This document shows, piece after piece, positions 1 to 14,486 of a DNA stretch of 14,486 nucleotides (position 1 is the stretch's first letter; every line of letters starts with the position of its first letter). Origin of the DNA: an uncultured Candidatus Saccharibacteria bacterium (GTDB lineage Bacteria; Patescibacteriota; Minisyncoccia; Phycocordibacterales; UBA918); the NCBI GenBank assembly GCA_964517185.1, contig CAZFBT010000013.1, positions 1 through 14,486 on the forward strand, written 5' to 3'. Below the pieces are notes generated by a model that worked only from the letters and a program-made list of their open reading frames with translations, was not told the origin of the DNA and did no database searches. The position numbers were made by a program, and so were the translations under genes.

Positions 1-351
1 CCCGAGACTATTAGTTACGATGATTTCATGAAAGTCGAGATCCGCATCGGTACGGTGCTTTCGGTTGAGGTCGTAGAGGGAGCGGATAAGCTACTCCGGT
101 GTATGGTGGACGTCGGTGATGTAGACGAGGATGGCACCATGAGACCGCGGCAGATCCTCTCGGGTATCCGCGAGTACCTCGAAGACCCGCAGGTAATCGT
201 CGGCAAACAGTTCCCCTATGTCGTGAATCTTGCACCGCGTGTCATTCGTGGATTTGAGAGCCAGGGCATGCTCCTTGCGGCGAGCAATGAGGGGTCGCTC
301 GCGCTCCTCACCCCGAGCCAAAAGCTCCCACCCGGGACGAGACTCAAGTAG
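1..351 (+). CDS. metG: methionine--tRNA ligase, C-terminal tRNA-binding (EMAP/Trbp111-like) domain; 5' end cut by the window edge
   Basis: Frame 1 is open from nt 1 (PETISYDDF precedes the first Met at 28); stop TAG at 349-351. ISYDDFMKVEIRIG...EGADKLL...SGIREY...VVNLAPR..RG.ESQGMLLAA follows the pattern I recall for the appended C-terminal domain of bacterial MetRS (..DDFAKVDLRV...GSDKLL...SGIRSAY...ANLAPRKMRFG.SEGMV.AA). A domain at the end of an ORF fits metG rather than pheT. Confidence 0.85.
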   Translation, partial: PETISYDDFMKVEIRIGTVLSVEVVEGADKLLRCMVDVGDVDEDGTMRPRQILSGIREYLEDPQVIVGKQFPYVVNLAPRVIRGFESQGMLLAASNEGSLALLTPSQKLPPGTRLK

Positions 352-396
352 CTTCAATACCTGTGGGTTTAGTACCCAAATGCCTGTGTGACATCG

Positions 397-402
397 TATA
401 AT
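397..402 (+). promoter_or_regulatory. possible -10 box (TATAAT) upstream of pilM
   Basis: Perfect TATAAT hexamer 15 nt upstream of the ATG at 417. No convincing -35 at 17 +/- 1 nt (ACCCAA). Confidence 0.3.
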
Positions 403-416
403 GTGAGCACCAATCC

Positions 417-1520
417 ATGCCGGTTCTTTCTACGCTCCAGAAGGTCTTTCCGCCGCCACGCTACATGTCGTTCCCGTGCGTTGGCGTTGATATCTCTGAC
501 TCGTCGCTCAAGTATGTCTTGTTCGAGCGCGGTCGTGCGAAGCACGAGGGACTCTCTCTCAAGTCGTGGGGCGATATCGGCATTGATGTAGGAGTTGTCG
601 AGCGCGGCAAGGTGCATAACGTGAGCGCGCTCACTGAAGCGCTCAAGAGGGTCAAGGAGGAGACGAATGAAGAGTATGTTGCCGTATCGCTCCCCGAGGA
701 ACGAGCGTACCTCTTTGAAACATCACTCGGTGCCGATGTCCGCGTTAAAGAGATTCGCAGCACGCTCGAATTCAAGCTCGAGGAAAACGTTCCGCTCTCA
801 CCCCGCGACGCGTACTTCGATTACGACATCGTGAAGCGCGATCCGGTAACAGGTGAGGTGCGTGTCGCAGTCGCGGTCTATTCACGAGATACGATCAATG
901 CGTACTATGAAGCATGTACGGTTGCCGGACTCATGCCACTTTCGTTCGAAATCGAGGCTGCGGCAATTGCGCGTGCATCCGTTGAACGTGAACTCCGCGG
1001 GACATACCTCATCGTCGATTTTGGCAAGAGTCGGATGGGTGTGGGTATCGTACACAAAGGGATACTCATGTACACGTCGACCATTGAAATATCGGGACAC
1101 GACATGAGCAATGCGCTTCGCGCGGTCCTCGGAGATAGACCGGAAGCTGAGCTCACCGAGATAAAGAACACACGAGGGCTCATGCACTCGAAAGAAAATG
1201 AAGCGGTTGCGAACGTACTTGAGAGTCTCGTTGTAGCTATGGCAGATGAATTAAGTATCCGCATGCACTACTGGCACACTCGCGATGTTGACCGAGAAGA
1301 ACGAGAGATACAGAGGGTCATTCTTTGCGGCGGAAGCTCAAATCTTCATGGTCTTCCCGAGTTCCTTTCGGCAAAGCTTAGCATCCCTGTTGAACGTGCA
1401 CAGGTGTGGCAGAATGCTTTCTCACTCGATTCCTTCATTCCGCCCATCACACGCCGGTACTCATATGGGTACGCGACCGCGATTGGACTCGCGCTCCGAG
1501 AATTTACCAATGCCGTATGA
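417..1520 (+). CDS. pilM: type IV pilus assembly protein PilM (actin-like ATPase fold)
   Basis: 367-aa ORF. It carries GVDISDSSLKYV near the N-terminus, LIVDFGKSRMGVGI, and ILCGGSSNLHGLPEFLSAKLSIPVE, which are typical PilM/FtsA-like phosphate-binding and C-terminal motifs. It is followed by PilN-like and PilO-like genes with an ATGA stop/start overlap. An alternative start exists at Met17 (nt 465). Confidence 0.8.
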   Translation: MPVLSTLQKVFPPPRYMSFPCVGVDISDSSLKYVLFERGRAKHEGLSLKSWGDIGIDVGVVERGKVHNVSALTEALKRVKEETNEEYVAVSLPEERAYLFETSLGADVRVKEIRSTLEFKLEENVPLSPRDAYFDYDIVKRDPVTGEVRVAVAVYSRDTINAYYEACTVAGLMPLSFEIEAAAIARASVERELRGTYLIVDFGKSRMGVGIVHKGILMYTSTIEISGHDMSNALRAVLGDRPEAELTEIKNTRGLMHSKENEAVANVLESLVVAMADELSIRMHYWHTRDVDREEREIQRVILCGGSSNLHGLPEFLSAKLSIPVERAQVWQNAFSLDSFIPPITRRYSYGYATAIGLALREFTNAV

Positions 1521-2053
1521 TTAATCTCATTCCACCTGAGGGACACCGGGCGGTGAAGCGAGAGTACCTCCTCCGTATTGGGACCGTGTGGGCGATACTT
1601 TTTGCGGGGGTGTTCTTTGCGGGCGCGGCGCTCTCTATTCCGACATATGTGCTCGTGCGCATGCAACTCGAAAGCTTAACCTTGAGTGCCGACGAATCAG
1701 AGAGCACGAGTGCACAGTTCAAGCACGCCGAAGCAATCGTGCGTCGCACGAATGACATTGCACTTCAGCTGGACATCCCAATGAAGGGAGCATCTGCATC
1801 CGAGATTATCCGAGACGTTTCTCAGGTCGCGCCAAGAGGTGTCAGCATCACTTCGCTCCAGCTTGCGAAGAGCGCTGACACGTTCACGACCGTCCAGGTA
1901 CAAGGAATCGCTCCATCACGGAACGCCCTCGCGAGTTTCACCGATGCACTCAATGCACTCCCTCGGGTCGCACGCGCGGAGGTGCCTATTTCGGATCTCG
2001 CGCGTGACGTTGATCTGCCGTTTGCGCTTACCATTGAGCTCAAGATCGATTGA
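1517..2053 (+). CDS. pilN: type IV pilus assembly protein PilN-like (bitopic membrane protein)
   Basis: ATG 1517-1519 overlaps the pilM stop (ATGA at 1517-1520). The N-terminus MINLIPPE matches the PilN INLLP motif. It is followed by a basic stretch and one TM helix (IGTVWAILFAGVFFAGAALSIPTYVLV). The longer track ORF from 1406 overlaps pilM and is not needed. Confidence 0.75.
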   Translation: MINLIPPEGHRAVKREYLLRIGTVWAILFAGVFFAGAALSIPTYVLVRMQLESLTLSADESESTSAQFKHAEAIVRRTNDIALQLDIPMKGASASEIIRDVSQVAPRGVSITSLQLAKSADTFTTVQVQGIAPSRNALASFTDALNALPRVARAEVPISDLARDVDLPFALTIELKID

Positions 2054-2060
2054 ACAAGCT

Positions 2061-2582
2061 ATGACACACCGAACGACAACACTCTTTTCCATCATCGGAG
2101 CCATCGTACTCTGCCTTTCACTTCTGGCGTATGGCGGTACCCTCTATCTCATGGAGACCTACAAACGCACGCTCGTCGAGAGGATGCAGGATGAGGCCCG
2201 CGCAAAGGCAAACCAAGAGTTCCTCACGGAGCTCGTCCGTCTCGTAGACACAACACAGACGCAGCGGGAAGAGCTCGAAACGCGCATCATCAATGATGTG
2301 GACGTCATTGAACTCCTCGCGCTCATCGAGACTATTGGTAGAGAGCAGGGCATTGTGCTTGCGACGGAGTCTCTCACGACTGAACCACTCAACGAGGCGT
2401 TCGAACACCTCAGGATACAGCTTGGCGCCAAGGGAAGTTATGAGGGCATCATGTACGTCCTCACCATGCTTGAAACACTCCCGTATCAGTCTGCAATCGA
2501 CTCCGTTTCTGTCACTTCAGATAGCGAGGACATGTGGACTGCCTCTATCGAGCTCATTGTCACGAAGTACGTCAAAGCATGA
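2061..2582 (+). CDS. PilO-like pilus assembly membrane protein
   Basis: In-frame ATG at 2061, 7 nt after the pilN stop. It has an N-terminal TM helix (LFSIIGAIVLCLSLLAYGG), a charged coiled-coil-like segment, then a compact C-terminal domain. This architecture and gene order match PilO; the sequence itself is not diagnostic. Confidence 0.55.
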   Translation: MTHRTTTLFSIIGAIVLCLSLLAYGGTLYLMETYKRTLVERMQDEARAKANQEFLTELVRLVDTTQTQREELETRIINDVDVIELLALIETIGREQGIVLATESLTTEPLNEAFEHLRIQLGAKGSYEGIMYVLTMLETLPYQSAIDSVSVTSDSEDMWTASIELIVTKYVKA

Positions 2583-2974
2583 GTATGAAAATCTCACTGC
2601 GCCTCCCAAATTTCCTGCAAGCAAAGAAACAAGGCTTGTCGCGTCGCCGATCTGGCTCTTTCATGTGTCCGGTTCGGGAGTGGGGTCTCGGTCTCCTCAT
2701 CAGTTCGCTCCTCTTTCTTGTGCTCGGAGGACACGCGGGATATAACTTCTATACACAATCGAATGAGTTCGGTGTGCTTCCGGAGCAAGATGAACCAGTG
2801 GTGACCTACCGTGAGGGGTCGGTCATGCGAGCGCTTGAAGTCTACGAAGAGCGTGAAGCAGAATTCATTCGATTGCGGAACGGACGCAAGGTGCAGGTTC
2901 AGTCGCTCCCGCAACAGTCTCTAGCTGAACCTAAAGACAACACGTCGCTTGCTGAGGTTCTCGAGAGTGAGTAG
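2579..2974 (+). CDS. hypothetical single-pass membrane protein, last gene of the pil operon
   Basis: ATG 2579 overlaps the stop of the preceding gene (ATGA at 2579-2582). It has a basic N-terminus (KKQGLSRRRS), one TM helix (WGLGLLISSLLFLVLGG) and an acidic C-terminal tail. I recognise no family. Confidence 0.6.
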   Translation: MSMKISLRLPNFLQAKKQGLSRRRSGSFMCPVREWGLGLLISSLLFLVLGGHAGYNFYTQSNEFGVLPEQDEPVVTYREGSVMRALEVYEEREAEFIRLRNGRKVQVQSLPQQSLAEPKDNTSLAEVLESE

Positions 2975-2986
2975 AGTAGAGAGCCT

Positions 2987-3058
2987 GTCCCCATAGTTTA
3001 ATGGATAAAACTGCGGACTTCTAAGCCGTTGATCCAGGTTCGATTCCTGGTGGGGACA
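2987..3058 (+). tRNA. tRNA-Arg (anticodon TCT)
   Basis: Hand-folded cloverleaf. Acceptor GTCCCCA/TGGGGAC, D stem GTTT/AAAC, anticodon loop CTTCTAA (TCT at 34-36, T33, A37), T arm CCAGG-TTCGATT-CCTGG, discriminator A. The 31-39 position is an A/G mismatch. CCA is not encoded. Confidence 0.88.
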
Positions 3059-3509
3059 CCGAAATCAACAACCAGCACCAGCGAGTAGCTCATCACATAG
3101 GCACCTGGGAGTATCCATTGAAGCCGCTACAGCCTTTTCGAGTGAATGAATAGTACTCTCAACATATACGATGGTACCAGCAACAATTGCAAAAATTGAA
3201 CATACTTAGACATGTTTATTCAGGCGTACCTTATTTGTATAGGGAGCTAGAATTTCTCATTCTACAAACAAAATTGTAACAGGAGCTTAAATCTGGCTAA
3301 GGTAACAGCAAAGCGTGTCAACGACATGAATGTACTTCGTGAGCACAGGAGTACATCGGTAGCCTAAGCCTACGATACACGCGTGTTGGGTGTTTTTTGC
3401 CTATACACACAGGCCCAGCATTTTGTCTCATGACACGGTACAATTAATCAACGTAGACGTACATTAATATTCGACACAATTTCGCTTGATTCAAGACCAG
3501 CCTACCTAT

Positions 3510-6500
3510 ATGAACAAGACACTCCTTGCAGTTGCACTACTGGTGACCTTCCAATGCACCGGTATGGCCCTTGCGCAAGCGCCCGAACTTGTATCTCCGA
3601 GCGAGGAAGTGAAGTCCTACTTAGTTGCAACCGTCAATGTGCATAATGTTCAGCACGTTCAGAGTGGACATCAATTTAATATCGCCTTCGACATCATGAA
3701 TCGCATCGGCACCCAAGCTGGTGTCCGGTACGGGGCACTTCTGATGAAAGATACCAAGCAAGGACCGATTATTGTTGATGCTCATCTTGAGCGAGAAACC
3801 TTAACACTCGAAGAGGGAGGCAGTGTTCGCAGAGCCTTTACCTACACAGCACCAGCGGTGCTCGGCGGGACCTTCAATCTGTATCTCATAAGCGAAGGGG
3901 AAACAGGATTGCAATATGGATTCGTCCCGTTAGGAGAAATAACTCTGGTTCCAAGTGTTGCCGGAGTTCTTGTCGATACAGAGTCATGCTATCTCACGAT
4001 CGGTGCAGAGGGAACACGCTATGAACAATCGACACGAGTTGATCTTGCGTCCAATGAGTCACTCATGAGCCATTGTACAATTGAGAACACAAGCGATGAG
4101 GCAACGAGCATCAGACCACAGGCAATTGTTCGTGAATACGGCATCTTCGGCCCACTCGCGAATCTTCTGTCGTTCCCCGCACAGGAGCCCATCACGCTTG
4201 CTTCCAAAGAAAAGCGTGACGTGTCAGTCCTTCTTCCCCTTCCTGCCGAACCGGGCAACTATATTACGACGCTCTCTTTTGGACCCGTAGGGAATGAAGT
4301 GTACCATCGTTTCGTCATACAGGGCGCGCGTGCCTCTATTGATAACGTCGTGTTCGACAAAGCTGTCTACGCCGTAGGTGAGACCGCATTACTATCAATT
4401 ACCTGGAGTTCGGCTGGAGACAGCATCGAAGGAACTCGGGCCAAGAGCGCGGTAGCAATCGCGGAGCCAAGCATCACTGTTATTGTCTCTGATGCGGGCG
4501 GGAGAATTTGCGCAGAGCCAATTTCAAATTCTATCGAACAGTATGGTTCCCCAGCCATCACGGTTCCCGTCATTATGACGCAAGATTGTATCGGCCCCAC
4601 CGCTGAGGTAATATTTGCTGACAAGGAGCTCGGTATTCTTGCGCGATCAACCTACGCGGTAAAGACAGTTAATGGAGACAAGCCGAACATCTCCTCTGCA
4701 ACTAAATCAGTAGATATTTCACCGATCAAATTTGGCATCCCGCTTGCGTTCAGCCTCGTGGGACTTCTCCTTGGGCTCGGTCTTTTCATCTATCGTGCTT
4801 ACATGCGTAAGAAGGAGAGTGTTCTCACAACACCAATAGTGGGCCTCTTCCTTCTCATCGTAGGGGCTTTCAGCCTCTCTGTTCATGATGCGAGTGCAGA
4901 CACCTTCAATCTACAGTATGGAAACGGCGCTTCGCGTAAGAATTTTACCGTTTCAGCATCTCTCGTGGATTCTGATCTCACTCCCAGCGACTTCCTACAA
5001 GTACAGGGAACCATTCAACACACGAATGGTTCGATAACCTCCTCATTCTATATTTATCTATATTACAATATAGATGGTGGTTTTGTGATGCCGCTCTATG
5101 ATCACTTTGTGCCGGCAGGTGTAAATTTCTGGACTTCTCCCTGGAACAAAATGGACATCAACACACCGCCTTTTCCTGGTAACCATACCATCAAGGTGAC
5201 AGCGGATGTCAATTCGACCGGAGTCACCCTGCCGTTTACAATTTCTGGGGCATTCTATGCTCCCTGTTCCCCAACCGTCATCAATGACTGTGTGCTTCCG
5301 AGTGCGCCTCACAATACGGCCTCAGGGATGTGTTCGGATGCAGGAACGTGCCAATATAGCTGTAACGATGGTACATGGGGCCTCTTTGGCGGGGGTAACC
5401 ACAATTTCTGTTATACTGCTGGAGGGCCCGAACTCATCATTGAGGAGATTCAAGTACATGATCCAGAAGGTGGAGGCGGTGATCCGACGGTCGAAAATTC
5501 GCCTGATGATAGCTCTCGACATGCCCAGGCTCCCTTACGAAAGGTCTGGTCTGAAATGATTGAGAACGTCGGGAAATTTTTCGCGTCGATGTTTCCTCCA
5601 CGCGCAAGCGCAGCAGTCATGGGAGACACCCTCAACCTTCAGGGATTCTTCTCGAATATCGGCGGCAATACCGGCGTTGGTTTCACGAGTGGCTTCTATT
5701 ACCAATGGGGCGGAACAGGGGGAGTCTGGACCGAGGTGCCCGGCAGCCTAGAGTCTTGGTCACCTGTTCTCCCTGGCCAGACGTACCTCCTCGATGAAAT
5801 GCTATTCACTGTCCCGCTCCAGACTGGCAGTCTCTACATCAGGTTCTGTGTAGACATTTATGACGAAGTGAATGAAGGTGCGGGCGATGGGCCATTCGCC
5901 AATTGTGTTGAGACCTCTGAGATATATGTCTCTTCTGCGCCACTCGGGAGTTGTTCATCAACCGAGCTATCGGAACTCAACGACTGGAAAAACAAAGAGT
6001 GTCCTCTGGCTTCAGGGTGCGCAAGCACCCCTATCTGCTATACGTATCCTGGAGACAAGAATCTTGTCACGAATATTGCAGGACCTACCTCTACCGATCC
6101 AGGAGTTGCGACCGAACTGTTCGCAACCGTACATAACAATGGAGAGTTGAGTTCGGGCAGTTCATTCGTGAACCTGTTCCAGGTTGCGGACGACGACCAA
6201 GGGAATGGTGCTGTGGACATCGGGACGCAAACGACGAGCCCGCTGGGAGGACTCGGGAAGGCAATCGTGAAATTTGACTACGTATTTCCTGCATCCGCAG
6301 CGGGAACGAATAAGTTCATTCGGGTCTGTGCCGATAAATCGAGCGCAAGCAGTGCTGGCGTCATCGCAGAAGCAAACGAGCTTCTGGTCGATAACTGTGG
6401 CCCGTGGAATTCAATCCTCATTAAGCCCGCCTGCTCTCCTGGAGAAGAGCTCACCTGGACTGACAGTACGACCGGGAAGACTTGTAGTGCGCTTACACCA

Positions 6501-7865
6501 CAGGGAACCAAGGGGGGGCAGAGTACCCTGAACGATACTACTGCACCTGACACAGGGACCGCACAGTTCAGTTGCAAATCGAATGGGCAATGGGAGCAGA
6601 ACCCGGAACTGGGAGCAACCTGCAATCAGGCGACGGTCATGTGCCCTGCGGGCCAAACACTGAGTTGGTCAGGCGGACAGTGCTCTGGGACGACTCAGGC
6701 AACAGCAGAAAATGGCACGTTCTCGATGAGTGACTCTGAGATTGTAACTTCGCCCGGAACAGGAGGAGCGACCTTCAAGTGTCTCACCGGTGGTACGTGG
6801 GCAGCAAGTCCCGAAGCGGTACCAGCGGCGGTCTGTGGTACGGTCTGCCCGGGAGGAGCGCTGAATTGGAACACTGGCGGAAATAGCTGCTCAGGAACGG
6901 TGGCTGTCACACTCCTCGGAAGTACTGCACCCGTAATAGACAATGTGGCAGATCCTGCGACCGGAGGAGCAACATTCCTCTGCCAGACTGACAGGACGTG
7001 GAAGCCGACACCTGAGTCGGGGACAGATAGTTGTACGATTCCAGCGACAAACCAAGCACCGATCATCACTAAAGGAAATGATTTCGTGAACATCGGATTG
7101 CCCACAGATTATATCGCGCTTGTTGGATGGAGTGCGGTCGATCCTGAATCAGGCACCCTGAATTACACATGGGTTCCGCTGAGCTGGCCTCCCGCGGGAA
7201 GCCCGGGCAGCATAAGCAACGCCTCGGTTGCGAACCCAACCTTCCAGAATCTTGCAGAGGTGGGCACGTACACATTCCAGCTGACTGTTACGGATAATCA
7301 GGGCGCGACCGACGTTGAAACCTTCACGGTCAACGTTTCGGGGACCCCACCACCTGACGGAACTATTAGCACCAATGACGCTGACAACATCGTTGATCAA
7401 GGGGATATCGTTCAGCTCACATGGGATGCATGGGACTATCCTTCTTCATGTAAGGTCGAAGGAACAAATGGTCAATTGTGGAACTATGAACCCGAGCTTA
7501 GCGGCGTATCGACACTTCCTCTCAATGCGAATACGGCCTTTGGACTCTACTGCTACGATACACAGGTCCCACCGCAATGGAAACCGATTTCCTCAGTCTT
7601 CATCACCGTCAACCCTGACGTTGACCTTTGGGTCACTCCTTCGATTGTTGGATACGGTGATGCCGCAACACTCTCATGGAACACGAACGGTAATGACCCT
7701 GCGACGTGCTCTTTCTCTGGCGGAGGTCTGAGTCCTGTAGTATCAGATGGGAACGGTTCCCAAGAAATAACAAATATTCAGGGACAGATATCAGTGAAGC
7801 TTACCTGTGGGCTGAAGAATAAGACCGTGCAGATACTCATGCGGCCGCAATCATACGAGCCGTGA
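3510..7865 (+). CDS. very large secreted/surface protein (putative adhesin) with Cys-rich modules, a PKD-like domain and Ig-like repeats
   Basis: Uninterrupted 1459-codon frame. The likely start is ATG 3510, giving MNKTLLAVALLVTFQCTGMALA|QA, a classic signal peptide. The track start at 3486 is a TTG. Domains inferred from motifs are: several CARDB-like segments (..VHNNGELSS..F.V..; IRVCADKSS...VIAEANELLVDNC); 3 x ~65-aa four-Cys modules; a PKD-like domain (YTWVPLS...GTYTFQLTVTDNQGATDVETFTVNV); and two C-terminal Ig-like repeats (..ATLSWNT..C..). An internal TM pair lies at 4731-4898. Confidence 0.85.
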   Translation: MNKTLLAVALLVTFQCTGMALAQAPELVSPSEEVKSYLVATVNVHNVQHVQSGHQFNIAFDIMNRIGTQAGVRYGALLMKDTKQGPIIVDAHLERETLTLEEGGSVRRAFTYTAPAVLGGTFNLYLISEGETGLQYGFVPLGEITLVPSVAGVLVDTESCYLTIGAEGTRYEQSTRVDLASNESLMSHCTIENTSDEATSIRPQAIVREYGIFGPLANLLSFPAQEPITLASKEKRDVSVLLPLPAEPGNYITTLSFGPVGNEVYHRFVIQGARASIDNVVFDKAVYAVGETALLSITWSSAGDSIEGTRAKSAVAIAEPSITVIVSDAGGRICAEPISNSIEQYGSPAITVPVIMTQDCIGPTAEVIFADKELGILARSTYAVKTVNGDKPNISSATKSVDISPIKFGIPLAFSLVGLLLGLGLFIYRAYMRKKESVLTTPIVGLFLLIVGAFSLSVHDASADTFNLQYGNGASRKNFTVSASLVDSDLTPSDFLQVQGTIQHTNGSITSSFYIYLYYNIDGGFVMPLYDHFVPAGVNFWTSPWNKMDINTPPFPGNHTIKVTADVNSTGVTLPFTISGAFYAPCSPTVINDCVLPSAPHNTASGMCSDAGTCQYSCNDGTWGLFGGGNHNFCYTAGGPELIIEEIQVHDPEGGGGDPTVENSPDDSSRHAQAPLRKVWSEMIENVGKFFASMFPPRASAAVMGDTLNLQGFFSNIGGNTGVGFTSGFYYQWGGTGGVWTEVPGSLESWSPVLPGQTYLLDEMLFTVPLQTGSLYIRFCVDIYDEVNEGAGDGPFANCVETSEIYVSSAPLGSCSSTELSELNDWKNKECPLASGCASTPICYTYPGDKNLVTNIAGPTSTDPGVATELFATVHNNGELSSGSSFVNLFQVADDDQGNGAVDIGTQTTSPLGGLGKAIVKFDYVFPASAAGTNKFIRVCADKSSASSAGVIAEANELLVDNCGPWNSILIKPACSPGEELTWTDSTTGKTCSALTPQGTKGGQSTLNDTTAPDTGTAQFSCKSNGQWEQNPELGATCNQATVMCPAGQTLSWSGGQCSGTTQATAENGTFSMSDSEIVTSPGTGGATFKCLTGGTWAASPEAVPAAVCGTVCPGGALNWNTGGNSCSGTVAVTLLGSTAPVIDNVADPATGGATFLCQTDRTWKPTPESGTDSCTIPATNQAPIITKGNDFVNIGLPTDYIALVGWSAVDPESGTLNYTWVPLSWPPAGSPGSISNASVANPTFQNLAEVGTYTFQLTVTDNQGATDVETFTVNVSGTPPPDGTISTNDADNIVDQGDIVQLTWDAWDYPSSCKVEGTNGQLWNYEPELSGVSTLPLNANTAFGLYCYDTQVPPQWKPISSVFITVNPDVDLWVTPSIVGYGDAATLSWNTNGNDPATCSFSGGGLSPVVSDGNGSQEITNIQGQISVKLTCGLKNKTVQILMRPQSYEP
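4731..4898 (+). other. internal TM helix, basic loop and signal-peptide-like TM segment inside the giant ORF
   Basis: FGIPLAFSLVGLLLGLGLFIY (4731-4793), then RAY-MRKKES with an in-frame ATG at 4803, then VLTTPIVGLFLLIVGAFSLSVHDASA|DT. The AXA-type motif ends at 4898. Confidence 0.7.
6432..7034 (+). repeat. three tandem ~63-65-aa four-cysteine modules (coding repeat within the giant ORF)
   Basis: R1 is 6432-6623, R2 is 6642-6836, R3 is 6846-7034. Each follows C-P/S-x-G-x(1-2)-L-x-W-x(4-8)-C-S...(T/P)-x-T-G-(G/T)-A-x-F-x-C-x(3-4)-W...C. Examples: CPAGQTLSWSGGQCSG...GTGGATFKCLTGGTWAA...C and CPGGALNWNTGGNSCSG...ATGGATFLCQTDRTWKP...C. Confidence 0.85.
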
Positions 7866-7879
7866 TGTGGTAGGAAGTG

Positions 7880-7908
7880 AGCGGCCAGCGCAGCTGGCCG
7901 CTTTCTGT
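7880..7908 (+). terminator. rho-independent terminator after the giant ORF, back-to-back with the tRNA-Val 3' end
   Basis: Perfect 10-bp GC-rich stem AGCGGCCAGC / GCTGGCCGCT with loop GCA, followed by TTCTGT. It starts 15 nt after the stop codon and abuts the 3' end of the minus-strand tRNA. Confidence 0.75.
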
Positions 7909-7980
7909 GGGCGGTGAGGGACTTGAACCCCCGACCCTCTCAGTGTAAATGAGTTGCTCTACCAACTGAGCTAACCGCCC
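7908..7980 (-). tRNA. tRNA-Val (anticodon TAC)
   Basis: The reverse complement folds as GGGCGGT-TA-GCTC-AGTTGGTA-GAGC-A-ACTCA-TTTACAC-TGAGA-GGGTC-GGGGG-TTCAAGT-CCCTC-ACCGCCC-A. That is 73 nt with all stems paired and one G-U in the T stem. Confidence 0.93.
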
Positions 7981-8031
7981 CTCACATGGACCGGACCATA
8001 GTACCGTCTTTCATGTTTATTTCAATATGCG

Positions 8032-8037
8032 TATACT
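8032..8037 (+). promoter_or_regulatory. possible -10 box (TATACT) for acyP, positioned for a leaderless or near-leaderless transcript
   Basis: TATACT ends 6 nt before the ATG at 8044. The -35 is weak (TTTCAT at 8009-8014, 17-nt spacer). No Shine-Dalgarno sequence lies in between. Confidence 0.35.
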
Positions 8038-8043
8038 CTCACC

Positions 8044-8319
8044 ATGTTCACCGAGGTCCACTGCATCGTGACGGGGAAGGTACAGCGGGTCGGCTACCGC
8101 GATTTCATCGAGCGCGCTGCGAAAGAATGCAAGCTGACAGGATGGGTGAAGAACCGCCCGGATGGTGCCGTTGAAGTGCTCTTTCAGGGGTACCCTGATG
8201 ACCTGAAGCGAGCGCTTGAAGCGCTCCAGGAGGGCTCGGTCCTCGCACGCGTCGATGGCCTTGCCACGAACTGGCGCACCCCCGAGAAACAATTCGATGA
8301 TTTCAAGGTTATAGCCTGA
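8044..8319 (+). CDS. acyP: acylphosphatase
   Basis: 91 aa. It carries V.GKVQRVGYRDF and GWVKNRPDGAVEV, the two signature motifs of acylphosphatases (V.G.VQGVGFR and GWV.N..DG.VE), at the typical size. Confidence 0.85.
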   Translation: MFTEVHCIVTGKVQRVGYRDFIERAAKECKLTGWVKNRPDGAVEVLFQGYPDDLKRALEALQEGSVLARVDGLATNWRTPEKQFDDFKVIA

Positions 8320-8320
8320 C

Positions 8321-9013
8321 ATGGAGACAGGTCATACGCACAGTATCAAATGTGTCGGGTTCATCATGGATGGTAATCGGCGGTGGGCGAGGGCTCGAGG
8401 TCTTTCACCTGTTGAGGGTCACGAAGCGGGGTTCAGAGTGTTGGAGGATATTGTCCAGGTGGTACATCGTGCGCACATTCCGCACCTCGTGTGCTATGCG
8501 TTCTCGACCGAGAACTGGAAACGTGATGGACGAGAGGTTGCCTACCTCATGGAGCTCTTTCAGGAACAGCTGAAGCGCATGCACGACGCGACCAATGAGG
8601 ACCGCATGCGCATTAGGGTTGTGGGGAGGATGAGTGATTTCACTGAGGATATTCAGCTGTCTGTGGCAGAGCTGGTTGCAAAAACCGAGCGCTATACAAA
8701 TGAGACGACGATTTGGATCGCGCTCTCCTATGGAGGACGTGCAGAGATCATCGATGCGGCGAATCGAGCGATTGCATTGGGTGAGAAGGTCGATGAGGAC
8801 TCATTCTCACAGTTGCTCTACACGAAGGGTATGCCCGACCCCGACCTCATCATCCGCACCGGTGGCGAAAAGCGACTCTCGAATTTCCTGCCGTGGCAAG
8901 GCGTATACAGCGAGCTCTTCTTCACCGAGACGCTCTGGCCCGACTTTGGGGAAGCAGAGTTTCAGAGTATCCTTGAAGCGTATGGAACAAGAGAACGGCG
9001 CAGGGGCACATAG
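8321..9013 (+). CDS. uppS: undecaprenyl-diphosphate synthase (cis-prenyltransferase)
   Basis: 230 aa. It has GFIMDGNRRWA, FSTENW.R and IRTGGEKRLSNFLPWQ..YSELFF, the hallmark UppS motifs. The start is 1 nt after the acyP stop. Confidence 0.93.
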   Translation: METGHTHSIKCVGFIMDGNRRWARARGLSPVEGHEAGFRVLEDIVQVVHRAHIPHLVCYAFSTENWKRDGREVAYLMELFQEQLKRMHDATNEDRMRIRVVGRMSDFTEDIQLSVAELVAKTERYTNETTIWIALSYGGRAEIIDAANRAIALGEKVDEDSFSQLLYTKGMPDPDLIIRTGGEKRLSNFLPWQGVYSELFFTETLWPDFGEAEFQSILEAYGTRERRRGT

Positions 9014-9740
9014 CGATATCGAGGTCCTCTACGAGGATGATGATGTCATCGTCATCAATAAACCCGCGGGCATCATGGTGCACGAGGACGGGCGGAGCGA
9101 AGGGCCGACGGTCGTTGACTGGTTCCTTGCCCGCGCGCCCGGGGCGCGCGGGGTCGGCGAACCAGGCTATGCGCAGGATGGAACGCTACTCGACCGCTCT
9201 GGGGTCGTACACCGGCTCGATAGAGAAACGTCTGGTGTACTCATTCTTGCAAAGACACAGCCCGCGTTTATTCACCTCAAGGGGCAGTTCCATGGCCGCC
9301 GCGTGCGCAAAGAGTATCGAGCCTTCGTGTACGGAACTATGAAGGAACAGTGGGGGACCATCGACCGCCCTATCGGGCGGAGCGGCCGCAATCCGAAGCT
9401 CCGGTCAGCCGAGCGCGGTGCTCAGGGCGTCCTTCGTCCCGCAGTGACCGACTGGGAGCGCATCGGTCAATCGGGCACGTTCGCGTATCTCAAGCTCATT
9501 CCAAAGACCGGCCGGACACACCAGCTCCGCGTTCACCTCAAGGCTATCGGACGTCCCATCCTGGGAGACACACTCTATGCGCCAGGGGAATTGCTTGCAA
9601 ACGAAAGCCTTGGCCTCACGCGGCTCGCGCTCCATGCGTACAGTCTCACGCTCACCCTTGAGGATGGGATTGAACGCACATTCATTGCGCCGCTTCCCGA
9701 AGATTTCGAGAACGCGCGCCGCGCCCTTGCGAGCACATAA
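8982..9740 (+). CDS. RluA-family 23S rRNA/tRNA pseudouridine synthase (no S4 domain)
   Basis: It has VLYEDDDVIVINKPAGIMVH, the catalytic-Asp motif HRLDRETSGVLILAK, and the GRTHQLRVHL motif. The first in-frame ATG compatible with the domain is 8982, which overlaps the uppS 3' end by 32 nt. The track ORF start at 8634 lies inside uppS in another frame. Confidence 0.88.
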   Translation: MEQENGAGAHSDIEVLYEDDDVIVINKPAGIMVHEDGRSEGPTVVDWFLARAPGARGVGEPGYAQDGTLLDRSGVVHRLDRETSGVLILAKTQPAFIHLKGQFHGRRVRKEYRAFVYGTMKEQWGTIDRPIGRSGRNPKLRSAERGAQGVLRPAVTDWERIGQSGTFAYLKLIPKTGRTHQLRVHLKAIGRPILGDTLYAPGELLANESLGLTRLALHAYSLTLTLEDGIERTFIAPLPEDFENARRALAST

Positions 9741-9827
9741 TTGCCGTGTTAGAGTACAGCACGCTTTTCGTCAGGCGCTTTTTTATTCCACTGCGCCTCA
9801 TACCGAAGCCCAAGAAACACTATTCAT

Positions 9828-10451
9828 ATGCATACGATTTCAGCGGGGATAGCTGTCTCCCCGGTCAACATGGAAGACCGCAAGAACCTTGGCCTCAGGG
9901 CAGGGGATACAGTGCGTGTTCACCAGAAGATCAAGGACGAGAAGAATAAGTACCGCATCCAAGTCTTCGAGGGTACCGTCTTAGCGAGGAAGCACGGCGC
10001 AGAGGCCGGGGCAACATTCACCGTCCGCAAAGTCGTCGACGGCATCGGTGTTGAGAAGATATTCCCGCTCTATTCTCCGCTCATCGACAAGATAGAGATC
10101 ATTCGTCGAAGTGATGTGCGTCGGGCAAAGCTCTACTACATCCGCGAGAAGGTAGCGCGCGAGATCAAGCGGCAGATGCGTCGTATGCGACTCATGGACA
10201 TAGCATCTGAATCGGAGACCGAAGCGCAGGCGCGTGCCGCCGAAGAGGCAGCACGAGTGGCAGCCGAAGCCAAGGCCGCCGAAGAAGCCAAGGCTGCAGA
10301 GGAAGCGCGCCTCAAGGCAGAGGCAGAAGCGAAGGCTGCGGAAGAGGCGAAGGCAGCAGAAGCATCAGCCCCAGCCCCCGAGCCAGCAGCAGAGGAAGTC
10401 GCTTCGGAGGCACCAGTACCGGAAGCAGCTCCGGAAGAAGAGAAGAAATAA
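9828..10451 (+). CDS. rplS: 50S ribosomal protein L19 with a ~86-aa Ala/Glu/Lys/Pro-rich C-terminal extension
   Basis: The core GDTVRVH.KI.....[15 protein letters not shown]...TFTVRK...[24 protein letters not shown] matches L19. The start at ATG 9828 gives the usual ~25 aa before GDTV; an alternative ATG is at 9870. The tail from ~10191 reads [10 protein letters not shown]...APEEEKK. Confidence 0.9.
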
Positions 10452-10469
10452 ATCGGAATGTGAAGCATA

Positions 10470-10513
10470 CCGCGCGCCTTTACCATCAGGCAGAGGCGTG
10501 CGGTTTCGTTTTT
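10470..10513 (+). terminator. rho-independent terminator after rplS
   Basis: 10-bp stem CCGCGCGCCT / AGGCGTGCGG (one G-U) with a 14-nt loop, followed by TTTCGTTTTT. Confidence 0.7.
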
Positions 10514-10515
10514 CA

Positions 10516-10543
10516 TTGCAAAAATGCTAAAAATCCTTAGAAT
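10516..10543 (+). promoter_or_regulatory. sigma70-type promoter for tRNA-Leu
   Basis: TTGCAA (10516-10521), a 16-nt spacer, then TAGAAT (10538-10543). The tRNA starts at 10576. A 9-bp leader hairpin GTCACTCAA/TTGAGTGAC (10548-10573) lies in between. Confidence 0.5.
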
Positions 10544-10575
10544 GAGGGTCACTCAATTGTTATGTTGAGTGACTT

Positions 10576-10660
10576 GCCCAGGTGGCGAAACTTGGCAGAC
10601 GCACTACCTTGAGGTGGTAGCGCCCGTAAGGGCGTGCTGGTTCAAATCCAGTCCTGGGCA
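10576..10660 (+). tRNA. tRNA-Leu (anticodon GAG), class II with long variable arm
   Basis: Acceptor GCCCAGG/CCTGGGC. Anticodon arm CTACC-TTGAGGT-GGTAG. Variable arm CGCCC-GTAA-GGGCG. T arm GCTGG-TTCAAAT-CCAGT. Discriminator A. 85 nt. Confidence 0.93.
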
Positions 10661-10673
10661 CAAACGCGTCATG

Positions 10674-10698
10674 AAACCGAGACCTGCGTCTCGGTTTT
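10674..10698 (+). terminator. hairpin plus T-run after tRNA-Leu (A/T-flanked, potentially bidirectional); also the first hairpin of structured unit 1
   Basis: AAACCGAGAC-CTGC-GTCTCGGTTT followed by T. It starts 14 nt after the tRNA-Leu 3' end. Confidence 0.6.
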
Positions 10699-10702
10699 AG
10701 CG

Positions 10703-10759
10703 TTTGTGAGCCGGAGCCATGTTTTCGCTATACCTAATGCGAAAACGGGCGAGGCCGGG
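10703..10759. repeat. stem-loop module copy 1 (conserved flanks, covarying 8-bp stem, CCTAAT loop)
   Basis: TTTGTGAGCCGGAGC-c-AT-[GTTTTCGC]-tataCCTAAT-[GCGAAAAC]-gg-GCGAGGCCGGG. The paralogous copy is at 10950-11005. Confidence 0.85.
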
Positions 10760-10949
10760 TGAGACAGTCTGGGGGACTGTCGCAAGACTCATTGTGGATC
10801 TTTGCAAGTGAAGCGAAGCAAAGAGCCCAATGAGTGGACAGTGTCTGTAAGACGGGAAGTGCTTAGCGGTTTGGAGCAAAGCGAACAAACCACTTAGCAA
10901 CTTGACCCCAACCGCAAAAACGACCTGAACTGCTTCAGGCCGTTTCGCT

Positions 10950-11005
10950 TTTGTGAGCCGGAGCGATGTCGCAGCTGCTCCTAATGCTGCGACCGCGAGG
11001 CCGGG
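10950..11005. repeat. stem-loop module copy 2
   Basis: TTTGTGAGCCGGAGC-g-AT-[GTCGCAGC]-tgctCCTAAT-[GCTGCGAC]-c-GCGAGGCCGGG. The flanks are identical to copy 1. Four of the 8 stem pairs differ and all four are compensated. Confidence 0.85.
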
Positions 11006-11067
11006 CAGGAGGTTCTTAGCGAATGCAATGAGCTTAGAAACCTGACGCCCGTACATAAAATCCATTC

Positions 11068-11664
11068 CTACACCTCCTCCAAATATGCATTGAGGAAGGC
11101 GAGTTCGCGTTCGGTGATGAAGTGGCCCTGATAGATATTCGGCTTGTCTTTCTCGATGAGCTCAATGGCTTCGGTGGGATTCACCCAGACCGTCTGAAGT
11201 CCTTCAGCAATCTCGCTTTCGTCAAGCGCGGTCGGTCCTATCTCGCCCATGACCTCCGCGATGTACCCATACGATATCTGAATGAGGTCGTGGGCGTCGC
11301 GGTACTCGATGACGATGCCAAGGGGCTTCACAATGCGAATATCGCATCCGACCTCTTCACGCACCTCGCGGTGGAGCGCTTGTTCGAGCGTTTCGTCCTG
11401 TTCCATGCCGCCGCCGGGGAGCTTGTGGAAGAAGTGATTCGAAAGATACTGGAGCGCAATCGTGCCGTCGTCGCGGACAAGGACCGCTCGAGCGCTCTTT
11501 CTAAGTTTGTATGGTCGGTCCATCTTCTCGCTGAACCCCATGTTAAGAGAGCCGTCGCTAATTTCAGCGAGGAGTTTGAGCGCAGTCATATATTCCAGTA
11601 TATCAGAGCACGGTTCGGCTACTGTGTCTCGACAATAGCCTCCAAAACCGTTATAACTATGCAC
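11068..11664 (-). CDS. Nudix hydrolase
   Basis: A complete Nudix box is present: GGGMEQDETLEQALHREVREEVG (G-x5-E-x7-REVxEExG). The track start at 11664 is a GTG. In-frame ATGs at 11589, 11541 and 11523 would give 173-, 157- and 151-aa proteins, so the start is uncertain. Confidence 0.85.
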   Translation of the reverse strand: MHSYNGFGGYCRDTVAEPCSDILEYMTALKLLAEISDGSLNMGFSEKMDRPYKLRKSARAVLVRDDGTIALQYLSNHFFHKLPGGGMEQDETLEQALHREVREEVGCDIRIVKPLGIVIEYRDAHDLIQISYGYIAEVMGEIGPTALDESEIAEGLQTVWVNPTEAIELIEKDKPNIYQGHFITERELAFLNAYLEEV

Positions 11665-11787
11665 TGAACGTGTGGAAATAGCGCACTTCTGCGTTGTGCT
11701 TCACAAAATACCGATCATCGTATACTCGATACGCCTCACGGTATTTTGTTCGCACGCCTTGAATTGCATCAATTTCCACACGTTCAG
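11664..11787. repeat. 124-nt nested imperfect palindrome between the Nudix gene and tRNA-His
   Basis: Outer arms are a perfect 16-mer: CTGAACGTGTGGAAAT (11664-11679) / ATTTCCACACGTTCAG (11772-11787). Inner arms are a perfect 10-mer: CAAAATACCG (11704-11713) / CGGTATTTTG (11739-11748). The apex is CGTAT-ACTCG-ATACG (11719-11733). Confidence 0.9.
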
Positions 11788-11798
11788 AGAATGATAAT

Positions 11799-11871
11799 GG
11801 CGGCTATGGTGTAATGGTCAACACTGAGGTTTGTGGAGCCTTCGATCTGGGTTCGATTCCCAGTAGCCGCC
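11799..11871 (+). tRNA. tRNA-His (anticodon GTG) with encoded G-1
   Basis: G-1 at 11799 pairs with discriminator C73 (11871). Acceptor GCGGCTA/TAGCCGC. D arm GTGT-AATGGTCA-ACAC. Anticodon loop TTGTGGA (GTG at 11833-11835). T arm CTGGG-TTCGATT-CCCAG. CCA is not encoded. Confidence 0.93.
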
Positions 11872-11926
11872 CTAATGAATATTTAGCTAGAATGTCCCTG
11901 TATTGCAGGGATTTTCTAGTTCTAGC
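11868..11926 (+). repeat. boundary module L, copy 1 (tRNA-His trailer with extended terminator-like hairpin)
   Basis: CGCCCTAATGAATATTTAGCTAGAATGTCCCTGTATTGCAGGGATTTTCTAGTTCTAGC. It is 59/59 identical to 13011-13069. It contains the hairpin CTAGAA-tg-TCCCTG-tattg-CAGGGA-tt-TTCTAG (11887-11919), whose 3' arm lies in the T-rich run TTTTCT. Confidence 0.9.
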
Positions 11927-11942
11927 ATGCTATGCTTTTCGT

Positions 11943-12950
11943 ATGGACGAAAGTCAAACACCAGAAATAAGTTCAACTTCTCAAAAAACCAGTTTGAAAG
12001 AACAATTCACGACAGTCACACCTCTTTCAAAATTTCTCGCGATGGTCCTTTTTGTAGCGTTCCCATTTGTTGGTTTTTGGTTTGGTATGAAATATCAAAC
12101 TCAAGATACACTTGAGCTTATGCAAAGACAAACAAACATTGGAACAACAAATGATGCAAGTGGTGTCTTACCAACAGATACCAGTGTGAGTGGTCAGCTG
12201 ACGGGGAACATTCAGTCAAATCAGGAAATTGAGAAAGTAACTCAAGAAGAGAATGAACTATTGTTGAATCGTATACGCTCTGAATATTCTGACATTTTTT
12301 CTACGCCCACTGATTATTCATTTGAGTGGAGATGGTATGACACAAACACCGGACCGAACATATCCAACATTCAGGGTAAGGTAATATCAACATCAGAATT
12401 CTCTTTTCAGGATTTGTTCTTGGGAGACCAGAGCCTCTTTTACCAGATTGAAAACACTCTTCCATCTTTCTTTGAACAAGAAGGATTCACGCAGGCGACC
12501 GCAAATGACAGTGACCATCCTACAAACGGTAGTTCAGTTCAGGGTTATGAACGGATAAATGATGGGGTGGTGTGTCTCAGAATCATTGAAGATACCGAGT
12601 CAGAATTTATGAACTATAAAATTGCGTGTGGGTTTAATCCAGCAACTATGAGTCCGAAAAGAATCAGCTATGACACAGGGCAATATTTGGATTGGGTAGG
12701 GAACGTCGTGGAATACATTCAGGACTGCGGCGGGGGTGAGAAATGTTTCAGTAGTCTACGAATTTCTCTTCCTGAAAATATGCAAACAAGCGAAATTTTT
12801 GAAGCAAGAATTAATATTGAGCAGTGTGTAGATGAAACACTACGAACCGGTGATAACGTTCACACGAAGGGTCATATACAAACAATAGTCTCCGATATTG
12901 GTCTTATATTTTCTTGCGATGACTCAGGCACATCAGTGACTAGAAAGTAG
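11943..12950 (+). CDS. hypothetical membrane-anchored protein (cassette A), no recognised family
   Basis: 335 aa from ATG 11943 (MDESQTPE...). The track ORF start at 11814 lies inside tRNA-His, and the ATG at 11892 lies inside module L, where it reads into a stop after 12 codons in the second L copy. One N-terminal TM helix (FLAMVLFVAFPFVGFWFG) is followed by a Ser/Thr/Gln/Asn-rich linker and a ~220-aa domain with 6 Cys. Confidence 0.7.
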   Translation: MDESQTPEISSTSQKTSLKEQFTTVTPLSKFLAMVLFVAFPFVGFWFGMKYQTQDTLELMQRQTNIGTTNDASGVLPTDTSVSGQLTGNIQSNQEIEKVTQEENELLLNRIRSEYSDIFSTPTDYSFEWRWYDTNTGPNISNIQGKVISTSEFSFQDLFLGDQSLFYQIENTLPSFFEQEGFTQATANDSDHPTNGSSVQGYERINDGVVCLRIIEDTESEFMNYKIACGFNPATMSPKRISYDTGQYLDWVGNVVEYIQDCGGGEKCFSSLRISLPENMQTSEIFEARINIEQCVDETLRTGDNVHTKGHIQTIVSDIGLIFSCDDSGTSVTRK

Positions 12951-13015
12951 GAATGTAGATACTCACATCACTCAACCGCTCAAAAACAGTTCTAACATCC
13001 TCTACGACGTCGCCC
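12947..13015 (+). repeat. boundary module R, copy A
   Basis: 69 nt, GTAGGAATGTAGATACTCACATCACTCAACCGCTCAAAAACAGTTCTAACATCCTCTACGACGTCGCCC. It matches 13869-13937 at 60/69 positions, and the last 30 nt are identical. It ends in CGCCC, which is also the start of module L and matches the tRNA-His 3' terminal sequence (11868-11872). Confidence 0.88.
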
Positions 13016-13069
13016 TAATGAATATTTAGCTAGAATGTCCCTGTATTGCAGGGATTTTCTAGTTCTAGC
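13011..13069 (+). repeat. boundary module L, copy 2 (between cassettes A and B)
   Basis: Identical to 11868-11926. The hairpin at 13030-13062 is positioned to terminate cassette A transcription. Confidence 0.9.
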
Positions 13070-13090
13070 CTGATATACTTTTCAAACAAA

Positions 13091-13828
13091 ATGAGTAAAA
13101 AGATTGCAATTGTATGCTCGGGGGGAGGAATGAGGTGTGGCTACACTGGCGGTGTATTGGTGGCTCTTGCCCGAGAACTAAATCTTACGTCCCCAGACAT
13201 AATTATTGCTGGTTCAGGTAGTGCTGGTTTCTCACTTTATTATTTAACACAACAATACGAAGCCATAAAAAAGATTGCCATTGAACTTCTTGCTACGCCA
13301 AAATTTATTTCATTTCTACGTCTGAACAAAATTATGGACATAGATTATCTTATTGACGTCGTGTTCAAACAACAACAGCCTTTGGATTTGGAAAAACTAT
13401 CACAAACAAAATCCACATACTACATTCCAATCAAGAATTTAGAGAGTGGTGAAATACGCTACTTCTCAAACAAAGATGACGTAGATATTTTTGAAGTTCT
13501 GCGAGCGACAAAGGCAATCCCGTATTTCTACAAGAGAAAAATCTTACTAGACGGTTCTAGCTATGTAGACGGGTCAACATTCTCCCAACTAAAAAAGATG
13601 ATTGATAAGGCAATAGAGTTTGGTGCAGACAAAGTCCTTGTCATAGATTGTAGAACACTAATGAGTAAGCTCCCTGAGTATGAAGACGGTCAGGTGTTTG
13701 TAATTTCAAACCCTAAAATCCCATCAAAATTACTCACAAGGAATGCCAAGAAGTTGCAAAAGACCTATGAAATAGGTTACTCAGATGTTGTAACCAACAA
13801 AGCGTTAGAAGTTTGGCTAAAAAACTAA
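13091..13828 (+). CDS. patatin-like phospholipase family protein (cassette B)
   Basis: 245 aa from ATG 13091 (MSKKIAIVCSGGGMRCGYTGG). It has the oxyanion motif GGGMRCG (G-G-G-x-R/K-G-like), the nucleophile-elbow region DIIIAGSGSAGF (G-x-S-x-G-like), and a later DGS (LLDGSSYVDGS) at the place of the catalytic Asp D-G-[AG] motif. No signal peptide or TM helix is present. The track start at 13046 is a TTG inside repeat L. Confidence 0.72.
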   Translation: MSKKIAIVCSGGGMRCGYTGGVLVALARELNLTSPDIIIAGSGSAGFSLYYLTQQYEAIKKIAIELLATPKFISFLRLNKIMDIDYLIDVVFKQQQPLDLEKLSQTKSTYYIPIKNLESGEIRYFSNKDDVDIFEVLRATKAIPYFYKRKILLDGSSYVDGSTFSQLKKMIDKAIEFGADKVLVIDCRTLMSKLPEYEDGQVFVISNPKIPSKLLTRNAKKLQKTYEIGYSDVVTNKALEVWLKN

Positions 13829-13868
13829 TAAGGGCTAAGAAATAGTGCCTGCAGATGTAGGGTAGAAC

Positions 13869-13937
13869 GTAGGAATATAGATATTCGTATCACCCATTCT
13901 CTCAAACACAGTTCTAACATCCTCTACGACGTCGCCC
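13869..13937 (+). repeat. boundary module R, copy B
   Basis: GTAGGAATATAGATATTCGTATCACCCATTCTCTCAAACACAGTTCTAACATCCTCTACGACGTCGCCC. It lies 40 nt after the patatin stop. It is followed by unique sequence (AAATCGG...) rather than directly by an L module. Confidence 0.88.
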
Positions 13938-13945
13938 AAATCGGC

Positions 13946-13973
13946 CCGCCCGAGAACGATAGTTCTCGGGCGG
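13946..13973 (+). terminator. strong GC-rich hairpin, possible terminator of cassette B
   Basis: Perfect 12-bp stem CCGCCCGAGAAC / GTTCTCGGGCGG with loop GATA, followed by TTGCCGTTT, an interrupted T-run. Confidence 0.5.
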
Positions 13974-13985
13974 TTGCCGTTTGGA

Positions 13986-14004
13986 GCGGCTACTGGGAAT
14001 CGAA
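13986..14004 (-). repeat. inverted partial copy of the tRNA-His 3' end
   Basis: GCGGCTACTGGGAATCGAA is the exact reverse complement of tRNA-His nt 11852-11870 (TTCGATTCCCAGTAGCCGC). Including flanks, the match is 22/24. It forms an inverted pair with the direct partial copy at 14124-14144. Confidence 0.85.
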
Positions 14005-14123
14005 AGACGGAGGCCGATATGAATTTCTGAGTGAAGCGATGAAAGAAACCGGCCGAGTCAGGGTCGTGAGCGACATATTTTCAAGGAGTCGTAAGCAACT
14101 ATGAAAATAGTCGACTCCTGACA

Positions 14124-14194
14124 GATTCCCAGTAGCCGCCCTAACGAATATTTAGCTAGAATGTCCCTATATGTGGGGATTTTTTAGTTCCAAC
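14124..14194 (+). repeat. partial tRNA-His 3' end plus diverged L module (L'), probable original tRNA trailer / attR-like end
   Basis: The first 21 nt are identical to 11855-11875. The remaining L-like sequence has 7 substitutions and one 1-nt loop deletion. The hairpin is preserved: the G-C pair of L becomes A-T, one pair becomes G-U, and the outer CTAGAA stem is kept with one G-U. Confidence 0.85.
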
Positions 14195-14201
14195 CAAACG
14201 A

Positions 14202-14230
14202 TTGACACACAAGTATAATAATGGTATACT
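14202..14230 (+). promoter_or_regulatory. near-consensus sigma70-type promoter
   Basis: TTGACA (14202-14207), a 17-nt spacer, then TATACT (14225-14230). It is followed by a 7-bp 5'-UTR hairpin ACTCGTC/GACGAGT (14237-14256) and the Shine-Dalgarno sequence AAGGAG (14264-14269). Confidence 0.7.
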
Positions 14231-14276
14231 TTTTTTACTCGTCATTCCCGACGAGTTTCAACCAAGGAGCCAAACA

Positions 14277-14486
14277 ATGGCAATGAGCAAGGAGCGAATG
14301 GGCGAAATCGCCCTGTTGTACGTCAAGAAGAAGTTGCGTCGTGAAGGGCTGAACCTCAAGCCCAACATGCAACGCGAAGCGGGGAACGAAGCGAAGGCAC
14401 TCGGGATTTCCCCCGAGGAGGCGTCGGAGTTTATGGAAATCCTCGCTACCGAGCTGTTCGCCGAAGCCTTCCCCAAGAAGAGCTAG
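14277..14486 (+). CDS. small hypothetical protein (69 aa), helical and charged
   Basis: ATG 14277 lies 7 nt after AAGGAG, and the stop TAG at 14484-14486 is at the window end. The sequence reads MAMSKERMGEIALLYVKKKLRREGLNLKPNMQREAGNEAKALGISPEEASEFMEILATELFAEAFPKKS. GC is host-like. The track start at 14202 would overlap the promoter. Confidence 0.65.
   Translation: MAMSKERMGEIALLYVKKKLRREGLNLKPNMQREAGNEAKALGISPEEASEFMEILATELFAEAFPKKS

Follow-up and report, generated by a model that had tools for sequence, protein, structure and literature searches.

In the window, by which is meant the whole 14,486-nucleotide stretch of DNA analysed in this study, one gene encodes a protein that is probably a natural two-product polyprotein precursor, cut by signal peptidase I after A463. 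The upstream product (A) is an ectodomain followed by a transmembrane segment (TM1), and the downstream product (B) is a second large region preceded by an internal hydrophobic segment that is homologous to the signal peptide of B in relatives where B is a gene of its own. The motif at the proposed cleavage site is conserved across the family, which has switched repeatedly between the one-gene and two-gene forms. It is this conservation that suggests cleavage; signal peptidase I is the most likely enzyme, and B may dock on A once it is cut. The features of the gene are:

3510..7865, + strand: whole gene, the A-hairpin-B precursor of 1451 aa in one open frame, stop included
3510..3581, + strand: N-terminal signal peptide of A, residues 1-24, ending ALAQA before PE (from the sequence; model helix 4-17, with low pLDDT after it)
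3582..4730, + strand: A ectodomain, ~380-383 aa, modelled as 3-4 tandem Ig/FN3-like beta-sandwiches plus an S/T-rich linker
4731..4793, + strand: TM1, FGIPLAFSLVGLLLGLGLFIY, residues 408-428, stop-transfer anchor of A (from the sequence; a helix in both models)
4794..4820, + strand: loop RAYMRKKES, residues 429-437, net charge +3, predicted to be cytoplasmic, n-region of the internal signal peptide
4821..4877, + strand: h-region of the internal signal peptide, VLTTPIVGLFLLIVGAFSL, 19 residues, 438-456 (from the sequence; 15-residue model helix 441-455)
4878..4898, + strand: c-region SVHDASA, residues 457-463, with the predicted signal peptidase I site after A463 (aligned column; coil in the model)
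4899..5243, + strand: B1, first domain of B, residues 464-578, an eight-strand beta-sandwich starting DTF (family consensus; model pLDDT ~90)
5244..7862, + strand: variable distal part of B, with a CARDB domain at 6066-6344 and a K319L-like PKD domain at 7086-7337 (both above the Pfam cut-off)

The open frame (3486/3510-7865, + strand) contains no stop and no frame change; in a search of related genomes the gene matched itself at 100%, with an open frame of 1465 aa. An earlier note on this DNA had described a transmembrane helix, a basic loop and a hydrophobic segment ending in ASA before DT, in that order within 4731-4898, with no stop codon between the two halves. On re-reading the sequence every coordinate is right, and a single open frame crosses the junction. 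The same note gave B about 990 residues; a long B does follow the site, and the exact count from D464 (DTFNLQYG, beginning at 4899) is 988. The in-frame ATG at 4803 corresponds to M432, inside the loop RAYMRKKES at the start of the n-region. Neither Pfam nor NCBIfam has any model for the first 850 residues of the 1451-aa protein, and both A and B1 are without a model in these databases; the two domains recognized in distal B are CARDB (PF07705, score 27.1 against a cut-off of 22.7) and the K319L-like PKD domain (PF22352, score 51 against a cut-off of 27). The sequence of B has no hydrophobic C-terminus and thus no C-terminal anchor. The source genome (G000) is a 0.9-Mb, metagenome-type assembly in 110 contigs, in which the window is contig C13. 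Its size and the best match of its UppS, at 51% to a Candidatus Parcubacteria MAG among hits that are all distant, roughly place the ultra-small organism with the CPR bacteria (Patescibacteria). The gene is flanked on its 5' side by pilM, a pilN-like gene and two small genes, and on its 3' side by uppS, a pseudouridine synthase gene and rplS. No Shine-Dalgarno sequence precedes any gene start within the window.

Two structure models cover the region. In the AlphaFold2 model of A, made from a 22-sequence alignment, the ectodomain is all-beta with pLDDT around 90 and is followed by two helices. In the second model (residues 394-610, 66 sequences), TM1 is a helix of 23 residues (412-434) and the second segment one of 15 residues (441-455), after which come a 7-residue coil and then B1, an eight-strand sandwich (463-578, pLDDT around 90) whose first strand begins at the predicted cleavage site. 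By its consensus, B1 is conserved throughout the family. Foldseek matched A only to multi-domain Ig/FnIII/MG arrays, such as those of the alpha-2-macroglobulin family, RbmA and C5a peptidase, and matched the hairpin with B1 only to generic FnIII/MG/CARDB-like structures, weakly; no functional lead came from either search.

The A domain is a new protein family, previously undescribed. Searched in full with HMMER, a set of 1.84 billion representative proteins yielded 1144 representative clusters at E <= 1e-3, of which 449 reach E <= 1e-30; the query was residues 1-463, which include the hairpin and so bias the matches slightly toward fused proteins. A word-indexed homologue search with residues 1-520 returned the query itself as the sole match, a related-locus search with a single A protein returned nothing, and no meaningful match to A came from a profile search of PDB sequences (E about 0.6). 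Among the best 150 of the 1144 clusters, 130 have the fused architecture A-TM-loop-signal-B, 19 are A-only proteins of 414-474 aa that end shortly past TM1, and the remaining one is a fragment. The hairpin and its A-x-A site recur at one position in 130 of these 150 representatives, which is beyond chance, and the 130 are clusters of <=50% identity. The B part of these proteins ranges from about 150 to 1400 residues. Beyond its first domain, the B of the window is similar, among the best 150 representatives, only to that of P0003, the sister of the window protein on the tree of A domains (38% identity, support 99). Since P0003 is fused and shares this B, the fused state is old in the lineage of the window. 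Longer chains also exist: P0009 is A-hairpin-A-TM, and P0023 is A-hairpin-A-hairpin-B.

The earlier note had suggested comparing orthologues for split and fused versions of the gene, and a six-frame search of 40 related genomes, after which the junctions were read out, found both forms within the same genus. The hairpin lies within one frame in G008 (1464 aa), G006, G013, and G029, the last of which has two tandem fused paralogues of 1541 and 1435 aa. The halves are adjacent genes in other members of the genus. In G020, A ends in MRGEKVPHQ followed by one in-frame TAA, and B begins five codons on with a signal peptide ending GEAKA before ITF; in G001 and G018, A closes with two stops and B, out of frame with A, starts with a signal peptide ending DVFA or DASA before AG. 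The genome G008 has both forms side by side, with a split pair (TAA-ct-ATG) directly upstream of its own fused copy. When split G020 is compared with fused G006 and G013, TM1, the loop (R-x-x-M-x-G-D/E), and the second segment (LKSLI.T....GGVGEA.A) are recognizably homologous, so the fused proteins carry internally the very element that in split relatives is a genuine N-terminal signal peptide. An origin by fusion of an anchored protein with a secreted one, as the earlier note had proposed, is directly supported by these relatives, in which the halves are separate and B has a homologous signal peptide; the fusion is not a private event of this genome but the architecture of the majority in a large and old family.

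The same pattern extends beyond the genus. In a sample of the phylum comprising 401 evenly drawn genomes from 320 genera, the A domain was found in 21 of the genomes and 14 of the genera, a patchy distribution. A distant clade retains TM1, the basic loop, the second segment, and A-x-A, with (N/S)-G-I in place of D-T-F after the site. Further split pairs were present in the sample (G363, G348), as were genes for A alone with a terminator behind them (G278, G199). When the 20 proteins in which A ends without B were labelled as split on a FastTree tree of 149 A domains, at least 14 changes between the split and fused states were required, compared with a mean of 19.1 for label shuffles, and at least seven of the changes are forced by well-supported branches. 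Interconversion has therefore been frequent; on this unrooted tree the changes may be fusions or fissions.

To examine the residues around the proposed cleavage site, the junctions of the fused representatives, all 130 without selection, were aligned with L-INS-i. Position -1 is Ala in 127 of 130, and position -3 is A in 86, V in 31, S in 4, T in 4, and I in 3. After the site, D is found at +1 in 83 of 130, T or S at +2 (104 and 16, respectively), and an aromatic or beta-branched residue at +3. Conservation of D-T-F exceeds what signal peptidase I needs and could reflect the folding of B1 or some other recognition step. Of 142 detected hairpins, 121 have the motif [AV]xA after the second segment and 20 have it after TM1; it is present in 91 of 122 N-terminal signal peptides and in 25% of random 24-aa windows drawn from the same proteins. 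The loops of the family are short and basic (median 11 aa, median net charge +3, 90% at +2 or more), which accords with the positive-inside rule. Apolar stretches have a median of 18 residues in the second segment (IQR 16-20) and likewise 18 in N-terminal signal peptides, and are longer in TM1 (20; paired Wilcoxon p = 1e-7, a value overstated by the relatedness of the sequences).

In the window protein the n-region is positively charged (RAYMRKKES, +3), and the c-region has small neutral residues at -3 and -1 (A461-S-A463) after a polar stretch. The segment starts at residue 429 of 1451 and is thus not N-terminal, a position that it has in the split relatives only. The arrangement is that of a polyprotein: a single ORF, a TM anchor, loop, and internal signal in order, and halves that are separate in relatives. 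A type I signal peptidase gene is present in the genome (PF10502, Peptidase_S26, 151 bits, G000:C51). The option in the earlier note of a helical hairpin with cleavage after ASA is supported by the near-invariant Ala at -1, the allowed residues at -3, the positive loop, the length of the h-region across the family, and the signal peptidase gene, with the cut itself predicted from this conservation. A screen of the whole of G000 found one further isolated hairpin of the same kind, in an unrelated protein on contig C10.

Other kinds of processing signal were considered and rejected. A lipoprotein signal does not fit, as there is no Cys in residues 438-470 and the N-terminal TFQC sequence has Q at -1. 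A sortase, exosortase, or archaeosortase sorting signal does not fit, as no motif of the LPXTG, PEP, or PGF type precedes TM1; across 137 members, the 25 residues before TM1 have no conserved motif (LPxT[GASN] in none, LPxxG in two). Two sortase genes are present in the genome.

If the precursor is processed by signal peptidase I, the N-terminal signal peptide would begin Sec export of the A ectodomain, transfer would be halted by TM1, and the short basic loop would remain in the cytoplasm. The second hydrophobic segment, the homologue of the signal peptide of separate B, would then restart export, and B would be threaded to the outside. Signal peptidase I would most likely cut after A-S-A, between A463 and D464. 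Two products would result: A, anchored in the membrane through the two-helix hairpin at its C-terminus, and free B starting with DTF. They would be the same as the two proteins made from two genes in the relatives. The expected new N-terminus of cut B would appear as the semi-tryptic peptide DTFNLQYGNGASR, starting DTFNLQ. As B has no other anchor, cleavage would release it unless it is docked on A, and B1 is probably the domain by which it docks.

That B has no other anchor is also a reason for it to stay attached, and the protein may instead be an uncleaved hairpin with two TM helices, in which both large domains are outside on one chain and the second helix is a permanent signal anchor tethering B. 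The internal apolar stretch of the window protein is 22 residues, at the long end compared with the family median of 18, with a model helix of 15 residues, and long h-regions are a mark of uncleaved signal anchors (PMC2120157). Both segments are helices in the AlphaFold model, as this alternative would have them. However, a retained helix does not need a near-invariant Ala at -1 or a restriction to small or aliphatic residues at -3 over 130 clusters, the same segment is the N-terminal signal peptide in split relatives, and the h-region length of the family as a whole fits signal peptides and not TM1. We consider an uncleaved protein unlikely, though it is the main rival reading.

Considerably less probable is internal initiation at the ATG at 4803, another option in the earlier note, which would yield an independent B with its own signal peptide, beside or instead of the full chain. 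The in-frame ATG lies exactly at the start of the n-region, and Met is also kept in the loop of several fused relatives of the same genus; across the family, however, the loop has a Met in only 22 of 142 hairpins, which is about chance for an 11-residue loop, and it is absent from the closest relative, the sister P0003. Internal initiation would also leave the absence of the stop in most of the family unexplained. The missing Shine-Dalgarno sequence before 4803 is uninformative, for or against, because no gene in the window uses one. An artefact, with a sequencing or assembly error masking a stop or frameshift between two ordinary genes, might be suspected from a metagenome-type assembly of 110 contigs but is very unlikely, since the same in-frame junction is present in 130 independent clusters as well as in several genomes within both genus and phylum, and independent errors at one same place would be needed.

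The chances are about even that the gene is one instance of a wider practice, in which CPR bacteria (Patescibacteria) routinely use signal peptidase I for polyprotein processing and the stop between a C-terminally anchored surface gene and the next exported gene is lost and regained harmlessly. On this wider reading the A-B family would be a two-component surface structure, consisting of an anchored Ig-like stalk (A) and a variable distal part (B) docked via B1, with A and B made 1:1 from one chain. Changes of the stop would be harmless because a TM anchor together with the next signal peptide forms a self-resolving hairpin; the A-A-B chains and the unrelated fusion in the same genome would be more cases of the same rule. 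Should cleavage be confirmed, gene boundaries in the tiny genomes of CPR bacteria would be fluid at the level of protein export, there would be a simple rule by which to annotate "giant" CPR surface ORFs as several mature proteins, and anchor A with variable B would be a tractable pair for studying the host-contact surface of episymbiotic CPR bacteria. Annotators and topology predictors should be wary of labelling such proteins as plain two-TM proteins or as products of a frameshift error.

Searches of the literature turned up no account of polyproteins in CPR bacteria, nor of signal peptides lying inside their proteins. What is new here is that, in a family of more than 1000 clusters, fusion is the norm (among the best 150 of 1144) and there have been many changes between one gene and two. 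The internal segment itself resembles an ordinary monoderm Sec/signal peptidase I signal peptide, with a basic n-region, an apolar h-region of ~18 residues, a polar c-region, A or V at -3, and A at -1, but in A-B it is 437 residues inside the protein, behind a TM anchor. The LPXTG substrates of sortases differ in that A has no sorting motif before TM1. In the two-component S-layers of Sulfolobales (SlaA/SlaB), a membrane-anchored stalk is likewise paired with a large outer partner encoded adjacently; these are not fused, and the likeness to A-B is an analogy of layout.

Polyproteins resolved by signal peptidase are textbook knowledge for enveloped viruses, whose glycoprotein precursors are cut by the host enzyme (flavivirus C-prM-E, bunyavirus Gn-Gc, and alphavirus E2-6K-E1), while to our knowledge they are almost unknown in cellular bacteria. 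The viral precursors, like A-B, are one chain with an alternation of stop-transfer anchor and internal signal and with ectodomains across the membrane. Signal peptidase cuts them after the internal signal and the upstream product keeps the hairpin, the same design as that proposed for A-B. They differ in belonging to viral genomes and the eukaryotic ER, whereas A-B is a cellular CPR gene family for which cleavage is predicted, and there is no relation of sequence or fold past generic Ig-like domains. The closest bacterial likeness is FbcH of Bradyrhizobium japonicum, a cytochrome b-c1 precursor that was reportedly found by Thony-Meyer and colleagues, in about 1989-1991, to be split where cytochrome c1 has its internal signal peptide. 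FbcH is also a bacterial single ORF in which the downstream half has its own internal signal peptide, and its halves are separately encoded in other species; however, it is an isolated case in a respiratory membrane complex, while A comprises more than 1000 clusters of surface proteins with repeated switching between the fused and split forms.

The position of the genes for A, the membrane-anchored all-beta ectodomain protein, and its exported partner B is not conserved: the fused window copy follows a pilM-pilN cluster, whereas the split pair of the same-genus relative G020 follows secY (PF00344, E 1e-100) directly. The split pair of a second relative, G018, adjoins a 437-aa ten-TM frame, the same as in G020, and the pilM-pilN setting of the window copy is unlike both. 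The loci described here, in their own coordinates, are as follows.

L016 (G020:C2) 2780-8393: split A/B pair next to secY
L018 (G018:C2) 6677-11142: split A/B pair next to the ten-TM frame
L013 (G008:C7:42000-53494) 2110-10856: split A/B pair, then fused copy
L014 (G029:C2) 2259-11281: two fused paralogues in tandem (1541 and 1435 aa)
L019 (G013:C91) 1065-3541, minus strand: A and TM1-loop-signal-B in separate overlapping frames
L025 (G278:C1) about 2820-2870: GC-rich hairpin just after an A-only gene
L032 (G199:C1) about 2475-2520: GC-rich hairpin just after an A-only gene
G000:C10:2-2521, plus strand, source genome outside the window: second hairpin-fusion protein (840-aa frame, start lost at the contig edge)

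In G008 the split pair (A, 468 aa; B, 987 aa; junction TAA-ct-ATG) is followed directly by the fused copy of 1464 aa. Tandem arrays such as those of G008 and G029 may have been the substrate for the A-A-B chains of the A-family representatives P0009 (A-hairpin-A-TM) and P0023 (A-hairpin-A-hairpin-B). In G013, a 381-aa frame (A domain) overlaps a 507-aa frame (TM1-loop-signal-B) in a different reading frame; a frameshift or a mistake in the assembly, lying within A and upstream of the TM1-loop-signal hairpin, accounts for this.

A proteins also occur free-standing, since in the distant-clade genomes G278 and G199 the A-only gene is directly followed by a GC-rich nucleic-acid hairpin (AAATCCCGGC..GCCGGGATTT), which resembles an intrinsic terminator; downstream of it, the same strand carries no B gene.

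None of the window gene starts inspected (417, 1517, 2061, 2579, 3510, 8321, 9828 and 11814) has a GGAGG-like Shine-Dalgarno sequence within 30 bases upstream, so arguments from ribosome-binding sites about start sites fail in this organism.

Besides the window gene, the source genome encodes another isolated hairpin fusion, on contig C10. Its signal peptide is followed by an ectodomain of ~150 aa and a TM helix; a short loop, SKYTR, then leads into another hydrophobic segment, which ends in PNAEA|GTYA and precedes a further ~620 aa. The A-domain profile does not match this protein, and the hairpin-fusion design thus extends beyond one family.

Follow-up and report, generated by a model that had tools for sequence, protein, structure and literature searches.

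CPR bacteria (Patescibacteria) have tiny genomes, and to our knowledge few mobile elements are known in them. IS200/IS605 elements use a Y1-HUH TnpA and move by single-strand 'peel and paste', their sites being read by a short internal guide (4 nt) beside a hairpin; they recognise a fixed target motif of 4-5 nt and leave no direct repeats. Integron attC sites are folded single-strand recombination sites in which structure, not sequence, is conserved and stem changes are compensated. In CTXphi, attP is a hairpin stem formed in the single-stranded genome (PMC6744903). Casposons use a tRNA gene's 3' end as insertion site, recognise the T-loop region within that target and are flanked by a 15-bp direct repeat (PMC5137440). 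Islands integrated in tRNA genes (tDNAs) are marked by the Islander signature, namely a regenerated target gene together with a displaced 3' fragment (PMC4383910).

We analysed a 14,486-nt stretch of DNA from an uncultured Candidatus Saccharibacteria bacterium (the window), in which a structured region lies between a tRNA-Leu gene and a convergent Nudix gene (11068-11664, minus strand). This region consists of two adjacent members, U1 and U2, of a previously undescribed family of non-coding elements. Its features are listed here, together with an empty site further along; R1 is the covariance model of the family, and labels such as L017 denote related loci.

10576-10661, plus strand: tRNA-Leu(GAG), whose 3' end is abutted by the elements and whose C10659-C10661 start helix P0 of U1 (ARAGORN; Rfam tRNA, 47.7 bits; fold)
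10659-10708, plus strand: left module of U1, with P0 formed by 10659-10667 CACAAACGC and 10700-10708 GCGTTTGTG (fold); inside P0, an intrinsic-terminator-type hairpin (10674-10683/10688-10697, loop CTGC), then TTTT
10708-10759, plus strand: core arm A of U1, with P1a (10710-12/10753-55), internal loop GGA/GA, P1b and P2 (10721-28/10739-46, loop TATACCTAAT) (R1, 52.5 bits; covariation)
10760-10853, plus strand: optional inserts of U1, a hairpin at 10760-10784 (ACAGTC-TGGGGG-ACTGT, also in the L008 copies), a nested hairpin at 10787-10835 and a small hairpin to ~10852 (fold)
10854-10909, plus strand: core arm B of U1, with P3 (GGG/CCC), P4 (U.U mismatch, bulged A), tandem G.A pairs, the apical motif GAGC-AAA-GCGA and the terminal CTTGACCCC (fold; weak separate R1 match at 10810-10911)
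10697-11065, minus strand: 122-codon ORF antisense through both units, judged not to be a gene (self-match only; no Pfam)
10913-10955, plus strand: left module of U2, with P0 around a terminator-type hairpin (10921-10929/10934-10942, loop CTGC) (fold; comparison with L017)
10955-11051, plus strand: core of U2 in the canonical 97-nt two-arm form, arm A at 10955-11002 (P2 at 10968-75/10986-93) and arm B at 11003-11050 (R1, 105.4 bits, E 1e-21; alignments)
11058-11069, plus strand: possible decayed, displaced T-loop and 3' end of tRNA-Leu, AAATCCATTCCT against AAATCCAGTCCT at 10644-10655 (weak; overlaps the Nudix stop region)
11800-11925, plus strand: tRNA-His followed by its own terminator, an empty site that is filled in L017, L051, L052 and L018 (alignment)

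An earlier note, made from the sequence of the window alone, had described two related units here, at 10674-10759 and 10921-11005, and both are present. The 15-mer TTTGTGAGCCGGAGC occurs exactly twice in the window, at 10703 and 10950 (with up to three mismatches, 3 sites vs 0.36 expected), and GCGAGGCCGGG follows at 10749 and 10995. Each unit has a CTGC-loop hairpin (10674-10697 and 10921-10942) and an 8-bp stem, which reads GTTTTCGC/GCGAAAAC in U1 (10721-10728/10739-10746) and GTCGCAGC/GCTGCGAC in U2 (10968-10975/10986-10993). We could reproduce the covariation claimed for these stems: four pairs differ between the copies and all four changes are compensated, as is the change from C/G to G/C in the pair flanking the stem. 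The claim of high structure also holds (10662-11067, plus strand: -167 kcal/mol, z -6.4, 0/100 shuffles as good); the minus strand of the same interval folds with z -6.9 vs shuffles.

The unit size of ~85 nt, however, was too short, as the real unit adds a second arm ending in CTTGACCCC or CCTGACGCC, so that U1 extends over ~10662-10912 and U2 over ~10913-11051. Two parts of the region described as further helices are thereby reassigned. The 13-bp helix at 10861-10898 exists, but it is the second arm of U1 rather than a separate helix, and the helices at 10760-10852 are likewise present, not between the units but as optional inserts inside U1, of which ACAGTCTGGGGGACTGT recurs in other family members. 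An R1 search of the window with speed filters off found no further copies. Elsewhere in the window, a 425-nt gene-free stretch follows tRNA-Arg (3061-3485); it has no model match and is unremarkable in structure (z -1.0).

We count about 26 family copies, spread over 20 CPR loci, and members are ~140-250 nt long. A gapped pattern of the invariant blocks retrieved 5 loci from genome collections, 3 of them in one Candidatus Kaiserbacteria scaffold and 2 in contigs binned as Saccharibacteria. All sequences of the family are metagenomic, and the taxon labels of short contigs may err. A pattern scan of metagenomes gave 9 loci, and searches with R1 and by synteny added divergent copies in known and syntenic loci. 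The genes upstream of the copies are tRNA-Leu, Gly, Tyr, Phe, Trp and His as well as groEL and fusA. Among the 20 copies folded with their 5' flank, every one with an identifiable upstream gene is co-oriented with it.

The element matches no Rfam family: against Rfam 15, the window and 14 related loci gave only tRNAs above the gathering threshold, and over 10500-11200 at E <=10 only the tRNA and a 14.8-bit chance match appeared. Literature text searches by sequence words and by topic met no description of the family. Viral collections searched with two specific patterns held no copy, nor did phage and plasmid collections searched by BLAST. A looser pattern gave 31 matches in viral contigs, all in high-GC coding sequence and scoring 13-18 bits by the model, which we regard as chance matches. 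Within 8-12 kb around the copies we found no recombinase, transposase or reverse transcriptase, only housekeeping genes. A separate motif, GGTCAAAGGACTTGAAAAGG..., was seen behind tRNA-Leu terminators or family members in L050 (1300-1390, minus strand), L001 (285-330) and L016 (700-800, minus strand), finishing in L016 with CAGCAACTTGACGCC, which resembles arm B; the motif may represent a third subtype without arm A.

The core is ~95 nt long and has two arms. Arm A consists of P1a (GCC/GGC), the internal loop GGA/GA, P1b and a P2 of 8-9 bp with a ~10-nt loop; in arm B, P3 and an internal loop lead to P4, which has a conserved U.U mismatch and a bulged A, and beyond P4 a tandem G.A step precedes a short apical stem, often capped by a GNRA or 3-nt loop. 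In a MAFFT alignment of nine copies, which is independent of the model, 94.9% of cells are paired and 10 pairs have changed on both sides, a result equalled by 0/500 shuffles, while slid controls gave 16-48% paired. The larger set of 21 copies, whose alignment is fitted to the model, is 95.4% paired, with both-side changes in 24 of 26 pairs. The first 14 copies were found with a pattern that forces three conserved blocks to be invariant; the synteny-retrieved copies are free of this ascertainment bias, and they covary even in P1a (ACC/GGU, AUC/GGU, GAC/GUC). They do not keep the CCUAAU loop, which is hence not essential. U1 and U2 belong to this family and fold into its core structure. Inspected by eye, the core has no defining motif of a K-turn, a hammerhead, a hairpin ribozyme or group II domain V.

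Two C/A mismatches had earlier been taken as a hint of a minus-strand transcript, which is not borne out. In the family alignment, G.T outnumbers A.C on the plus strand (12 vs 3). The plus strand also has tandem sheared G.A pairs and GNRA-type loops, and the G.A pairs become C.U mismatches on the minus strand. Together with the co-orientation with upstream genes, this indicates that the folded strand is the plus strand.

The left module has a common plan in all 20 folded copies. H', the sequence directly 5' of the core, pairs with H, which is the upstream gene's end or the first bases of its trailer, and the resulting helix P0 surrounds a GC-rich hairpin and U-tract of the intrinsic-terminator form. 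The H/H' helix spans 8-29 bp in these copies, for example:

tRNA-Leu, tRNA-Gly and tRNA-Tyr copies: CACAAACGC / GCGTTTGTG
groEL copy: ATGGGAGG / CCTCCCAT
fusA copy: 18 bp
tRNA-His copy in L017: 29 bp

In the last of these, H' is the reverse complement of the entire segment from the T-loop to the 3' end, and the 191-nt stretch comprising the 29-bp helix and a 12-bp hairpin folds with -110 kcal/mol (z -11.9). Both H and H' are carried by the element, and H' matches the direct repeat. In L051 the tRNA-His allele CCCGG is found in both H' and the right repeat, whereas the resident gene has CTCTC; in L002 it is the new fusA end, not the displaced one, that H' matches. The targeting role of H' is not uniform, since in canonical tRNA copies only 2-3 bases of P0 are shared with the tRNA and L004 has no displaced fragment.

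The T-stem alleles of tRNA-His vary among close relatives (CTGGG/CCCAG, GAGAG/CTCTC and CCGGG/CCCGG; window 11800-11872, L017 1353-1424, L052 1575-1646), and inverted copies inside elements bear matching alleles. Element traffic may drive the replacement of the tRNA 3' half. The tRNA genes of the window (10576-10661 and 11800-11872) and of related loci do not encode a full CCA, but only C74.

Insertion is demonstrated by two pairs of empty and filled sites. At tRNA-His, which is empty in the window, the flanks in L017, both homologous to those of the window, are separated by a divergent member (163 nt) and a perfect 18-nt repeat; the repeat corresponds to tRNA-His positions 57-74 (T-loop to C74), and the Nudix genes of the two loci are ~70% identical. 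In L052 the same gene is followed by two copies, with the 18-nt repeat between them. At groEL, the empty site is L054, whose GroEL shares 97% identity with the one from L010 and whose gene ends in ...ATGGGAGGAGGAATGGGTGGGTATTAA, followed by its own terminator. The filled L010 has a 145-nt insert within the gene, 19 nt before the L054-type stop, bounded by the 8-nt repeat ATGGGAGG, with its complement CCTCCCAT abutting the core. The native end MGGGMGGY* is displaced downstream, and the element supplies MM* and a terminator, then CCTCCCAT and the core. The element thus brings a replacement gene end.

Displaced gene ends are significant in L012, L013 and L002 and decayed in L005 and L009; as tDNA fragments, they are a perfect 18 nt in L017 and L052 and 20 nt in L013. 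In the window, the candidate fragment at 11058-11069 is a weak match, as 94/300 shuffles scored equally well against the tRNA-Leu end. The left and right copies of the target differ in L010, L002 and L051, and H' matches the element-borne version; this means that the element brings its own gene end, and for the same reason we rejected a target-site duplication from a staggered cut as the sole mechanism. We also rejected a fixed TAM-like target motif, as none is common to the tRNA, groEL and fusA sites.

Several further observations concern these targets. L010 has a second, unrelated insert of ~90 nt (3043-3193) and then a second pseudo 3' end of groEL, which indicates that this gene end was struck at least twice by different small elements. 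Close relatives among the GroEL homologues (P0122-P0241) alternate at the C-terminus between tails in ...GGMM and ...GG(M)Y, a change that in L010 at least is due to the replacement end carried by the element. The contig of L001 starts with a tRNA-Leu 3' fragment alone (1-115, GTTCAAGTCCTCTCCTGGGCA), with non-tRNA sequence before it and a canonical element after it, and this may be a displaced fragment re-used as a target.

The tRNA-Leu site has a history of its own. The gene order rplS, tRNA-Leu, element, Nudix is kept in L016 and L017. L017 has a single copy directly after tRNA-Leu, with a P0 hairpin nearly identical to that of U2, so that U1 is located between an older copy and the tRNA. 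The one copy in L016 is a chimera, whose arm A is U1-like and whose arm B is identical to that of U2, and an arm-B remnant follows it; this shows recombination between the conserved blocks. The suggestion of a single ncRNA with an internal duplication therefore fails: U1 and U2 are separate members, and relatives carry one copy or a chimera here. Stacked copies also occur in L052 and L009. L050 has no model match behind tRNA-Leu, but a plain terminator and then a different motif. As the element is retained in relatives whose Nudix genes are only ~70-75% identical, it resembles a stable resident more than an active parasite. In L016, a 220-aa ORF with a faint LAGLIDADG match lies between rplS and tRNA-Leu (1102-1764, minus strand); it is absent from the window and L017 and may be a free-standing insertion resembling a homing endonuclease.

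How does this family compare with described systems? Its layout resembles the guide-defined sites of IS608. Like IS200/IS605 elements and PATEs, the copies are small, hairpin-rich, strand-specific and non-autonomous, with an internal sequence that pairs with the flanking target and without terminal inverted repeats. Their repeats of 8-18 nt and complement of 8-29 nt, however, set them apart from IS200/IS605, and no TnpA or TnpB lies within 8-12 kb around the copies. There is no fixed tetra- or pentanucleotide target lacking repeats as in PATEs; the bases to the left are GGTTC at tRNAs vs GGGC at groEL. The earlier candidate of a PATE/REP-like element therefore survives as a non-autonomous, hairpin-bearing mobile element, but not as a PATE or REP, given the lack of a target tetranucleotide, the long repeats and the absence of any IS200/IS605 partner among the loci seen. 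With attC sites the family shares structural conservation through compensated stem changes. The P0 strands, such as CACAAACGC/GCGTTTGTG and ATGGGAGG/CCTCCCAT, do not have the attC boxes R''-L''...L'-R' (RYYYAAC...GTTRRRY), and near the copies we found no intI, integron platform or cassette ORF. The insert ends are not inverted repeats as in MITEs (CATGATG.../...GACGTGT in L010, AAAATGC.../...CGTGACC in L017).

Like CTXphi-type IMEX (PMC6744903), the family has an inverted pair of target-like sequences at one end, in the layout target/loop/inverted target/body/target, and in 20/20 copies this pair (8-29 bp) folds as a duplex mimic of the site. The CTXphi enzyme acts in trans, as we infer for the family; the family, however, targets gene 3' ends rather than dif, lacks phage genes, and its hairpins mimic many unrelated sequences. 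Casposons are alike in the tRNA 3' end, the T-loop part of the target and the long direct repeat, but they are large, with terminal inverted repeats, Cas1 and a true target duplication (PMC5137440), whereas the two copies of the family's repeat can differ (L010, L002, L051).

A further parallel is with tDNA islands and their integrase-less, cis-mobilisable derivatives, in which the tRNA 3' end is split and restored by the element, a displaced fragment from the T-loop to the 3' end lies at the far edge, elements accrete in tandem at one tDNA, and conserved genes are the targets (PMC4383910). An intact tDNA with a co-oriented displaced fragment is found in L017, L052 and L013, in decayed form in L005 and L009, and only weakly in the window. 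The tRNA repeats of the family, from T-loop to 3' end, coincide with the identity block typical of tDNA integration. Islands carry an integrase and span 2-200 kb, whereas our inserts are 145-250 nt long with no ORF, and the members as a whole are 140-250 nt with no integrase and no gene. One family also has many targets, including sites inside groEL and fusA. Furthermore, the attachment sequence is accompanied by its own reverse complement as a hairpin, and the core is conserved by covariation.

Overall, we find it rather probable that these are small, non-coding, non-autonomous insertion elements of CPR bacteria (Patescibacteria) that target the extreme 3' ends of tRNA, groEL and fusA genes. 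On the target strand, a member would read, 5' to 3', H with a short trailer, the terminator, H', the two-arm core, a short target repeat and the displaced native end, and the GC-rich hairpin with its U-tract would restore transcription termination for the host gene. The active form would be a folded single strand, which could be ssDNA or RNA, with the target presented as a duplex copy by the H/H' hairpin. A trans-encoded enzyme may recognise the core and exchange strands within a short stretch of identity; as there is no enzyme gene nearby, the elements would have to be mobilised in trans. The layout target/trailer + terminator/inverted target/core/target is just what a folded single strand would leave on exchanging one strand with the chromosome while its hairpin stem mimics the chromosomal site, as known from phage CTXphi (PMC6744903); H' could act in this either as hairpin partner or as a guide proper. 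Repeated strikes at one gene end would stack copies in tandem, as at tRNA-Leu. Several points weigh against this proposal: the genes near the copies are housekeeping genes, the viral, phage and plasmid searches gave no copy, we know of no autonomous relative of the family and have seen no free or circular form, the tRNA-Leu copy resembles a stable resident, and one recombinase normally would not recognise so many different targets. A more far-reaching form of it, which we think possible but unlikely, is a minimal programmable, nucleic-acid-guided integration system: a Y-shaped scaffold (arms A and B) combined with a variable reverse complement of 8-29 nt of the target would let one element type, with one helper or host enzyme, enter the ends of many different essential genes while rebuilding each end and its terminator.

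The main alternative is a resident family of structured ncRNAs, such as sRNAs from a 3' trailer or 3' UTR, or the RNA of an RNP, with mobility being only how the gene spread; transcription would read through the terminator, P0 would be cut, for example by RNase III, and the released core RNA would bind a protein or another RNA. This would fit the strong covariation, the excess of G.U over A.C on the sense strand and the co-orientation with identifiable upstream genes, which are highly expressed ones. It would also fit the second terminator that usually follows the core and the conservation of the tRNA-Leu copy in diverged relatives. Tandem G.A pairs and GNRA or UUCG loops point the same way, although GNRA-type loops, tandem G.A and UUCG/GAAA loops are equally expected for functional RNA and folded DNA; the G.A motifs and loops of RNA type make a role of the core as RNA conceivable. 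However, a good intrinsic terminator stands between the promoter-bearing gene and the core, no promoter-like site was found within the element, and, as the terminator lies between H and H', P0 would rarely form in RNA. There is no Rfam relative, and the CCUAAU-type loops are lost in the synteny-retrieved copies. A resident ncRNA also gives no account of the templated H', in which 8 to 29 nt of the target recur as reverse complement, and on balance we consider this alternative unlikely.

It has little probability, in our view, that the element is a guide plus scaffold for a programmable recombinase or nuclease, with H' as the guide and the core as the protein-binding scaffold, as in omega RNAs, sgRNAs and IS110 bridge RNAs. 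The position of H' directly 5' of the core is suggestive, as is its complementarity to the repeat or target in the groEL, fusA and tRNA-His copies. A single core family occurs at 8 or more different targets, and H' tracks the T-stem alleles of tRNA-His (L017 vs L052). Yet the better fit of H' in L002 and L051 is to the copy on the element and not to the native target, target-specific H' is all but missing from canonical tRNA copies, no gene for a candidate effector was found nearby, and the terminator precedes H'.

Inert scars, left as attL/attR by deleted tyrosine-integrase islands or prophages (CIME-like) and without any structure-dependent function, are very improbable. A regenerated tDNA together with a displaced fragment (T-loop to 3' end) is what classically marks an island (PMC4383910), such sites accumulate tandem arrays, and attP regions measure ~250 bp (PMC4383910). 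Scars would not be expected to have compensatory change in 24/26 pairs, to show one core across unrelated targets and lineages, or to carry the reverse complement of the target.

The antisense ORF at 10697-11065 deserves mention, as it is called a hypothetical protein in two source records. The earlier note had placed the conservation of the region at the level of nucleic acid rather than protein, and we agree: among 5.8 billion proteins the only match of the ORF is itself, Pfam gives no match, and short plus-strand ORFs do not stay intact in the other copies. One of these starts from an ATG after GGAGC and opens ATGTGA in L002 and L003; another, of 8 codons after AGGAGG in arm B, is missing or out of frame in L002, L003, L011 and L013. 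As the variable residues of the 8-codon ORF follow the stem covariation, we rejected both. Stop codons interrupt every minus frame of the other family copies, and the 122-codon ORF is an accident of two stacked elements. That it is a real small protein gene downstream of Nudix is hardly credible, despite its GGAGGTG 5 nt before the ATG and its tight spacing after the Nudix stop, since it has no homologue or Pfam match, the syntenic L016 and L017 differ in sequence and length at its position, and the conserved blocks are read in different frames in U1 vs U2.

For the biology of CPR bacteria, the family means that an insertion inside an essential gene (groEL, tRNA) can be made harmless by a replacement end, a stop codon and a terminator packed into less than 250 nt with no gene of its own. 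It is also a recurrent source of spurious 'hypothetical protein' calls beside tRNA genes in metagenome-assembled CPR genomes. Each copy has the reverse complement of its own target beside a conserved structured core, which suggests that targets are chosen through base pairing or a hairpin mimic. If this is borne out, site-specific integration would have a new and very compact route, which would also explain the changeable GroEL C-termini and tRNA-His T-stem alleles among close relatives.

Follow-up and report, generated by a model that had tools for sequence, protein, structure and literature searches.

Boundary repeats of tRNA-His-linked cassette arrays in Patescibacteria as putative relics of a large serine recombinase gene

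Tandem islands of the SCC and pseudo-SCC type, located at rlmH, contain many units with no recombinase of their own, whose excision is carried out by one encoded in a neighbouring unit (PMC11470126), and by analogy they appear to be the closest counterpart of the arrays described here. In both cases DNA is inserted where a conserved housekeeping gene has its 3′ end, units stand in tandem with a short core repeat mimicking the target end at each boundary, and the enzyme is (in staphylococci, Ccr) or would be a large serine recombinase (LSR). The arrays differ from SCC in that the target is a tRNA gene rather than rlmH, the units are mostly ~1-kb single-gene units rather than 20–60 kb, and the far-end repeat is a 72-nt relic of a recombinase gene tail; moreover, the Patescibacteria system spans several classes. 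Because the target is tRNA-His, we treat these arrays as an analogue of SCC and not as a member.

Other described systems share separate aspects of the arrangement. Integrases of the phiC31, Bxb1 and A118 type resemble the recombinases discussed below in their set of Resolvase, Recombinase and zinc ribbon domains, in attB and attP sites that share only a short core and give hybrid attL and attR sites, and in an outer half-site motif displaced by 5 bp between the attB and attP arms. In the present case, however, attP would lie inside the 3′ coding end of the recombinase gene, whose tail would be swapped at integration, the attachment site on the chromosome is formed by a tRNA at its extreme 3′ end, and recombinase-less derivatives pile up in arrays. 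For SSV-type archaeal elements, She and colleagues (2001–2002) reportedly described an attP inside int, with the gene being split when the element enters a tRNA. These elements likewise combine an att site within the recombinase gene, a tRNA target and gene-fragment footprints of past capture, but they use a tyrosine recombinase whose gene is inactivated as two large parts, whereas here a serine recombinase would have just its last 25–35 codons displaced. In CIME and ICE elements (Streptococcus thermophilus ICESt1/3), non-autonomous att-flanked units stack beside an autonomous element and are co-excised with it via alternative att pairs; unlike the present arrays, these are large elements with a tyrosine integrase and have no recombinase-gene relic repeats. 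No published description of such an arrangement in Patescibacteria was found in the literature searched.

The window analyzed is a contig stretch of 14,486 nucleotides from an uncultured Candidatus Saccharibacteria bacterium. Its predicted layout, tRNA-His·L–gene A–R·L–gene B–R·X–(partial tRNA-His)·L′, was confirmed, with the following features:

11800..11872, plus strand: tRNA-His(gtg), identified by ARAGORN and Rfam
11868-11926, plus strand: L copy 1, from sequence (as right flank of the tRNA-His junction, 11873..11926)
11928..11936, plus strand: extended −10-like motif TGCTATGCT, 6 nt 5′ of the gene A ATG
11943..12950, plus strand: gene A, 335 aa, with an N-terminal membrane helix
12945-13015, plus strand: R copy 1 (nhmmer E=1e-19, peptide, coding test)
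13011-13069, plus strand: L copy 2, with no mismatch to copy 1 (right flank, 13016..13069)
13071..13079, plus strand: extended −10-like motif TGATATACT, 11 nt 5′ of the gene B ATG
13091..13828, plus strand: gene B, patatin-like phospholipase, 245 aa (Pfam PF01734, E=5.6e-10)
13866-13937, plus strand: R copy 2 (nhmmer E=2e-21, translation)
13938..14141, minus strand: X module, a conserved module family (RNAalifold)
14124-14144 (14124-14141 as part of the X module): partial tRNA-His 3′ end, direct, ending in the core (sequence)
from 14137, plus strand: L′ (flank 14142..14194), 66% identical to L over 73 nt
14202-14230, plus strand: promoter-like site TTGACA-17-TATACT in flanking host DNA
14277-14486, plus strand: 69-aa gene in flanking host DNA

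All the pieces reported by a first-pass annotation of this DNA (tRNA-His, two copies each of L and R, the partial tRNA-His end and L′) are thus present, as is the drop in GC that it described (0.35–0.42 within the region versus 0.51–0.63 upstream). The two L copies are identical at 59/59 positions and their similarity falls off straight after; a perfect repeat of this length cannot be due to chance. L′ shares about 93% identity with L across the first 45 nt and probably represents the sequence that natively follows tRNA-His (B′ side). Terminator-like hairpins occur in L copy 1 (11894-11912), L copy 2 (13037-13055) and L′ (14163-14180), and L belongs to the flank-module family Y1. The cassettes had been described as promoter-poor, a view at odds with the extended −10-like motifs immediately before both ATGs and with the enrichment of this motif in related right flanks (23/114 versus 1.4 expected). 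Similarly, the 186 nt that had been taken as unique sequence hold a GC hairpin (13946-13973) and an inverted copy of the tRNA-His T-loop-to-3′-end segment (13981-14004), and form part of the conserved X family, whose body is ~120 nt. The inverted copy pairs with the direct partial tRNA-His copy as an inverted repeat of 18–21 bp. RNAalifold analysis of the X family gave 39 pairs, 22 of them with compensatory changes, so that X is a candidate for a structured RNA encoded by the minus strand; the module as a whole acts like a non-coding cassette of ~200 nt.

The first-pass annotation had proposed a search for further R copies and longer arrays, and both were found. A 25-mer from the 3′ end of R matched 15 metagenome loci and a degenerate 22-mer of R matched about 45 Patescibacteria genome loci, from which 81 distinct copies of the 72-nt element were collected; the final 22–25 nt of R were set by these search patterns, so that invariance there is partly built in. 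Up to 5–6 copies of R were detected per 8-kb locus with nhmmer, always on a single strand, that of tRNA-His, and downstream of tRNA-His. In all 26 loci having a tRNA just upstream of the first R, this was tRNA-His on the same strand. These matches indicate that the arrays are lineage-wide across Patescibacteria. The alternative offered earlier, in which the boundary of an old, dead insertion underwent a single segmental duplication, would fit a window with just two cassettes and identical L copies. It is refuted by the 81 distinct R copies found in arrays of about 45 species, and by the observations that R flanks unrelated genes and that some cassettes are common to several species; its probability is close to nil.

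What follows tRNA-His and what follows R belong to the same few sequence families, often identical inside one genome, and the arms formed by tRNA-His, R or partial tRNA-His are joined to these right-flank families in every combination, at the same base after CGCCC. The sequences following tRNA-His and R are thus interchangeable. Cassettes common to different species were found at different array positions with 78–92% identity, and a Kaiserbacteria locus (L079) carries an L-like module and a gene start resembling gene A. In contig L003, tRNA-His and L are joined directly to cassette B without cassette A, which is the join that had been sought on the basis of the first-pass annotation, although this contig could also have arisen by homologous recombination between L copies or as an assembly artefact at a repeat of 64 nt. 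Gene A (two alternative starts) and the NUDIX gene had no records, and neither a longer contig nor an empty site nor a variant lacking cassette B was found. No circular form was seen, and the ends of the L098 contig show no terminal overlap for a closed circle. The cassettes may still be mobile today. Array cargo includes GNAT proteins, methyltransferases, aminoglycoside-modifying enzymes, a toxin and patatin, and possibly a pyrimidine-synthesis block; gene A matched no Pfam family.

Several lines of evidence indicate that R corresponds to the last ~24 codons, on the minus strand, of an LSR gene. The minus strand of R copy 1 encodes GDVVEDVRTVFERLSDVSIYIPTF and that of copy 2 encodes LGDVVEDVRTVFERMGDTNIYIPTFYPTSAGTIS, each followed by a stop codon. 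The two copies are 86% identical over 79 nt, with the final ~30 nt the same. Across the 81 distinct copies, variable columns sit at minus-strand wobble positions (entropy 1.20 versus 0.66 and 0.82; permutation p=0.006), and the ratio of synonymous to nonsynonymous changes in the minus-strand frame is 299:198, compared with about 70:490 in four other frames; the plus frame with which it has its third positions in common gives 232:326. The R peptide (GDVVEDVRTVFE..IYIP) runs on directly from the LSR C-terminal relics P0006 and P0031 and matches the native tails of the full-length LSRs P0413 and P0383 (..IVEDVRTI..YIYIPDL). The C-terminal module is part of proteins of ~500 aa in which Resolvase, Recombinase and Zn_ribbon_recom domains are present (P0210 and relatives). 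When compared as profiles, this module and the recombinase of locus L038 showed no significant similarity, and the link between R and LSRs was made via the full-length proteins instead. Viral contigs searched with the R 25-mer and the LSR C-terminal module gave no match, and phage origin was dropped as a lead.

Other identities were considered for R. It could be functional itself, either as a micro-protein gene of ~25–35 aa or as a conserved regulatory spacer travelling with the cassettes, and a strong protein-level conservation pattern and a possible start codon just 5′ of GDVV in about 60% of copies would agree with such a role. However, about a third of the copies have no start codon, some lie directly after a stop, tails and stops vary between copies, conservation stops exactly at the tRNA-type core, and the same peptide forms the in-frame tail of 500-aa recombinases; a function of R itself is thus improbable. 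A structured RNA was rejected, as no Watson–Crick covariation was found in R and no Rfam family matched; searches of R and X against Rfam 15 gave nothing even at E<=10, and only tRNAs were above threshold. A tmRNA, permuted tmRNA or tRNA-like fold was a poor fit on inspection, and R is not the C-terminus of an intact longer array gene, the longest open frame upstream being only 107 codons. An IS200/IS605-type (PATE) element was also rejected, given that R has no conserved hairpin and corresponds to recombinase coding sequence. Insertion 3′ of CGCCC is compatible with targeting of that type, and no TnpA was present among the proteins scanned.

With R as an LSR gene tail, the junctions can be read as attachment sites, and all four types were found among the loci. 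The attB type joins tRNA-His to a Y flank (tHis·Y; the window and relatives), attL joins tRNA-His to an LSR (tHis·LSR; L093, L094 and L096), the attP-type joins R to an LSR (R·LSR; L089, L090, L097 and L098), and attR joins R to a Y flank (R·Y; the arrays). When the four types are aligned, the only sequence in common is G(C/T)CGCCC or CACCCC. In L096, the full-length LSR P0386 lies antisense against tRNA-His, with tRNA-Leu adjoining as in the window, and LSR relics occupy the same position and orientation in L093 and L094. LSRs of the R-tailed kind otherwise terminate in reverse-translated tRNA 3′ ends. In the window, the left (B) arm of the predicted recombinase target is the tRNA-His 3′ end, from the T-loop GTTCGA to ...GCCGCCC, and R copy 1, which terminates at the crossover core CGCCC, would be the P arm, so that the R·L junction reads as an attR-type site. 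The tRNA|L and R|L junctions, the latter earlier suspected to be a recombination product at CGCCC, fit this scheme, and the data support a site-specific recombination event at the tRNA-His terminus ...G(C/T)CGCCC as the origin of both. We consider it probable that the array in the window starts with an attB (tHis·L), continues through cassette A to a first attR (R·L) and through cassette B to a second (R·X), and closes with a non-coding X cassette that ends in a partial tRNA-His arm, beyond which lies the native flank L′. The earlier statement that the structure could not be assigned to a described family does not stand, since R can be read as an LSR gene relic and the junctions as attB, attP, attL and attR.

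The geometry of the left arms is consistent with this assignment. The T-loop GTTCGA of the tRNA lies at −22..−17 from the boundary and the GTTCTA of R at −27..−22. According to Rutherford and colleagues (2013), LSR attP half-sites are said to carry the outer motif ~5 bp further out than attB. Such a shift of the outer motif is a rule known from LI/A118 integrase structures. The 5-bp outward shift of the R arm relative to the tRNA arm therefore matches LSR attB/attP geometry. On the right, a half-site-like motif occurs in only 10/114 flanks and the arms are too variable for a comparison of geometry, a heterogeneity that is odd for enzymes normally reading both arms. Right ends of the X-type and W-type also occur, and these are not derived by the LSR model.

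As the first-pass annotation had supposed, a recombinase would have to come from outside the array: neither a recombinase nor an LSR relic was found within the window (ORFs, Pfam). Recombinases with the Resolvase, Recombinase and Zn-ribbon set are encoded in related loci (L038, L096–L098, P0210 and relatives), and since none is present in the window, its units would be non-autonomous at best. Locus L038 has a full LSR within its R array, bounded by the same cores; it belongs to another clade and is inserted at an R junction rather than at tRNA-His. No unsplit full-length LSR with a tRNA-His-specific R tail was found, only relics (L089, L090) and relatives at other tRNAs (L097, L098), and no LSR relic of the R-tailed family occurred among the R-array loci, 26 of which have the tRNA-His junction in view. 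Pfam searches of candidate proteins beside the arrays gave only a weak IS256-like match and a distant recombinase fragment. In our judgment, other elements probably provide the missing recombinase in the form of an LSR.

An integron-like system would instead rely on a tyrosine recombinase encoded elsewhere, promoterless cassettes, attC-like folds and a tRNA-linked attI. Like integrons and CALINs, the arrays are one-directional, consist mostly of small single-gene units, often have no recombinase, and carry similar cargo (GNAT, aminoglycoside-modifying enzymes, toxins). Yet no RYYYAAC...GTTRRRY pair was found on either strand between 11700 and 14486, nor a junction-spanning hairpin, and no tyrosine recombinase was present in ten flanking proteins scanned (from the window and five longer loci, the latter contributing six candidates). 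The lack of covariation in R and its match to recombinase-coding sequence also count against an integron, as do cassettes with promoter-like motifs, or their own promoters and terminators, and double-strand att-type junctions in place of folded single strands; serine recombinase site logic, by comparison, fits. We regard an integron as very improbable: the integron-like mechanism suggested earlier is not borne out.

A rival reading has R stem from an ancient serine-recombinase integration and the present arrays assembled and shuffled by homologous recombination, the sites themselves being fossils. On this reading R, with its 72 nt and about 90% conservation, would act together with tRNA-His and the flank modules as homology arms for DNA acquired by natural transformation. 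Identity reaches 100% between the L copies (59 nt) and 86–100% between R copies, the window encodes a protein that on our own reading of the ORF is PilM-like, nearly all arrays are without LSR genes, no common half-site exists across the right flanks, and the L003 deletion is exactly the product expected from L–L recombination. Against this, joins are at exactly the same base after CGCCC, where 5–7 nt of homology would be insufficient, new R·Y junctions require a site-specific event, and R diversity follows a coding pattern; we hold this explanation to be unlikely. The coding pattern of R diversity points to repeated deposits from functional recombinase genes.

We therefore return to serine recombination, and favour with moderate confidence the reading that the tRNA-His 3′ end is the attB of an LSR family common in Patescibacteria and that the arrays are LSR footprints. 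The attP crossover point would lie inside the recombinase gene, about 25–35 codons before its stop. Integration would join the recombinase gene to the tRNA in antisense orientation, giving attL, and would strand its last codons as R at the opposite end of the insertion, where R and the former tRNA downstream flank would make up attR. A cassette would then be a recombinase-less unit in which a single gene lies between R and a stretch that once flanked the tRNA and that supplies terminator and promoter. An LSR element might enter attB and later excise via any equivalent attR, taking neighbouring cassettes along or leaving some in place, and such alternative use of attR, with recombinase acting in trans, could lead to array growth and to cassette transfer between genomes. 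More tentatively, and with less confidence than in the footprint itself, one can envisage a phylum-wide, integron-like LSR capture platform entered at tRNA-His, in which each single-gene cassette brings its own terminator and leaderless promoter together with a 72-nt recombinase-tail arm and is picked up or dropped by recombinase elements via alternative attR sites, and in which X, a second cassette class of ~200 nt, encodes a structured RNA that, with ends mimicking the tRNA-His acceptor/T-stem helix, participates or has a regulatory role.

If the proposed mechanism is true, it would represent a serine-recombinase counterpart to integrons and SCC islands. R together with the core G(C/T)CGCCC after tRNA-His would provide an annotation marker for mobile cassettes in metagenome-assembled genomes, and the loci would offer biotechnology natural attB/attP pairs for a large, unexplored serine integrase clade. 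Patescibacteria are host-dependent bacteria with tiny genomes, and little is known of how they acquire accessory genes. A recombinase-serviced array at one tRNA gene, with cargo seen to include drug-modifying enzymes, methyltransferases, toxins and lipases, would then be a main route of gene gain in these bacteria.

The array region of the window begins at a tRNA-His gene and comprises the following features.

11800-11872, tRNA-His(gtg)
from 11868, the 59-nt module L, with a perfect repeat from 13011 and a diverged form, L', from 14137
11928-11945, extended -10-like motif to the start of gene A
11943-12950, gene A, no Pfam family
ending at 13015 and at 13937, two copies of the ~70-nt repeat R, both with CGCCC as in the tRNA
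13071-13093, extended -10-like motif to the start of gene B
13091-13828, gene B, patatin-like lipase
13938-14141, module X
13981-14004, inverted copy of the tRNA-His 3' end
14124-14144, 21-nt copy of the tRNA 3' end

The L repeats, the R copies sharing CGCCC with tRNA-His and the partial tRNA copy described in the first-pass annotation are all present, as is the drop in GC inside the cassettes (0.35-0.42 in the array region versus 0.51-0.63 upstream). However, the 186 nt that it called unique contain the inverted tRNA-His 3' end and a GC hairpin, and a terminator-like hairpin within L had been missed. Upstream of the array, members of a 45-nt direct repeat family (10696-10740, 10943-10987 and 11499-11543, the other two being 78% and 60% identical to the first) occur in and near the two minus-strand genes between tRNA-Leu and tRNA-His. 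An imperfect 38-nt inverted repeat (76%; 11642-11679 and 11772-11809) flanks the stretch just upstream of tRNA-His and reaches the first bases of the tRNA. An 18-nt tandem-like repeat (10266-10361) codes for an Ala/Glu/Lys-rich C-terminal extension of ORF 9828-10451, which we take, from its sequence read by eye, to be ribosomal protein L19. At L093, a related locus with the same synteny, genes for an RVT_1 reverse transcriptase and bAvd (12319-13738), hallmarks of a diversity-generating retroelement, adjoin the L19 gene near the tRNA-Leu/tRNA-His site.

The last 25 nt of R matched 15 metagenome loci and no viral contigs, and a degenerate 22-mer matched 69 genome loci, ∼45 of them in Patescibacteria MAGs (Saccharibacteria, Paceibacteria, Kaiserbacteria, Nomurabacteria and others); the search patterns themselves account for part of the invariance of these 22-25 nt. 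Outside Patescibacteria, most matches have no complete R and look fortuitous. An nhmmer profile detected as many as 5-6 copies of R in an 8-kb locus and at least 10 on one 18.8-kb contig, bearing out the expectation of longer arrays elsewhere; within any locus all copies lie on the same strand, with genes on either strand. A tRNA precedes the first R in 26 loci; without exception it is tRNA-His, encoded on the strand that carries R. Junction-to-junction intervals (n = 74) range from 0.48 to 4.4 kb, with a median of ∼1.2 kb. Since many-copy, tRNA-His-linked R arrays recur over many Patescibacteria loci, a one-off duplication, the alternative offered in the first-pass annotation, is excluded. 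Some cassettes end instead in an X-type partial tRNA-His, and others (L040 1533; L048 2765, 4305 and 6509; L064 5917 and 7317; L024 6427) in further types of right end, among them a W-type arm (..TTCCAATTGGTTCCACCCGAGGGTCGGTAGTCGCCC|) and a hybrid of the R 5' half and a tRNA-His-like end; therefore the arrays hold more units than R counts indicate.

No Watson-Crick covariation was detected among 81 distinct R copies. Instead, the variable columns correspond to every third base of one minus-strand frame, with a mean entropy of 1.20 at those positions versus 0.66 and 0.82 elsewhere (permutation p=0.006). Single-base codon changes in this frame comprise 299 synonymous and 198 nonsynonymous. Four other frames each give a ratio of ∼70:490, and the plus frame with the same third positions gives 232:326. 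The encoded peptide reads GDVVEDVRTVFE(R/K)..D..IYIP.F, followed by a short variable tail and a stop codon; about one-third of copies lack a start codon, and no copy at all belongs to a long ORF. In a protein search, ORFs of ∼100 aa such as P0006 (...LVLELADCPLRG|AVVEEVRTVFEKRNDATVYIPSF) proved to end, in frame, with the R peptide. The ∼100-aa module is very common (2,580 cluster representatives at E<0.001) and corresponds to the C-terminal ∼110 residues of ∼500-aa Resolvase + Recombinase + Zn_ribbon_recom proteins, which are large serine recombinases (LSRs). We conclude that R derives from part of a recombinase gene. Beyond ...LVLELA..P, LSRs terminate either in a native R-like tail (P0413, NWLRIVEDVRTIIQQQNEYIYIPDL; P0383 is similar) or in a reverse-translated tRNA 3' end (for example WLRGQDSNLRP, or GGYRESNP for tRNA-His).

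LSR relics retaining only the last ∼110 codons number in the thousands (proteins P0006-P0339; L089 9960-10327, L090 9960-10333, L093 9950-10245). Their break point appears to be common, just before ITKD(I/V)YDKK, and the DNA there (TAAGGATGTC) resembles the recombinase arm of R (TAGAGGATGT) and, when inverted, the gene's own 3' arm. This pattern may point to deletions produced by the recombinase or to the spread of a miniature element.

The junctions fall into four attachment-site types.

attB: tRNA-His, then a flank module (the tRNA-His–L junction of the window)
attL: tRNA-His, then the antisense 3' end of an LSR gene (L096, with full-length P0386; relics at L093 and L094)
attP-type, unsplit: R, then the same LSR 3' sequence (L089 and L090; relatives L097 and L098)
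attR: R, then a flank module (arrays)

At L096, tRNA-Leu adjoins as in the window, and R at L089 and L090 was recognized by nhmmer with E=8e-15 and 3e-17, respectively. What the left arms have in common is limited to G(C/T)CGCCC (CACCCC in another lineage), and the right arms are heterogeneous. In the tRNA, the T-loop motif GTTCGA is 17-22 nt away from the boundary; in R, GTTCTA is 22-27 nt away. Structural work on serine integrases describes a 5-bp outward shift of the half-site motif in attP relative to attB, and the shift of R relative to the tRNA arm fits this pattern. A small HTH_17 gene just upstream of the LSR (L096 9172-9348, L097 4160-4336, L098 1246-1437) is a candidate excision (directionality) factor.

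Sequences following tRNA-His...CGCCC and R...CGCCC are drawn from the same few families, namely Y1 (to which L belongs) to Y6, X and plain terminators, and are often identical within one genome (the window, L010, L019, L026 and L074). The motif TGnTA(T/C)A(A/C)T occurs 6-11 nt before ATG in 23 of 114 flanks versus 1.4 in shuffles, and so the cassettes, which had been regarded as promoter-poor, look self-expressed; this spacing suggests that their mRNAs are probably leaderless. As noted in the first-pass annotation, the window holds no recombinase, and a tblastn search of the R-array loci, 26 of which include the tRNA-His junction, detected no relic of the R-tailed LSR family when its C-terminal module was the query. 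One array, at L038, does contain a recombinase gene, the sole one found: a 519-aa LSR of another clade. Its 3' end abuts an R, and its start is preceded, 35 nt upstream, by a short tRNA-His-like arm with the core (..AACAGCCGCCC|).

Module X, also present at L005, L012, L052, L054, L074 and others, is conserved; it is the sequence after tRNA-His at 10 of 26 loci and after R at 26 of 102 junctions, and some loci have several copies (three in L054). X finishes with a partial tRNA-His 3' end plus the core, beyond which a normal flank starts, and therefore behaves as a ∼200-nt non-coding cassette. A common fold of 12 copies contains 39 pairs, 22 with compensatory changes; the 5' end pairs with the 3' end in a helix of ∼17 bp equivalent to the tRNA-His acceptor and T stem. 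Neither strand is singled out by G-U and A-C counts, many copies carry an extra hairpin in the 3' strand, and X gave no match in Rfam.

The most economical reading invokes canonical LSR reactions alone, from which we infer a pick-up and drop-off route. An LSR element would integrate at attB; on excision, attL could pair with any attR to its right, so that neighbouring cassettes would be carried off with the element and, after transfer, left behind when it excises with its own attR. Arrays of the form attB-cassette-attR-cassette-attR, with exchangeable right flanks and free of recombinase relics, would be expected from this route, and such arrays are seen. Hints in its favour are the LSR resident in the L038 array and the sharing of cassettes by different species at different positions. 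In addition, a Kaiserbacteria MAG carries an L-like module together with a gene start resembling that of gene A. The direct joining of tRNA-His to cassette B, raised in the first-pass annotation, is seen in L003 (JGI 3300043267, 946 nt, from another sample), which carries tRNA-His, L and gene B without cassette A and one extra SNP, in L. However, L003 could reflect strain polymorphism, an assembly path across the 64-nt repeat or L-L homologous recombination. A mixed history, with a site-specific origin and later homologous shuffling, is a serious rival to the LSR route.

SSV-type integrases have attP inside the int gene, and the attP-type site described here likewise lies within a recombinase gene. 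The likeness to an integron drawn earlier does not hold: neither strand of 11700-14486 has an RYYYAAC...GTTRRRY core pair, and the R+L junction does not fold into one hairpin. In its way of working, the system would most resemble the SCC and pseudo-SCC tandem islands at rlmH, in which the Ccr serine recombinases excise adjacent cassettes that have no recombinase of their own (PMC11470126). It differs from the SCC islands in its tRNA target, ∼1-kb units, recombinase-tail arm and spread across Patescibacteria, and no description of tRNA-His cassette arrays was found in the literature searched.

Pfam matches in related cassettes include a GNAT acetyltransferase, several SAM methyltransferases, APH-like kinases, two aminoglycoside-2''-adenylyltransferase-like proteins, a PemK toxin, DUF1697 and a phosphodiesterase, alongside what we take, by eye, to be RelE/ParE-like pairs. 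A pyrimidine-synthesis block of presumed pyrF-, pyrE-, pyrD- and pyrC-like genes, judged from N-terminal sequences read by eye, occupies the stretch from tRNA-His (or an R) to the following R (L011 385-3984, oriented; L038 6446-7863). These organisms usually lack nucleotide biosynthesis genes; if the pyr-like reading is true, such genes would be carried on a cassette.
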